From positions 160,001-224,000 of the forward strand of contig CAVQUB010000013.1 in assembly GCA_963716725.1 (NCBI GenBank): a stretch of DNA of 64,000 bases, given 5' to 3'. Positions within the stretch are counted from its first letter, which is position 1; each line of letters begins with the position of its first letter. The notes beneath the pieces were generated by a model. The model saw only the letters and a program-made list of their open reading frames with translations, searched no databases and was not told the DNA's origin. This document shows, in pieces, positions 1-64,000 of the stretch. The stretch is from an uncultured delta proteobacterium (GTDB lineage: Bacteria > Myxococcota_A > Polyangia > Polyangiales > Polyangiaceae). Made by a program: the position numbers and the translations under genes.

Positions 1-406
1 CCCCCGTGCCACCGCCCGTGCCACCGCTGGGTGCTCCGCCGCCGCTGGGTGCTCCGCCGCCGCTGGGTGCTCCGCCGCCGCTGGGTGCTCCGCCGCCGCT
101 GGGTGCTCCGCCGCCGCTGGGAGCTCCGCCACCGCTGGGAGCTCCGCCACCGCTGGGAGCTCCGCCACCGCTGGGAGCTCCGCCACCGCTGGGAGCTCCG
201 CCACCGCTGGGAGCTCCGCCGCCGCTGGGAGCTCCGCCACCGCTGGGAGCTCCGCCACCGCCTCCGGCTCCAGCGAGCGCGCCGCCGCTACCGCCCCCCC
301 CCGAGCCCGCGCCGCCCCCATCCGACGCGAGCTCGTAGCCGTCGAACGACACCATGCAGCCGCTCGCTCCGAGCGCGACCGTTGCCGCGACGGCTAGCCT
401 CCGCAT
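1..406 (-). CDS. Lipoprotein with (GGGAPS)n Gly-rich linker, 3' end runs off the window
   Basis: Manual minus-strand translation from ATG at 406 gives MRRLAVAATVALGASGC-MVSFDGYELASDGGGAGSGG..., with lipobox-like GASGC and then GGGAPS repeats. It is absent from the ORF track because there is no stop in the window. The plus-strand Pro-rich ORF 6..338 is its antisense shadow. Confidence 0.8.
   Translation of the reverse strand, partial: MRRLAVAATVALGASGCMVSFDGYELASDGGGAGSGGGGSGGALAGAGGGGGAPSGGGAPSGGGAPSGGGAPSGGGAPSGGGAPSGGGAPSGGGAPSGGGAPSGGGAPSGGGAPSGGGAPSGGGAPSGGTGGGTG
21..261. repeat. 18-bp coding tandem repeat (ccgccgctggg[t/a]gctccg, ~13 copies)
   Basis: Directly visible; encodes GGGAPS on the minus strand; no spacers. 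Confidence 0.95.
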
Positions 407-416
407 CCGACCGCCT

Positions 417-707
417 TCACGGTGCCGGAGGCTTGGGCTTGTGCTTCGGATTGTCGGCCCAGGCCTTCGCCTTGCCGATCTCGGCTCGACCCTTCTTCAG
501 GTGGATGATCGCCTTCAGGCGGTGGCCACCGAAGGCCGGAACGACGCCGGGGTTCTCCGCGGCCTCGAGGAGCGCGATGGCCTTGACCACCGCCGCGTCG
601 GCGTCGTCGAGACGCTGATCGGCCGCGAGCGCGATGCTCGCGTACGTAGCTCCAACGAGCGTGAGCGCACCCAGAGTCCAACGACGACGCTTCGATCCAT
701 CTTTCAT
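417..707 (-). CDS. Small secreted helical protein (hypothetical)
   Basis: ATG at 707 preceded by GGAGG; signal peptide ending ASIALA; mature part DQRLDDADAAVVKAIALLEAA...GGHRLKAI. Confidence 0.75.
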   Translation of the reverse strand: MKDGSKRRRWTLGALTLVGATYASIALAADQRLDDADAAVVKAIALLEAAENPGVVPAFGGHRLKAIIHLKKGRAEIGKAKAWADNPKHKPKPPAP

Positions 708-977
708 CTGATTCCTCCCAGTCCAACTGCCTACGCGGCGAGGCATCTTACTCACGGCGTACCCGCGAGCCTTCCTGTATTGACGTATTTTTGTGTGTGT
801 TTGTCAGGTGTCCTACTCTCAGGTACGAGGGCCGCCGACACCAGAAAGGTGCTCCCCTGTGGGCGTGGGACCGAGGGTCAACCACCAACTTTTTCCGAGC
901 TCTGGCATACCGCGGAATGGACCGGCGTAACATCACCCGTAAGGGCGTTCGAACCGACTGCGTTGATCGAACGTCTG

Positions 978-2405
978 ATGCAGACCATGCCCGTCGCTGA
1001 ACACGTCACGGACCGCGCGGAAGCCCGCATCGGCACCCTGTTGCGTGGCAAATGGCGGCTGGAGCGGATCGTGGGAGTGGGAGGCATGGCAACGGTATTT
1101 GCCGCCACCCACCGCAACAAATCACGGGTTGCTATCAAGATCCTCCACCCCGAGCTGGCCATCGACGCCGAGGTGACCGCTCGCTTCTTGCGCGAAGGCT
1201 ACGTCGCCAACGCGGTCGATCATCCGGGGACAGCCAAGGTCATCGACGACGACGTGACCGACGACGGCGCGCCCTTCTTGGTGATGGAGCTGCTCCAAGG
1301 TGAGACTCTCGACGCCCGCCTCGAACGGAAGGGTCGGCTGGACACCGCCGAAGTGCTGGCCGTCGCCAACCAGATCCTGGACGTGCTCGAAGCCGCCCAC
1401 GAGCGCGGCGTCGTGCACCGCGACCTCAAACCCGAGAACCTGTTTCTGACTCGAGAGGGCGAGCTCAAGATCCTCGACTTTGGCATTGCCCGCCTGCGCG
1501 AGCTCACGCCCGACGGCAGCTCGACCCGGGCGGGCTCGCTGCTCGGAACTCCCGCGTTCATGGCGCCGGAGCAGGCCCGCGGCCGCTGGGACGACGTCGA
1601 CGCCCGTACCGACATCTGGGCGGTGGGGGCCACGATGTTCAGCCTGCTCACCGGTCGCCACGTGCACGAGGCGGAGACCGTGCAAGAGCAGCTGATCAAG
1701 AGCGCCACGGTCGCGGCGCCGTCATTGGCCGAGGTCTTGCCGAGCGCCAGCGACTCCGTGGTCGCCCTCGTCGATCGCTCGCTGGCCTTCGATCGGATGA
1801 AGCGCTTCGACAACGCCCGGGACATGCGCTTGGCGCTGCTCGGTGCGGTCGGGCTCTCGGAGAACGATGCCGCGCTGTCGCTGCCCACGCCGTCGTCGCC
1901 CGGCTTGATGGACGCGCTGACCTTGGTTGCGCCCCCCGAGCTGGCCAGCGTCATCACCGGTCAGAGCTTCATACAGGCGCCGGCGTATTCGACCGCGCGC
2001 CCGGTGACCACAGGGGTCTCGACCGCGACCCGCGCCCGCCGGCCGGGGCTGCTGCTGGCGAGCGCCGCGACCGTGGCCATCGTGCTGTTCGGCGGCGGCA
2101 TCGCCTGGTACGCCGGACATCGCATCGCCGCTGCGGAGCCGGTCGGGGCCGCCCCACCCACGCCGGTCCCCACGCAGACCAAGATCGAGCCCGGGCCGGA
2201 TCCCTTGGAAGCGCCGGTCCCTACCGTCACCGTGACGCCCACGCAAGCCGCCCCAGGCCCTTCTGCAGAGCCCAAGCGCGTCGTCAAACCGCCCACCAAG
2301 CCGACCTCGACGCCGGCGCCGGTCACTTCGTCAGCGCCGCCAAGCACGGTGACGCAGGTGCCCTCGAAGCCTCCAACCACCAACCCCTTCGACAAACGAC
2401 TATAG
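978..2405 (+). CDS. Membrane Ser/Thr protein kinase (Hanks type) with Pro/Thr-rich C-terminal tail
   Basis: Motifs GVGGMATV, VAIK, HRDLKPEN, DFGIA, GTPAFMAPEQ, DIWAVG; TM helix LLLASAATVAIVLFGGGIAWY; ends NPFDKRL. Start is ATG 978 or 987; the extension to 354 overlaps a real opposite-strand gene. Confidence 0.93.
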   Translation: MQTMPVAEHVTDRAEARIGTLLRGKWRLERIVGVGGMATVFAATHRNKSRVAIKILHPELAIDAEVTARFLREGYVANAVDHPGTAKVIDDDVTDDGAPFLVMELLQGETLDARLERKGRLDTAEVLAVANQILDVLEAAHERGVVHRDLKPENLFLTREGELKILDFGIARLRELTPDGSSTRAGSLLGTPAFMAPEQARGRWDDVDARTDIWAVGATMFSLLTGRHVHEAETVQEQLIKSATVAAPSLAEVLPSASDSVVALVDRSLAFDRMKRFDNARDMRLALLGAVGLSENDAALSLPTPSSPGLMDALTLVAPPELASVITGQSFIQAPAYSTARPVTTGVSTATRARRPGLLLASAATVAIVLFGGGIAWYAGHRIAAAEPVGAAPPTPVPTQTKIEPGPDPLEAPVPTVTVTPTQAAPGPSAEPKRVVKPPTKPTSTPAPVTSSAPPSTVTQVPSKPPTTNPFDKRL

Positions 2406-3325
2406 TGGGCGACGTGCGAAGGCTGTTGCTCGTGGCGGCGTTGGTCGCAGTTTCATCGGGGGCACTCGCTCAGGGCCGCGACGCGACCACGGCCGAGGTG
2501 CTGTTCGACGAAGGCCGCGAGGCGGTGAGGGCAGGCGACTACCCGCGGGCTTGCGCCAAGTTCCGCGAGAGCAACCGCCTGGACCCCGCACCGGGAACGG
2601 TGCTGAACCTGGCCGACTGCGAAGAGAGACTGGGGCGGGTGGCCACTGCTTGGACGCTGTACCGTGAGGTCACGCAGCGCGTGCCAGCGTCGGACGAACG
2701 CCATGGCATCGCGCTCGCGCGCGCGAAGGCGCTCGCGCCCAAACTGCCGAAGCTGACCGTGGCGCTCGCGCCCGGTTCGCCCGTCGGCACCCGCGTGCTC
2801 CGCGACGGCGTCGAGCTCGGCGCCGCGGCGCTCGAGACCGCTCTGCCCGTCGATCCGGGCGCTCACACCATCGTGGTCGAAGCGCCCGGCCGGCAGAAGA
2901 GTTCTCGACAGGTGTCGCTGAGCGAAGCTCAGAGCGAGCGGGTGGTGGTGAGCGCTGGGCCCAAGGCCCCAGGGGCTCCGGGGGCGGATCGCCCCAAGGC
3001 CAGCAGCTCGAAGCGCACCTGGGGCTGGGTGCTCACCGGCGTCGGGGCCGCGGGCCTGTCGGTCGGCACCGTCACCGGCCTGATGGTGCTCGGCGAGAAG
3101 CGCCGCGTGGACGACAACTGCGATCCCGACAAGCGCTGCAACCAGACCGGCATGGATGCCGTCGACTCCGGCCGCACGCTCGGCACCGTGTCCGGCGCGA
3201 GCTTAATCGTCGGTGGCCTGGCGCTGGCCGGCGGAGTGTTCCTGCTCGTGAGCGGCTCGGAAAAACAGCCCGAGACCGCGCTGCATGTCGGGCCGGGCTG
3301 GGTCGGCGCCGTACGGCACTTCTGA
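2405..3325 (+). CDS. Secreted TPR + PEGA-like protein with C-terminal hydrophobic Gly-rich segments
   Basis: Signal peptide; TPR-like AEVLFDEGR...ACAKFRESNRLDPAPGTVLNLADCEE; beta-rich LPVDPGAHTIVV; two hydrophobic segments; C-terminal Phe; abuts the kinase stop. Confidence 0.85.
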   Translation: MGDVRRLLLVAALVAVSSGALAQGRDATTAEVLFDEGREAVRAGDYPRACAKFRESNRLDPAPGTVLNLADCEERLGRVATAWTLYREVTQRVPASDERHGIALARAKALAPKLPKLTVALAPGSPVGTRVLRDGVELGAAALETALPVDPGAHTIVVEAPGRQKSSRQVSLSEAQSERVVVSAGPKAPGAPGADRPKASSSKRTWGWVLTGVGAAGLSVGTVTGLMVLGEKRRVDDNCDPDKRCNQTGMDAVDSGRTLGTVSGASLIVGGLALAGGVFLLVSGSEKQPETALHVGPGWVGAVRHF

Positions 3326-3412
3326 CTTGGGTACGCTCGATCTGACGGTGGCGCCGGCCAAGCTCGCACTGCGCGGGTCCTCCAACCTGATAGGCTACCG
3401 ACCAAGGAGCCC

Positions 3413-3748
3413 ATGACCTTCGAAGAACGACAAGATTGCCTGAAAGCCGGCCGCAACGACCCGTGCCCTTGTGGCTCGGGCAAGAAGTACAAGAAGTGTC
3501 ATCAGTCCGAGGACGAGCAAGCCGTGCACGTCGAGCTCAAGCGACGCGAGCAAGCGGCCAAGGACGCCGCCGCCGCTGCCCTCGCGGCAGGCGAAGACGA
3601 AGACGGACCCAACGCCGGCGGCAAAGACGGTGGCGCAGGCGGCCGTGCCCAGCCCGGGGATCGCGGCCGGCTCCAGTCGGGGTCGGGTTCGAGGGATCGC
3701 TCCCTGAACACGACTGCCAAGAACATGCCGCGCCGCAAGGCGGTTTGA
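3413..3748 (+). CDS. SEC-C motif (Zn-binding) protein
   Basis: [27 protein letters not shown] upstream. Confidence 0.9.
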
Positions 3749-3945
3749 CCGGGAGCGCCGGCCATCGATCCGGCTCGTGGTCGGATGTCTGGACGGCGAT
3801 CCGCAAACACATCGCTTCGCCGGAGGCCCGGCGGACGATGGAGTTCGAACTGAGCTCTGCGAGCCGCACGACAGTCGGCGACCCCTACGCGGCGGAGCTC
3901 CGCTGCCAGTGGTGAACAACCTCGACAGCCGGTCGCCGGGGCGGC

Positions 3946-4140
3946 TCACGCCGGGATGTTCAGGGTCGCACAACCGTCGTTCTTGGAGTCGTCGTCCGTG
4001 ACCACGACCACGTACTTCTTCACGCCGGGGCGCAGCATGAACTTGTAAGCTGGGAAGAGCTTCACCAGTTGCGCGGCGGCATCCACGCTCTCGATGGCGG
4101 CGAGCGGGTGGTGCCAGAAGTGCGGTAGCGCTTGTGCTCG
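3946..4140 (-). pseudogene. Fragment of a myxobacterial vWA-like domain protein
   Basis: PHFWHHPLAAIESVDAAAQLVKLFPAYKFMLRPGVKKYVVVVTDDDS resembles the LRP...VVVTDD segment of vWA-like lipoproteins; no plausible N- or C-terminus. Confidence 0.45.
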
Positions 4141-4249
4141 CACGAGATCGACACGGACCACCGAGAGGCTTGCGCCCGCGAGCCCGCCCGCCGCCCGCCA
4201 CCCCTTGGCCCGCAGCGTCATTGGTCGTGTTTTTGGCTATGCTGTTCGG

Positions 4250-4606
4250 ATGCGAGTCGCGCCACGCTGGGGTGCCGCGGGTATTTTCGTGCAGGCGGCC
4301 GCCTGCGAAGAGAGCGCCACGGACGCCGCGGGGTCGTCGGCCGGTGGCAGCGGCGCCCAGGTCGGATCCACCGGTGGCGCTTTCGGCCTGGGCGGGGGAG
4401 CAGGTGCGTCCAGCGACGAGAGCAGCGATTCGGACAACGGCGGCAGCGCCTATCCCTCCGGCCCTCACGGCACGCAGGTGGGCGACGTGCTCGCGAACAT
4501 GAACCTGCTCGGCTACCTGCGCGACGCGACCACAGGGCTCGCCAGCGAAGCCGGGCTCGCTCCGCTGAGCTTCGCTTCCGCAGGCGTATGCTGGCGGGCC
4601 TCATGA
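4250..4606 (+). CDS. Short or truncated lipoprotein-like protein (Gly linker + YPxGPxG motif)
   Basis: ATG 4250 preceded by TATGCT; AAAC, Gly/Ser linker, then YPSGPHGTQVGDVLANMNLLGY, which resembles the start of redoxin-like lipoproteins. It ends before any catalytic motif, and the stop overlaps the next ATG (ATGA). Confidence 0.55.
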   Translation: MRVAPRWGAAGIFVQAAACEESATDAAGSSAGGSGAQVGSTGGAFGLGGGAGASSDESSDSDNGGSAYPSGPHGTQVGDVLANMNLLGYLRDATTGLASEAGLAPLSFASAGVCWRAS

Positions 4607-6690
4607 GCCCCGTCGCCGCAGTCGAGATCCTCAGCTCGCTCCTGGCGGTCTGGGTGCTGATGGCGCTCAACCGCCGTGACCCCGACTCCGCGCTTCGATA
4701 CTGGGCCGTCTCGTTCGCGCTCCAAGCCGTCACGACGGCAACCGTCGCCCACAAGCTCGTGGGCCCCGAGCTCCCCGCGCTCACAACGCTCGGTGGCGTT
4801 GCCGCCGGCATCGGCGCGATGTTCTTGGTCTGGGGTACGCTGAAGTACTTGCAGCGCCCGCCGTCGCGCGCCTGGCTCGTCGCTCCGCCTGCGCTCTTGG
4901 TCGTTTCCGTCGTCGCCGTCGCGCTCGAGCTCCCCTTCACGGTCAGAGCTGCGCCGGTCGTGCTGGCCCTGGGCGGCAGCCTGGTTTTCGTGGGCGTCGC
5001 CGTGTTGCGGGACTGGTCGCGTGCGGTCGGCGCACGAGTCGCCGGCCTAGGCCTGACGCTCTACGGGCTCCACAGTTTCGACTACGTCGTCGTCGCCCAG
5101 ATGCCCAGATTGCTCCCCTGGGGGCACGCGCTCGCCGCATTCCTCCAGGTGATGATCTGCGTTGGCTTCGTCCTTCTGTATTTCGAGCGCGCCCGCGCCC
5201 GGCTCGCGCAGCAAGAAGCTCACTACCGCGCGTTGTTCGAAAACGCGGTCGTCGGGATCTTCGTTGCCCGCGCGGACGGCACCCTGGTGGCCGCAAACCG
5301 CTCCCTCGAGGGCCTGATCGCGGGCAGTGGGTCCCTCGACGGTCGCGACCTTCGCGCGTTCTTCGAACAGGCCTCGGACTTCGATCCGCTCTTCGAGGGC
5401 AGCGGCGCGAGCACGACCCTCCGCTGGAAGGCCGATGACGGTCGGCTCCTCGATGTCCAGGTGCACACCCGGCGGGTCGAGCAGCCCGAGGGAGCGGTGA
5501 TCGAGGGCGTGGTCGTCGACCTGACGCGCATGGCGCACCTCGAACGCCACTTGGACCAGGTCCAACGCGCGGCGGTCCTAGGCCAGCTGGCGGGAGGCAT
5601 CGCGCACGACATCAACAACGTGCTCACCGTGGTGCTTGCCAATGCGGAGATGCTCAGCAGGACGACCCAGCCTCGACCCGAAACGAGCCGGCTGGTGGAC
5701 GGCATCCGGCAAGCAACCCGGCAGGGAGCCGGGTTGACGCGACAGCTCCTGACCTTCACCCGGCGGCACCCCGCAGTGATGGAGTCCTTCGAACTCGGAC
5801 CACGAGTCGGCGATGCCGTCCGGATGCTGGAGCCCTCGCTGGGGGAGCAGATCGTCGTCGAACTGGATTTGCCAACCACCGGCTGCGGCATCCACGCCGA
5901 TCCTCGGCTCGTCGAGCAGCTCGTCGTCAACTTGGTGATCAACGCCCGCGATGCGATGACGAGTGGCGGCCGCTTGACGGTGCGAGTGGGGGCGACGGAT
6001 GCGTCCCACTCCGTGCCGGCCGCGGAGCGGGTCGTCCTCGAAGTGACGGACACCGGCATGGGGATGACTCCGGAGACGGCCAAGCGTGTCTTCGAGCCCT
6101 TCTTCTCGACGAAGGAACAGGGCACCGGTCTCGGGTTGGCAGTCGTTCAGCGGGTGGTCGAGCAGTCCTCGGGCACGATCAGCCTCGACAGCGAGGAGGC
6201 AAGAGGCACGACCTTTCGGGTGTCTTTCCCCAAGGTACAGGTCGATGCCGGCGCCAAGGCCCTTCGCGCGGAGCGGGGCTCGGGCGCCGGGGTCGCCGCT
6301 CGGGTCCTCGTGGTCGAGGACCGCGAGGACGTGCGCGATGTGATTCGCGAAACGATGCGGGAGGCTGGCTTCAATGTCATCGCGCCGGAGACGCCCGGTG
6401 AAGCCATCGCGCAATTGAACGATGGCTTGGTCGTGGATCTGCTGATCACCGACGTGCGCATGCCGGACTTCTCGGGTCCGCAGGTCGCGGACGCCTTGCA
6501 TGCGCGCTCAGCTGAGGTTCCGGTGATTTTCGTATCCGGGTACTCCGATGAGGAGGGCCTCTTGACCTCCCGCGACCCGAACCTCGTCCGCTTCATTCCC
6601 AAACCCTTCACACCCGACGCCCTGGTCGGTAGCGCCCGCGAGCTGCTCGCGCTCGCGTGCAGTTCAGCCAGGAGTGCGAGGCGGGGCTAG
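4603..6690 (+). CDS. Hybrid sensor histidine kinase (7TM-PAS-HisKA-HATPase-REC)
   Basis: About seven TM segments; PAS YRALFENAVVGIF; H-box GIAHDINNVL; N-box NLVINARDAM; DTGMGM; FFSTKEQGTGLGL; REC VLVVED...DLLITDVRMP...FIPKPF. Confidence 0.93.
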   Translation: MSPVAAVEILSSLLAVWVLMALNRRDPDSALRYWAVSFALQAVTTATVAHKLVGPELPALTTLGGVAAGIGAMFLVWGTLKYLQRPPSRAWLVAPPALLVVSVVAVALELPFTVRAAPVVLALGGSLVFVGVAVLRDWSRAVGARVAGLGLTLYGLHSFDYVVVAQMPRLLPWGHALAAFLQVMICVGFVLLYFERARARLAQQEAHYRALFENAVVGIFVARADGTLVAANRSLEGLIAGSGSLDGRDLRAFFEQASDFDPLFEGSGASTTLRWKADDGRLLDVQVHTRRVEQPEGAVIEGVVVDLTRMAHLERHLDQVQRAAVLGQLAGGIAHDINNVLTVVLANAEMLSRTTQPRPETSRLVDGIRQATRQGAGLTRQLLTFTRRHPAVMESFELGPRVGDAVRMLEPSLGEQIVVELDLPTTGCGIHADPRLVEQLVVNLVINARDAMTSGGRLTVRVGATDASHSVPAAERVVLEVTDTGMGMTPETAKRVFEPFFSTKEQGTGLGLAVVQRVVEQSSGTISLDSEEARGTTFRVSFPKVQVDAGAKALRAERGSGAGVAARVLVVEDREDVRDVIRETMREAGFNVIAPETPGEAIAQLNDGLVVDLLITDVRMPDFSGPQVADALHARSAEVPVIFVSGYSDEEGLLTSRDPNLVRFIPKPFTPDALVGSARELLALACSSARSARRG

Positions 6691-6697
6691 CGCGGCG

Positions 6698-7351
6698 CTA
6701 GCCCTGTTCGATCGCGATACGATCGAGCTCGGCGCGGCTCAGATGCTGCTGCGCGAGGCCGAAGATGATGTTCTCTTCGCGGAAAATGTGCAGCCGCAAA
6801 TGCTCGACCAGGACGCGGCACTGACGGACTCCCCACGCCAGCGCGACCTTCCCGGAATCCGGATCGGGCAAACGCTTGAAGAGGCCGATGAACGCGCACG
6901 CCGCCGCGGTGTGCTGAATGTCCTTGACGTGGTCGTCCTCGAGCACGTCGACCCCGGTGCGCTTGTCCGCCGAGCCAGCGTGCTCCCCGGACGCGATCAG
7001 GCGCTCCCTCAACAGCGGGAAGAGCTTGCGCTCCTCCCGGCGATGGTGCGGCGTGATCTCGGCGTCCATGAACGCGAAAAACTTCGTGAGGACCGCCCCG
7101 GCTTCCGGACTCATTCCGGTCTTCTCGATCTCCGCGAGCGCGGTCTCGAGCATGCCCAGCTGCTCCCCGATGTTGCGGTGGTCGTCGACGAGCCGCTTCA
7201 GAAATGGGTGGAGAGCGTCGTAGTCGAGCGCGACCGTCGCGGGCGGCGCGTAGGCGTCCGGTGGCTCCATGGGTGAGAGCTCGTCGCCGCCGGCGTCCTT
7301 GTCCACGTTGCGGTGCAAGGGATCCGTCTCGGCGAGCTTGCGCATGTCCAT
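6698..7351 (-). CDS. Hemerythrin-like (HHE cation-binding) domain protein
   Basis: Duplicated HHE motifs: LVDDH...HHRREERKLFP and LEDDH...LHIFREENIIF. Start is ATG 7351 or 7345. Confidence 0.85.
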   Translation of the reverse strand: MDMRKLAETDPLHRNVDKDAGGDELSPMEPPDAYAPPATVALDYDALHPFLKRLVDDHRNIGEQLGMLETALAEIEKTGMSPEAGAVLTKFFAFMDAEITPHHRREERKLFPLLRERLIASGEHAGSADKRTGVDVLEDDHVKDIQHTAAACAFIGLFKRLPDPDSGKVALAWGVRQCRVLVEHLRLHIFREENIIFGLAQQHLSRAELDRIAIEQG

Positions 7352-7509
7352 GATGCCGGGTGCATACCACCGCGAGGGCGACGACACCCGAGAAAGTCCA
7401 GACCCACGCATGGACAACGCTTGGACGCGCGCGCTCAGAAATCACGCAACCCAGTCCGACACGGTGCCGAGTGGACCGCTGCTCAGATCGAGCAGAAGGA
7501 CTCCAATAC

Positions 7510-8910
7510 ATGTCACCAAGGACCATCAGCCACCCATCATTTCTAATCGCCGCGGCTCTGAGCTTTGCGCTGGCCTGCACCGGCGGCGACGACTTCGAGC
7601 CCAGCGATGAAAGCAACACCGGGGGGGCATCGGCGGCTGGCGGCAGCGGCGGAACCCAAGCATCCGGCGGCTCTGGCGGCGGTTCCAGCGGGGGCGCTGG
7701 CGGCTCGTCGGGATCCACGGGGAGCGGCGGCGTAGGCGCCTCCGGTGGCAGCGGTGGCAGCGGTGGCAGCGGTGGCAGCGGTGGAAACCCGAGCGGCAAC
7801 CCCGACGGCACCGGCTGCGTGGTGAATAGCGAGTGCAGCAGCGGGATTTGCGCCGACGGCGTCTGTTGCCAGACCGCCTGCGACGGCGAGTGCTCCAGCT
7901 GCAACCTGCCGGGCCAAGCCGGCACCTGTTCGCCGCACGCGGCCGACACCAACCCCGAGGGCGGCTGCCTCGGCGGCGCCACGGCCTCCGGCGCGTGCAC
8001 GGGCACCTGCGACGGCAAGGGCGCGTGCAAGTTGCCCGGCGCCGAGAAGCTCTGTGGCGCGACGGCCTGCTCGAGCGGCAATCAAACCGGAAGCTCCTGC
8101 GACGGCAAGGGGATCTGCGCGACCCAGCAGGTGCCTTGCTCGCCCTATGTGTGCGGCGCTAGCGCCTGCAAGGCGGCGTGCAGCGCGGATGCGGACTGCG
8201 TGGCTGGGCACTTTTGCAAGACCGGCGCCTGCACGGCGAAACAGGAGCTCGGGGTCGCGTGCTCCGCGGGCAATCAGTGCAAGAGCAACAACTGCGTCGA
8301 TGGCTCGTGCTGCTCCAGTGCGAACTGCGGCGCCAGCTTCTCGTGCAGCACCGGGACGTGCAAGTGCAACGGACAGACCTGCGCCACCGGCGACGCCTGC
8401 ATTGCCTGGTACGAGGACGCCGACGCGGATGGCTTTGGTGACAAGACGAAGACCGTGAGCGGCTGCTCGAGCAAAGCGCCGGTCGCCGCCGGCAAGACCT
8501 ACGTCAAAGACGCCACCGACTGCTTCGACTCGAACAAGAACGCCCACCCCGGTCAGACCGCGTTCTTCACCGCGCCGCTGAGCAACGGCAGCTACGACTA
8601 CGACTGCAACGGCAGCGACGACCAGAAATTCAAGGACATCGGGACCGGCAAGTGCGTGGACTGCAGCGCACCCAACGAGAGCTTTTGCGGCATTCCTGAG
8701 GTCAAGTGCGGCTTTGCGCTCATGGGCGGAGGGACCCTCGAGAGCATGGGCTTCGACTGCAACCTCCCGAACTACTGCGGGGGCCCCAAGACCACCGAGG
8801 GCTTCGTGACCAACGTGCCCTGCGGCGGCTCCGCCGACCTCAAGCGCTGCTTCGCTTGTGCCCAGAGCACCCCGGCCAGCCAGGGCTCGACCCAGCAACA
8901 GTGCCGCTGA
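7510..8910 (+). CDS. Cys-rich lipoprotein with Gly linker and Asp-rich putative metal-binding motif
   Basis: Lipobox ALAC; Gly/Ser linker; CxSGxCxDGVCC repeats; WYEDADADGFGD...DCFDSNKNAHPGQ...DYDCNGSDD; GAAGGA upstream. Confidence 0.88.
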   Translation: MSPRTISHPSFLIAAALSFALACTGGDDFEPSDESNTGGASAAGGSGGTQASGGSGGGSSGGAGGSSGSTGSGGVGASGGSGGSGGSGGSGGNPSGNPDGTGCVVNSECSSGICADGVCCQTACDGECSSCNLPGQAGTCSPHAADTNPEGGCLGGATASGACTGTCDGKGACKLPGAEKLCGATACSSGNQTGSSCDGKGICATQQVPCSPYVCGASACKAACSADADCVAGHFCKTGACTAKQELGVACSAGNQCKSNNCVDGSCCSSANCGASFSCSTGTCKCNGQTCATGDACIAWYEDADADGFGDKTKTVSGCSSKAPVAAGKTYVKDATDCFDSNKNAHPGQTAFFTAPLSNGSYDYDCNGSDDQKFKDIGTGKCVDCSAPNESFCGIPEVKCGFALMGGGTLESMGFDCNLPNYCGGPKTTEGFVTNVPCGGSADLKRCFACAQSTPASQGSTQQQCR

Positions 8911-9009
8911 TCCCAAACGACCCTGAACGCGCCGTATCCCGCTCGAGGGACGGCGCGTTCGCCTTTTGTGTTGCCGCGCGGCGGCGGCGCCAGCAGCGTC
9001 GACCGCGAC

Positions 9010-9622
9010 GTGAGACCGCTCTGGCCACTCTGTGCGCTCGCCCTGGCCTGCGCGCCCCTGCCCTCGCCGCGGCAGCCGCGCCCGGGTGAGATCGAGCACA
9101 TCGTGGCCGTGCAACCCGACCCGGGGCAGCGCGCCGGCATCTTGCTGCTGGCAGTTCCACGGCGAGCTCCTGCGCACCGGTGATCTCTTCGCGGTGCTCG
9201 ACGAGAACGGATACCGAGGGCTCGTGCGCACCCGCCGCCACGCGAGCATGGACTGCGACCACTGCCCGGGACCCCTCGTCGAGGCCGAGCTCGAATCCGG
9301 TCAGGGGCCCAAATCGGTCGGCACCATCGCGGTCGGCCCGGTCGAGGGCGCGCTGCCGAAGGCGCGCATCGAGCGGGTCGCGCGCGGAGCGGCGCCCAGC
9401 GCGACCTGGCGGCCAACGCTGCAGGTCGATCTCGACGGCGACGGGAAGTGGGACTGGGTCGAGGTGGAACGTTGCGGACACGCGGTTCCGACAAGCTGCG
9501 CTGGCTCCAGCGAGGTCTGCGACATGTTCTGCACGGCCGTCGCCCGCGCTGGCAAGGAGCCCGACCCTGCGCTGATGCGCTGTCGCTCCGTCGTTCCCGA
9601 TCTCGAAGACTGCGCTCCTTGA
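9010..9622 (+). CDS. Putative lipoprotein, split by an apparent frameshift near 9160
   Basis: One frame gives VRPLWPLCALALAC-APLP...GILLLAVP. The other frame continues GELLRTGDLFAVLDENGYRG...DCDHC...VDLDGDGKWD...CAP*. Confidence 0.6.
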
Positions 9623-9655
9623 CGTCGGGAGACATCGAAGACAAGTTGCTCCGCG

Positions 9656-10408
9656 ATGATCAAGGTTGGCGACCGCGCTCCGGACTTCACCCTCGCAGAC
9701 CACCTCGGCCGCAAGCTGAGCCTCGCGGATTTTCGTGGCAAGCGACACGTGATGCTCCTGTTTTACCCGCTGGACTTCACCCCTACTTGAAGCCGCGAAG
9801 TACCAGCGCTGGAAGCGCTGGCAGGCCGCTTCGCTCGAGCCAATACGCAACCGCTGGGGTTGAGCGTAGACAGCGTGCACTCGCACGCGAATTGGGCCGC
9901 CGGCTTGGGCGGCGTCTCGTTCCCGCTCCTCGCTGACTTCCATCCCAAGGGCGCCGTCGCGTCGGCGTACGGCCTGTACCTGGAGGCCTTGGGCATCACC
10001 GATCGCGCCACCGTGATCATCGACGCCGACGGCATCGTGCAGCATGCGTCCTCGGTGACGCCAGCCGGAAGCCGCGACATCGCCGAGCTCGCCGCGCTCT
10101 GCGAGGCGGTCAACGCGAAACACTCGGGACCGCTCACGCCCCCAGTCGCGCCGCCCGGCGTGGCTGGAGCGACGCTGTTCGTGAAGACCAACTGCGGATT
10201 TTCCCGGACCGCCCTCGCCGCGCGCACCAACCTGCACCTGGAGTCGGGCCTGAACGTGAAGAACGTCAGCGAAGATCCGGCAGCGCTGGCCGAGCTCGCG
10301 AAGCTCACCGGAAAAGAGCAGGTCCCCGCCCTCGTCTTGGACGGCGAAGTCACGCTCGAGACGCCGGTGATCGTAGCGAAGCTGGTGTCCCGAGCCACGA
10401 GCCTGTGA
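9656..10408 (+). CDS. Selenocysteine-containing peroxiredoxin (AhpC/TSA, AhpE-like) fused to a glutaredoxin-like domain
   Basis: ATG 9656 gives MIKVGDRAPDFTL...LLFYPLDFTPT-TGA(9788-9790)-SREVPALE..., in frame with ORF 9860..10408 (SVDSVHSH, FPLLADFHPKGAVASAYG, DRATVIID, then KTNCGFS...EQVPALVLDG). The TGA sits at the peroxidatic Cys of PxxxTxxC. Confidence 0.9.
9803..9821 (+). promoter_or_regulatory. Bacterial SECIS-like hairpin
   Basis: Perfect 8-bp stem CCAGCGCT/AGCGCTGG with a GGA loop, starting 12 nt after the in-frame TGA. Confidence 0.75.
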
Positions 10409-10459
10409 GCTCGCCGCGACGGCGGCGCGACCCCGCGCCGCGTGCTAGCCTCGGCGACC

Positions 10460-11818
10460 ATGGGAGTGAAGGGGTTGCTTGGGGTGGGAGCGGTGTGCTC
10501 CCTGAGCGTTGGGCTTCTGTTCGCGTGCGGCGGTGACGGCAACGCCGGCTTGCCCGGCAGCGGCGGCGTTGCCGGGAGCGGTGGTGTCAACAGTGGTGGC
10601 GCTGGCGGCACCAGCAGCGGCGGCACCAGCAGCGGCGGCAGTGCTGGCAGCGGCGGCAACTTCGGAGGAGCCGCGGGTGCAGGCGGCGCGAGCGGAGGGA
10701 CCGGCGCGGTGGACGGCGGCGGCGCCGGTGGCACGGGACCGACCTGCAACAGCAAGCCCACTGACGATCAGGACAAGGACGGGTTCACCGGCGCGGAAGG
10801 CGACTGCGACGACTGCGATCCGAAGGTGAACCCTGGCGCCATCGAAGCCCCGACCAAGACCGGGGCGACTCCGAAGGACGACGACTGCAACGGCAAGGTC
10901 GACGACTTGCCCGCGGCGTGCGACGACGCGGTAGCGCTGGACGAGCCCGATCCGGCCATCGCGGCGAAGAGCATCGAGCTGTGCAAGAAGCCGGCTAACG
11001 ACAAGGACTGGGGCCTGGTGAGCGCGAAGTGGACCTTGCCCGACGGCGTCGGCATTCCAACGGGGAGCGAGGCCAACTACCACCTGGGTCACGGCGCCCT
11101 CTCGGCCTTCGGGACCAACGGCAAAGTGCAAGCGGGCAAGCGGATGCTCGGGCTGTCGAGCGGGACGGCGCGGCAACCGGCCGACCCCGGCTACCAGGAC
11201 GTCAGCGGATTCGACAAGGGGTTCAAGTCGGCCAGTCCGCCCGGCTACCCGAAGGAGTCGCCCGCCTGTCCGAACGTGACGACCGGGGAGCCCCACGACG
11301 GCGTCGCGCTCGAGGTCATGGTGCGCGCGCCGACCAACGCCGTCGCGTTCTCCTTCGACTCGAATTTCTACACCTTCGAGTGGCCCTCCTACGTGTGCAG
11401 CGAATACAATGACTTTTTCCTGGCATTGATGGCTCCGACTCCGGCCGGGCTCGCCGATCCAAACGTGCTGTACGACGCGCAAGCCAACCTGATCAGCGTC
11501 AATTCGGCACTGCTCGATGTTTGCGGTTGCGCCAGTGGGCCGCCCTGTACCGCCGGCACCAAGTCCTATTCGTGCGCGCAGGGTCCGACCCTGCTCGCAG
11601 GCACGGGGTTCGGCAAAGACTCCTCTGGCGGAGTCGACCACGGCGCGACCGGTTGGCTGGTCACGACGGTGCCGGTGGAGGGCGGCAAGACCTTCAGCAT
11701 GCGATTCACGGTTCACGACTCGTCGGATGGAATTCTCGACTCGACCGCCCTGGTCGACAACTTCACCTGGCTCTTCTCGGACGCGCCCAGCAAACCCACG
11801 ACCATCGCCAAGCCCTGA
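10460..11818 (+). CDS. Lipoprotein: Gly linker, Asp-rich metal-binding motif, choice-of-anchor-L-like beta domain
   Basis: Lipobox LFAC; DQDKDGF...DCDDCDPKVNPGA...DDDCNGKVDD; LSSGTA, FSFDSNFYTFEWPSYVCSEYNDFF, DSSDGILDSTALVDNF. Confidence 0.85.
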   Translation: MGVKGLLGVGAVCSLSVGLLFACGGDGNAGLPGSGGVAGSGGVNSGGAGGTSSGGTSSGGSAGSGGNFGGAAGAGGASGGTGAVDGGGAGGTGPTCNSKPTDDQDKDGFTGAEGDCDDCDPKVNPGAIEAPTKTGATPKDDDCNGKVDDLPAACDDAVALDEPDPAIAAKSIELCKKPANDKDWGLVSAKWTLPDGVGIPTGSEANYHLGHGALSAFGTNGKVQAGKRMLGLSSGTARQPADPGYQDVSGFDKGFKSASPPGYPKESPACPNVTTGEPHDGVALEVMVRAPTNAVAFSFDSNFYTFEWPSYVCSEYNDFFLALMAPTPAGLADPNVLYDAQANLISVNSALLDVCGCASGPPCTAGTKSYSCAQGPTLLAGTGFGKDSSGGVDHGATGWLVTTVPVEGGKTFSMRFTVHDSSDGILDSTALVDNFTWLFSDAPSKPTTIAKP

Positions 11819-11821
11819 TCT

Positions 11822-13396
11822 TCACTTCACCGTGACGCTCCAGGGGAAGACCTCGACGTGCCACTCCTGGGGGTGGGCGTACTTGCCGATGGTGATCGAA
11901 AGCATGCGCTTCTGAACGCACTCTCTGGCGCCCCCGTCACCGCTCATGCCGCCGGCGGTCGAACCGTCGGGTCGGAAGCCGCAGGAGCCGGAGTAGCTTT
12001 CGCTCGCGGCGCCGACCGCCTTGAGCTTCGCGCACGCCGCGGCAGCGGTCGCGGCGACGGCATTCACCTTGTTCTGCACGGCCACCTTGTCGATGGGTTT
12101 GAGCTCGCCGCCCGCTGAGGTGGCGGTCGCCTGGGGCTGCGGGGACTCCGCGGGCCCGGCGGGTGCTGGAGTTGGCGTCGTGGGGACCGGGTCGGCGGCG
12201 GCGGCCGTGGCAGAGCGCGGACGAGTGCCCACCGCCACGGGTTCGGAGCGCGACGTCGAGCTCGGAAGCGCGGGCGACGTCGTCGGCTCCGGTGTCGCGG
12301 CGGGCGGCGGACGGCGGACGCTACCGCCGGCACATCTGCGCCGGCGCCGTAGAAGAAGATGACCCGCTCCAGCGGCAACGACCACGACAGCGCCCACGGC
12401 CACGAGCGCCACGACGCCAATTACGATGGGCAGCATCGACGAACGGCGCGGCCCCGCGCCCGTGACGACGGATTGAGTCGCGCCGACCGCCGCCGGCGGA
12501 GGTGCGCTGACGAAGGATCCGCTCGCGAGTCCGTCGAGCGCGTTGAACGCCGCGCTTGCGTCCGAGAAGCGCTGAAGCGGATCGCGGGCGACGGCACGGG
12601 CGAACCAGGCATCGAAACCGGTGGGCAACGCCTGCTGCATGCCGTACTCGCGGGCGCGATCGGAGGCGGGCGCCATGGCCTCCATCAGCGTCTCCCGAAA
12701 CAAGGCGCTCAGGTTGGCCGACGGATCGTTCGCCGTCCGCCAGTAGTGGCTGCCGGTGAGCAAGCGGAACGCCAACAGTCCCAACGCCCAGACGTCCACC
12801 GCCGGCGTGATGGCGGCCCGGGGATCACTCTGCTCCGGCGCCATCCAGAGCGGGGTTCCGACCTGGCCGGTCCCCGAGTCCTTGGCCTCGGCCGCCAGCT
12901 TCGCGATGCCGAAGTCGAGCACCTTGACCTGACGGCTCGCGGTGGCGCTGTGCACCTCCGCGAGGAAGACGTTCTCCGGCTTGATGTCCCGGTGCACGAT
13001 GCCCACCGAGTGCGCCGCACCGAGCGCGTGACAGAGCTGCCGAAACACAGACAGGAGCTCGCTGAAGGGCATGGGGCCGCAGCGCTGCGCGAGTGCGCCG
13101 AGATCTTCTCCCTGCAAGAGCTCCATGGCCAGCCAAGGGATCCCCATCCGAGGGTCGACGCCCGCGGCGATCACCTCGACGACGTGCTCGCTCGGCACTT
13201 GACCACCGATGCGCGCTTCTTGCTCGAAGCGCTCACGCATGCGCGGCTCTGCGACCAGAGTCGGGTGCATGACCTTGAGCGCGCGTCTCTGGCCAGTGCT
13301 GATCTGTTCGACCACCCAGACGCCGCCCATGCCGCCCCGCGCGAGCTCTCGCTCGACCCGAAAGTCACCCCCGACGATGGCGCCCGCGACCAGCAT
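11822..13396 (-). CDS. Membrane Ser/Thr protein kinase
   Basis: RGGMGGVW, ALK, HRDIKPEN, DFGIAK, GTPLWMAPEQ, DVWALG; TM segment; Pro-rich linker; small Cys-containing C-terminal domain. Apparent compensating indels at ~12310-12366. Confidence 0.92.
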   Translation of the reverse strand: MLVAGAIVGGDFRVERELARGGMGGVWVVEQISTGQRRALKVMHPTLVAEPRMRERFEQEARIGGQVPSEHVVEVIAAGVDPRMGIPWLAMELLQGEDLGALAQRCGPMPFSELLSVFRQLCHALGAAHSVGIVHRDIKPENVFLAEVHSATASRQVKVLDFGIAKLAAEAKDSGTGQVGTPLWMAPEQSDPRAAITPAVDVWALGLLAFRLLTGSHYWRTANDPSANLSALFRETLMEAMAPASDRAREYGMQQALPTGFDAWFARAVARDPLQRFSDASAAFNALDGLASGSFVSAPPPAAVGATQSVVTGAGPRRSSMLPIVIGVVALVAVGAVVVVAAGAGHLLLRRRRRCAGGSVRRPPPAATPEPTTSPALPSSTSRSEPVAVGTRPRSATAAAADPVPTTPTPAPAGPAESPQPQATATSAGGELKPIDKVAVQNKVNAVAATAAAACAKLKAVGAASESYSGSCGFRPDGSTAGGMSGDGGARECVQKRMLSITIGKYAHPQEWHVEVFPWSVTVK

Positions 13397-13594
13397 CGCT
13401 TCGGGTTATGGCACGACTGGAGTTGGATGCGCAGCGGACTCGGCCTTCGCCTACCCGCAACGCTGGAGCAGGCTCGTGCCTCCTAGGCCGATGCGCGGCC
13501 GTTTCTGCCCTGAGGGGCGAAAGACGCGAAGTGCGGGCGCCGGTGCGGCTTTGTCCGCGGTGACTCGCCCTGCAAACCGCGCTAGTCAGCGGGC

Positions 13595-14869
13595 ATGACC
13601 GGACCGCGTTCGACCGAGCTCCTGACACGCGCCGAGCGACTTCTGCCGGGCGGGGTCAACAGCCCCGTGAGGGCGTATCGCGCGGTCGGTGGCAACCCGC
13701 CCTTCATCGCCAGCGCCAGCGGCGCTCGACTCACCGACGCCGACGGTCGACAGTACGTCGACTACGTGGGCTCTTGGGGTCCCGCCATCTTGGGGCACGC
13801 GCACGCCAAGGTCGTTCTCGCGGTAAAGGAGAGCGCGGAGCGTGGGCTATCGTTCGGCGCACCGACGGAGCTCGAGGTGCGCTTCGCCGAGGCGGTCGTC
13901 GAGCGTTACCCCAGCATCGAGATGCTGCGCTGCGTGTCGAGCGGCACCGAGGCGACGATGAGCGCGCTCAGAGTGGCTCGCGGTTTCACCGGCCGTGACG
14001 TGATCGTGAAGTTCGACGGCTGCTATCACGGCCACTCGGACGCCCTCTTGGTCAAGGCGGGCAGCGGCGCGGCGACCTTCGGAAACCCGGACAGCGGCGG
14101 CGTGCCCGCGAGCGTGGTCGAGAACACGGCGACCTTGTCGTTCAACGACGAGCCCGCGCTCCGGGCCCTGTTCCGCGAGAGCGGCGCTCGCATCGCTGCC
14201 GTGATCGTCGAGCCGGTGGTCGGCAACATGGGCTGCGTGCCCCCGGACCCCGGATTTTTGCAGACCCTGCGTGCGCTCACGACCGAGGCCGGTGCGCTGT
14301 TGATCTTCGACGAGGTCATGACGGGCTGTCGGCTGGCGCGCGGCGGTGCGCAGGAGCGCTTTGGCATCGTCCCGGATCTGACCTGCCTCGGCAAAGTGAT
14401 CGGCGGCGGCCTGCCGCTGGCCGCGTACGGCGGGCGCCGGGACGTGATGCAGAAGATCGCGCCGCTGGGTCCAGTGTATCAAGCCGGGACCCTGAGCGGG
14501 AATCCGGTGGCAGTGAGCGCCGGCCTCGCCACGCTGGCCGAGCTCGGTCCGGAGGTCTACGCAAGGCTCGAGGCCCTGGGCGCGCGACTCGAGGCGGGGC
14601 TCGCCGAAGCCGTGAAGAAGTCGGGCACCGTGGCCTGCGTCCAACGGGTGGGCTCGATGCTCACCTTGTTCTTTCACCCGGGACCGGTCCGATCCTGGAC
14701 CGATGCCGATCGCTGTGATCGCGAGCGCTTCGGTCTTTGGCACCGCGGGCTGCTCGAGCGCGGTGTGTACTGGCCAGCGTCGCAGTTCGAGGCTGCATTC
14801 ATCAGCGCGGCGCACACGGAAGCGGACATCGACGCGACGGTGAAGGCCGCTGGCGAAGCGCTGGGCTGA
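13595..14869 (+). CDS. hemL: Glutamate-1-semialdehyde 2,1-aminomutase
   Basis: PGGVNSPVRA, SSGTEATMSA, GCYHGHSDALLVKAGSG, FDEVMTG, LGKVIGGGLP, YQAGTLSGNP, SQFEA. Confidence 0.97.
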   Translation: MTGPRSTELLTRAERLLPGGVNSPVRAYRAVGGNPPFIASASGARLTDADGRQYVDYVGSWGPAILGHAHAKVVLAVKESAERGLSFGAPTELEVRFAEAVVERYPSIEMLRCVSSGTEATMSALRVARGFTGRDVIVKFDGCYHGHSDALLVKAGSGAATFGNPDSGGVPASVVENTATLSFNDEPALRALFRESGARIAAVIVEPVVGNMGCVPPDPGFLQTLRALTTEAGALLIFDEVMTGCRLARGGAQERFGIVPDLTCLGKVIGGGLPLAAYGGRRDVMQKIAPLGPVYQAGTLSGNPVAVSAGLATLAELGPEVYARLEALGARLEAGLAEAVKKSGTVACVQRVGSMLTLFFHPGPVRSWTDADRCDRERFGLWHRGLLERGVYWPASQFEAAFISAAHTEADIDATVKAAGEALG

Positions 14870-14873
14870 AACC

Positions 14874-15632
14874 TCAGCCCGTGAGCATGCACCCGGGGTT
14901 CATGACCTTGAAGGTCCGCTTCACGCTGCCGGCGCCCTGAACGTCGATCTCGACTTCGAAATCGACGAGCTGGTTTTCTGGGAGATCGCAGACCGATTCC
15001 AGGGGAAAGATCCCGTAGACGCCCAGCGACTCGCCGCCGCAGTGGAGCGTGATGGCCGCCGGCGTGGACGCGCTGGGTTTGCCCGCCGCCGAGAGCGTCG
15101 TGTCCGCGCGAACGCAGCTCGCGTCGACGCCGCTCACCCGCACTCGATAGCCCACCATGGGGCTACCCTGCCCTCCCCAGATGAGCGAGAGCTCGGAACC
15201 CTCTGGGAGCGGCTCGAAGGGCTTGGCTGGATCGGCGGCGCCGATCTCGACGACCGCGCCAGCTGCTTGACCCGCGAAGGGCTTGTTGCAGGTCTCGCTG
15301 AGGGGCGGCACGGGACAGCCGCCCCCGATAGCGCCTTCGCAGGTGGCATCGCCAGCCCAGCGACCTTGGCCACAGGTAAACGTCCAGGTGTTCATCCCGT
15401 CGCCCACCGGGTACTGACAGGTGTCGGCGAGCTCGCAGCGCGCCCCCGGGAACGGCACCTTCGCCGGGCACACGACATCCGGCAGCGCGCAAGCGCCTCC
15501 ACCGCCGCCGACCCCCGCACCTCCGCCCGATCCTCCACTGGCGGAGCTCTCTTGCACGCTGCCAGAGCACGCGAAGGACGAGACACCCACGGCGAAGAGA
15601 AACCAGAGAGCGGTGAGGTGCGAGCGAAGCAT
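14874..15632 (-). CDS. Cys-containing lipoprotein (hypothetical)
   Basis: MLRSHLTALWFLFAVGVSSFAC lipobox; Gly linker; small Cys domain; C-terminal beta domain with WGGQGSPM. Confidence 0.8.
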   Translation of the reverse strand: MLRSHLTALWFLFAVGVSSFACSGSVQESSASGGSGGGAGVGGGGGACALPDVVCPAKVPFPGARCELADTCQYPVGDGMNTWTFTCGQGRWAGDATCEGAIGGGCPVPPLSETCNKPFAGQAAGAVVEIGAADPAKPFEPLPEGSELSLIWGGQGSPMVGYRVRVSGVDASCVRADTTLSAAGKPSASTPAAITLHCGGESLGVYGIFPLESVCDLPENQLVDFEVEIDVQGAGSVKRTFKVMNPGCMLTG

Positions 15633-15644
15633 GCGGCGCGCTTG

Positions 15645-15660
15645 TGCAACCCGTGTGCCG
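15645..15660 (-). promoter_or_regulatory. Sigma54-type (-24/-12) promoter
   Basis: Minus strand reads CGGCAC-ACGGG-TTGCA, matching (T)GGCAC-N5-TTGCW with exact GG-N10-GC spacing. Predicted TSS is ~15634, next to the ATG at 15632. Confidence 0.65.
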
Positions 15661-15736
15661 ACGGGCACCGCTACGAATGGCCGGGGCTTCGGCCTCGACC
15701 GCTGACTAGGCCCTGGCACACAGTGGCACTAGCGCG

Positions 15737-16036
15737 TCACCACGACCCGTGGCTGCCGTGCGATCCGTGGCTGCCGTGCGATCCGTGGCTGCCGTGCGAT
15801 CCGTGGCTGCCGTGCGATCCGTGGCTGCCGTGCGATCCGTGGCTGCCGTGCGATCCGTGGCTGCCGTGCGAACAGTGCTGGGCGGGAAAGACTCCGTCCG
15901 GTCCCCCGATCTCGGGAGCCTCCGCGCAGTTGTCCTTCGCCTTCTCGATCACGGCGTCCTCGGCCTTGCTGAGCATGCCGCGAGCGCTCCGAGCGAATGT
16001 CGGCAGCGCCCCGGAGCCGTCGTTCTTGGGAGCCAC
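15737..16036 (-). CDS. His-Xaa-Ser repeat peptide (HxsA-like), leader + HCS(HGS)14W
   Basis: 99-aa ORF in its own intergenic space, same strand as its neighbours; TAGGCT element 6 nt upstream of GTG; ends PAQ-HCS-(HGS)14-W*. Confidence 0.8.
   Translation of the reverse strand: MAPKNDGSGALPTFARSARGMLSKAEDAVIEKAKDNCAEAPEIGGPDGVFPAQHCSHGSHGSHGSHGSHGSHGSHGSHGSHGSHGSHGSHGSHGSHGSW
15743..15877. repeat. 18-bp tandem repeat x7 (ccgtggctgccgtgcgat) encoding HGSHGS
   Basis: Directly visible, with alternating synonymous codons within the unit. Confidence 0.95.
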
Positions 16037-16082
16037 GAACCCAGCCTAGCCCATCGAGCCGATGGGGACTAGGCCGCCGCCC

Positions 16083-18827
16083 TCAGACCGTGCGGCCCTG
16101 CTCGCCCTTGACGCGCTTTCGCAAGGTGGCCTGCGCAGCGGCCAAGCGCGCGATGGGCACGCGGAAGGGCGAGCACGAGACGTAGGCCAACCCCACGTCG
16201 TCGAAGAAGAAGATGCTCTCCGGATCTCCGCCGTGCTCCCCGCAGATCCCGAGGGAGATGTCGGCGCGGGTCTGCTTGCCTCGGTCGACCGCCATCTGGA
16301 CGAGCTGACCGACGCCCTCGGCGTCGAGCGAGACGAAGGGCTCGTGGGGCAGGATGCCGCGATCAACGTACTCGGGTAGGAAGCGCCCCGCGTCGTCGCG
16401 CGACAAGCCCAGGGTGGTCTGGGTCAGGTCGTTGGTGCCGAAGGAGAAGAACTCGGCCACCTCGGCCAGCTGGTGGGCGAGCAGCGCCGCTCGCGGCAGC
16501 TCGATCATCGTGCCGTACTTGTACTTGACCTCGACGCCTTGCTCCTTGAAGACCTGCGCGGCGACCTCGGTGACCACGGTCTTCATCAGCTCGAGTTCCT
16601 TCTTGCTGAGCGAGAGCGGAATCATGATCTCGGGCAGCACCTTCACGCCCTCCTTGTGGACCCTGCAGGCCGCGGTCAGGACGGCGCGGGTCTGCATGGC
16701 GCAGATCTCCGGGTAAGTGACGGCGAGGCGCACGCCGCGGTGACCGAGCATCGGGTTGAACTCGTGCAGCTCGTCGACCTTGCGACCGAGATCCGAAGCC
16801 GCAACGCCCAGGGTCTTGGCCAGCTCCTCGATCTGCGCCGTCTGCTGCGGCAAGAACTCGTGCAGGGGTGGATCCAAGAAGCGGATGGTCACCGGCAAGT
16901 CGTGCATCTCCCGGAAGATGCCGACGAAGTCCTCGATCTGGAAGGGCAGCAGCTTCGCCAAGGCCTTCTCACGTGCCGCCACGTTGCCAGCGAGGATCAT
17001 CTCGCGCACGGCTGCGATCCGGGCCTCTTCGAAGAACATGTGCTCGGTGCGGCACAATCCGATGCCCTCCGCGCCGAGCTCCCGGGCCTTCTTCGCCTGC
17101 TCGGGGGTGTCGGCGTTGGTGCGAACCCGCATGCGCCGAGCCGCGTCGGCCCAGTCCATGAGCTCGCCCACTTCGCCGGTGAGCTTGGGCTCGACCTTGG
17201 GGACCTCGCCCAGATAGACCAAGCCTGACGAGCCATCGATGGTGATCACATCGGCGAGCCGCACGACGGCGATATCGCCGCGCTCGGGTCGCACCGTCAT
17301 GATCTGGTTTTCGTAGTCGATGCTGACGCCGTGGCAACCGACGACGCAGCTCCGTCCCATGCCGCGGGCGACCACCGCCGCGTGGCTCGTGGCGCCGCCG
17401 CGTGCGGTCAGAATGCCCTTGGCCGCCTTCATGCCGTGCAGATCCTCGGGGGAGGTCTCGACGCGCACGAGGATGACCGCTTCGCCCTTCTCCGCACGCT
17501 TCTCGGCCTCGTCAGCGCTGAACACCACGCGACCGGTCACGGCCCCCGGGGAAGCCGGAAGCCCGTGGGCAACCGCCGGCACCGAATACTTGGGATCAAT
17601 CGAGGGGAACATCAGCTGCTCGAGTCGGTTCGCTTCGACGCGCAGGACCGCCTCGTCCTGGCTGATCAAGCCCTCCTTGGCCATGTCCACCGCAATCTTC
17701 ACCTCGGCCCGGGCCGCACGCTTGCCGTTGCGCGTCTGCAGCATGTACAGGCGGCCGTCCTCGATGGTGAACTCGAGGTCCTGCATGTCGCGGAAGTGAC
17801 CCTCGAGCCGCGCCTGAATTTCGTGGAGCTGCTTGTAGCTCTCGGGCAGCGCCTCCTCGAGGGAGAGTCCGGCCGTGGAGGGCCCCTTCGAGATGGGTCG
17901 CGGCGTCCGAATGCCAGCCACGACGTCCTCGCCCTGGGCGTTCGGCAACCACTCGCCGAAGAACTGCTTCTCGCCGGTGCTCGGATCGCGCGTGAAGGCG
18001 ACTCCGGTCGCGCTGCTCTCGCCGAGGTTCCCGAACACCATGCTCTGCACGTTGACCGCGGTGCCCCACTCCCCGGGGATGCCATGCATCTTCCGGTACA
18101 AGATCGCCCGGTCGTTATTCCAACTGGTGAACACGGCGCTGATGGCGCCCATCAGCTGGTCCACGGGTTTCTCGGGGAAGCCCTGGCCCGTCGCCTTGGT
18201 GATGATCTGCTTGAAGCTCTCGACGACCTGTTGCAGGTGGGCCGCGTCGAACTGGCTGTCCGGCACCGCGCGCACGAGTGCCTCGATGTCATCGGGCACG
18301 GCAACGCCCAAGGTCTTTGCCATCCGAGCGCGGACTTCGTTCAGCGCCTGATGGAAGGCGTGAGCCTTCACGTTCAGCACCACGCTGCCGTACATGCTCA
18401 AGAAGCGCCGATAGGCATCGTAGACGAAGCGAGGGTTCTTGGTGCGTTCGGCCATGCTCTTGGCCGTCGTATCGTTCAGACCCAAGTTCAAGATGGTGTC
18501 CATCATGCCGGGCATGCTGGCCCGCGCGCCGCTGCGCACGCTGACCAGAAGGGGGTTCTCGGGGTCGCCGAACTTCTTGCCGAGTTCCTTCTCGAGCCAG
18601 GCCATGTTTTCCGCCACGGCGTCCTTCAGCCCCGCCGGCATCTGCTTGCCGCCCTCGTAGTACGCGGTGCAGACCTCCGTGGTGATGGTGAAGCCCGGAG
18701 GCACCGGGATGCCCAGGTTCGCCATTTCTGCGAGCCCCGCTCCTTTGCCGCCGAGGAGCGCCTTCATGTCGCCCCGGCCGTCTGCCTTGCCCGCCCCGAA
18801 CCGAAAGATGATCTTCTTGGTGCTCAT
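16083..18827 (-). CDS. ppdK: Pyruvate, phosphate dikinase
   Basis: LLGGKGAGLAEM, LLVSVRSGARASMPGMMDTILNLG, GGATSHAAVVAR (phospho-His), GIGLCRTEHMF, FSFGTNDLTQ, GICGEHGG. Confidence 0.98.
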   Translation of the reverse strand: MSTKKIIFRFGAGKADGRGDMKALLGGKGAGLAEMANLGIPVPPGFTITTEVCTAYYEGGKQMPAGLKDAVAENMAWLEKELGKKFGDPENPLLVSVRSGARASMPGMMDTILNLGLNDTTAKSMAERTKNPRFVYDAYRRFLSMYGSVVLNVKAHAFHQALNEVRARMAKTLGVAVPDDIEALVRAVPDSQFDAAHLQQVVESFKQIITKATGQGFPEKPVDQLMGAISAVFTSWNNDRAILYRKMHGIPGEWGTAVNVQSMVFGNLGESSATGVAFTRDPSTGEKQFFGEWLPNAQGEDVVAGIRTPRPISKGPSTAGLSLEEALPESYKQLHEIQARLEGHFRDMQDLEFTIEDGRLYMLQTRNGKRAARAEVKIAVDMAKEGLISQDEAVLRVEANRLEQLMFPSIDPKYSVPAVAHGLPASPGAVTGRVVFSADEAEKRAEKGEAVILVRVETSPEDLHGMKAAKGILTARGGATSHAAVVARGMGRSCVVGCHGVSIDYENQIMTVRPERGDIAVVRLADVITIDGSSGLVYLGEVPKVEPKLTGEVGELMDWADAARRMRVRTNADTPEQAKKARELGAEGIGLCRTEHMFFEEARIAAVREMILAGNVAAREKALAKLLPFQIEDFVGIFREMHDLPVTIRFLDPPLHEFLPQQTAQIEELAKTLGVAASDLGRKVDELHEFNPMLGHRGVRLAVTYPEICAMQTRAVLTAACRVHKEGVKVLPEIMIPLSLSKKELELMKTVVTEVAAQVFKEQGVEVKYKYGTMIELPRAALLAHQLAEVAEFFSFGTNDLTQTTLGLSRDDAGRFLPEYVDRGILPHEPFVSLDAEGVGQLVQMAVDRGKQTRADISLGICGEHGGDPESIFFFDDVGLAYVSCSPFRVPIARLAAAQATLRKRVKGEQGRTV

Positions 18828-18935
18828 GCTGACGGCGTCATCGCAGAGCGGCCCGCCCGCTGCAAGGCGCGCGCGGCACGCAGCAGATTCCGCGGCGAAG
18901 GCCCCACGACGCGGAGCGTCGAAAAGTTTGCGCGC

Positions 18936-19832
18936 CTATTCGTCTTCAGCCGCCGCCGCAACGACGGGTGCGCCAGCGCGTCTCGACACGAGCCAGCCGA
19001 ACGCTCCGGCCGTGAAGAACATGATCAAGCTGTAAATGGCCGGAGGGATCGCCATCGTCGAATTGTTCAAGAGCGTCGGGCTCGCGGCGATGGCGATAGC
19101 CAAGGTCCCGTTGTGAATTCCGATTTCCATGCCGATGGCGATGGCCTGGCGGCGCTCGACGCGGAGCAGCAGCGGCACGAAGTAGCCGACGGTCATGCTG
19201 GCCAGGTTGAACGCCAGCGCGGCGACCCCGACCTGACGGAAGAACCCGCCGATGTTCGCGCGCTCCTTCGCCACCGCCGACGCGATCACCAAAATGAGGA
19301 ACACGGCCGAGAGAATGCGCACCGGTTTCTCGAGGCGCCCCGCCGTCGCGCGCTTCTTGGAGCGGATCAGCATCCCGATGCCCACGGGCACCAGCACGAT
19401 GGCGAACACCTGCAGGACCTTGTCGAATTGGAGCGGGATCACCTTGCCGCTGCCCATGAACGCTTCGAGCGAGAAGTTCACGATGAAGGGCAGTGTGAGC
19501 AGCGCGAGCACACTGTTGACAGCGGTGAGCGTGATGTTGAGCGCCACGTCACCCTTCGCCAGGTGACTGAACAGGTTGGCGGTGGCGCCGCCCGGCGCCG
19601 CCGAGAGCAACATCAATCCGACGGCGAGCTCGGGCGGCAGACCAAAGCCTCGTGCGATTCCGAAGCAGACCGCTGGCAGGACCAACATCTGACACGCCAG
19701 CCCGACGAACACGGCGCGCGGGTACACGAGCACGCGCCGAAAATCCGCGAGCGTGAGCGACAGCCCGAGCCCGAGCATGATGACGCCGAGGGCCAGCGGG
19801 AGAAACACGGCGGTGATGACGTTCGATTGCAT
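18936..19832 (-). CDS. Bile acid:sodium symporter (BASS) family transporter
   Basis: IMLGLGLSLT, APGGATANLFSHLAKGDVAL, MEIGIHNGTLAI, PPAIYS; multiple TM helices. Confidence 0.93.
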   Translation of the reverse strand: MQSNVITAVFLPLALGVIMLGLGLSLTLADFRRVLVYPRAVFVGLACQMLVLPAVCFGIARGFGLPPELAVGLMLLSAAPGGATANLFSHLAKGDVALNITLTAVNSVLALLTLPFIVNFSLEAFMGSGKVIPLQFDKVLQVFAIVLVPVGIGMLIRSKKRATAGRLEKPVRILSAVFLILVIASAVAKERANIGGFFRQVGVAALAFNLASMTVGYFVPLLLRVERRQAIAIGMEIGIHNGTLAIAIAASPTLLNNSTMAIPPAIYSLIMFFTAGAFGWLVSRRAGAPVVAAAAEDE

Positions 19833-19841
19833 GATGCCCTC

Positions 19842-21921
19842 TCATCCGGCGAGCAAGTTGAAGTGCGCGATGGCCGAGCACGTCCGATGTATCTGACGCA
19901 TCAGCTTGAGGCGATTGTCGCGAACACGGGGTTCTTTGGCCATCACCAACACGTCGTCGAAGTAGCGAGCGAGCACTGGGGCAAAGGCGGCAATCGAGTC
20001 GAGGGCGCCGGCATAGTCCCGGCTCTGGTGGGCCGCGCCGACCTCGGCTCGAAGCCGAGAAAAGGCCGTGAATAGCGCATCTTCCGTCGCGTGCACCTCC
20101 TCCACGACCTCAGCTGGCGCCACCGGATCCCCATCGGGTGCGTCCTTGGCGATGTTGGCGGCGCGCTTGAACACCTCGCCTGCGAGCGCGCGGACGCCGG
20201 GGTCGATCTGAGCCAACGCGCGCACGCGCAGGGCAACGTCGTGCGGCCGGTCTGCGTGGGCCGCAATGCAGGCATCCACTGCGCTGGCGGGCAGCTCTTG
20301 CTCGAGCAAGCCGCGCAGGCGCTGGATGAAGAAGGCGAGCAGCTTGTCGCTGGTCTCGGCCACGTCGGCGTCGAGCTTCACGCCGGAGAAGGCGGCGTAC
20401 GCGCTGGAGATGGCCGCCGAAAGCGAGAGGTCCCAGTTCTTGTCGAGGACCGTACGCAGCACGCCCAGCGCAGCGCGACGGAGCGCGAGCGGATCGGCGG
20501 TACCGGTGGGGACTTGGCCCACGGCGAAGCAGCCAACCAGGGTGTCCATGCGATCCGCCAGCGCCACCAGCGCGGCGGCGTCGCTGGGCGCCGTCGGGTC
20601 GTCGGCGCCGCGGGGTTGGTAGTGCTCCGCGATCACCTGGGCGACGTCGGCGCTCACGCCTTGGGCCAAGGCGTAGGCAGTGCCCATTTCGCCCTGGAGC
20701 TCCGGCAGCTCACCCACCATCAACGTGACGAGGTCACATTTGCAGAGCGCGGCTCCGGCGAGCGCGGTCTGGACGACGTCGTCCGCGAGTCCGAGCTCGG
20801 CGCCGAGCAAGGGCACCACGCGTTCGATGCGTTGGACCTTGTCGGCCACGCTGCCCAGGCGTTTGTGAAAGACGACGCCCTCGAGCTTGCTACGGCGCTC
20901 GGCGAGCGGCATCGCGAGAATCCGTCTCGTAGAAGAACTTGGCGTCGGCGAGGCGCGCGCGCATGACGCGGTCGTTGCCGCGTCGAACGTTCTCCGGATT
21001 TTCGGCGGTGTTGACCACGGCCAGGTACCTGGGCAAGAGCTTTCCCTTGGCGTCGCGCACCCCGAAGTAGCGCTGGTGTCCCTTCGCAACGTCGAGGATC
21101 ACGCGCTCCGGCAGCTTCAAAAACTCCTCGTCGAATCCGCCGCTGACGATCTGGGGTTCCTCCACCAGAGAGAGGTTCTCTTCGACCAAGAAAGCATCTT
21201 CGATCAAGACGCCTCCCGCGGCCGCCGCCGCCTCACGCAACCGCTCGACCATCGTGCGACGGCGTTCGTCGAGTTCGACGAAGACGTGGGCCTTGCGCAA
21301 GGCTTCGACATAGTCTCGAGCGTGAGCGACTTGGTGGGGGCCCGGCGCCAGAAAGCGATGGCCCGCGGTGGCGCGGCCGGAGCGGACTCCAGCAAACTCC
21401 ACCTCGACCTCGTCGGCGCCGAGCAATGCGACGATCCAGCGAACCGGACGGCCGAACGGCACCTCGCCATCCGACCAGCGCATCGACTTGCGGAACGGGA
21501 TCTTGGCGCAGACTTCCGCGAGCGCGGCCGCGAGCAAGCCTTTGGCCGCCAGTCCCTTCTCGACGCGGCGGCCAACCAGGTACTCGCCCTTGTCGGTGTC
21601 CTTGCGGCTCAACGTCGCGACGTCGACACCGAGCTTCTGCGCAAAGGCCAGCCCGGCCTTCGTCGGCTTGCCCTCCGTATCGAAGGCCACACGCGCCGGG
21701 GGCCCCAGCACTTCTTCGTCGAGATCGGGCTGCTCGGTAGCCACGGCCTCGACCAGCACCGCCAACCGCCGCGGCGTGCCGGCGGCCCTCACGTCGCCGT
21801 GAGCGAGGCGAAGGTCCGTCAGCTTGGCTCGAAGGAGCGAAGGCAGGGCCTCGACTCCGCCGGCGACGAAGGACGCCGGCAGCTCTTCGGTGCCGATCTC
21901 CAGGAGCAATGTTTCGGGCAT
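19842..21921 (-). CDS. glyS: Glycine--tRNA ligase beta subunit, split by a +1 indel at ~20920
   Basis: LLLEIGTEELP, TPRRLAV, KSMRW, RPVRWIV, HQRYF, GNDRVMRARLADAKFFYETD, then LAMPL...CKCDLVTLMVGELPELQG, EHYQPR, DPLALRRAALG, VRDNRLKL. Removing one base at 20919-20920 fuses the two ORFs. Confidence 0.93.
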
Positions 21922-22039
21922 GGGCGGGTCGGACGCTACCCCAACTGGTCACCGATCGAGTAGTCCCCCGCCGGACTTCTCAGGGCAGCCCCACCAGCGC
22001 CGTGACGGACTGGCAGCCGCCGCGCTAGGCTGACCGCAC

Positions 22040-23020
22040 GTGTCCCGCTCGCACTGGCCAGCTGTCGTTTGCGCTCTGTTCTTCGCAGCGTGCTCTTTCC
22101 CGGAGCACGACTTCATCCCCGCCGCGGAGTTCGAGAAGCTGAAGGACAGCGGCGCCGGCACCGGCGGCTCGACCGGTGGCGCTGGCGGCGCTGGCGGAAC
22201 CAGCGGCGCTGGCGGCACGACTGGCGGAACCGGCGGCGCGACCGGCGGAACCGGCGGCGCTGGCGGCACGACTGGCGGAACCGGCGGCGCGACCGGCGGA
22301 ACCGGCGGCGCTGGCGGCACGACTGGCGGCGCTGGCGGAACAGGCGGCGCGACCGGCGGCGCTGGCGGAACCGGCGGCGCTGGCGGCACGACTGGCGGCG
22401 CTGGCGGAACAGGCGGGGCTGGCGGAACAGGCGGCGCGACCGGCGGAACCGGCGGAACCGGCGGAACCGGCGGCGCTACCGGGGGAACCGGCGGCGCTAC
22501 CGGTGGAGCCGGGGGCACTGGCGGGACCGGCGGTTCAAGCTGCGGGAACGTGGTGATCAACGAGGTGTCGGCGGACGGCACTGCGGGCGGAACCGACGAG
22601 TTCGTGGAACTCTACAACTCGGGGACGTGCGCGCAGTCGTTGTCGGGGTGGACGTTGAAGTACTCGTCGGCGTTGGGGAGCACTCCTTCGACCGTTTGGT
22701 CCGCTGTGTCGACGGATTCCATCGCTGCGGGCGGCTACTTCGTGCTCGGCGGATCTGGCTTTGTCGGCACCAAGCACGGCGCCATGACGGGAGGCCTTGC
22801 CGCCGCTGGGGGCGGCGTCGGGCTCTTCGATGGCGCGACGCTGAAGGACGGCGTGGCCTATGGCTCCGCCTCGTCGACCCATCCTTTCATTGAAGGTACG
22901 ACGCCGGCGCCGACGATCCCTTCCGACCAATCTGCCGCCCGCTCCCCCAACGGCAAGGACACCAACAACAACGCCACCGACTTCAAGATCGCGGTGCGCA
23001 CCGCGGGGGCGGCGAACTGA
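22040..23020 (+). CDS. Lipoprotein with Gly/Thr linker and lamin-tail domain (LTD)
   Basis: Lipobox FAAC; ~125-aa GGT/GGA linker; VVINEV...DEFVELYN...LSGWTL...DTNNNATDF. Confidence 0.9.
22150..22532. repeat. Low-complexity Gly-Gly-Thr/Ala coding repeat
   Basis: Mosaic of ggcggaacc / ggcggcgct / ggcggcacgact units. Confidence 0.9.
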
Positions 23021-23022
23021 CC

Positions 23023-23219
23023 GTGAAGATCGTCTGCCCCATGTGCCAGAAGGTCATCGACGATGCCCCGCCGGATTTCCCCCGCGTCCCTTCTGCTCAG
23101 CGCGCTGCAAGTTGCTCGATCTCGGCAACTGGTTCGACGAGAGCTACCGGGTATCCGAGCCCATCGACGCGCTGACCGGCGACGAGGACGAGGACTCTTC
23201 GACTCAGAAGCCGAACTGA
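23023..23219 (+). CDS. yacG: DNA gyrase inhibitor YacG (Zn finger), one C missing in a C5 run at ~23079-23083
   Basis: GTG 23023 gives [10 protein letters not shown]...PPDFP; the shifted frame gives [24 protein letters not shown], the YacG signature CPxC...PFCSxRCxxxDLGxW. Confidence 0.88.
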
Positions 23220-23346
23220 GTCCGAGGGCAGTGCCACGCTCGGGCGCGAGGCGTTTGGCCTCCGGAGCGAGGTTCTTCGATTTCGAACCAGCAGTTGTCG
23301 GCAAAGCTCGCCATTTTTTCGCGGCGCGCTAGACTCGGAGCGCAGG

Positions 23347-24204
23347 ATGTCGGACGGCGACGACAGCGTGCTCCGCGCCATCACCGACGACGGCGCCTTC
23401 CGAGTGGTCGTCGCCCGGACCACCAGCACCGTGCGCGGTGTGCTTCAGGCTCAGCACGCCCGGGGCCCGAGCGCGCGACCATTCGGCGATCTGATCACCG
23501 GCTCCGTCCTGTTCCGCGAGACGATGGCGCCGAACCTGCGTGTGCAGGGCGTGCTCAAGGGCGTCGGCGGACGCGGCAGCTTGGTCGCGGACTCACACCC
23601 CTCGGGCATGACCCGGGGGCTGATGCAGCTTCCGGAGGGAGCAGAGGCGGTGGACACCAATGCGGGCGCGCTCTTGCAGCTCATGCGCACGCTGCCGGGC
23701 GGACGCATCAATCAAGGCGTGGTGGAGCTGCCAGCCGGGGGCGACGTGTCGCGCGCGATGATGGCGTACATGCAGACCTCGGAGCAGGTCGTCAGCATGA
23801 TCGCCGTGGGAACGATTCTGGATGGCACCGAGATCATGGCTGCCGGGGGCTACTTGGTTCAGCTGTTGCCGGAGGTCGGACGCGGTCCACTCATGATAAT
23901 GACCGAGCGACTCCGGGAGTTCGAGGACATCACTCCGCAGCTGGCCGACGCGGCGTTCAGCCCGGAATGGTTGCTCGAGCAACTCCTGTACGGCATGGAG
24001 TACACCCGGTTGGAGGAGCGGCCCATCGGCTTCGATTGCTGGTGTGACGAGCTGCGCCTCTTGTCCGTCCTGGCCACCCTCGATCGCACTGAAGTCGAAG
24101 CTCTCATCGCGGATGGGCAGACCCTCGAGATCACTTGCGACTACTGCAAGCACGAGTACCGAATTGCACCGGCCAAGCTGCGTGGGCTGCTTGGCGCGAG
24201 CTGA
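23347..24204 (+). CDS. hslO: Hsp33 redox-regulated chaperone
   Basis: YMQTSEQV, AAGGYLVQLLP, C-terminal CWC...CDYC zinc centre. Confidence 0.92.
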   Translation: MSDGDDSVLRAITDDGAFRVVVARTTSTVRGVLQAQHARGPSARPFGDLITGSVLFRETMAPNLRVQGVLKGVGGRGSLVADSHPSGMTRGLMQLPEGAEAVDTNAGALLQLMRTLPGGRINQGVVELPAGGDVSRAMMAYMQTSEQVVSMIAVGTILDGTEIMAAGGYLVQLLPEVGRGPLMIMTERLREFEDITPQLADAAFSPEWLLEQLLYGMEYTRLEERPIGFDCWCDELRLLSVLATLDRTEVEALIADGQTLEITCDYCKHEYRIAPAKLRGLLGAS

Positions 24205-24225
24205 GCGCGCGAAGGTCGGAAGAGG

Positions 24226-25941
24226 ATGCGTTTCGGCCTTGCTCTCCAGCTGCTGCTCTGCGCGAGCGGGTGCACGAAAGGCCCGCCGCCGGAGCCCAGA
24301 GCCCCGCCCGCGCCGCAATCGAGCGCGGCGGCTGCGACCGCCGACAAGATCGTCACCGTGATCGGCACCAACGACCTGCACGGGCATGTCGAGCACCTGG
24401 ATGTGTTTGCGGGCTACGTGGCGCGGTTGCGCCAGCTTCGCCGCGCGGACGGCGGCGTGATGCTGGTCGACGCTGGTGACATGTTCCAGGGAACGCTGGA
24501 GTCGAACCTGGGCGAAGGTCAGGCGGTGGTCGCTGCGTTCAACGCGCTCTCGTACACTGCCGCGGCGCTCGGGAATCACGACTTCGACTACGGCCCGGTG
24601 GGCGAAGGCGACGCGGCTGCCGGCGGCGACCCGCAGGGGGCAGTGCGCGCCCGGCTCGCGCAGGCGCGGTTCCCGATGTTGTCGGCGAACCTGATCGAGC
24701 GGGGCAGCGGCAGAGCACCGCGGTGGGACAACCTGCATCCGGCGGTCTTGGTAGAGGTCGCGGGCGTGAAGGTGGGCATCGTCGGCGTGATGACCGCGGA
24801 GACCCCGGAAATCGTCTTGCCCGCCCACTTCGCGGGGCTCGACGTGACGCCGCTGGCCACGGCAATTGCCCGTGAAGCTGCGGCGTTGCGCGAGCGCGGG
24901 GCACGCGCTGTGGTTGCGGTCGCGCACGCAGGCGGGGTCTGCAAGACGCACGACGACCCTCGGAGCGAAGCGGGGTGCAACGCCGATCAGGAGATCAACC
25001 GCGTCGCGCGCGAGCTGCCCGCGGGCGCCGTGGACGCCATCATCGGCGGACACACGCACCAAGGGGTAGCTCATTTCTTCTCGGGAACCGCTGTCGCGGA
25101 GGCGTTTGCGCTCGGGCGCGCGTTCTCGCGCATCGACCTGAGCGTCTCGAGCGACCCGAGGGCCAAGGTGAGCGTCCGCATTTTTCCCCCACGACTCGTC
25201 TGTGCCGGCGGCGAAGAGCCGCGTTGCGAGCCTGGCAGCTACGAGGGCGCGACCATTCAGAGCGACCCCAGGGTGGCCGCCTTGGTGGCGCCGTGGCGAC
25301 GAGCCGCCGCCGCACGCCGGGCCGAGCGGCTGGGGGTCCAGGTGATCCGTACCGTGCGCGGCGCGCATGGAGCGGAGTCCGCGCTGGGAAACTGGCTCGC
25401 CGATTTGCTGCTCACCGCGACGCCGAAGGCCGACGTCGCCATTCTAAACGGCGGCGGCCTCCGTGCGCCGCTTCCGGCGGGCGAGCTCACCTACGGTCAG
25501 CTCTACGAGTGCCAACCCTTCGACAACCGCGTCGGCAAGATCCGCCTGAGTGGCGCGGAGTTCCGACGTGCGATCGCGTTGCACCTGGAACGTGGGCGTC
25601 ACGGCATCATCTCCATCGCCGGCGCACGCGTCGATGCGCGCTGCTCGGGCGGTCGGCTCGACGTGAAACTGACACGGGCGAACGGCAAGGTGATCTCCGA
25701 CGCGGAGCAGGTGACCATCGCGACCAGTGACTACCTCGCCACGGGTGGCGACGAGCTCTTCGCCGGGGCGGGGCGACCGGCCCCCCGCAGCGACCTCACC
25801 ACGGAGACCCTCCGCGACAGGCTGGCTGCGGAGCTTCGCAAGCGCGGTGGGAGCGTGGACGGCGAAGCTCGCGGGCTCTATGACGCCGACCAGCCCCGCG
25901 TCCGCCTGTCCAAGCCGCGACCGATGCGCTGCGATGAGTGA
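24226..25941 (+). CDS. Bifunctional metallophosphatase / 5'-nucleotidase lipoprotein
   Basis: Lipobox ASGC; TNDLHG, DAGDMFQG, LGNHDFDYG, GGHTH, ESALGN, NGGGLR, PFDN, DYLATGGD. Confidence 0.93.
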   Translation: MRFGLALQLLLCASGCTKGPPPEPRAPPAPQSSAAAATADKIVTVIGTNDLHGHVEHLDVFAGYVARLRQLRRADGGVMLVDAGDMFQGTLESNLGEGQAVVAAFNALSYTAAALGNHDFDYGPVGEGDAAAGGDPQGAVRARLAQARFPMLSANLIERGSGRAPRWDNLHPAVLVEVAGVKVGIVGVMTAETPEIVLPAHFAGLDVTPLATAIAREAAALRERGARAVVAVAHAGGVCKTHDDPRSEAGCNADQEINRVARELPAGAVDAIIGGHTHQGVAHFFSGTAVAEAFALGRAFSRIDLSVSSDPRAKVSVRIFPPRLVCAGGEEPRCEPGSYEGATIQSDPRVAALVAPWRRAAAARRAERLGVQVIRTVRGAHGAESALGNWLADLLLTATPKADVAILNGGGLRAPLPAGELTYGQLYECQPFDNRVGKIRLSGAEFRRAIALHLERGRHGIISIAGARVDARCSGGRLDVKLTRANGKVISDAEQVTIATSDYLATGGDELFAGAGRPAPRSDLTTETLRDRLAAELRKRGGSVDGEARGLYDADQPRVRLSKPRPMRCDE

Positions 25942-26044
25942 CGAGCGCACACCCGTCCAGGTGGGGAAATGGCGGTCCGGCTCCGGGCCGAGACTCGGCA
26001 TTGTCGCTGGTTTGTAGCCTGCGTGCTAGCTTGGTGGACTGAGA

Positions 26045-27568
26045 ATGACGGGGCCGAAGACACCCGACGACTTGCTCGACTCGGCCGACACCATCTCGGT
26101 GGAGACCCGGGCTGCGGTTCGCCCCGAGGGCGCCGAGCAATACGCCGCAGGGCAGCTCATCAGCGACAAGTATCGGCTGCTGCGCCAGCTCGGGGAGGGC
26201 GGCATGGCGAGCGTCTGGGTCGCGCACAACGAGGCCCTCGACATCCACGTCGCCATCAAGTTCATCCAATCGGACCTCCGGAGCGCCGACCTTTCGAACC
26301 GCCTGCTCCAGGAAGCGCGAGCCGCGGCCCGACTGGGGCATCCGGCCATCGTCCGCGTCTCGGACTTCGGCAAGACGCGCTACGGCAACCCGTACATCGT
26401 GATGGAGCTCTTGAACGGCGAGGACCTCGGCGAGGTGATCAAGAGGAAGGGGCCGATGCCGGCCATGAAGGCGGTCCGTACGCTGCTGCCCATCGCCGAC
26501 GCTCTGGCCGTCGCCCACGGCAAGGGCATCGTGCATCGTGATCTGAAACCCGAGAACATCTTCCTGACCCAAGAAGAGAACGGAAAGACCCAACCGAAGC
26601 TGGTGGACTTCGGCATCGCGAAGCTCGACGTGGAGGGCTCCCAGCGCATCACGCAGATGGGTGCCGCCATGGGGAGCCCAGCCTACATGTCACCGGAGCA
26701 GGCGCGGGGGCTCGACGTGGACGCCCGCACGGACGTCTGGGCGCTGTGCGTGGTGCTTTACGAGGTCTTGACCGGACTGCTGCCCTTCAACGGCAACGTG
26801 TACACCGCCCTGGTCGTTGCGATCCTCGAGTCGAAGCCCAGGCCCACCACCGAGCTCGGCATCGGCGACACCGAGCTCTGGGAGATCATCGACAAAGGGC
26901 TCGCCAAGGCCCCTGATGGCCGGTGGCAGAGCATGCGCGAGCTCGGCGCAGCTCTCGCGCGCTGGGCGCTCTCTCGGAGCGTCGCCGACGACATCACCGG
27001 CTCTAATCTGCAAAGCTCGTGGATCGAGCGCGCGCCCGATTCGATGCCGACGATGATGCCGTCTGCCGTGGAGCCCGGGGCCGGCGCGAGCTCCGGACAC
27101 GCTTCCACCCAGCTCTCGGCGACCGTGTCCGGCTCGACGCCTGCTCGCTCCCGATCGACGTGGATCATGGGCGGCGCCGCGGCGGTGATCGTGCTCGGCA
27201 TCGCGTTCGTGCTGCTCCTGCGTGCGGTCGGCGGCGGCGGGTCGCGAGCCGAGCCCGCGACGGCCGCGACCGGCGTGATGGTCACGCCCCAAGAGCCCAG
27301 CACCGCTCCGGAGAGCCACACCGTCGAGCCCGCCAGCGCCCTGCCCACCGCCAGCGCCCTGCCCACCGCCAGCGCCCTGCCCACCGCCAGCGCCCCGCCC
27401 ACCGCCAGCGCGGCGGCGGAATCCCCCGAGGTGACGACGGCGCCTGTCGGTAAGAAGCCCGCCAGCAAGCCGCCGGTGACCAAGCCCGCGGTCAAGCCCG
27501 CCGGGACCCCCGTGAAGCCGGTGGAGAAGCCGGCGAAGCCTCCCGAATCCGACCTCAAACCTTTCTGA
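26045..27568 (+). CDS. Membrane Ser/Thr protein kinase with Pro/Ala/Thr-rich tail
   Basis: LGEGGMASVW, VAIK, HRDLKPEN, DFGIAK, GSPAYMSPEQ, DVWAL; TM segment; ends SDLKPF. Confidence 0.95.
   Translation: MTGPKTPDDLLDSADTISVETRAAVRPEGAEQYAAGQLISDKYRLLRQLGEGGMASVWVAHNEALDIHVAIKFIQSDLRSADLSNRLLQEARAAARLGHPAIVRVSDFGKTRYGNPYIVMELLNGEDLGEVIKRKGPMPAMKAVRTLLPIADALAVAHGKGIVHRDLKPENIFLTQEENGKTQPKLVDFGIAKLDVEGSQRITQMGAAMGSPAYMSPEQARGLDVDARTDVWALCVVLYEVLTGLLPFNGNVYTALVVAILESKPRPTTELGIGDTELWEIIDKGLAKAPDGRWQSMRELGAALARWALSRSVADDITGSNLQSSWIERAPDSMPTMMPSAVEPGAGASSGHASTQLSATVSGSTPARSRSTWIMGGAAAVIVLGIAFVLLLRAVGGGGSRAEPATAATGVMVTPQEPSTAPESHTVEPASALPTASALPTASALPTASAPPTASAAAESPEVTTAPVGKKPASKPPVTKPAVKPAGTPVKPVEKPAKPPESDLKPF
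27332..27411. repeat. 18-bp coding repeat (ASALPT) x4
   Basis: gccagcgccctgcccacc tandem in the kinase tail. Confidence 0.9.
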
Positions 27569-27576
27569 GCTTTCTT

Positions 27577-28596
27577 ATGACAGTCCGGGCTTCCTCAAGG
27601 GCAGTACTGCTGTGTTGCTCCCTCGCGTTGGCGACGCACTCCGCGCAGGGCCAGACCCCCGCAGCACCCACCCCGACACAGGCCAAGCCCGGCGCCGATG
27701 CCAAGGCCCGCGCGCAGAAGCATTTCGAGCGCGGCGTCGAGGCCTACAAGGAGAGCCGCTTCAAGGACGCGGTCGACGCCTTCCTCGACGCCCACCGCGA
27801 GTACCCCAGTCCCGCGCTGAGCTACAACGCCGCTCGGGCCTACGACAAGCTCTTGGACTCGGCGGGGGCGCTGAGATTCTACCGCGAGTACCTGCGTCAG
27901 AGCCCAGACGCCAGCGACCGCGCGACCGTCGAGCAGCGCGTGGTGGAGTTGGAGACCAAGCTGAAAGAAGAGCGGGGGAGGCAGCAGGTCACGGTCCTGT
28001 CCAACGTCAAGGGCGCGACGGTTCGCATCGACGATCAACCCGTTGGCGTTGCGCCGTGGACCGGAGAGATCCTACCGGGAACGCACCGCGTGCAACTCTC
28101 GATGGACGGGTACGCGGACGCGGAGCAGTCGTTCGACCTTCTCGCCCACCGCGCGATGGACGTCACCCTGACGATGAAGGTCCAGACCGCAGAACCACTG
28201 GCTCCAAAGCAGCCGCAGGCCCCGAAGCGCGGGGCGGTGCGGGCCGACAGCGCGGGCGACGCCGGCACGGTCGGGTGGATGACCTGGACCGCGTTCGGGG
28301 TCGGGGCCGCCGCGCTGGGCGGGGCCGCGGTCTTCGAGATCATGCGCGCGGGTTCGGAAGAAGACGTGAAGACCGAACGCACCCAGATCGCGCGACACGA
28401 CGCCTACGATCAGATGCAGAGCCAGCAGACGACGGCGCGCATCTTCGCCGGGGTCGGAGCCGTCGCCGTCGTGGCCGGGGGAGTGCTGTTGGCGCTCGAC
28501 CTCTCGAAGAGCGGAAGCAAGCAGGAGGGGCCACCCGCGGTGTCGCTGTCTTGCCAGCGGACCGGCTGCAGCGCCGGCTACGCAGGGCACTTCTGA
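27577..28596 (+). CDS. TPR + PEGA domain protein
   Basis: Signal peptide; TPR AQKHFERGVEAYK...YNAARAYD; PEGA SNVKGATVRIDDQPVGVAP...PGTHRVQLSMDGY; two hydrophobic segments; ends GYAGHF. Confidence 0.9.
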   Translation: MTVRASSRAVLLCCSLALATHSAQGQTPAAPTPTQAKPGADAKARAQKHFERGVEAYKESRFKDAVDAFLDAHREYPSPALSYNAARAYDKLLDSAGALRFYREYLRQSPDASDRATVEQRVVELETKLKEERGRQQVTVLSNVKGATVRIDDQPVGVAPWTGEILPGTHRVQLSMDGYADAEQSFDLLAHRAMDVTLTMKVQTAEPLAPKQPQAPKRGAVRADSAGDAGTVGWMTWTAFGVGAAALGGAAVFEIMRAGSEEDVKTERTQIARHDAYDQMQSQQTTARIFAGVGAVAVVAGGVLLALDLSKSGSKQEGPPAVSLSCQRTGCSAGYAGHF

Positions 28597-28608
28597 TCGG
28601 CTGAGGTC

Positions 28609-31539
28609 ATGGGGACCCGAAGGAGCGTCTGGACCCGGCTCGTCGCGATCGCAGTCGCGCTCGTCGCTTGCGGCGTGCTCGGGCAGACCGGCTGCGCAGC
28701 GGACGATTTGTCCGAGTACCTCGCCGCCGGCGAGTGCGAAGACGGCAAGTGCGCCCCCGGCTACGTCTGCGACACGACGCGCGCCGGGTTCCCCGGCGGA
28801 GTCTGCGTCAGGCAAGGCAGCGACGCCGGAGCCTGCGCCACGTGTGTCGCAGGCGAGCTCTGCTGCGACGACGCCTGCGTCGATCCAAAGTCCAGCTCTG
28901 CTCACTGTGGCGGTTGCGGCATGCCCTGTCCGGGCACGACCTGCGTCTCGTCCGAGTGCACCAACACCTGCAAGCTCGGCAGCCTGGACTGCGACGCGAA
29001 CGTCGTGAACGGCTGCGAGGTCGACGCCGCCAAGGATCCCGGGAACTGCGGCGCGTGCAAGACCGCGTGCAGCGCGCCGGTGAACGGAACAGCGGGCTGC
29101 GACCAAGGCAACTGTGCCCTCGTGTGCGAGACGGGCAAGGCCCTCTGCGACGTCACCTGCTTCGACACCGCGAGCGATCCGAACAACTGCGGCGGGTGCG
29201 CGGCAAACTGCCCCGAAGTGGATCACGGCGCTCGTACCTGCGGCGCGGGACAGTGCGGAGCGACTTGCGATCCAGACTTCACCGGCTGCGGCGACGACGG
29301 CTGCGTAAACACCGAGACCTCGGCGTCGCACTGCGGCGCCTGCGGCAGCATCTGCGACACGGGTCAGGTTTGCTACAAGAGCGCCTGCGGCGCGACCTGC
29401 AACGATCTCACCAAGTGCGGCGCTTCTTGCGTCGAGCCGCAGACGGACGTCGAGCATTGCGGCGCCTGTGGCAACGCCTGCCCCGCCCCGGCCAACGGAT
29501 TGCCGACCTGCACCGCCGGCAAGTGCGGCACGAGCTGCGACGCAGGCTTCACGCAGTGTGGCTTGCAGTGCGTCGATCCGAAAGCCGATCCGAACCACTG
29601 CGGAGGCTGCGGGAAGCCCTGCATCGCTCCCGCCAACGCAACCGCCACCTGCTCGGATTCGAGCTGCGGCTTCGTGTGCAGCGCGGGCTTCGCGAAATGC
29701 GGCGACAAGTGCGTCGACGTCCAGAACGACACGGCAAACTGCGGCGGGTGCGGCAATACCTGCCAAACGGGCGAGGTCTGCGCCGCGGGGGCCTGCGCGA
29801 CGAGCTGCCCCCCGGGCACCAAGCAGTGCGGGTCGGTGTGCGTGGACACCGCGACCGACGCGAGCAACTGCGGCGCGTGCGGCACGGCCTGCGCCGGCGT
29901 GGTGGACGGGAGCCCCAGCTGCAGCGCCGGCTCCTGCGACTACTCGTGCGATGCGGGCTTCACGAAGTGCAACGGAAAGTGTGTCAACACCACCAGCGAC
30001 AAGAGTCACTGTGGGGCATGCGGGAGCGCCTGTCCGCCCGCGCCGGTCGGCGGCGGCGTGGCCTGCGTCGCCTCCAAGTGCACGCCGAACTGCGGCGGAG
30101 GGCTGTCGCTCTGCGGAGAGCTCTGCGTCAACAAACAAGCGGACATCAACAACTGTGGCACCTGCGGCAACGTCTGTGGCTCCGGCAAGGTGTGCTCCAA
30201 CGGAGCATGCGGCTCCGCCTGTCCGAGCGAGACGACGAACTGCGGCGGGCAGTGCGTGGCCACGGACTCGGACGTGCTCCATTGCGGCGGCTGCGGGAAC
30301 GCATGCTCGGCTCCGCCGGGCGCTCAGGCCTTCTGCTCGGCGGGGCAGTGCGGCTTCAACTGCACCGGCGGCTTCATCGATTGCGCGGGGTCTTGCGTCG
30401 ACCCGACCAAGCTGCCCAACTGCGGCCAGTGCGGCAAGACCTGCACGCCCGCTCCGCCAAACGGCTTCCCGGTGTGCGGGTCGAACGGCTGCAGCTTTGA
30501 ATGCAACGCGGGCTACACCAGGTGCGGCTCCTCGTGTGTCAACACCCAGACCGACAACGCCAACTGCGGCGGTTGCGGGATCAAGTGCGGCGCCGGCAAG
30601 GTGTGTCAGGCGGGGCAGTGCGCGGCGGTGTGCACGTCGCCGCTGGTGAACTGCGGAGGGCACTGCGTGGACACCCAGACGAACCCGCAGCACTGCGGCA
30701 GCTGCGGGGTCCCCTGCCCGATCCGCCCGAACAGCACGGCGACGTGCATGAGCGGCGCCTGTGGCATCCAGTGCGACCCGCTCTGGGAGAACTGCAACGG
30801 CAACGCCGCAGACGGGTGTGAACAAGACGTCGGTGCGGATGTGGACAACTGCGGCGGCTGCGGCCGAATCTGCGGGACCGACAAGGTGCTGTCGCTGCAA
30901 TGCGCCAACGGGGCGTGCTCCTCGACGTGCCAGCTCGGGCGCAGCAACTGCAACCGGCCCAAGGCGCCCCTACCCGACGACGGCTGCGAAACAGAGCTGA
31001 AAGACGCGACCTGCGGCGGGTGCACGGCCAAATGCTCGCTGCAAGGCTTTGGCAACACCAAGCTGACCTGCGACCCCGATCCGAGCCCACCCATCGCCTG
31101 CGGGTGCACGACCGCCGCGCAGTGCTCGAACTCGGTCAACCCACTGCTGGAATCATGCGCGACCGGCGGTTTGTGCCGCTGTGGCGGCCTCACCTGCAAG
31201 CCCGGCGAGGTCTGCAAAGCGCTCGGGGCCGGAGGCACGGAGGTCACCTACGTGTGCGCTTGCAACGATGGCGCGGCGTGTTTGAGCCCCAATGCCACCT
31301 GCTGCCCGGGGGGCGGCTGTAAGCTCCTGAGCAGCAACGCGAATCACTGCGGCGCTTGCGGCCGGGACTGTCCGCCGGGCTTCAACTGCGCCGCGAGCAA
31401 ATGCAAGTGTTCGGGCGCCGCCTCCTGCGACATGGGCGGCACCGGCGTCTCGTGCGACAGTGGCGGTGGGGGATGCATCTGCGGCGCCGTGGCCTGCGCC
31501 GAAGGGAAACGCTGCTATCCCGGCAATGTGTGTCGCTGA
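28609..31539 (+). CDS. Large Cys-rich repeat lipoprotein, paralog 1
   Basis: Signal ending QTGC; about 17 C-V-D/N-x3-D-x2-(N/H)CGxCGxxC repeats (STIG1-like / myxobacterial Cys-rich repeats). Confidence 0.9.
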   Translation: MGTRRSVWTRLVAIAVALVACGVLGQTGCAADDLSEYLAAGECEDGKCAPGYVCDTTRAGFPGGVCVRQGSDAGACATCVAGELCCDDACVDPKSSSAHCGGCGMPCPGTTCVSSECTNTCKLGSLDCDANVVNGCEVDAAKDPGNCGACKTACSAPVNGTAGCDQGNCALVCETGKALCDVTCFDTASDPNNCGGCAANCPEVDHGARTCGAGQCGATCDPDFTGCGDDGCVNTETSASHCGACGSICDTGQVCYKSACGATCNDLTKCGASCVEPQTDVEHCGACGNACPAPANGLPTCTAGKCGTSCDAGFTQCGLQCVDPKADPNHCGGCGKPCIAPANATATCSDSSCGFVCSAGFAKCGDKCVDVQNDTANCGGCGNTCQTGEVCAAGACATSCPPGTKQCGSVCVDTATDASNCGACGTACAGVVDGSPSCSAGSCDYSCDAGFTKCNGKCVNTTSDKSHCGACGSACPPAPVGGGVACVASKCTPNCGGGLSLCGELCVNKQADINNCGTCGNVCGSGKVCSNGACGSACPSETTNCGGQCVATDSDVLHCGGCGNACSAPPGAQAFCSAGQCGFNCTGGFIDCAGSCVDPTKLPNCGQCGKTCTPAPPNGFPVCGSNGCSFECNAGYTRCGSSCVNTQTDNANCGGCGIKCGAGKVCQAGQCAAVCTSPLVNCGGHCVDTQTNPQHCGSCGVPCPIRPNSTATCMSGACGIQCDPLWENCNGNAADGCEQDVGADVDNCGGCGRICGTDKVLSLQCANGACSSTCQLGRSNCNRPKAPLPDDGCETELKDATCGGCTAKCSLQGFGNTKLTCDPDPSPPIACGCTTAAQCSNSVNPLLESCATGGLCRCGGLTCKPGEVCKALGAGGTEVTYVCACNDGAACLSPNATCCPGGGCKLLSSNANHCGACGRDCPPGFNCAASKCKCSGAASCDMGGTGVSCDSGGGGCICGAVACAEGKRCYPGNVCR

Positions 31540-31552
31540 GGGACCGGAATCC

Positions 31553-34500
31553 ATGAAACAGCGTCGACGACCTCTGTACCGGCTCCTCGCGGCCCTAATC
31601 AGCACCTTGGGTCCGGCCGTGGCGGCTCAGACCGGCTGCGCGGCGGACGACCTCTCGGAGTACCTCGCGGGGGGCGAGTGCGACGACGGCAAGTGCGCTG
31701 ATGGATACGTCTGCGACAAGACGCGTTCCGGGTTTCCAAACGGCGTCTGTGTTCCTGGCGGTGGAGGCGATGCCGGACCCTGCTCCGCGTGCACCGCGGA
31801 GGAGATCTGCTGCGACGGCGCCTGCGCCAATCCGAAGACGAGCTCGGCGCACTGTGGCGGTTGCAACAAGCCTTGTCCGGGCACGACCTGCGTCTCGTCC
31901 GAATGCACCAACACCTGCAAGCTCGGCAGCCTGGACTGCGACGCGAACGTCGTGAACGGCTGTGAGGTCGACGCCGCCAAGGATCCGCTGAACTGCGGCT
32001 CCTGCAAGGCCGAGTGCAGCGCGCCGGTGAATGGTTCCGCTGCGTGTGACCTCGGCGCATGCGATCTGGTGTGCAAGGCAGGGCACGCGCTCTGCGACGT
32101 GACCTGCATCGACACCGCCAAAGACCCCGACAACTGTGGGGGCTGCGCCGCGGAGTGTCCCGCGGTCGACAACGGGGCCCGCACCTGCGCGACAGGCAAC
32201 TGCGGGGCGGCTTGCGATCCGGGCTTCACGAGCTGCGGCGACGACGGCTGCGTCAACACGCAGACGGCGCCCACCCACTGCGGGAGCTGCGGGACCATCT
32301 GCGACACCGGCGGGGTTTGCTACAAGGGAGGCTGCGGCACGAGCTGCAACGAGCTGACCCAGTGTGGCGCGGCCTGCGTCGATCCCCAGCACGACGTCCA
32401 GCACTGCGGCGCCTGTGGGAACGCCTGCCCCGCTCCGCCCAATGGCAAGGCCAGCTGCATCGGCGGCAAGTGCACCGGCACCTGCGATGCGGGCTTCACC
32501 CAATGCGGTTCGCTCTGCATCGACACCAAGACCGACCCGAATCACTGCGGCGGATGCAGCGCGGCTTGCACGGCTCCGTCCAACGCAACCGCCACCTGCT
32601 CGGCGTCGGGATGCGGCTTCGTCTGCGGGGCGGGTTTCATCAAATGCGGCGACAAGTGCCTGGATGTCCTGACCGACGCCGCGAACTGCGGGGGCTGCAG
32701 CAACGCTTGCAAAGCCGGCGAGGTGTGCGGCAGCGGCCAGTGCGCGAGCAGCTGCGCCTCGGGGACCACGCAGTGCGGCACGCAATGCGTGATCACCAAC
32801 ACCGACCCAACCAACTGCGGCGGATGCGGCACGGCCTGCTCGGGCGTCGAGAACGGGGCGCCGACCTGCAGTGGCGGAGCGTGCAACTTCACCTGCAACA
32901 GCGGCTTTGCCAAATGTGACGGCCAGTGCATCAACACCTCGAGTAACAAGGCTCACTGCGGCGGATGCGGCAGTGCTTGCCCGGCAGCGCCGGTCGGCGG
33001 GAACATGGCCTGCGTGGGCGGCTCGTGCACCCCCAGTTGCGGCAGCAGCCTGTCCCTCTGCGGTGGCGTCTGCGTCAACAAACAGAACGACAACAACAAC
33101 TGCGGTTCTTGCGGCAAGATCTGCGGATCTGGAAAGGTGTGCTCGAACGGCAGTTGCACGCTCGACTGCCCCACGGGCACCACCAACTGCGGCGGTCAGT
33201 GCGTGGCGACCGGCTCCGACCTGCTGCATTGCGGCAGTTGCGGTAACGCCTGCGGGGCGCCGCCGGGCGGGCAGGCGTCGTGCTCGGGGGGGAAGTGCGG
33301 CTTCAACTGCACCGGGGGACTCCTCGAGTGCGGCACCTCATGTGTCAACTCGAGCCAGCTGCCCAACTGCGGCGGGTGTGGAAACACCTGCCTTCCGGCG
33401 CCACCCAATGGATTCCCCATCTGCGTCGGCAGTGCCTGCAACTTCGACTGCATCGCGAGCCACACGAAGTGTGGCAACGCCTGCGTCAATACGCAGAACG
33501 ACAACAACAACTGCGGCGGATGCGCGATCGCCTGCGGGGGCGGCAAGGTCTGCCAGTCCGGACAGTGCACGACCGTGTGCACCTCGCCGGCGGTGAACTG
33601 CAACGGTCAGTGCGTGAACACCAGCACTGACCCCCAGCACTGCGGAGTCTGCGGCCATGCCTGCCCCTTCGGGCCCAACAGCAGCGCGCAGTGCGCGGCT
33701 GGGAAGTGCAGCTTGGCCTGCACCTCGCCCTGGCAAGACTGCAACCAGACTCCCAGCGACGGCTGCGAGGTGAACCCCGGCTCGGATGCCCTGAACTGCG
33801 GCGCTTGCGGACGTACTTGCAGCGACACCGACGTGATGAGCATCCAGTGCACAGGCGGGCTGTGCAAATCGTTCTGCCAGCTGGGCTACAGCAACTGCAA
33901 CTTCCCGACTCCAGGCACGAAAGAGGACGGTTGCGAGACCGCTCCGGGCGCCAGCCAGTGCGGGAGCTGCGGAGCGAACTGCACCCTGCAGGGGTACGGG
34001 AGCGAGAAGCTGGTGTGCGATCCCGGCACCACCCCTCTGGTCACCTGCGGTTGCAGCAAGGCCACCCAGTGCTCGCCGTCGGCAGCGAACAGCGAAGGCT
34101 GCCAGTCCGGTCTTTGCGTCTGCGGAAGCGCGACCTGCAAAGCGGGCGAAGTTTGCAAGCTGGTCGGCGTGCAGAGCGATGCCGGCACCGGTGGTACCAG
34201 CGGAACCGGGGGCACCAGCGGAACCGGGGGAACCAGCGGAACCGGGGGCACCAGCGGAACCGGGGGCTTCAGCGGAACCAGCGGAACCGGGGGCACCAGC
34301 GGAACCGGGGGAACCAGCGGAACCGGGGGAACCAGCGGAACCGGGGGCACCAGCGGCAACAGCTATATCTGCTCCTGCAACGGCGGCGAAGCGTGCCCGG
34401 AGACCCTTTGGGGCACCAACGTTTGCTGCCCGGGACTGGGATGCGTGGAGGTGGAGCAAGACGCACAGAATTGCGGAGCTTGCGGGCGCGGCTGCCCACC

Positions 34501-34660
34501 GGACTTCACCTGCTCGAACGCCCAATGCCGGTGCGCAGCGACCAGCTGCAACATGGGCGGGAACAACCCGGCGTGCAGCCCCGCCACCGGTCGCTGCTCG
34601 TGCAACGGTCAACTCTGCGCCGAGGGCGAGCGCTGCTTCCCCGGCGTTGGATGCCGCTGA
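31553..34660 (+). CDS. Large Cys-rich repeat lipoprotein, paralog 2
   Basis: ATG 31553, MKQRRRPL...AQTGC-AADDLSEYL; collinear with paralog 1; GGTSGT insertion near the C-terminus. Confidence 0.9.
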   Translation: MKQRRRPLYRLLAALISTLGPAVAAQTGCAADDLSEYLAGGECDDGKCADGYVCDKTRSGFPNGVCVPGGGGDAGPCSACTAEEICCDGACANPKTSSAHCGGCNKPCPGTTCVSSECTNTCKLGSLDCDANVVNGCEVDAAKDPLNCGSCKAECSAPVNGSAACDLGACDLVCKAGHALCDVTCIDTAKDPDNCGGCAAECPAVDNGARTCATGNCGAACDPGFTSCGDDGCVNTQTAPTHCGSCGTICDTGGVCYKGGCGTSCNELTQCGAACVDPQHDVQHCGACGNACPAPPNGKASCIGGKCTGTCDAGFTQCGSLCIDTKTDPNHCGGCSAACTAPSNATATCSASGCGFVCGAGFIKCGDKCLDVLTDAANCGGCSNACKAGEVCGSGQCASSCASGTTQCGTQCVITNTDPTNCGGCGTACSGVENGAPTCSGGACNFTCNSGFAKCDGQCINTSSNKAHCGGCGSACPAAPVGGNMACVGGSCTPSCGSSLSLCGGVCVNKQNDNNNCGSCGKICGSGKVCSNGSCTLDCPTGTTNCGGQCVATGSDLLHCGSCGNACGAPPGGQASCSGGKCGFNCTGGLLECGTSCVNSSQLPNCGGCGNTCLPAPPNGFPICVGSACNFDCIASHTKCGNACVNTQNDNNNCGGCAIACGGGKVCQSGQCTTVCTSPAVNCNGQCVNTSTDPQHCGVCGHACPFGPNSSAQCAAGKCSLACTSPWQDCNQTPSDGCEVNPGSDALNCGACGRTCSDTDVMSIQCTGGLCKSFCQLGYSNCNFPTPGTKEDGCETAPGASQCGSCGANCTLQGYGSEKLVCDPGTTPLVTCGCSKATQCSPSAANSEGCQSGLCVCGSATCKAGEVCKLVGVQSDAGTGGTSGTGGTSGTGGTSGTGGTSGTGGFSGTSGTGGTSGTGGTSGTGGTSGTGGTSGNSYICSCNGGEACPETLWGTNVCCPGLGCVEVEQDAQNCGACGRGCPPDFTCSNAQCRCAATSCNMGGNNPACSPATGRCSCNGQLCAEGERCFPGVGCR
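34184..34357. repeat. 18-bp coding repeat (GTGGTS) ~9 copies
   Basis: ggaaccggggg[c/a]accagc tandem inside paralog 2. Confidence 0.9.
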
Positions 34661-34768
34661 GATCTCGGGACGCCGCTGAAGGGCGGTAGGTGCGAGTGCG
34701 GAAACGTCGGCGGTCTCGTGGGTGCGCCGATTGAGCGCCGCGGACGGCGCGTGTTAGCCTGAGCTTCC

Positions 34769-37513
34769 GTGCCTCGATCTGCCTGGCGTCATCTGCTCGC
34801 CGTCCTCGTCGCGACTGCGCTCGGGAGCTGTGTCGTCGCCATCGACGACGTCCAGCCGGCGGGCAGCGGCGGCGCCGACGCCGGCACCGACGCCGACCCT
34901 TGCGCGAGCTGCAAATCCAACGAGACCTGCTGCGACGGCGCCTGCGTCGACACCACCGAGACCTCCGCTCACTGCGGCGGCTGCAACAAGCCTTGTCCGG
35001 GAACGACCTGCATTTCGTCAGAGTGCACCAACGACTGCAAGCTCGGGAGCGCGGATTGCGACGGCAACCTAGTGAACGGCTGTGAGGCCCAGGTCGCCAC
35101 CGATCCGAAGAACTGCGGCGCTTGCCAGGCCGAGTGCAGCGCGCCATCCGGGGGCAGCGCCAGCTGCGTCCAAGGCGTCTGCGCCCTGGAGTGCAACCCG
35201 GGTCGCAAGCTCTGCGACGTCACCTGCGTCGACGCCTCGATGGACCCAAGCAACTGCGGAGGCTGCGCGACCGAGTGCCCTCCGGTCACCAACGGCGCTC
35301 GCACCTGCGCGGCTGGCAAATGCGGAGCGGCCTGCGACGCCGGCTTCACTGCTTGCGGTTCCGACGGCTGCGTGAACACCAAGACCGAGCCGGTGCATTG
35401 CGGGAGCTGCGGCACCACCTGCGACACCGGCAACGTCTGCTACAAGGGCGCCTGCGGCTCGAGCTGCAACGAGCTCGTCCAATGCGGCGCATCGTGCGTC
35501 GACTCACAAACGGACCCGCAGCACTGCGGCGCCTGCGGCAACGCCTGCCCAACGCCGCAGAACGGCAAGCCGACGTGCACGGCCGGCAAGTGCGGAGGCT
35601 CATGCGACTCGAGCTTCACCCAGTGCGGCGCGCTCTGCATCGACACCAAGACCAACAACAACCACTGCGGGAGCTGTGGCAAGGTGTGCACGGCGCCGCC
35701 CAACTCGACCGCTACCTGCGCTGCCGGCGGCTGCGGCTTCGTGTGCGACGCCGGCTTCGCGAAGTGCGGCGGCAAATGCGTCGACACCAGCGGCGATCCC
35801 AACAACTGCGGCGCCTGCGGCACCACCTGCCCCGACGGCAAGGTCTGCGCCGCCGGCAAGTGTGCGACGGGCTGCCCGACGGGCACCACGCAGTGCAGCA
35901 CCGAGTGCGCCAACACGAAGACCAGCGCGACTCACTGCGGCGCCTGCGGCGTGGCCTGTCCGGGAGCGCCCAACGGCTCCCCAAGCTGTGCCGATGGAAA
36001 ATGCGCCCTCGCCTGCGATACGGGGTTTGCACCCTGCAATGGCGCGTGCCTGAACATTGGCGGTGACACGCTGAACTGCGGCGCGTGCGGCACGGTTTGC
36101 CCGGCCGCGCCGCCCGCTGGGTCCATGAGTTGCGTAGGGGGAGTCTGCAAGCCGAGCTGCAACGCGGGGCTAGCCCTTTGCGGCGGCGCCTGCGTCAACA
36201 AACAGACCGACAACAACCACTGCGGCGCGTGTGGCGCCGCCTGCGGCGCGGGCATGGTCTGTTCGAACGGCGCTTGCACGGTGAGTTGCCCGGCCGGCAC
36301 CACCAAGTGCGGCGGGCAGTGCGTGGCGACCGGTTCTGATCTGCTCCACTGCGGCGCGTGCAGCAACGTTTGCGCCGCGCCGGCCGGCGCACAGGCGTTT
36401 TGCTCGAATTCGACCTGCGGCTTCAACTGCACCGGTGGCCTGCTCAAGTGTGGCGGCTCCTGCGTCGATCCGACCAAGCTGCCGAACTGCGGCGGGTGCG
36501 GAGTCACTTGCCTGCCGGTACCGAACAACGCGTTCGCAACCTGCGCTTCCAGCAAGTGCAGCTTCGGATGCAACGCCGGGCTCACCAAGTGCAGCAACGC
36601 TTGCGTCAACACTCAGACCGACAAGAACAACTGCGGCGGGTGCGCGGTCGTGTGCGGCACCGGCAAGGTCTGTCAGGCGGGACAGTGCGTGATTTCGTGC
36701 ACGCCCCCGCTCTCGAACTGCGGCGGGCAGTGCGTGGACAATCAGACCAACCCGCAGCACTGCGGCGTCTGCAGCGGCGCGTGCCCCGCCGCTCCGCAAG
36801 GCACTGCCACCTGCGGCGGCGGCGTCTGCGGCTTCGTCTGCAACCCCAGCTACGCCGACTGCAACGGGGCGAAGGCCGACGGTTGCGAGATCAGCACCGG
36901 GCTCGACCCGCTACACTGCGGCGGTTGTGGTCGAGCGTGCAGCACCGCCAACGTGCTCTCGCTCGCTTGCAGCAACGGAACCTGCACGCCCTACTGCGCC
37001 TTTGGCTTCGACGACTGCAAGACGCCATCCACCGACGACGGCTGCGAGACGAAGACGATTGCGGACACCGCCAACTGCGGCACCTGTGCCAATGCCTGCG
37101 GGAACCTGAAGACCTGCGCGCTGGGGCAGTGCGGCTGCGGCGCAGACGCCGAGTGCGGCGTGGGCGGCGCCTGCAAGGCGGAGCACTGCTTCTGCGGCGG
37201 CGGCGCCTGCAATGCGGGCGAGGTGTGCGTGGGGCAGAAGTGCAGCTGCAACGGCGCCGAGCGTTGCGACACGGGCGCCACTTGCTGCAAAGCGGGCTGC
37301 CGCGACCTGAGCGCCGATCCCAAGAACTGCGGAGCCTGCGGACGAAACTGTCCCGACGGCTTCGCCTGTAGCAGTGGATCCTGCCTCTGCGGATCGGACG
37401 ACTCCTGCTCTCTGGGCAGCGAGGGCAAATGCAGCCCGGCCGGGAATTGCAGTTGCGGCACGGGGGACTGCCAGCCCGGAGAACGTTGCCTTCCCAATGG
37501 CAAGTGTGGCTGA
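34769..37513 (+). CDS. Large Cys-rich repeat lipoprotein, paralog 3
   Basis: Lipobox LGSC; collinear repeat array with paralogs 1 and 2; own TAGCCT element 8 nt upstream of GTG. Confidence 0.9.
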   Translation: MPRSAWRHLLAVLVATALGSCVVAIDDVQPAGSGGADAGTDADPCASCKSNETCCDGACVDTTETSAHCGGCNKPCPGTTCISSECTNDCKLGSADCDGNLVNGCEAQVATDPKNCGACQAECSAPSGGSASCVQGVCALECNPGRKLCDVTCVDASMDPSNCGGCATECPPVTNGARTCAAGKCGAACDAGFTACGSDGCVNTKTEPVHCGSCGTTCDTGNVCYKGACGSSCNELVQCGASCVDSQTDPQHCGACGNACPTPQNGKPTCTAGKCGGSCDSSFTQCGALCIDTKTNNNHCGSCGKVCTAPPNSTATCAAGGCGFVCDAGFAKCGGKCVDTSGDPNNCGACGTTCPDGKVCAAGKCATGCPTGTTQCSTECANTKTSATHCGACGVACPGAPNGSPSCADGKCALACDTGFAPCNGACLNIGGDTLNCGACGTVCPAAPPAGSMSCVGGVCKPSCNAGLALCGGACVNKQTDNNHCGACGAACGAGMVCSNGACTVSCPAGTTKCGGQCVATGSDLLHCGACSNVCAAPAGAQAFCSNSTCGFNCTGGLLKCGGSCVDPTKLPNCGGCGVTCLPVPNNAFATCASSKCSFGCNAGLTKCSNACVNTQTDKNNCGGCAVVCGTGKVCQAGQCVISCTPPLSNCGGQCVDNQTNPQHCGVCSGACPAAPQGTATCGGGVCGFVCNPSYADCNGAKADGCEISTGLDPLHCGGCGRACSTANVLSLACSNGTCTPYCAFGFDDCKTPSTDDGCETKTIADTANCGTCANACGNLKTCALGQCGCGADAECGVGGACKAEHCFCGGGACNAGEVCVGQKCSCNGAERCDTGATCCKAGCRDLSADPKNCGACGRNCPDGFACSSGSCLCGSDDSCSLGSEGKCSPAGNCSCGTGDCQPGERCLPNGKCG

Positions 37514-37901
37514 ACTGCGCTGGCTGGTGGCGGTCCTTTGCGTTGCGTGCGCCGAGGACGATTTGGCGGGTTCCCTGGCGCAGGGGCAGTGCGGCCCGGA
37601 GCAGGACTGCGCGGCGGGTTACGAGTGCAGTTCGCAGAACGAGTGCGTGCCGCTCTCGGACGCCGGTCCTGATTCGGCCTGCGGCACCTGTGCTCTTGGA
37701 TTCATCTGCTGCAACACTGCCTGCGTCGACAAGAACGCGGACCCGGCTCACTGCGGGAGCTGCTCGATCGCGTGTCCGGGCACCATCTGCCAGGCGGGCT
37801 CGTGCACGAACGACTGCCAACCGGGCTTGGCGAACTGCAACCTGAACGTGTTCGACGGCTGCGAAGCACCGGCCACGAGCTGCCCGCCCGACGCGGGCTG
37901 A
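37497..37901 (+). CDS. Short Cys-rich lipoprotein, paralog 4 (N-terminal module only)
   Basis: LVAVLCVAC-AEDDLAGSLAQGQC...HCGSCSIACPGTIC...CTNDCQPGLANCNLNVFDGCE matches the first ~150 aa of paralogs 1-3. Start is ATG 37497 or GTG 37506. Confidence 0.8.
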   Translation: MASVAELRWLVAVLCVACAEDDLAGSLAQGQCGPEQDCAAGYECSSQNECVPLSDAGPDSACGTCALGFICCNTACVDKNADPAHCGSCSIACPGTICQAGSCTNDCQPGLANCNLNVFDGCEAPATSCPPDAG

Positions 37902-37902
37902 T

Positions 37903-39678
37903 TCAGGGCGCGGCCGGCACGGCCTTCTTGCGCAGCGTGACCAGCTTCTCGGCCTGAATGCGCTCGGCGGCGTCCGGATCGACGTAGTCGCTGTGACAGC
38001 TGGCCTTGTCGCCTTGGCGCGCGCCGACGGCGCTCTGGGTCTTGGTGGCCAGGCGATGGATCTCTTCCGGGGGCAAGACGCCGCGCTTCTCGAGCACCGC
38101 ACGCTGCTCGTCCGAGAGCGCCGGGCTCTTCAGCACGCGCTCGCGCTCAAAGCCCTCGGCCTTGCCGCTAGCAAATTCGACAATCTCCTTCGAGATGCGC
38201 ACCGAACACCAATCGTGGCCGCACATCGCGCAAAAATCCGTGTCGACGTCCAGATCTTCGTCGTGCAGCGCCCGGGCGTAGTCTCCGTCGAAGGCAAGCT
38301 CGAAGTGCTTCTCCCAATTGAGCGCGGCGCGGGCCTTGGTCAGGTTGTCGTCCCAGTCGCGCGTGCCCGGGATGCCCAGCGCCACGTCGGCGGCGTGGGC
38401 CGCGATCTTGTAGGCGATGCAGCCCTGCTTCACGTCGTCGCGCTTGGGCAGCCCAACGTGCTCCTTCGGCGTGACGTAGCAGAGCATGGCCGCACCGTGA
38501 TAGGCCGCCGCCGTCGCCCCAATGCAGCTCGTAATGTGATCGTAGCCGGGGAACACGTCGGTGACGATGGGCCCGAGCACGTAGAACGGCGCCCCGTGAC
38601 ACAGGCGTCGCTCGAGTTTCATGTTGTATTCGATCTGATCGAAGGGCACGTGACCCGGCCCCTCGATCATGACCTGCACACCCTTGCGCCACGCGCGCTC
38701 GGTCAGCTCGCCCAGCGTCTCGAGCTCGCGGAGTTGCGCCTCGTCGCTGGCGTCCGCGAGGCCTCCCGGTCGAAGGCCGTCCCCCAGCGAGAACGCCACG
38801 TCGAACTCCCGCATCACGTCGCAGATGCGCTCGAAGGCGGAGTACATGGGGTTCTCCTGGCCGTGTACCAGCATCCATTTGGCCAGCAGTGAGCCGCCGC
38901 GGCTGACGATGCCGATCGCGCGGCGCCTCACCAGAGGCAGGTGCTCGCGCAGGAGCCCTGCGTGGATGGTGAAGTAGTCGACGCCTTGGCGAGCCTGGTG
39001 TCTGAGGGTCTCGAGGATCATCTCTTCCCCGAGCTCTTCGATCTTGCGCCCAATGATCATCGAGTAGATGGGCACCGTGCCGATGGGCACGCTGGACGCG
39101 CGAAGAATAGCCTCGCGGCAGGCGTCGAGATCGCCGCCGGTCGACAGATCCATCACCGTATCGGCGCCCCAGCGCACCGACCACCGCATCTTCTCGACCT
39201 CTTCGTCGGTCCCGCTCGACACAGGGGACGCGCCGAGGTTTGCGTTGACCTTGGTACCTCCGGCGCGACCGATGCACATCGCGTCGAGCCCGTATCCGAG
39301 GTGAACCCGGTTGGCGGGGATGATCATGCGGCCGGCGCCGACCTCGTCGCGCACCTGTTCCGGAGTCAGGTGCGGCTCGCGCTCGGCGACCCGACGCATC
39401 TCGGGCGTGACGGCGCCGAGGCGCGCGTGCTCGAGCTGGGTGACCGGAACGAAACCCGCTGGAGCCTTCGCGAAGCCACTGCTCTGGCGCAGCCAACCCT
39501 CGGGGAGGAAGTCCCATGCGGTCTTGTCGCTCGGCTGCGGCATGCCCGGCGTGTCCGGCGAAGAAAACGCGAGCGGCCCGCCAATGTCGGCCCGCTCTGC
39601 AAACGAGCCGGGGGTCGTGCCCTCGCCCAGGGTCGACGGATTTGGGGCGCCACGAAGCGGCAGGGTCCACGCGGGCAT
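37903..39678 (-). CDS. thiC: Phosphomethylpyrimidine synthase
   Basis: [78 protein letters not shown] Fe-S motif; AGGAAGG RBS before ATG 39678. Confidence 0.97.
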
Positions 39679-39729
39679 ATTCGATAGTCCTTCCTGTCAC
39701 TCGAAGTGGAACGGACGCCGGGGCCGCCG

Positions 39730-39818
39730 GTCGCCGCATTCCTCCGCTGGTCCGAACCAGATCAGGTTTGCGGGTTCTTCTCAGCTGCCCCAATTTGGGA
39801 CCGCGCCCCGAGCGACTC
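39730..39818 (-). ncRNA. TPP riboswitch (THI element)
   Basis: Minus strand GGGGCGC...GCTGAGAAGAACCC-GCAAACCTGATCTGGTTCGGACCAGCGGAGGAA, with P1-type pairing GTCGC/GCGAC, directly upstream of thiC. Confidence 0.92.
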
Positions 39819-40059
39819 ACGAGTCGTAGGCCAGAAGGCAGCCGATCGCCAGGGCCCAATGAGGCCGCGGCGCGGCGCGTGCAAAAGCACAAGCGGGCGC
39901 AATAAAGTGCCGCTCGAGCCACCCGCTGCCGCGTCGACTCCAAGGCAGTGCCTGTGGGCGATGCGCCGAGGAGGGCGCACCGTGTGTGCCTCACGCGAGG
40001 CTTGTTGCGCAGCGAACGGGTCGTCTATGCTGAAGGGCCATTTTGGGCGAGGAGCAAAC

Positions 40060-43000
40060 ATGTCTAGGTTCATCGCGCTGGCGGCCGCAGCCGCCTTCTC
40101 ATTGTCGCTGGTCGGTGCCAACGGCTGCGGGGGTAACAACCGGCCTGGACGGCTGCCACCAGGCGTGAACCCAGGGTTGTCGACCGAGGTCGTCTCGACC
40201 TACGCCGAGCCGCTGATCGTGGACTGGGACTCCGGGCATCGCACGGATCTCGAGGTCCTGACGCGCGATCGAATCGCCGTGGTGCGCTACCAGAAGAACG
40301 CCATCAAGATGTTGAAAGACTGCTCGCTCGAGGGCGAGTACGGCTACGTCGGCGTCAACAAGAAAGAAGACGTCATCCGCATGGACTCGCTCGACGAGGT
40401 CGCGGCGAACCTTCCGGGCATCTTCGCCACCGCGGGCGCCAAGCTCGGCGCCGAGATGCAGAAAGGCTCGACCATCGATCTCGGCCTGGTGACCGTCGGC
40501 AAGCGCACCGCGGTCCGCACCAGCGCCGAGCGCTCGGAGCTCAAGGGCGAGTGCGACGGCGCAACCCACTTCGTCCGTGGGGCGACCATCGGCGCCTTCG
40601 CGGTGCAGACCGGTCAGAAGTCGAAGCTGGCCACCGTGGCGGGCCTGTTCGGAGCGGGGTTGGAGGCCAGGTCGACCAACAGCAGCTCGGTGTCCAACAA
40701 GGACGGCTCGATTCAGAAGTGCGACAGCGCGACCACCGACGCGAAGAACGCGCCCGAGGGTTGCGGCTCGCTCCTACGCCTCGAGCTCCGACCCTTCGAC
40801 GCACCGAAGAAGGTGGCACGCAAGGACGACAAGGGCAGCGTGGTCAAGGCCGACGAAATCCCCGAGTGCAGCCCGGGCTTGGTCTGGGACGGCAGCAAAT
40901 GCGCCTCCAAGAACGCCACCAAGTCCTTCGCTTGCACCGGCAAGGACCAAGCGCAGTGCCGAAGCCAGTGCGAGAAGAACAACGCCAAGAGCTGCACGCA
41001 GCTGGCCCGCCTCTTCCGCAACGCGGGCAAGGATCCGATCCAGGCCGTGGAGTTCTTCAAGAAAGCGTGCCGTCTGGGCGACGAGGCCGCCTGCGCCGAG
41101 CACGGCTGGCACCTGCTCAACGGCATCGACGTCCTCGCGGACAAGTTCAAGGCCTTCGAGACCTTCCAAAAGGCCTGCACGGCGGGTGACGGCCTCGGCT
41201 GTTCATTCTTGGCCGGCATGCACCGCGCCGGCATCGCTCCCGAGGCCACACCCCAGAAGGCCTTTAGCCTGTTCAAGCGCGCCTGCGACGGCGGCCTGTC
41301 CGAGGGCTGCGTCGAGTTCGGTACCATGTACGAAAAGGGGATCGGGACGACGCGAGATGCCAAGAAGGCATTGACGATTTACGAACGGACCTGCCGCGCC
41401 GACAACCCCGACGCCTGCGCCCACGCGGGTAGCTTGTTCACGAACGAGCGACGCGGCGCCGGCCTCGATCGCCAGAAGGCCCGTGAGCTCTTCACGACCT
41501 CCTGCGACAAGGGCAGCGCGCTCGGCTGCACCGAGCTCGGCAACATGTTCTTCGGCGGAGCGGGGCTCGAGCGCGACAAGCAGTCCGAGCACGACTCGGA
41601 GGCAGCCAAGCTCTACGAAAAGGCCTGCGGGCTCTGGGGCGGAGCGGAAGGCTGCGCCCGGCTGGGCAACATGCTGATCAAGGGCTGGGGGGTAAAGCGG
41701 GACTCTTTCCGTGGCGTCCAGCGGATCGAGGAAGGCTGCTCGAAGGGCAGCGGTTTCGCCTGCGCCGAACTCGGCAAGATCTACGCGGGCGGCATCTACA
41801 AGGCCCGCGACCCGGTCAAGGCCTACGAGTACTACCAGAAGGCCTGCAGTCTGTTCGACGGAGAGGGCTGCCGGTTGATCGCGCAGCTGTACCGCAACGG
41901 AGAAGGCGTCGCTCGCGACTCCAAGCGTTCCCACGAGTTCTTCGAGCGTGGTTGCAAGACCGGGCATTTGCCTTCGTGCCACCAGGTGGCCGTCGATCTG
42001 TATCAGGCCGTCGGCACGACGCGCGATCTCACCAAGGCCCTCAACTACTACGAGAACGCTTGCGGAGGCGGTTTTGCCAAGTCGTGCAACGAGGTCGGCT
42101 TCCTCTACGACAAGGGCGAAGGCGGCGTGAAGCAGGACAAGCAGAAAGCGGCCCAGTCCTTCGAAAAGGGCTGTGAGTGGGGCGACGGTTGGTCCTGCGA
42201 AAACCTAGGCCGCTACATCGAGCAGAAGATCTACAAAGCGCCGTCCCAAGACCGAGCGCTCGACCTCTTCGCCAAGGCCTGTGAGGCTGCGGAGGGCGAT
42301 CCGACCGCCTGCGCGCGCCTCGCCAACCGCTACTTCAACGGGGTGGGCATCGAGAAGGACGCGATGAAGGGCATCCAGTTCCTGCGGCGGGGCTGCGACG
42401 CCAAACGCGACAACCAGAGCTGCGTGCAGCTCGCCGACGTCTATCGCGTCGGTAAATTCGGCGCCGCCACCAACGCCACGGAAGCGATCAAGTACTACGA
42501 CCGAGCGTGTTTGGGACGCGTCGAATCGGCCTGTGAATCCAAAGCCGAAATGTACGCAAAGGGCCTCGGAGTCTCGGCCAACCCGACCGAGGCCGCGCGC
42601 ATCCGCCAGCAGAGCTGCGATCGCGGCAACACCATCGGCTGCCGCAACTTGGCTTTGATGTACAAAGAGGGCGTCGGCGTGCCCAAGAAGGACCCGGCCA
42701 TGGCCGCGACCCTTCACGAGAAAGCCTGCAACCTACGCTCGAACGCCGACTGCTACGAGCTCGCGCTCATGTACGAGAAGGGCGAGGGCGTGAAGCAAGA
42801 CGGCAAGCGAGTCGCCAGCCTGTTCCAGCGCGCCTGCGGCTTCGGCAACTACGAGGCCTGCTCGAACCTCGGCTACTACATCTTCAAGGGTGCCGCGGAC
42901 CACAAGAAGGACACGACCATCGGGCTGGCTCGGCTCCGACAGGGCTGCAGCAGCTACAGCTGGCGCTACAAGGACGAGAAAGAGAAGATCAAGAACGTCT

Positions 43001-43113
43001 GGTCCTGCGGCGCGCTGAAGCGACTGAACCAAAAACTGGACGGCCCCAACGCCACTGGAGCGCCAGGCTACAAGCCGCCGCCCTCGTACTACGGCGCTGG
43101 CCAGAAGATGTGA
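40060..43113 (+). CDS. Large Cys-rich Sel1-like repeat lipoprotein with uncharacterised N-terminal domain
   Basis: GAGGAG RBS, ATG 40060, lipobox ANGC; many A-x2-(Y/F)-x-K/R-A-C-x2-G-x3-C-x2-LG-x2-Y-x2-G-x-G repeats (HcpA/C-like disulfide SLRs). Confidence 0.9.
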   Translation: MSRFIALAAAAAFSLSLVGANGCGGNNRPGRLPPGVNPGLSTEVVSTYAEPLIVDWDSGHRTDLEVLTRDRIAVVRYQKNAIKMLKDCSLEGEYGYVGVNKKEDVIRMDSLDEVAANLPGIFATAGAKLGAEMQKGSTIDLGLVTVGKRTAVRTSAERSELKGECDGATHFVRGATIGAFAVQTGQKSKLATVAGLFGAGLEARSTNSSSVSNKDGSIQKCDSATTDAKNAPEGCGSLLRLELRPFDAPKKVARKDDKGSVVKADEIPECSPGLVWDGSKCASKNATKSFACTGKDQAQCRSQCEKNNAKSCTQLARLFRNAGKDPIQAVEFFKKACRLGDEAACAEHGWHLLNGIDVLADKFKAFETFQKACTAGDGLGCSFLAGMHRAGIAPEATPQKAFSLFKRACDGGLSEGCVEFGTMYEKGIGTTRDAKKALTIYERTCRADNPDACAHAGSLFTNERRGAGLDRQKARELFTTSCDKGSALGCTELGNMFFGGAGLERDKQSEHDSEAAKLYEKACGLWGGAEGCARLGNMLIKGWGVKRDSFRGVQRIEEGCSKGSGFACAELGKIYAGGIYKARDPVKAYEYYQKACSLFDGEGCRLIAQLYRNGEGVARDSKRSHEFFERGCKTGHLPSCHQVAVDLYQAVGTTRDLTKALNYYENACGGGFAKSCNEVGFLYDKGEGGVKQDKQKAAQSFEKGCEWGDGWSCENLGRYIEQKIYKAPSQDRALDLFAKACEAAEGDPTACARLANRYFNGVGIEKDAMKGIQFLRRGCDAKRDNQSCVQLADVYRVGKFGAATNATEAIKYYDRACLGRVESACESKAEMYAKGLGVSANPTEAARIRQQSCDRGNTIGCRNLALMYKEGVGVPKKDPAMAATLHEKACNLRSNADCYELALMYEKGEGVKQDGKRVASLFQRACGFGNYEACSNLGYYIFKGAADHKKDTTIGLARLRQGCSSYSWRYKDEKEKIKNVWSCGALKRLNQKLDGPNATGAPGYKPPPSYYGAGQKM

Positions 43114-43133
43114 GGCGCGGGCGGGCGCGGCGC

Positions 43134-43706
43134 TCAGCCGGCGTCTTCGAGCTGGATGCCCTCGTAGAGCTCGTTCACAGCCAGAGCGAGTTTGGGGGCC
43201 TCGAGCGCCACGACGTCACTGTCTCGGTGCTCGGTCCGCACCCACCCGCTCTCGGTGCGGACGACAGCGGTCACTTGCCGGCGCCGGTGTGAGACGATCA
43301 GCACGGCACGAACGCTCGGGCACCGTTTGTAGTGCTCGAGCTTCTCCCCGCGGTCGTAGTCCTCGGTCGACTGGCTCGTGACCTCGACCAAGATCGTCGG
43401 GTTGGTCACGGCATTGCGATCGACCGAGGCAACCTCTCGCTCGCCACAGACCACGCTGACGTCCGGAAAGGTCGAGAGGTCCGTGGCCTCGATCCGAACT
43501 TTGAGATCGGAGGACGACACTCGACACTGACCCAGCAGTGCATTGCCGAGGAGCCTGGTCACCGACGCGGCCAAGTCCGCGTGGGCCGGAGTCCCGCCCG
43601 CCATGGCGTAGATCTCCCCCTCGCAAAACTCCAGCTTCACACCACTGACCTCGAGCACTCCGAGGTAGTCCGTGTAGCTATGGTGGAGCTTCCGCGCGAT
43701 CGTCAC
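43134..43706 (-). CDS. Uma2 family (PD-(D/E)XK) endonuclease-like protein
   Basis: KLEFCEGEIYAMAGGTPAH, FPDVSVVCG, NPTILVEVTSQSTEDYDRGEK. Confidence 0.92.
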   Translation of the reverse strand: MTIARKLHHSYTDYLGVLEVSGVKLEFCEGEIYAMAGGTPAHADLAASVTRLLGNALLGQCRVSSSDLKVRIEATDLSTFPDVSVVCGEREVASVDRNAVTNPTILVEVTSQSTEDYDRGEKLEHYKRCPSVRAVLIVSHRRRQVTAVVRTESGWVRTEHRDSDVVALEAPKLALAVNELYEGIQLEDAG

Positions 43707-43800
43707 GAATCGACTGTAGCGCGCTGACCGCCGCGGCACCAGACCGCCCCCACGCTCGGGCGACTTGCGGACGCCGGGAGAGCCTCCTAGCTTCGACCTC

Positions 43801-45033
43801 ATGTTCCGGTGGGTCACGGCGTTCCCGTTTCTCGTCGCGGGCTGCGCCGCGGGCGCGCCGGGCGCCAAGAGCGAAGGCGGCGCGCTGTGCCGCTCCGAGA
43901 GCGAGTGCGAAGCCGCATGCTCGGAGGAGCGTCCCGCGGCCTGCTACGCGCTGCTCTTTCTGCACACACGCGGCGAGGCCGGAGCCAAAGCCGCGAAGAC
44001 AGCCCACGATCGTCTGGCCGAGAGCTGCGAGACCAAGAACGCGACCGGGTGCCACCTGATCGGAGCGGCCCTGCTCGAAGGCCTCGGAGTCCAACGCAGC
44101 CGCACGGCAGCTACCGCCGCGTTCGTGCGCGCCTGCGAGCTCGGCCGCGACGCCGACTGCGCGATCGCCGCAGAGTTGCTGCGAGGCGGACGCGCCGGCC
44201 CGCCGGACTTCGCCCGTGCGCGGGCCCTCGCGGCTCGCGGCTGCCACGGAGGAAACGCGGCGAGCTGCACAGAGCTCGCCAACATGACGCGCTACGGCCA
44301 AGGCATGCCCAAGAACCCGGCCCGCGCGGCCGCGCTCTACCAAAAAGCCTGCGAGCTAGGTGATCCAGTGGGGTGCGGGCTGCTCGGGACGCTGCTCGGC
44401 GGCGACGACGGGCTGCCCGTCGATCCCGAGCGCGCTCGGGGCGCCTTCGAGAAGGCATGCGAGGGCGGCGTCGCCATCGCGTGTACCAGCGTGGGGGTGA
44501 TGCTGGCCAAGACCGATCCACCGAGCAGCGTCCGCTGGCTCGAGCGCGGTTGTGCGAGCGCGCAAACGGCTGCGTGCGCCTATCTCGCCACGTTGCTCTA
44601 CGAAGGCAGTGGAGCGACCCGCGACGTCCCGCGCGCCGCCGAGCTCCTGCGCCAGACCTGCGACAAGAACCTGCTCGAGAGCTGCACCCTGCTGGGGACG
44701 ATCCTCGCGTCGGGCAACGGGGTGCCCCGAGACGACTCGGGCGCCACCAAAGCCTACGAGCGGTCCTGCGCGGGCGGCGACGAGCTCGCGTGCTCGGGGC
44801 TCGGGGCGCTCTTGCTCACGAGCAGCACCATCGCGAAGAATGAACAGCGGGGCTCCGCGCTCTTGTCCCGAGCCTGCGACTCGGGTCGGGCCGACGCCTG
44901 CGGCGTGCTGGGCGCGCACTACGCTGCCGCAGGAGAGAAGACTCTGGCTCGCCCGCTGCTCGAGAAGGCCTGCGCGGGCGGACACGCGAGCAGCTGCACA
45001 ACGCTCAGGGATCTCCCGGAGCCGTCTCCGTGA
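43801..45033 (+). CDS. Sel1-like repeat lipoprotein
   Basis: Lipobox VAGC; repeated KACELG...CGLLG and RSCAGG...CSGLG units. Confidence 0.88.
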   Translation: MFRWVTAFPFLVAGCAAGAPGAKSEGGALCRSESECEAACSEERPAACYALLFLHTRGEAGAKAAKTAHDRLAESCETKNATGCHLIGAALLEGLGVQRSRTAATAAFVRACELGRDADCAIAAELLRGGRAGPPDFARARALAARGCHGGNAASCTELANMTRYGQGMPKNPARAAALYQKACELGDPVGCGLLGTLLGGDDGLPVDPERARGAFEKACEGGVAIACTSVGVMLAKTDPPSSVRWLERGCASAQTAACAYLATLLYEGSGATRDVPRAAELLRQTCDKNLLESCTLLGTILASGNGVPRDDSGATKAYERSCAGGDELACSGLGALLLTSSTIAKNEQRGSALLSRACDSGRADACGVLGAHYAAAGEKTLARPLLEKACAGGHASSCTTLRDLPEPSP

Positions 45034-45746
45034 GTCTGGTCGAGATCAGTCGAGCGCTGAGCCGACGCGTCAATCGGCTACGCTTCGCGCTGCCCGTCAC
45101 CCATGTGTACAACCCCCTGGACTACGCCCAGGCTCCCCACGAAAACTACCTCGAGCGCTGGGGGCGCGGCGACAAGCGAGTCGTGTTCTTGGGCATGAAC
45201 CCGGGACCCTTCGGCATGGCGCAAACCGGAGTCCCGTTCGGGGAGGTGTCACTGGTCCGGGACTGGCTCGGCATCGACGCGGAGGTGAAGCAGCCAAGAC
45301 ACGTACACCCGAAACGTCCGGTCGAAGGCTTCTCGTGCACACGCTCCGAAGTGAGCGGGGCTCGCCTCTGGGGTTTCTTCCGCGATGCGTTTGGCACGCC
45401 AAGAGCGTTCTTCCGTGAGCATTTCGTCTCGAACTACTGCCCCCTCGCCTTCATGGAAGAGAGCGGCAAAAACCGCACCCCGGACAAGCTACCGGCACCC
45501 GAGCGAGAAGCGCTCTATTCCGCCTGCGACCGGGCCCTCCTCGAGCTCACCAACGAGCTCTCGCCCGAGCTGGTGATCGGCGTCGGAGCATTCGCAACCG
45601 AGCGCGCGAAGCGGGCGCTCGTGGGCAAGCAGATTGCGATCGCGAGCGTCCTGCATCCGAGCCCGGCGAGTCCCAGGGCAAACCGCGGTTGGGCGGCGGC
45701 CGCGGCCCAGGAACTCGCCTGCCTCGGCCTGCGTATCGGGCAATGA
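45030..45746 (+). CDS. SMUG1-type (family 3) uracil-DNA glycosylase
   Basis: VYNPLDYA, GMNPGPFGMAQTGVPFG, SEVSGARLW, NYCPLAF, HPSPASP. Confidence 0.93.
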   Translation: MSLVEISRALSRRVNRLRFALPVTHVYNPLDYAQAPHENYLERWGRGDKRVVFLGMNPGPFGMAQTGVPFGEVSLVRDWLGIDAEVKQPRHVHPKRPVEGFSCTRSEVSGARLWGFFRDAFGTPRAFFREHFVSNYCPLAFMEESGKNRTPDKLPAPEREALYSACDRALLELTNELSPELVIGVGAFATERAKRALVGKQIAIASVLHPSPASPRANRGWAAAAAQELACLGLRIGQ

Positions 45747-47911
45747 GGCGATTTCTCCCGGTGGTTGCCCTGGCGTTGCTACTGGCCTGTTGGGCGCTGG
45801 TGAGCATTCGGGTATCGGCGCCCGCGCCCAAGCCATACGACGCGCCGCTCAACGAGTTCAGCGCCGAGCGTGCCTACGAATCACTCCGGAGCGTGCTGCC
45901 CACGAATACGCCGCACCCAACCGGCAGCACGGAGCAGCGCCGCGTGCGGGCACGCATCGAAGCGCGCCTTCGCGAATTGGACTACGCGGTGCGAGTGCAG
46001 CGCACGCCCGTCTGCAGTCGGTACGGGGTCTGCGCCCTGGTCGAGAACGTCCTGGCGGAACGCAACCCGGCGCCGGGACCGCGAGTGCTGCTCGCTGCGC
46101 ACTACGACTCGGTGCCCGCAGGTCCCGGGGGCTCGGACGACGGCGTGGGAGTCGCGACGCTGCTCGAAGTCGCGCGTGCGCTTCGCCACCGGACGACCCG
46201 TTTGCCGACCCTGTTGCTCTTCACCGACGGCGAAGAGGCCGGTTTGCTGGGTGCCGAGGCGTTCGTCCGGGACGAGCTCCCAAAGGTCGAGATCGCAGCG
46301 GTCGTGAACGTCGAGGCCCGGGGCACTTCGGGCGCGGCGCTCCTCTTCGAAACCAGCGGACCGAACGTGTGGCTGGTGGCAGCGTTCGCGCGCGCGAGCC
46401 CGCGACCCGTGACGAGCTCGCTCTTTCCCGCCGTCTATCAGCGACTGCCCAACGACACCGACCTCAGCGTGTTTGCCCGCGCGGGGATCCCCGGCGTCAA
46501 CTTCGCGAACATCGGTGGAATTGCTCACTATCACACTCCCCAGGACGACCTCGATCGCTTGTCCCTGCGTACTCTGCAGCACCACGGCGACGCGGCGCTG
46601 GGACTCGCCGCTGGGCTCGAGCGCGCGGATCCGCTGGCGGGAAGCTCGCTGTTTTTCGACGTGCTTGGGCTCTTCGTCGTGCAACTTCCGCTGCGCTACT
46701 CGCCGTGGCTGTATGCGATCGCATCCTTGCTCTGGAGCGCGGTGCTGGCCCTCGCCTTCCGCCGCGGCGTCCGCGTCACGCGCTTCTTGCGCGGCTTCGG
46801 CTCGTTGCCGCTGCTGGTGGTTCTCGCGACCGTCGCGAGCTTGGGGTTGGGCTCGCTGTTGCGGGCTGCCGGCACCCTCGGCACGGGTTGGCCAGCCCAC
46901 CCCGAGCCCTTCTTTCTGGCCACGGGCAGCTGCCTGCTGCTGCTCTCGCTCGCACTGCCTTCGCAAGTCGACTCGGGCGAAGACGAACTCTGGCTCGCGA
47001 CCTGGACCTTCTTCGGCCTCGTCGGCTGGGGGGTGGGCGTCCTGTTGCCGGAGGCGAGCTTCTTGTTCCTGCTCCCGTGGTCGGTCGCCGCGGCGGCCGG
47101 CCTCTGCTCCCGCGGCGCCATCGCGGTCCTCGCCCCGGCGGTCGCGGGCGCCATCTTGTGGTTGCCCGTGCTGATGCTGTCCTACGATGCCCTCGGCCTC
47201 GCCATTCCGGGGCTCTTCGCGGCCTGCGCGGCGCTGGGACTCGCGGGGTTCCTGCCTGCGCTCGGGCCCCTCTCGGCCCGACCGCGCCGCTTCTTGGTCC
47301 GTCTGACCACGACCTCGGCGCTCGGCTGCGCGGTGATCGGCTGCATCGTGCCGCCCTTCTCCGTCGAATCACCCCAACGGCTGAGCATCGCGTACCACCT
47401 CGACGCGGACTCGGGCCGCGCTCGGCTGGTCGTCGATGCGTCGTCAGGCCCCGTGCCGGAGAGCGTGCTCGACGCCGCCGTTTTCTCGGAGAAAATCGTA
47501 GATCCCTCACCAACGTTCGTGGGCTGGCGGCCCGAAGCGCGCGAAGCCGAGGCGGCGGCCGAGGCGCTGCCCGCGCCGGAGATCATCCAAGTTGCCCCCG
47601 GCCGAGTGCGGATCCGCTCGCGACGCGGCGCCCACACGCTGTCATTGCACTGTGCCCACACTTCGACAGCCACGGGCGTGACCTTCGGTGAGCTCGCGGC
47701 GCCGCTCCGCGGCGGAGTGCTCACCCTGCTCGGCGTCGGTGCCGAAGGGACCGAACTTGGCATCGAAGGCGGCGACCGGGGCTGCGTGATCGCCGACCAC
47801 ACTAGCGGCCTACCACCTCAGGCGCAGCAAGCGCTGCGGGCTCGACCGATCTGGGCTGCGCCATCCCAGGCAGGCGACGAGACGGTGGTGAGTCGCCGAG
47901 CGTCGTTCTAA
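45743..47911 (+). CDS. M28 family metallopeptidase with multi-TM C-terminal region
   Basis: AHYDSV, GGSDDGVG, TDGEEAGLLGA, NVEARG, PNDTDL, YHTPQD, followed by ~8 TM helices. Confidence 0.93.
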   Translation: MRRFLPVVALALLLACWALVSIRVSAPAPKPYDAPLNEFSAERAYESLRSVLPTNTPHPTGSTEQRRVRARIEARLRELDYAVRVQRTPVCSRYGVCALVENVLAERNPAPGPRVLLAAHYDSVPAGPGGSDDGVGVATLLEVARALRHRTTRLPTLLLFTDGEEAGLLGAEAFVRDELPKVEIAAVVNVEARGTSGAALLFETSGPNVWLVAAFARASPRPVTSSLFPAVYQRLPNDTDLSVFARAGIPGVNFANIGGIAHYHTPQDDLDRLSLRTLQHHGDAALGLAAGLERADPLAGSSLFFDVLGLFVVQLPLRYSPWLYAIASLLWSAVLALAFRRGVRVTRFLRGFGSLPLLVVLATVASLGLGSLLRAAGTLGTGWPAHPEPFFLATGSCLLLLSLALPSQVDSGEDELWLATWTFFGLVGWGVGVLLPEASFLFLLPWSVAAAAGLCSRGAIAVLAPAVAGAILWLPVLMLSYDALGLAIPGLFAACAALGLAGFLPALGPLSARPRRFLVRLTTTSALGCAVIGCIVPPFSVESPQRLSIAYHLDADSGRARLVVDASSGPVPESVLDAAVFSEKIVDPSPTFVGWRPEAREAEAAAEALPAPEIIQVAPGRVRIRSRRGAHTLSLHCAHTSTATGVTFGELAAPLRGGVLTLLGVGAEGTELGIEGGDRGCVIADHTSGLPPQAQQALRARPIWAAPSQAGDETVVSRRASF

Positions 47912-50238
47912 GTGCTGGCGGCGATCCGATTGGCTAGCGTCACCAGGTCTCGCGACTCGAAGGGCTTCGAAATCCGGGGACGCCCGGTCCGGGCCAGGAA
48001 GTCTTCCCCGCCTGGAACGAATGCGCCGCCGGTGAGGAACGCGATCTTCGCGATCCGTTGCGGCGCGTTGCGCTGCACGTGCTCGTACACTTCCATGCCG
48101 GACATCTCCGGCATCATCACGTCGAGCAGCACGAGGTCCCAGCGCTCCGGCCCTTCGAGTCGGAGCAGTGCTTCGCGGCCGCTGCCCACCCACTGCACGT
48201 CGTCCGATCTGCCGAAACACCGGCGCACCGCTCGGCCCATGAGCGGCTCGTCGTCGACCACGAGCACACGCAGTGGACGGGACGCCAAGCTCTGGGCCCG
48301 ATCCGAGGTCACCGCTCGCTTCGGCGCGGCCTCCTCGGACACCGGCAGCGTCACGCGAAACACGCTGCCCTTCCCGGGCGTGCTCTCGACATCCACGGCT
48401 CCCCCCAGCTTGATCACGATGTCGCGGCAGATCGCCAGACCCAGACCGGTGCCCTGACCCACGGGCTTGGTGGTGAAGAATGGCTCGAACAAACGCGAGA
48501 TGTGCTCGGGCGCGATCCCGGAGCCGCTGTCCCGGACCTCGACGATCACTCGACCGTCGACCTGGCGCGTGGCAACCCGGATTTCGTTCCGATCCGCGGC
48601 GCCGACCGGGATGGCGTGGGCCGCGTTCACCAGCAGGTTCAAGAACACCTGCCCGAGTCGTCCTTCGTTCCCGGAGACGGCCTCCACGTCGGCGTAGTCG
48701 GTCACGATGCGCGCCCGGTGCTTGATCTCGTTTCGCGCCATGCCGATGGCTGCGTCGAGGACCGCCTCGATGCGGACGGGAGCGATCACCTCTGCATCAG
48801 GCCTGGAGAACGAGCGCAGATCGCGCAGGATCTCTTGCACTCGCCGCGCGCCCTGCCGCGCCTCGCCCAGCGCCTCCCGCAGCTCTCTCGCACCGTCCGT
48901 CAGCTCGAACACCGCCTCCAGCGCCCGCGGGTCCATCTTGGCCGCCGACGGCCCCTCGGCCAGGCGCTGCAGCTCCCCGGCGCGATGATAGGCGACGTCC
49001 ACGTTCGCGGTGACCAGACTGAGCGGGTTGTTGATCTCGTGTCCCAGGCCGAGGGCGAGCAGACCCACGGAGTGCATACGGTCCACCTGCAGGAGATGCG
49101 CGGTCAGCGCGCGACGCTGGCGCGCGTCGACTCCTTGCAGCAGCACGGCGGGATGACCCTCGAAGTGGATGGGGACGGTGCTGATCTCGGCCACCAGGAT
49201 ACTGCCGTCCTTGGCCATGAGACGTTGTTCGATCGGGGGGTTGGGCAGTCCGGCGACGGCTCGCTGAATTCGGTCGACCGCGAGAGGGATGTCGTCGGGA
49301 TGAACGAATTCGAGCACCGGACGTCCGTGCAGCTCTGCCGCCTGCGAGTACCCCAGCTCTCGCACCGCCACCTCGTTGACCCAGACCAGGGTGCCCATAC
49401 GGTGGATGGCCACGCCTTGGGGAAAGCTCTCGAGCAGCCTACGGAAGTCGATCTCGGAGCGCTGGAGCGCTTCTTCGGCGAGCTTGCGGTCCGTGATGTC
49501 GGTGTGCGTGACGACGACGCCGCTTTCTGAGCCCAGCATGCGATCGACCTGCATCAAGAACCACCGCGCTTGGGCCGGCGAATCGCAGCGGTACTCGGTG
49601 CGAAAGTGCGGGATCTCTCCCCGAAGAACCCGGACAAAGCCGGCTCGAGTCGCCTCAGCTGTCGGCTCTTCGTTCGGCGCCCCGGCGACCACGTCCAGGT
49701 ACGACGTACCGATCCCGCATCGAGCAACGACCCCGCCGTTGTCGCCGCAGAATCGGTCCCAGGATCGGTTGGTGAGCACGATCACCCCGTGCTCGTCCAC
49801 CACCGCAATGTTGGGGGACAAGGCGGCGAAGGCGCTTTCGAGCAGCCCCTCTCGCCGTTCGAAGTGGCCCCGGAGCCCCATCCGGTCCACGGCTCGGCGT
49901 GCAGAGCGCAGGATTGTGCCTCGGTCTTCGCGTTTGCCGAGGCAGTCCTCGGCGCCGTAGCGCATCGCCTCGAACGCAATCGGATCGGCGTCCCCTGTCA
50001 CCAGCGCGACGATGGCGCTGAGCGGGCACAGATCGCGCACCGCCGCCACGAGCGTGAGATCCCGCGCGCCGACGAGATCCAGATCGACCAAGACCGCGTC
50101 GAAGGCGACGGAGGAAACCGCAGCGGCCAGTTCCGCGAGAGAGGCGGCCACCCGCCAGCCGCTGTCGCGAGGACTCGCCAGGAGTTTCTCGACCAGAGCG
50201 ACGTCGGTCGAAAGCAGGAGCATCGAACCGCAAGACAT
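47908..50238 (-). CDS. Hybrid histidine kinase (degenerate REC-PAS-PAS-HisKA-HATPase-REC)
   Basis: LGHEINNPL, QVFLNLLVNAAHA, DSGSGI, FFTTKPVGQGTGLGL, VLVVDDE...LLDVMMP...KPF. Confidence 0.93.
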   Translation of the reverse strand: MSCGSMLLLSTDVALVEKLLASPRDSGWRVAASLAELAAAVSSVAFDAVLVDLDLVGARDLTLVAAVRDLCPLSAIVALVTGDADPIAFEAMRYGAEDCLGKREDRGTILRSARRAVDRMGLRGHFERREGLLESAFAALSPNIAVVDEHGVIVLTNRSWDRFCGDNGGVVARCGIGTSYLDVVAGAPNEEPTAEATRAGFVRVLRGEIPHFRTEYRCDSPAQARWFLMQVDRMLGSESGVVVTHTDITDRKLAEEALQRSEIDFRRLLESFPQGVAIHRMGTLVWVNEVAVRELGYSQAAELHGRPVLEFVHPDDIPLAVDRIQRAVAGLPNPPIEQRLMAKDGSILVAEISTVPIHFEGHPAVLLQGVDARQRRALTAHLLQVDRMHSVGLLALGLGHEINNPLSLVTANVDVAYHRAGELQRLAEGPSAAKMDPRALEAVFELTDGARELREALGEARQGARRVQEILRDLRSFSRPDAEVIAPVRIEAVLDAAIGMARNEIKHRARIVTDYADVEAVSGNEGRLGQVFLNLLVNAAHAIPVGAADRNEIRVATRQVDGRVIVEVRDSGSGIAPEHISRLFEPFFTTKPVGQGTGLGLAICRDIVIKLGGAVDVESTPGKGSVFRVTLPVSEEAAPKRAVTSDRAQSLASRPLRVLVVDDEPLMGRAVRRCFGRSDDVQWVGSGREALLRLEGPERWDLVLLDVMMPEMSGMEVYEHVQRNAPQRIAKIAFLTGGAFVPGGEDFLARTGRPRISKPFESRDLVTLANRIAAST

Positions 50239-50329
50239 CGCTGGGCGGGAGTCTACGCCCGCAGCGCCTGATCGACCACCGTGGGGCCGGTGGCAAGCCC
50301 CGGCCCAATTCGCCCGCGCCTCGACGCCA

Positions 50330-50737
50330 TCAGTCGTCGTCGAAGAAGATCGGGTCGCGGCACGAGAGGAACACCTCGATTCTGACGAGATCGGCCGCCT
50401 CGAGGTTCATGAACTGGATGCCCAGCCCCGGTGGAACGTCGCTGTCCTCGACATAGGCTCGGGCCCAGCGGACCTGCCCACGAACTCGAATCGGTTCGCC
50501 ACCGTCGGGCAGCGTGAGGCTCACATCAAAGACGGAGCCGACCGCTTTGATCGAGTGCGTGGCGATGAACACGCCCCCTCGGGACAGGTTTTCCACGAAT
50601 CCAGCGTAGAAGTTGTGTTCGCTGCACAAGCTGACCGTGAGGTCGACGGTGTAGCGCTCGTCTTGTCGGCGGTTGTCGGTGGTCGGCGCGTCGGAGACCC
50701 GCCGGATGGTCGCTTCGGTGTGGAGGGGTTCGTTCAT
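50330..50737 (-). CDS. PilZ-like protein (TIGR02266 myxobacterial family)
   Basis: RRQDERY (RxxxR), ENLSRGGVFIAT (D/NxSxxG), VRGQVRW, GLGIQF. Confidence 0.88.
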   Translation of the reverse strand: MNEPLHTEATIRRVSDAPTTDNRRQDERYTVDLTVSLCSEHNFYAGFVENLSRGGVFIATHSIKAVGSVFDVSLTLPDGGEPIRVRGQVRWARAYVEDSDVPPGLGIQFMNLEAADLVRIEVFLSCRDPIFFDDD

Positions 50738-50765
50738 GAGGGTGTCCTTGACTAGAGCTCCCGCG

Positions 50766-52163
50766 TCACCGACGGGAGATGACCTTTCGGGTGACGACCA
50801 CGCGCGGGGTTGCTGCGGCGCTCGAGTCGCTCGCGTCGGCTATCTCGACAAAGTCGTATCCGAGCGGCTGAGCCTCTCCGTCCTCGACGGCGACGCGAAG
50901 GACCCAAGGGCCACCGCCGCGTCTTGGTTGAACGACGCCTCGCAGCCATCCGTCTCGCTCACTGAACGCCACGTCGACCTCTTCAGTGTTCAGTCGCACC
51001 CGGGGGCGTGCTTTCATGAATTTGGGAACCGGGCCGCCGCTGAGCTCCTCCAGTCGCACTCGGATTTCGACCGGATCCTTTGGCCACACGGCGTTGCGCG
51101 GGCTGATCTCGATGCGTGAACGAACCGTTCGCAGCGCGAGCTTGAGCGCGACTGCATCGGTCGAGCCTGGAAGGCGAAGAGACACCGTTCGTTCGCGGCG
51201 AGATGCGACCAGGCTACCGGACGCCGCCCTGTAGCCACCCGCGCCAAAACTCATCTCCAGCCCTTGGGCTCCCTCGAGCGCGAGCTTCTGTCCTCGGCCC
51301 ATGCGGTAGACCCCCGTACGATCGAGGTACCCTCCGCGGGGTAGGCGAACCCCAACAATCCGCAGAGCAACATCCGCGGGTCGAGTGTTGGGGATGCCCG
51401 TGGGGTCGTCGGCCCAGACGCGCAAGCGATAGCGACCGGCGGGCTGCGGCCCAAGCTTCGACGGGAGCGTCGTGTCCTTCCCCGCGACGCGCTCCACGAC
51501 TCGTCCGGTTGCTTCGTCGACGAGCTCGGCTCGATAGCCTGAGGCCTCGGGCACGGGTGCCCACGACAGCCCTTTGAAACGCGCCGACGGCTCCGTCGCC
51601 AGCACAATGCGGCGCCCGGCGATGGCCGATGGGGACGCCGCGAGCTTGCGCGATGCCTGGGAGGTGTCCGTGGACACCTGCACTTGTCCGGCAGGGAGCG
51701 GTCGGAACGGACCCGTCGATATCGAGAGCAGCGTGTTGCCCTCGATGTTGGCGAGAGCCGTGCTGCCCGGCAGTGCGGCGAGCCTGAAGACTCCGGTACG
51801 CACAATCGCAACGTGCTTGCGGGGCGCCACCACCACCACCGCGCTCGTCGCTGCCCGCGGAGCGTTCACTTCTACCGTCCCGCTGCGCACGATGAGCGTG
51901 TACCCCGGGACTCGCTGGCCCGGCCCGAGCAGCAGTGGTTGCGGCGCACCGTGCAGCCGAACCACAGCGCCCGCCTGCGCGCGGATCCGCGGGCCACCTG
52001 GCACCACCCATTCGGCCCCTGCGGGCCCGGCTACCGCTCCGTGAACACTGTCGGTCACTGCGCCCTGGGACAGCGTCGGCTTCCCTTGTGCAGCGGGGGC
52101 AGCGGCAATCCCCCCGGTCAAGGTGAGCGAGAGCAGGACGAAGGAGAGCGCATGTCGAGGCAC
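50766..52163 (-). CDS. Secreted beta-rich hypothetical protein (FecR-like N-terminal region and Ig/FN3-like domains possible)
   Basis: Signal peptide; LIVRSGTVEV...IVRTGVFRL...NIEG; LSWAPVPEASGYRAEL; GRYRLRVWA. Confidence 0.7.
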   Translation of the reverse strand: MPRHALSFVLLSLTLTGGIAAAPAAQGKPTLSQGAVTDSVHGAVAGPAGAEWVVPGGPRIRAQAGAVVRLHGAPQPLLLGPGQRVPGYTLIVRSGTVEVNAPRAATSAVVVVAPRKHVAIVRTGVFRLAALPGSTALANIEGNTLLSISTGPFRPLPAGQVQVSTDTSQASRKLAASPSAIAGRRIVLATEPSARFKGLSWAPVPEASGYRAELVDEATGRVVERVAGKDTTLPSKLGPQPAGRYRLRVWADDPTGIPNTRPADVALRIVGVRLPRGGYLDRTGVYRMGRGQKLALEGAQGLEMSFGAGGYRAASGSLVASRRERTVSLRLPGSTDAVALKLALRTVRSRIEISPRNAVWPKDPVEIRVRLEELSGGPVPKFMKARPRVRLNTEEVDVAFSERDGWLRGVVQPRRGGGPWVLRVAVEDGEAQPLGYDFVEIADASDSSAAATPRVVVTRKVISRR

Positions 52164-52286
52164 GAGACAGTCAACGGCCAGCGGCGACGAAGCTTGAGCT
52201 GCGGAGCGTTGTGGGCGTCGCGATGTCCTACATCAGCGCCACAGGTGTCACCCGGGCCCCGGTGTGCGTTGAACGACCGGAGGTCC

Positions 52287-53294
52287 CTAATCTGTCGGAG
52301 TTTCGTCGGAGTTTGCGGGGATAGAAACCCGGATCCGAGTGCCGACGCCAACTTCGCTCGAGATCTCGGGGCGCCCTCCGAGTCGCGCTAAGAGGCGGAA
52401 CGCGGCCACCAAGCTCGATCCCCATCCCAGCTGGGACGGGCCAGGGCGGCGAAATCCACCAGGATCAAGCAGCTGCTCGATCACGGTCGCCTCGACTCCC
52501 CGACTGGTGTCGTTGATGGAAATGACCAAGTCACCGTCAACGCCATCGAGCTCGATCGCGATGCTCCCGACCTCGGTGTGCACGGCGACGTGCGTGAGCA
52601 AACCGTCGATGACGCGGTCCAAGAGCAGAGCGTCACACCGAATCGCCTCGGGCGCACCAGACCCAACTCGAAGGTCGACACCGACCGGGCGACCTCGAAC
52701 GAGCGCGCTGGTCAGACGGCCCATGCGGGCCCCCAGTTCCTCGATGCCGATACGCTCCGTCTCCAGAGGTACTCCGGCGATCTCGAAGGTCGCGACCTTG
52801 CCCAGTGTGTCCAGCAGCACAGTGACGCGATCCACGCCCAGACCCACGTCGTCGAGCACCTCCGCTGACTCGTCGTCGATCAGCGCGCCCGAGTCCCGCA
52901 AGAAGCCGATGTTCGTCTTGATGACCGTCAGCGGGCTCCTTAGGTCGTGAGAAAGGGTTCGCACCACGCGAACCCAACGCTCGCGCGTCATCTCCATCCC
53001 GCGGGCAACGAGTTCGATGGGGTCGGATTCGTCGGAGCCTCCGTCCATCCGTCGAATCCACGCCTCGTCGCGTAGAGCGAGGGCGTAGACCTCACGTCGC
53101 ATCTGCGCATCAGCGTCGGAGTCGCGACGGAGCAACTCGCACGCGCCGCGGACGCAGCTCTCCAAAGCCCGAGCGTCGGATCCGGCGTCGGCCAAGATCT
53201 GATCCATCGCGGTTTCGCCGCACCGCTCGCGCACCAGCGCGAGGAGGGGCTCGATGGAGGCGAGCTTGTGATCGGAGGACACGGCGAGTTCCAA
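52287..53294 (-). CDS. Histidine kinase-like protein with degenerate ATPase domain
   Basis: H-box LSHDLRSPL is intact; N, G1 and G2 boxes are altered (DGLLTHVAVH, DTSRG, GWGSSL). Start uncertain (TTG). Confidence 0.75.
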   Translation of the reverse strand: MELAVSSDHKLASIEPLLALVRERCGETAMDQILADAGSDARALESCVRGACELLRRDSDADAQMRREVYALALRDEAWIRRMDGGSDESDPIELVARGMEMTRERWVRVVRTLSHDLRSPLTVIKTNIGFLRDSGALIDDESAEVLDDVGLGVDRVTVLLDTLGKVATFEIAGVPLETERIGIEELGARMGRLTSALVRGRPVGVDLRVGSGAPEAIRCDALLLDRVIDGLLTHVAVHTEVGSIAIELDGVDGDLVISINDTSRGVEATVIEQLLDPGGFRRPGPSQLGWGSSLVAAFRLLARLGGRPEISSEVGVGTRIRVSIPANSDETPTD

Positions 53295-53317
53295 TCAATG
53301 CGAGAACCGACCAGGAT

Positions 53318-54523
53318 TCAATCCCCGGGCCGTGGCCCGCCGACGATGCGATTTCTCCCAGAATCCTTGGCTCGATAGAGGCGCTCGTCCGCGCGACTCA
53401 TCAACGCAGCCCCGCTTCGTTCGCCGCCCTCCGAGAGCGACGCGCACCCACCGCTGACCGTCGCAGGCAGGGCGCGACCCTCGAAGCGCGCGCTGAGAGC
53501 CTCGATGCTGCTGCGAATGCGCTCTGCGACTCGCACCGCGCCCTTGAGGTCGGTGGCCCGCAACAGGACCACGAATTCTTCGCCGCCGTAGCGGGCAAAG
53601 ACGTCTTCGCTCCGAAGCTGGGCGGGAGTGACCTGAGCGACGTGGCGGATCACGGCGTCTCCAGCCGGGTGTCCCCAGGTGTCGTTGACTCGCTTGAAGT
53701 GATCGATGTCGAGCATGATCAAGCTCAGATCCGTCTGGTGGCGTAGCGCGTAGGCCAACTCTTCCCGTTGCCGCTCCTCGAAGTGGCGGCGGTTGTAGGC
53801 GCCGGTCAATGGGTCCCGCGTACTCGATTCGTGCAGCCGACGCAGCAGACTCTCGTGGAGGCCGTCCGTGACCGTGTAGCGAAAGCAGCTATGGGTTCCG
53901 AACTGGACGACGTCGCCATCTGCCAGCACTTCGTTTGTGACTCGATTCCCACGCAGCCATGTCCCGTTGCTGGAGCCCAGGTCTTCGATGGCATGGGCGT
54001 TGCCCAACCAGGTGATGCGTGCGTGAGCGCGGCTGACTCCACCGTCGGAAATCCGAACGTCACTCGACGCATGGCGCCCGACGGAGCGGGCTTCGACGCC
54101 CAGGGTCACCAAGCTGCCGGCGTCCACCCCGTCCAGTCGAATCAGCACGGTGCGCTCGGATTGAGGTCGCGGAAGCGGCGGCACACTCACCCGGGTGACG
54201 CGCTCTTCGTCGCTGTCGCGGAACAGGTCCACCGAGGGCATCGGCGCGCGTGGTCGGACCGCCGGCATCTCTGCGCGAGTGACCGCAGTCGATGACGCCG
54301 CGGGCATCGCCACTCGTGGGCGGACCGCCGGCATCGCCGAGCGAGTGACCGTGGTCGATGACGCCGCGGGCATCGCCACTCGTGGGCGGACCGCCGGCAT
54401 CTCCGGGCGAGTGACCGCGGTCGATGACGCCGGACGTGGCGCCGGCGGCACCAGCGCGCTGCGACCTCCGGGGTCGTCGGCGGCGCGCGGAGGATGCGCG
54501 CTCGCGCTTGGGCAGACAGCCAT
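53318..54523 (-). CDS. FHA-domain diguanylate cyclase
   Basis: FHA VGRHASSD...VSRAHARI...DLGSSNGT; DPLTGAYNRR, DIDHFKRVNDTWGH, RSED I-site, GGEEF. Confidence 0.93.
   Translation of the reverse strand: MAVCPSASAHPPRAADDPGGRSALVPPAPRPASSTAVTRPEMPAVRPRVAMPAASSTTVTRSAMPAVRPRVAMPAASSTAVTRAEMPAVRPRAPMPSVDLFRDSDEERVTRVSVPPLPRPQSERTVLIRLDGVDAGSLVTLGVEARSVGRHASSDVRISDGGVSRAHARITWLGNAHAIEDLGSSNGTWLRGNRVTNEVLADGDVVQFGTHSCFRYTVTDGLHESLLRRLHESSTRDPLTGAYNRRHFEERQREELAYALRHQTDLSLIMLDIDHFKRVNDTWGHPAGDAVIRHVAQVTPAQLRSEDVFARYGGEEFVVLLRATDLKGAVRVAERIRSSIEALSARFEGRALPATVSGGCASLSEGGERSGAALMSRADERLYRAKDSGRNRIVGGPRPGD
54235..54432. repeat. 66-bp coding tandem repeat x3 (ASSTxVTRxxMPAVRPRxxMPx)
   Basis: gtcgatgacgccg recurs at 54288, 54354 and 54420. 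Confidence 0.9.
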
Positions 54524-54579
54524 GACCAGGTGTACGGCTCGGCGAGCGGATCATTGAGCAACAAACTAGCTGCGCGTCC

Positions 54580-56073
54580 GTGCAGGTCCGCTGCCTGTTG
54601 CCTCCGGAAGCCGCGCGAGGTCAATATGACTTTCTATTGGAACCAGCACCCCGAGGCCAAGCGCAGGCCATCCCAGCCGCCGGTCGCCTAGGGAACATCC
54701 TCGTCGTCGAAGATGACGCCGCTGTTCGCAGGGCGGTGTGCCGGGCCTTGCAGGCGGGCGGGTTCACGGTGCGCGATTTCGACGCCGGCGCGGACGCGCT
54801 GGTCGCACTGGAGAAAGCGGCCGACGAGATCGACGTCCTGATATCCGATGTGCTGATGCCGGGACTCAGCGGATTCGAGTTGCTCACCGAAACCCAGGCG
54901 CGGTGGCGTGACATCCCCGTGTTGTTGATGACCGGCCAGGCGACGGTGTCCGCGGCCGTGGAGGCCATGCGGCTGGGCGCGTACGATTATCTGGTCAAGC
55001 CCGTCGACGCCCAGAACACCCTCATCCCCGCTGTCGCGCGCGCGATCGAACACAAGCGTCTGCTCGCGCGCAACCGATTTCTGGAGAGTCAACTCCAAGC
55101 CACACAACGCGCCCGGGGCATGGTCGGGGATTCGGCCGCGATGCGACAGGTCGGCTCACTCGTCTCCGCGGTCGCACCCGCTGACGTGACCGTGCTGGTA
55201 GAGGGAGAGAGCGGGACAGGAAAGGAGTTGGTCGCCCGCTCGTTGCACGAGCAGAGCGCTCGAAGCGGCAAGCCATTCGTCGACGTCAACTGTGCCGCGC
55301 TCACCGATTCTCTGCTCGAGAGCGAGCTGTTCGGACACCTGAAAGGGGCGTTTACCGGTGCTACGGCGAATCGCAAAGGACTCTTCGAGACCGCGTCGAG
55401 CGGAACCCTCTTCATGGACGAGGTAGGAGAGCTGTCTCCGGCGACGCAGGCTCGTCTGCTGCGGGTGCTCCAGGAGGGCACCGTTCGCCCGGTGGGCTCC
55501 ACCGAGTCTCGTCGGGTCGATGTGCGAGTCATCGCGGCAACGAATCGCGATCTTGCCAAAGAGGTCGAAGCCGGGCGCTTCCGCCAGGACCTGTACTATC
55601 GACTGAATGTGTTCAACATCGAGCTGCCGCCGCTCCGCGACCGGCGCGAGGACATTCCGATGTTGGTCGAGCACTTCCTCGGGAAGCACGGCCAGCGTCT
55701 CGGACGACGGATGCCGCAACTCGACACCGCCGCCCTCGACGCGCTGTGCGGCCACTCTTGGCCCGGGAACGTTCGCGAGCTCGAGAACACCATGGAGCGC
55801 GCCTTGGTGCTCTGTCGCGACGACGTCGTCACCATCGACCTGTTGCCTTCCGCATTCCGCAACTCAGGCGGCGGGAACGTTTCCGAGCCCACCGGTCTCC
55901 GACCGCTGGCCGCCGCGCGGGACGAGTTCATGCGAACCTACGTGGCGCGGGTGATGACGATGGCCGGAGGCAACGTCACCGAGGCTGCACGGCTCTCGGG
56001 AATGGACGCCTCCAACTTTCGGCGTCTCGTTCGCCGTATTCACGACGAAAAGAGCGTCGAGAGCTTCGATTGA
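54580..56073 (+). CDS. Sigma54-dependent response regulator (NtrC/AtoC-like REC-AAA+-HTH)
   Basis: ILVVEDD, ISDVLMP, GESGTGKE, ESELFGH, GAFTGA, FMDEVGE, FRQDLYYRL, WPGNVREL, GNVTEAA. Start codon uncertain. Confidence 0.95.
   Translation: MQVRCLLPPEAARGQYDFLLEPAPRGQAQAIPAAGRLGNILVVEDDAAVRRAVCRALQAGGFTVRDFDAGADALVALEKAADEIDVLISDVLMPGLSGFELLTETQARWRDIPVLLMTGQATVSAAVEAMRLGAYDYLVKPVDAQNTLIPAVARAIEHKRLLARNRFLESQLQATQRARGMVGDSAAMRQVGSLVSAVAPADVTVLVEGESGTGKELVARSLHEQSARSGKPFVDVNCAALTDSLLESELFGHLKGAFTGATANRKGLFETASSGTLFMDEVGELSPATQARLLRVLQEGTVRPVGSTESRRVDVRVIAATNRDLAKEVEAGRFRQDLYYRLNVFNIELPPLRDRREDIPMLVEHFLGKHGQRLGRRMPQLDTAALDALCGHSWPGNVRELENTMERALVLCRDDVVTIDLLPSAFRNSGGGNVSEPTGLRPLAAARDEFMRTYVARVMTMAGGNVTEAARLSGMDASNFRRLVRRIHDEKSVESFD

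Positions 56074-64000: not shown

Follow-up and report, generated by a model that had tools for sequence, protein, structure and literature searches.

The window, a 64,000-nucleotide stretch of DNA, carries on its forward strand at 9656..10408 a single intact gene for a 250-residue selenoprotein, in which an AhpE-like peroxiredoxin (Prx) domain with a predicted selenocysteine (Sec) at its peroxidatic position is joined to a C-terminal domain of the glutaredoxin (Grx)/GST-N type. The kind of enzyme is known and its fused form is widespread. The best explanation overall is that the protein is probably a selenoperoxidase that depends on glutathione, is self-contained and has a peroxiredoxin as its scaffold.

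The reading frame runs from the ATG at 9656 through 250 codons to a terminal TGA at 10406-10408, and its sole internal stop is the TGA at 9788-9790 (codon 45). The coordinates and the read-through translation agree with an earlier note on this DNA, which had placed this lone TGA at the peroxidatic position, directly after YPLDFTPT. The N-terminus of the product, MIxVGxxAPxF, matches that of full-length homologs, and the AF2 model of the whole 250-residue protein, computed as a single chain, has a pLDDT of 96.7 and a pTM of 0.91. A scan for promoter and terminator consensus sequences at the locus gave no signals.

In place of the gene, a mechanical ORF list reports a truncated ORF of 182 amino acids on the forward strand, which starts at a TTG (9860..10408). 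The earlier note had described this ORF correctly but as the only one listed, while a 44-amino-acid ORF (9656..9790) is listed as well. Truncation of the same kind is found in the databases, where 113 of the 120 best homologs begin at positions equivalent to query residues 47-84, the region where a gene call restarts after a TGA. The names given to these shortened proteins include “glutaredoxin” and “redoxin domain-containing protein”, and NCBIfam has no model for the Sec-Prx-Grx clade. The fused Sec-Prx clade is systematically mis-annotated, its fused form being usually shortened by gene callers.

The internal TGA (9788..9790, forward strand) corresponds to U45, the peroxidatic residue of the motif P38-x3-T42-x2-U45. 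Whether homologs carry Cys or TGA at this site had been posed as a check, and the answer is overwhelmingly TGA. Of 80 relatives from species genomes, 79 have TGA at the aligned codon and one, L089, has GGA; among the metagenome-contig loci that cover the site, TGA is kept in 76 of 77. A phylum sample of 401 genomes yielded 14 matching genomes, each with one TGA in the gene. Cys-form homologs are rare, and Cys occupies the site in six full-length homologs (P0004, P0009, P0011, P0013, P0034 and P0040). The 44 codons upstream of the TGA are in frame and conserved at the protein level in 79 other genes, and the catalytic motif ends exactly at the TGA. The TGA is not an assembly error, as positions 9788-9790 are unchanged in contigs from runs X5, X10 and X19, which belong to three other studies, X19 being an RNA library. 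Contigs from the RNA libraries X19 and X20 span parts of the gene, which is no proof of transcription because DNA can occur in such libraries.

Downstream of the TGA lies a SECIS-like bipartite hairpin (9795..9834, forward strand), identified from the MFE structure. Its lower stem pairs 9795-9801 with 9828-9834 and encloses an upper stem of eight perfect base pairs, 9803-9810 with 9814-9821, closed by the apical loop GGA (9811-9813), which sits 20 nt past the UGA. The hairpin at 9803-9821, CCAGCGCT-GGA-AGCGCTGG, begins 12 nt 3' of the TGA, so that both the sequence and the MFE structure bear out the perfect 8-bp hairpin seen earlier. Bacterial SECIS elements are characterized by a stem-loop soon after the UGA and a G in the apical loop, and the 9795-9834 hairpin has both. 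Rfam is not known to include a general bacterial SECIS model; a scan of 9600-10000 with E-values up to 10 returned no SECIS family, and its one match, to chrB-a, is at chance level (13.8 bits, gathering threshold 43.9).

Taken alone, the hairpin of this window is unremarkable for a GC-rich gene and does not go beyond chance: the 66-nt region folds with -25 kcal/mol (z -1.04), 28 of 200 shuffled sequences are equally stable, and the +12 window has a z of -0.88 in a within-gene comparison. What exceeds chance is the evidence from the family, namely the conservation of the TGA, a folding minimum at +12 and covariation. The family-mean folding profile reaches its global minimum in the window that starts 12 nt after the U of the UGA (z -1.56). 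The mean folding z of Sec genes is -1.61 (n=79) and -2.05 (n=76) in the two sets, while the only three Cys-form genes available as controls give +0.04, +1.65 and +2.61 and lack the hairpin. When the hairpin structure of this gene is mapped onto the 47 fused genes, 72.2% of the cells pair, compared to 35-47% in slid registers, and the covariation score is 0.257 against 0.169 for shuffled alignments, with none of 500 shuffles reaching the observed value; pair 18-32, for example, occurs as A-U, U-A, G-C and C-G. An alternative register, 18-29 with 41-51 (alignment A2), was rejected, as 68.9% of its cells pair but without covariation, its score being equaled or exceeded by 129 of 500 shuffles. The gapless column-wise consensus fold of all 80 genes has an energy of -1.33 kcal/mol, and the register of the hairpin is not alike in the fused and unfused groups.

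The machinery for Sec insertion, for which the earlier note had proposed a search, is complete in the same genome. The genes selA (467 bits), selB (281 bits) and selD (302 bits) are all above their cut-offs, selD itself containing one TGA, and a canonical tRNA-Sec (selC) of 98 nt adjoins selB. UGA codon 45 would be read as Sec by SelB and tRNA-Sec, directed by the hairpin that starts a few bases downstream. From the sequence, its conservation and the machinery present, we infer that this codon is almost certainly recoded as selenocysteine. That the TGA is instead a true stop, the locus being a pseudogene, two small genes or an assembly error, is barely credible: its treatment as a stop by gene callers, seen in the 113 truncated homologs, and the lack of significance of the window's own hairpin would fit it, but they are outweighed by the conserved upstream codons leading into the motif, the same TGA in contigs of other studies, the complete Sec machinery and the covarying structure downstream. 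The proposal of a hidden selenoprotein gene is thus upheld by the TGA conservation, the covarying hairpin and the Sec machinery of the genome.

The N-terminal peroxiredoxin domain comprises approximately residues 1–155 (9656..10120, forward strand), with the catalytic residues P38, T42, U45 and R117. It matches Pfam AhpC-TSA (PF00578) with an E-value of 1e-34 and 119.6 bits against a cut-off of 26. The best PDB sequence match is AhpE from M. tuberculosis (1xxu, E 2.4e-27), and the top seven sequence matches are all AhpE. The same holds for the fold, where AhpE is the best Foldseek match (TMt 0.94, rmsd 1.3 Å, 38% identity) and accounts for all of the top 11 matches, in keeping with the AhpE-like assignment made from the sequence before. 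In alignment A3, U45 (read as Cys) and R117 are invariant, while P38 and T42 are nearly so. Another cysteine of this domain, C149, shows a conservation of at least 90% among the fused forms but is often absent from the unfused relatives; the resolving role might fall to this residue and not to C180 of the C-terminal domain. Identity with PrxU was considered and rejected, the model NF040737 scoring 85.9 bits against a cut-off of 270. By analogy with the chemistry of the family, the AhpE-type domain is very probably the peroxidase, with U45 as its catalytic residue.

A Pro-rich linker of approximately residues 156–170 (10121..10165, forward strand) connects the two domains; residues 156–171 are without secondary structure in the model, with pLDDT of 90-95. 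The C-terminal domain that follows (approximately residues 171–250; 10166..10405, forward strand) contains the active-site motif C180-G-F-S183 (10193..10204, forward strand), a cis-proline, P224, and E235-T236. Examined alone, this domain matches both the Pfam Glutaredoxin family (PF00462; 34 bits, cut-off 22.9) and GST_N_3 (24.2 bits, cut-off 22), and the Glutaredoxin and GST_N models are each matched by 43 of 46 domains of the family. It is modeled as beta-alpha-beta-alpha-beta-beta-alpha with a pLDDT of 95.3, and its Foldseek matches are Grx, GST and SspA N-domains (TMq 0.67-0.78). C180 and P224 are invariant, and a P-x-L...E-S-x-x-I segment aligns with GST delta. The domain has a Grx/GST-N thioredoxin fold, its likeness to GST N-terminal domains being equal to that to Grx. 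The Grx fold assigned to it earlier is therefore confirmed by the Pfam scores, the modeled topology and the fold matches.

The further assignment of this domain to the CGFS glutaredoxins (class II, possibly Fe-S) did not hold. All of the 46 fused Sec genes keep the Cys and Ser of the motif, while the two middle residues vary, and the 47 fused genes show eight variants: GF (19), MF (13), GA (7), GP (3), GH (2), GS, IF and AF (one each). The Grx4-family monothiol model NF008086 scores 13.2 bits on the domain of the window against a cut-off of 205, and TIGR00365 gives weak matches in 12 of 46 domains. The domain does not belong to the class II CGFS Fe-S glutaredoxins, because the middle residues vary and the Grx4 model falls so far below its cut-off. 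A class II Grx that binds an Fe-S cluster, which would make the protein a sensor or a carrier of clusters and not a peroxidase that recycles itself, is accordingly most improbable. It would account for the C-G-F-S motif read in the window, for the prevalence of this variant among the fused genes and in 83 of the 120 best database homologs, and for yeast Grx5 at rank 13 of the fold matches, but close relatives freely exchange the middle residues for MF, GA, GP, GH and others. The domain is also short, of ~80 residues, without a long loop before the Cys and with a GST-like E-S segment in place of the Grx C-terminal motif, traits that we take to set it apart from the Fe-S-binding class.

The neighbors of the gene in the 64-kb window are not redox genes. 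They include a hybrid histidine kinase (4132-6690) and a Ser/Thr kinase on the minus strand (11822-13396). Generally conserved neighbor genes were not found among 27 related loci, in a scan that took in 102 of 176 flanking ORFs and left out 74 ORFs from 18 loci. The two kinases might suggest that the protein is a real selenoprotein with a mainly signaling role, a peroxide-sensing relay that oxidizes or glutathionylates a target protein instead of detoxifying in bulk. This is very unlikely, as the neighborhood is not conserved in the related loci and nothing ties the kinases to the gene.

For a self-contained glutathione-dependent selenoperoxidase, the following cycle can be proposed. U45, together with P38, T42 and R117, would reduce a hydroperoxide and be converted to the selenenic acid. 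The fused domain, with C180-x-x-S183, would bind glutathione and restore the selenol at U45, either by the monothiol glutaredoxin route, where glutathione attacks the Se-OH and is then stripped off by C180, or by a direct attack of C180, which would yield a U45-C180 selenenylsulfide that is resolved by glutathione. The resulting GSSG would be reduced by the glutathione reductase of the genome. The genome contains gshB (316.5, cut-off 299) and glutathione reductase (621, cut-off 480), as well as a plant-type Glu-Cys ligase-like gene whose 415 bits lie under its cut-off of 463; a search of this genome, which is 84% complete, did not reveal a gshA of the E. coli type. Among 32 unfused relatives that are complete, 6 have a Grx-like ORF of its own directly after the Prx gene, which counts toward a functional link between the two domains. 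On balance, recycling through the fused Grx/GST-N-like domain with glutathione, by either route, seems the favored mode.

The same selenoprotein might work without glutathione, C180 or C149 acting solely as the resolving Cys and the selenenylsulfide being a substrate of thioredoxin or of a flavoprotein disulfide reductase dedicated to it. Three of the 27 fused loci examined (L032, L036 and L038) have, directly 3' on the same strand, a gene for a class-I flavoprotein disulfide reductase, which is above the cut-off of no named family. The strong conservation of C149 in the fused forms also points in this direction. Moreover, no Grx-like gene lies within ~3 kb in 26 of the 32 complete unfused relatives, and the Sec-Prx of the clade can thus work with another reductant. 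The C-terminal domain, however, retains the cis-Pro and an E-S/T segment whose counterpart in the alignment is the region where GSTs bind GSH, residues with a role in GSH binding, and it matches the Glutaredoxin and GST_N models alike in 43 of 46 cases; gshB and glutathione reductase in the genome likewise argue against a glutathione-free enzyme, which we regard as unlikely.

The best PDB match by sequence and fold is the 1-Cys peroxiredoxin AhpE of M. tuberculosis (Rv2238c; PDB codes 1xxu, 4x0x and 5id2). The recycling of AhpE is carried out by mycoredoxin-1, a distinct protein of the Grx-like kind, together with a low-molecular-weight thiol, and the recycling logic proposed for the protein of the window, a Grx-like module plus a thiol, would be the same. 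The latter differs from AhpE in having Sec in place of Cys, a fused reductant domain and the additional conserved C149, and its thiol is probably glutathione and not mycothiol. PGdx from Haemophilus influenzae and its relatives is a glutathione-dependent peroxidase in which, as here, a Prx domain precedes a Grx-fold domain in one chain. In PGdx, however, the Prx domain is of the Prx5 type with Cys as the peroxidatic residue and the Grx is dithiol, while the protein of the window has an AhpE-type Prx domain and a C-x-x-S motif. Membership in the PGdx-type hybrids was rejected on these grounds, and the “GlrX-dom” model TIGR02190 gives weak matches in 4 of 46 C-terminal domains. The proposed cycle, from selenol through selenenic acid and Se-S-glutathione or Se-S-protein back to selenol with GSH as the reductant, would resemble that of the Sec GPx. 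The scaffold and the motif (here the Prx PxxxTxxU) are unrelated, and GSH would act through a separate fused domain, so the likeness to GPx is a functional analogy only and not membership.

The Prx selenoprotein family with the TxxU motif (PF00578) has long been catalogued, as documented in PMC2398784, PMC1794560 and PMC13188914, with the PrxU protein from Eubacterium acidaminophilum (Sohling 2001, cited in PMC13188914) as its prototype. The gene described here shares with this family Sec in place of the peroxidatic Cys in PxxxTxxU and a SECIS hairpin just downstream; it differs in the fused C-terminal Grx/GST-N-like domain. A look-up with shorter motifs in the 2008 GOS sequence supplement found unfused reads of the same AhpE-like clade (..YPLDWT.TU.. 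..DFHPKG..), whereas look-ups with long motifs gave no match. The Grx/GST-N fusion is not mentioned in the available parts of these three papers or of the GOS supplement; the Prx fusion described in the accessible part of the GOS paper is to a PP2C phosphatase. No description of a Sec-Prx fused to a Grx-like domain was found in the literature searched, which agrees with the earlier view of an uncharacterized architecture, but the novelty had been overstated, given the long-catalogued TxxU Sec-Prx and the unfused clade members in the GOS supplement. Sec-peroxiredoxins are known and Prx-Grx hybrids are known; the apparent novelty lies in the Sec-Prx-Grx combination.

For annotation, the finding means that a whole selenoprotein clade is shortened in public gene calls. 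If the proposed function is true, the clade would show the recycling of a selenenic acid by a tethered monothiol domain. As rare Cys forms exist, it would also allow Sec and Cys to be compared in a peroxiredoxin within one compact natural system. Bench testing is possible, since a carrier of the fused gene, Paraliomyxa miuraensis SMH-27-4 (locus L053), is in culture. Tentatively, the clade may represent a natural self-contained glutathione-dependent selenoperoxidase, where GPx chemistry would be arrived at along another path, through a U45-C180 selenenylsulfide or through Se-SG handled by the fused C-x-x-S domain. It would be almost wholly Sec-using and distributed over several phyla of bacteria from soil, groundwater and wastewater, and its split, fused and stand-alone forms may record a peroxidase capturing its reductant.

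The gene at 9656..10408 (+ strand) runs from an ATG at 9656 to the TGA at 10406–10408 and encodes 250 residues on read-through, with a sole internal stop, the TGA at 9788–9790 (codon 45). This in-frame TGA directly follows YPLDFTPT, where the peroxiredoxin (Prx) motif PxxxTxxC has its peroxidatic residue; the read-through translation confirms the 250-codon frame, interrupted only at the catalytic position, that the earlier note had described. Mechanical ORF calls recover only a 44-residue fragment (9656..9790) and 182 residues from a TTG at 9860. The stretch 9656..10408 is a real, intact selenoprotein gene, and the TGA is taken to be a selenocysteine (Sec) codon because of its conservation, the Cys-containing homologs, the RNA structure and the presence of the Sec machinery. 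An assembly error at this codon is dismissed, because contigs of three other studies (the DNA runs X5 and X10 and the RNA library X19) agree at 9788–9790.

Scanning one genome per species gave 542 relatives. The 80 best were retained and joined by the gene of the window; without L076, which lacks the N-terminus, 80 of these 81 genes were examined. The aligned codon is TGA in 79 of the 80. The exception, locus L089, has GGA (Gly) at 3133–3135 yet retains a strong downstream hairpin (z −3.48); this combination points to a Sec gene with a recent T-to-G mutation or an error in sequencing. Among 61 nearer relatives TGA is also present in two further genomes of the genus, at 78–79% identity. In a sample of the phylum a close match was detected in 14 of 401 genomes, with one TGA in all 14, and the distribution of the fusion-type gene is wide but patchy. 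When metagenome contigs were scanned in turn, with six Cys-form proteins as seeds, TGA was nevertheless found in 76 of the 77 loci covering the site, and only L126 (identical to database protein P0009) has TGC. Full-length database homologs contain Cys at the Sec site in six cases and Trp in one (P0007), where the gene caller may have translated a TGA as Trp. Of the six Cys-form fusion proteins, P0013 and P0040 no longer have the C-terminal domain's Cys (WTGRS and GRGLS).

The RNA downstream of the TGA can form a perfect 8-bp hairpin, CCAGCGCT-GGA-AGCGCTGG, at 9803–9821, starting 12 bases past the TGA and enclosed in the minimum-energy fold by a second stem (9795–9801 with 9828–9834). The SECIS-like hairpin of the earlier note is present and is supported across the family, but in the window alone it does not exceed chance for this GC-rich gene: its z is −1.04, 28 of 200 shuffled sequences fold equally well, and so do 15% of the gene's other 42-nt windows. 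Across the 80 genes, average folding stability along the whole gene peaks in the 42-nt window that begins 12 nt past the U of the UGA (mean z −1.56), and in 21 of them that stretch is the most stable of all. The mean z at this position is −1.61 (n = 79) and −2.05 (n = 76) in Sec genes, and the values for Cys-form genes, three only, are +0.04, +1.65 and +2.61. When the two-stem structure is placed on 47 fused genes, 72.2% of cells pair vs. 35–47% in slid registers, and both sides have changed in 62 cells vs. 33 in shuffles. The covariation score is 0.257 vs. 0.169 for shuffled data, with none of 500 shuffles as high, for a structure derived from the window itself and sequences that are mutually related. 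In one example the third base of a Pro codon (A, U or C) shifts together with an opposite Leu/Gln/Arg change.

The source genome contains selA (467 bits), selB (281 bits) and selD (302 bits), all above cut-off, and a canonical 98-nt tRNA-Sec adjoining selB, so that the complete selA, selB, selC and selD set sought after the earlier note was found. The selD gene, outside the window on contig C6 (227368–228291), carries one in-frame TGA and so probably encodes a selenoprotein too. A second tRNA called by ARAGORN as “tRNA-SeC(tca)”, at 29480–29558 of contig C13 and also outside the window, is 79 nt long, has an acceptor stem of 7 bp and lacks a long variable arm; its identity as a tRNA-Sec is doubtful, and its UCA anticodon is odd.

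The N-terminal domain is an AhpE-like Prx, as proposed from the sequence and borne out by both sequence and fold. Pfam AhpC-TSA matches residues 4–130 (E 1e-34), and among solved structures the best sequence matches are all to M. tuberculosis AhpE (E 2.4e-27). In an AlphaFold model of the whole protein, built from 52 aligned sequences and confident (pLDDT 96.7, pTM 0.91), the Prx part superposes on this enzyme with TMt 0.94, an rmsd of 1.3 Å and 38% identity. Among the fold matches listed, no chain spans both domains (TMq ≤ 0.59). Residues P38, T42, U45 and R117 are conserved. Identity with PrxU, a characterised Sec-Prx, is ruled out (85.9 bits vs. a cut-off of 270). Cys149 (codon 10100–10102), located in the final helix of the Prx domain, is kept in at least 90% of fused forms and often missing in unfused relatives; it is a candidate for the resolving residue.

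A Pro-rich linker connects the Prx domain to the C-terminal domain (residues about 171–250), a β-α-β-α-β-β-α fold with pLDDT 95.3 when modelled alone. Its fold matches are glutaredoxins (Grx), GSTs and SspA N-terminal domains (TMq 0.67–0.78), and Pfam Glutaredoxin and GST_N_3 each match the C-terminal domains of 43 of 46 family members. C180, S183, N192 and P224 are invariant in all 46. In the domain's profile a P-x-L...E-S-x-x-I segment aligns with GST delta; in GSTs and Grx2 this segment binds the γ-glutamyl end of glutathione. Of the “CGFS glutaredoxin-like” description, the Grx-type fold stands, but membership of the CGFS family is ruled out: the motif is C-x-x-S with variable middle residues (CGFS in 19 of the 47 fused genes, CMFS in 13, CGAS in 7, CGPS in 3, CGHS in 2, and CGSS, CIFS and CAFS in one each), and the monothiol model of the Grx4 family gives 13.2 bits vs. 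205 for the C-terminal domain of the window. CGFS is found in 83 of the best 120 database matches. No NCBIfam model reaches its cut-off on the C-terminal domain of the window, the nearest being the Uxx-star Grx-like (seleno)protein family (29 bits vs. 66).

The two domains are fused in 47 of the 80 genes, including L064, which ends at a contig edge but retains the C-terminal domain. The 33 short genes comprise 32 that reach a stop codon and L079, which is cut by a contig end. A separate Grx-like ORF directly follows the Prx gene in six of the 32 (L067, L075, L078, L082, L087 and L092; E 2e-22 to 4e-15), at about 3470–3740 of each locus, in another frame or beyond the Sec-Prx stop; the other 26 have no Grx-like ORF within about 3 kb. 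A quickly built tree of the Prx domain, midpoint-rooted and with many forks unresolved, places 44 of the 47 fused genes on one side and the split forms near the stand-alone ones; the fused/unfused label changes 3 times vs. 25.5 in shuffles. Carriers are labelled Myxococcota, Acidobacteriota, Bdellovibrionota, Eiseniibacteriota, Planctomycetota and Pseudomonadota.

Of the genomic neighbors, a hybrid histidine kinase that carries a receiver domain lies upstream (4132–6690, +); downstream are a Gly/Ser-rich secreted protein with a MopE-like metal-binding motif (10442–11818, +) and a Ser/Thr protein kinase (11822–13396, −), followed by a class-III aminotransferase (13595–14869, +). Long ORFs in 6690–9650 have no Pfam match, and no neighbor is conserved among the related loci compared. 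In three of 27 related loci a class-I flavoprotein disulfide reductase lies directly downstream of the fused gene on the same strand (L032:829–2361, L036:3704–5173 and L038:3594–5144). These reductases exceed the cut-off of no named family (nearest MerA and Lpd, about 310–325 bits) and are possibly dedicated reductases. The source genome (84% complete) encodes glutathione synthetase (316.5 bits, cut-off 299), glutathione reductase (621 bits, cut-off 480) and a plant-type Glu-Cys ligase-like gene (415 bits, under its cut-off of 463); an E. coli-type Glu-Cys ligase was not found in it.

The data establish the gene structure, its conservation, the folds and the presence of the pathways. In the proposed mechanism, the hairpin downstream of UGA 45 would direct its recoding to Sec. 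By analogy with AhpE and mycoredoxin, Prx-Grx hybrids and GPx, U45 would then reduce a hydroperoxide, itself becoming a selenenic acid. The tethered C-x-x-S domain together with glutathione would restore the selenol, either by removal of glutathione from an Se-SG adduct or through a U45–C180 selenenylsulfide, and glutathione reductase would close the cycle.

TxxU Sec-peroxiredoxins are a listed selenoprotein family in three papers (PMC1794560, PMC2398784, PMC13188914): the first counts 12 Sec-Prx in genomes, three of them in Anaeromyxobacter dehalogenans, the second counts 253 in GOS reads, and the third, with reference to Sohling 2001, records experimental verification for the family. The GOS sequence supplement includes unfused reads from the same AhpE-like clade and no Prx read with a CGFS motif, the reads of the clade being short; in its passage on novel fusions, PMC2398784 lists Prx-PP2C among others and makes no mention of Prx-Grx. 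A full-text search, with most subscription journals outside its coverage, found no paper on an AhpE-type Prx that combines Sec with a Grx fusion, in agreement with the earlier note, which knew of no characterised example of the architecture. The Sec-containing AhpE-type Prx with a tethered C-x-x-S Grx/GST-N-like domain is a variant of an already known kind of Sec-Prx. Of its best 120 database homologs, 113 are truncated in public gene calls, which systematically shorten the genes of this Sec-Prx/Grx-like fusion.

Follow-up and report, generated by a model that had tools for sequence, protein, structure and literature searches.

An HxsA4-type His-Xaa-Ser repeat gene in a Polyangiaceae genome, unlinked from its predicted partners HxsB, HxsC4 and HxsD

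The window, that is the whole 64-kb stretch of DNA that was analysed (C13:160001-224000; positions below are numbered within it unless a contig is named), carries on its minus strand a small gene, hxsA4, whose product is composed of a 53-residue leader with FPAQ as its last four residues and of a core in which 15 unbroken His-Xaa-Ser (HxS) triplets are followed by a terminal Trp. An initial annotation had described a standalone 99-aa ORF with these elements, placed between ppdK and a lipoprotein gene; all of them are present, and the placement is borne out by the TIGR01828 match of the upstream neighbour and by the lipobox-like N-terminus of the downstream one. The features of the locus are the following:

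15737..16036, minus strand: hxsA4 coding sequence, 99 aa, GTG start, TGA stop (listed ORF and NF038313 match)
15878..16036, minus strand: leader region, residues 1-53 (MAPKNDGSGALPTFARSARGMLSKAEDAVIEKAKDNCAEAPEIGGPDGVFPAQ), with invariant positions and low dN/dS
15740..15877, minus strand: core, HCS + 14 x HGS + W, 46 residues with 15 His (ORF translation and HxS-run scan)
16043..16048, minus strand: TAGGCT, -10-like promoter hexamer, 6 nt before the GTG, with conserved TA..CT
16067..16072, minus strand: CTAGTC, possible -35-like element, weak, 18 nt upstream of the -10-like box
16045..16073, minus strand: hairpin CCTAG-(TC)-CCCATCG / CGATGGG-CTAGG, between ppdK and hxsA4
16083..18827, minus strand: ppdK (pyruvate, phosphate dikinase), upstream neighbour outside the Hxs system (TIGR01828, 1317 bits)
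14874..15632, minus strand: putative lipoprotein, downstream neighbour, ATG at 15632, lipobox-like N-terminus FAVGVSSFAC recognised by eye

The stop codon of ppdK (16083-16085) lies 46 nt before the GTG of hxsA4, and hemL is found next beyond the lipoprotein ORF, on the opposite strand. This ORF has no NCBIfam or Pfam match, nothing was found that ties it to the Hxs system, and the gene is missing in G002 and G004. Pfam and NCBIfam scans revealed no peptidase or exporter among the neighbours of hxsA4, hxsB, hxsD and hxsC4, and the region downstream of the hxsA4 stop (15660-15745) folds no better than its shuffles (z = -0.77). The position of hxsA4 is stable within the genus: the lipoprotein gene is downstream in 5 and hemL in 6 of the 7 genomes, and every one of them has at least one flanking gene in common at this locus. 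The synteny with ppdK, proposed as a point to be checked, holds inside the genus, where ppdK is adjacent on the upstream side in 5/7 genomes, and is lost outside it, where none of 13 loci from other genera has a flank in common with this one.

The repetitive part of the gene consists of an 18-bp unit present in 7.2 copies with 99% matches (15743-15871, Tandem Repeats Finder); the unit corresponds to two HGS triplets, in which the Gly and Ser codons alternate between GGC-AGC and GGA-TCG. The repeat is far beyond chance, being the only HxS run of at least four triplets found when the 7.89-Mb assembly is read in its six frames, so that the search for further HxS peptides, also proposed in the initial annotation, gave no second run; this assembly is 84% complete, and further partners or substrates could be missing from it. 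The number of triplets varies from 9 to 17 among relatives and from 13 to 15 within the genus, in line with the variable length that had been anticipated. No hydrophobic segment is detectable in the leader or in the rest of the peptide, the top Kyte-Doolittle mean over 15 residues being 0.27.

The 99-aa ORF is a real HxsA4 gene. Against NCBIfam NF038313, "His-Xaa-Ser repeat protein HxsA4", its product scores 116.1 bits (E 9.6e-34, cut-off 55) with residues 11-99 covering profile positions 2-93 of 93, and a six-frame search of the genome with the same profile gives 115.4 bits for hxsA4; the organisation is also that of the family, with a non-repetitive N-terminus, C-terminal HxS triplets and a Trp at the end. 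The family was known before: NF038313 and NF038332 are curated, and the name HxsA4 is found on public MAG records, in particular on proteins of Omnitrophota and Elusimicrobiales retrieved by a word-based protein search. The same search missed close orthologues that were recovered by genome search, probably through the low-complexity repeat. A literature search found neither the name 'HxsA4' nor published biochemistry on the HxsA4 branch. What is added here to the curated family is the location of all the partners for one genome, a count in which the unlinked state is frequent, and a difference in expression signals between unlinked and operon-linked copies. Among the candidate similarities, the only Pfam match of the product, a low-complexity 'Collagen' match on residues 58-97 (29.5 bits), was rejected as an artefact of G-x-y periodicity, as were NCBIfam Scl/Lcl adhesin matches far under their cut-offs.

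Orthologues of HxsA4 are encoded in 7/7 genomes of the genus and, above the cut-off, in 17 of 41 related genomes. Conservation of the leader in relatives, a check that the initial annotation had called for, is evident at two levels. In an alignment of 23 family members P12, L22, A33 and Q53 never vary, and L11 and F14 hardly do; W99 and the Q53-H54 pair are invariant as well, and the frame QHCS...SW is invariant or nearly so. The leader motif LP(S/T)F...GMLS..E is conserved, and the pattern LPx(F/I)...L..E recurs in the Omnitrophota and Elusimicrobia proteins named HxsA4 by NCBI. At the level of codons the leader is under purifying selection, with dN/dS of 0.03-0.46 in 21/21 pairs (seven same-genus orthologues, 46 codons from LPTF to QHCS). 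The GTG start aligns with the ATG of orthologues, for example with that of MAPKNNG in G022.

Two plus-strand ORFs overlap hxsA4, one of 335 aa at 15042-16049 and one of 107 aa at 15749-16072, and the minus-strand ORF could in principle be no gene at all, either a by-product of the DNA repeat or the shadow of a plus-strand product read in the DPWLPC or AAVRSV frames; moreover, the 335-aa DPWLPC frame has the same GC3 (0.825) as the minus frame, since the two share their third codon positions. Nevertheless, the curated NF038313 profile fits the minus frame over its whole length, and low dN/dS is found only there: over the leader stretch one antisense frame has a median dN/dS of 2.2, while stops interrupt the DPWLPC frame, whose third positions are those of the minus frame, in 6/21 pairs and the third antisense frame in 21/21. 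The minus frame, with GC of 0.70/0.53/0.83 by codon position, resembles the real genes of the region ppdK and hemL, while the plus frame has an inverted pattern (0.53/0.68); furthermore, Ser codons swap between AGC and TCG among relatives, which keeps HGS but would alter a plus-strand product. It is hence the minus frame that homologues conserve, and the non-gene reading deserves almost no credence.

The TAGGCT box reported 6 nt before the GTG is confirmed at 16043-16048 and is conserved in all eight unlinked orthologues (seven of the genus and G014) as TA(G/A)(G/A)CT at -12 or -13; these eight genes all start with GTG, and none has a Shine-Dalgarno (SD)-like tetramer within 15 nt of it. Their intergenic DNA is diverged (mean column identity 67%), the invariant columns being an upstream T and G, the TA..CT of the box, the GTG and nothing else; the frequency of TAnnnT is 0.001 per position in the window, whose G+C content is 68%. 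In contrast, the operon-linked copies start with ATG in 8/8 cases and have GGAG or GAGG 8-15 nt upstream in 6/8. In actinobacteria and Deinococcus, genes with leaderless mRNAs have their -10 hexamer 6-7 nt ahead of the start codon; on the basis of this layout TAGGCT is more readily taken for a -10 promoter element than for a ribosome-binding site, and the mRNA of hxsA4 is probably leaderless, with a predicted transcript start at the GTG (16036). The change from an SD-led ATG in operon-linked copies to a -10 box before a GTG in unlinked ones would provide a small, testable example of a relocated gene regaining its signals.

Farther upstream, CTAGT(C/G) occurs at equal spacing in 4/8 aligned orthologues (G000, G005, G001 and G002), and CTAGTC is a poor match to TTGACA. 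A sigma-70 consensus scan of 15400-16500 gave no promoters, and a terminator scan of the same interval gave a single site, inside ppdK, and did not call the hairpin. The hairpin noted at about 16045-16073 is present: the 61 nt of 16030-16090 fold at -32.2 kcal/mol (z = -2.28; 4/200 shuffles as good), and the structure has no T-run and overlaps both promoter-like elements. As a conserved regulatory element it was rejected, its inner stem being absent from orthologues. An expression look-up listed 24 runs, 20 of them with the stretch or part of it, including 2 of RNA, and 2 RNA and 2 DNA runs were examined as contigs. The RNA runs yielded two contigs that fall on the repeat, one of 48 nt with 2 mismatches and one of 61 nt with 4, which could stem from any HxsA4 gene of the community; neither of the two runs yielded metatranscriptome contigs on the leader (15894-16035). 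The contigs of the DNA runs break inside the hxsA4 repeat.

Profile searches of the assembly gave no match to HxsB, HxsC or HxsD inside the 64-kb window, as had been stated initially; the description of the gene as an 'orphan' RiPP precursor 'without maturases' is valid for this interval only. hxsA4 is no true orphan, since the radical-SAM enzymes expected to modify HxsA4 are encoded in the same genome at three other loci. The genome search that had been advised in fact finds HxsB at C30:53659-55062 (539 bits, cut-off 370), in a gene that sits between ndk and sucD/sucC; HxsC4 at C13:450763-451740 (560 bits, cut-off 500), on the same contig as hxsA4 and 275 kb from it; and HxsD at C9:35305-35565, barely over its cut-off (51.8 bits versus 50). 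The three partners of an HxsA4 system are all present above cut-offs, and, precursor included, they are spread over four loci (C13:175.7 kb, C13:450.8 kb, C30:53.7 kb and C9:35.3 kb) instead of one cluster. No protein of the genome reaches the cut-off of canonical HxsC (TIGR03977), the best score being 97.2 bits versus 267.9. A 297-aa radical-SAM gene divergent from that of HxsB, at C30:55.1 kb, scores 135.5 bits on HxsC4 and 97.1 bits on HxsC (TIGR03977), both under the cut-offs; its product is 41% identical to the protein encoded first in the G022 cluster and 30% identical to the HxsC4 of its own genome. A further HxsC-like enzyme of 536 aa is encoded at C9:59.2 kb, and the genome has at least three HxsC-like paralogues.

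In relatives the same genes can form a single operon. G022 has five co-directional genes, encoding an HxsC-like radical-SAM enzyme, HxsD, HxsB, HxsA4 and HxsC4 and separated by gaps of 16-218 nt; the D-B-A4-C4 order is also that of G033, and D-B-A4 are contiguous in G007, G009, G011, G034 and G038 and in second copies of G003 and G004. Among the 41 related genomes, HxsB is present in 17/17 with HxsA4 over the cut-off, whereas HxsA4 is over the cut-off in 0/22 without HxsB; HxsD (E <= 0.001) is found in exactly the 19 genomes with HxsB, and 14 genomes have an HxsC4 that exceeds its cut-off. This picture is extended by 301 genomes sampled evenly from the phylum, which were searched for HxsA4 at E <= 1e-8 and for HxsB at E <= 1e-90: HxsA4 is detected in 105 genomes (97 over the cut-off) and HxsB in 112, both together in 102, HxsA4 only in 3, HxsB only in 10 and neither in 186. 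These counts are to be read as a pattern, not as a statistical test, since related genomes do not count as independent. In some families almost every genome has the system, as in f29 (22/23) and f37 (13/14).

Linkage was counted in 96 genomes with both genes among the matches listed, six weak HxsA4 matches being left out. HxsA4 and HxsB are at most 3 kb apart in 38 genomes, 4-12 kb apart in 3 and more than 1 Mb apart on one contig in 2, one of which is a single-contig genome; in 53 they are never on the same contig, a class that is inflated by fragmented assemblies and in which many of the genes lie far from contig ends. Overall, in 55/96 genomes the two genes do not share a contig or are separated by more than 1 Mb, and an unlinked hxsA4 is common in the phylum, not odd. 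In the near-complete G002, which consists of 5 contigs, hxsA4, hxsD and the hxsB/hxsC4 pair are on three different contigs, and 2.5 Mb separate hxsB from hxsC4. Gene neighbourhood alone is thus a poor guide for the HxsA4 family, whereas co-occurrence is almost complete, and the result dissolves the apparent anomaly of a RiPP-like precursor without enzymes. Of the two options initially offered for the peptide, modification in trans is the one that fits these data, with partners elsewhere in the genome, one operon in relatives and a near-perfect co-occurrence.

The AlphaFold model of HxsB (pLDDT 84.7, pTM 0.86) comprises three strands and three helices (beta3-alpha3) at residues 20-85, followed by a radical-SAM barrel and, at the C-terminus, a Cys-rich domain. 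In the PDB it is most similar to 5wgg and 5why, the CteB entries (475-492 columns, E 1e-19, TM 0.64-0.75, identity 18-20%); anSME, TigE, ChlB (with its precursor) and the SuiB-SuiA pair rank after them. As modelled, the N-terminal fold is RRE-like and the overall architecture is that of leader-guided peptide maturases. The 5wgg and 5why entries are described in the PDB by the phrase 'thioether bond formation in the biosynthesis of sactipeptides'. A prediction of the complex between HxsB (499 aa, 19-row alignment) and HxsA4 1-65 (23-row alignment) gave a score of 0.02 against a mark of 0.32, a value that counts neither for nor against binding.

The preferred reading, to which a probability of about 0.75 is assigned, is that hxsA4 is a translated precursor gene of the HxsA4 type, whose product is modified in trans by radical-SAM machinery encoded at three other loci. 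This machinery would include HxsC4, HxsD and a CteB-like HxsB, in which an RRE-type domain for leader binding precedes a radical-SAM core and a SPASM domain. By analogy with the maturation of E. coli HXS, HxsB would dock on the leader of HxsA4, HxsB and HxsC4 (with HxsD) would modify the His-Xaa-Ser triplets, and the leader would be cut off near Q53/H54 with the release of a product of about 46 residues. In the genus, hxsA4 would have left an ancestral hxsD-hxsB-hxsA4-hxsC4 operon and gained a promoter of its own, whose candidate -10 box is that placed 6 nt before the GTG.

In comparison with the system defined by NF038313 (HxsA4) and NF038332 (HxsC4), the peptide has the same layout, with an LPxF/LPxI leader motif, HxS repeats and a final Trp, and HxsC4 is above its cut-off here too; the differences are that hxsA4 is here unlinked from hxsB, hxsC4 and hxsD and that its repeat is uniform HGS. 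Moreover, the HxsA4 proteins of Omnitrophota and Elusimicrobia have after the leader a hydrophobic segment (Kyte-Doolittle 1.6-2.3) that is missing in the myxobacterial members (0.27), so that localisation may differ between the branches. In comparison with the RRE-dependent radical SAM/SPASM maturases (5wgg/5why; SuiB/SuiA, 5v1t), almost the whole of the HxsB model can be aligned with 5wgg and 5why, and the leader-core layout of the substrate is common to HxsA4; on the other hand, HxsA4 has just one Cys in its core, which makes a multi-thioether product impossible.

The only relative that has been studied is the HXS anti-phage system HxsD-HxsB-HxsC-HxsA (TIGR03976-03979) of Li et al. (Nat Commun 2026; PMC13128918). 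According to that article, matured HxsA of E. coli blocks phage DNA entry; its maturation needs the two radical-SAM enzymes HxsB and HxsC as well as HxsD, with HxsC binding HxsD, and comprises processing of the N-terminus and a +8 Da change on an SHRSS motif; HxsA requires a signal peptide/hydrophobic segment and a peptidoglycan-binding domain, the basic residues of its repeats are stressed for DNA binding, and 99.7% of HXS systems are in Pseudomonadota (PMC13128918). The two systems have in common a target protein with HxS repeats as well as HxsB and HxsD, which are here over the family cut-offs. In contrast, the peptide described here has 99 residues and 15 triplets and is devoid of the canonical HxsA domains, with no match to TIGR03979 (HxsA) at E <= 1 and no peptidoglycan-binding domain in Pfam; the TIGR03977 HxsC is replaced by HxsC4 and HxsC-like paralogues, the radical-SAM enzyme next to HxsB remaining far from the TIGR03977 cut-off; and the canonical order D-B-C-A becomes D-B-A4-C4 in relatives and four separate loci in this genome. 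PADLOC, in a 2023 release that precedes the description of HXS, gave no match for HxsA4 or HxsD and only a generic viperin-like radical-SAM similarity for the enzymes.

Two other readings of the biological role have to be weighed against this background. The homology of HxsB and HxsD with parts of the E. coli system that blocks phage DNA entry (PMC13128918), together with a repeat number (9-17) whose variability could suit an arms race, would be compatible with an anti-phage effector of the E. coli type, namely a matured repeat peptide acting at the cell envelope. Nonetheless, HxsA4 is without the signal peptide or hydrophobic segment and the peptidoglycan-binding domain that are both needed in E. 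coli HxsA, and its HGS repeats are without the basic residues stressed there for DNA binding (PMC13128918); the neighbours are housekeeping genes, ppdK and hemL for hxsA4 and ndk and sucCD for hxsB, the near-universal occurrence in the two families above looks vertical, unlike that of a patchy defence island, and the PADLOC similarity is generic. Judged from these sequence features, the defence role of E. coli does not transfer simply to HxsA4, and such a function is rather unlikely here.

The second option of the initial annotation, an unmodified poly-histidine peptide or metallochaperone tail that binds Ni/Zn/Cu and needs no maturase, would agree with the 15 His of the 46-residue core, with the lack of a maturase in the window and with the housekeeping gene context. 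It is hard to reconcile, however, with the co-occurrence of HxsB in 102/105 HxsA4 genomes and with the presence in relatives of one operon containing three radical-SAM genes; in addition, a conserved 53-residue leader and an invariant Q-H-C-S...S-W frame would be superfluous for a simple chelator, and the assembly would offer HxsB, HxsC4 and HxsD no second HxS substrate. No result specifically supports chelation by an unmodified peptide, which is held to be quite improbable. The probability beyond defence and unmodified chelation is assigned to a modified peptide with another role.

Within the preferred reading of a precursor modified in trans, a more specific proposal can be advanced tentatively, and as something more doubtful than probable: the HxsA4 pathway of Myxococcota may be a vertically inherited 'regulon', scattered over the chromosome, in which at least three radical-SAM enzymes convert a signal-less (His-Gly-Ser)n peptide into a cytoplasmic, polymer-like product. 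If so, this product might serve as a peptide cofactor with metal or redox activity, a role other than the block of DNA entry in the periplasm of E. coli; the pathway would be no mobile defence island, and the precursor gene, once unlinked, would have acquired a leaderless promoter of its own. Independently of the role, the uniform HCS(HGS)14W core and the single set of partner enzymes would make this system a clean substrate for chemistry of the HxsB and HxsC type on His-Xaa-Ser, which matters also for the HXS of E. coli, for which a +8 Da shift is the only modification known (PMC13128918).

Besides hxsC4, the genome under study (G000) encodes two more HxsC-like radical-SAM paralogues, which are located on the contigs that carry hxsB (C30) and hxsD (C9):

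C30:55148-55828 (excised locus L021:9143-10036), + strand: HxsC-like radical-SAM paralogue, 297 aa, adjoining hxsB
C9:59225-59899 (excised locus L012:1456-3066): HxsC-like radical-SAM paralogue, 536 aa, 24 kb from hxsD

The gene for the 297-aa protein and hxsB are divergently transcribed, and this layout is shared by at least six of the seven genomes of the genus. Genes resembling the 536-aa paralogue lie closer to hxsD than in G000, 1.3-7.5 kb away, in five related genomes (G001, G002, G003, G005, and G014). The top NCBIfam matches of the two paralogues are HxsC4 and HxsC, with scores far under the cut-offs. With these two additional proteins, the number of radical-SAM enzymes that work in the Hxs system of G000 may be three or four.

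Directly 3' of hxsD, an ORF on the + strand (C9:35923-36834; L022:7924-8835) contains a SAM-dependent methyltransferase domain (Pfam Methyltransf_25/11). Another ORF on the + strand (C13:447901-449073; L061:3902-5074), about 1.7 kb from hxsC4, matches an IS630-family transposase/GxxExxY-domain fusion and might be a relic of the scattering of the Hxs genes.

Further Hxs loci were observed in other genomes. In G040 a 246-codon open frame on the - strand (C96:10787-11527; L043:3304-4044) contains HRSHSSHRSHSSHYS and represents a His-x-Ser protein of a different kind; it adjoins hxsD and an HxsB only 37% identical to that of G000, and a second HxsB of the same divergent type is present in G011 (C33). 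A second Hxs cluster in G006 (C3:291593-294006) is decaying, with an in-frame TGA in its hxsA4 copy and an hxsB match split into two pieces, alongside hxsD.

HxsA4-family proteins from other phyla share the conserved leader motif LPxIKK..FL..EEG, which in P0016, P0033, P0040, P0055, P0059, and P0077 is immediately followed by a hydrophobic segment approximately 20 residues long; in contrast, the myxobacterial members do not have this segment.

Two long antisense open frames cross hxsA4 in the window:

15042-16049, + strand: antisense open frame, 335 aa, spanning hxsA4 and the lipoprotein gene region
15749-16072, + strand: antisense open frame, 107 aa, in the same region, over hxsA4

Both were rejected as genes, as they lack coding conservation, and are by-products of the high G+C content and of the repeat.

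Within ppdK, positions 16391-16461 of the window showed very high contig depth in all four community sequencing runs, with a maximum near 10,000 in one of the DNA runs. Many of the contigs continue into unlike sequence; this depth is due to a conserved ppdK segment common to many organisms of the communities sampled and is not a property of G000.
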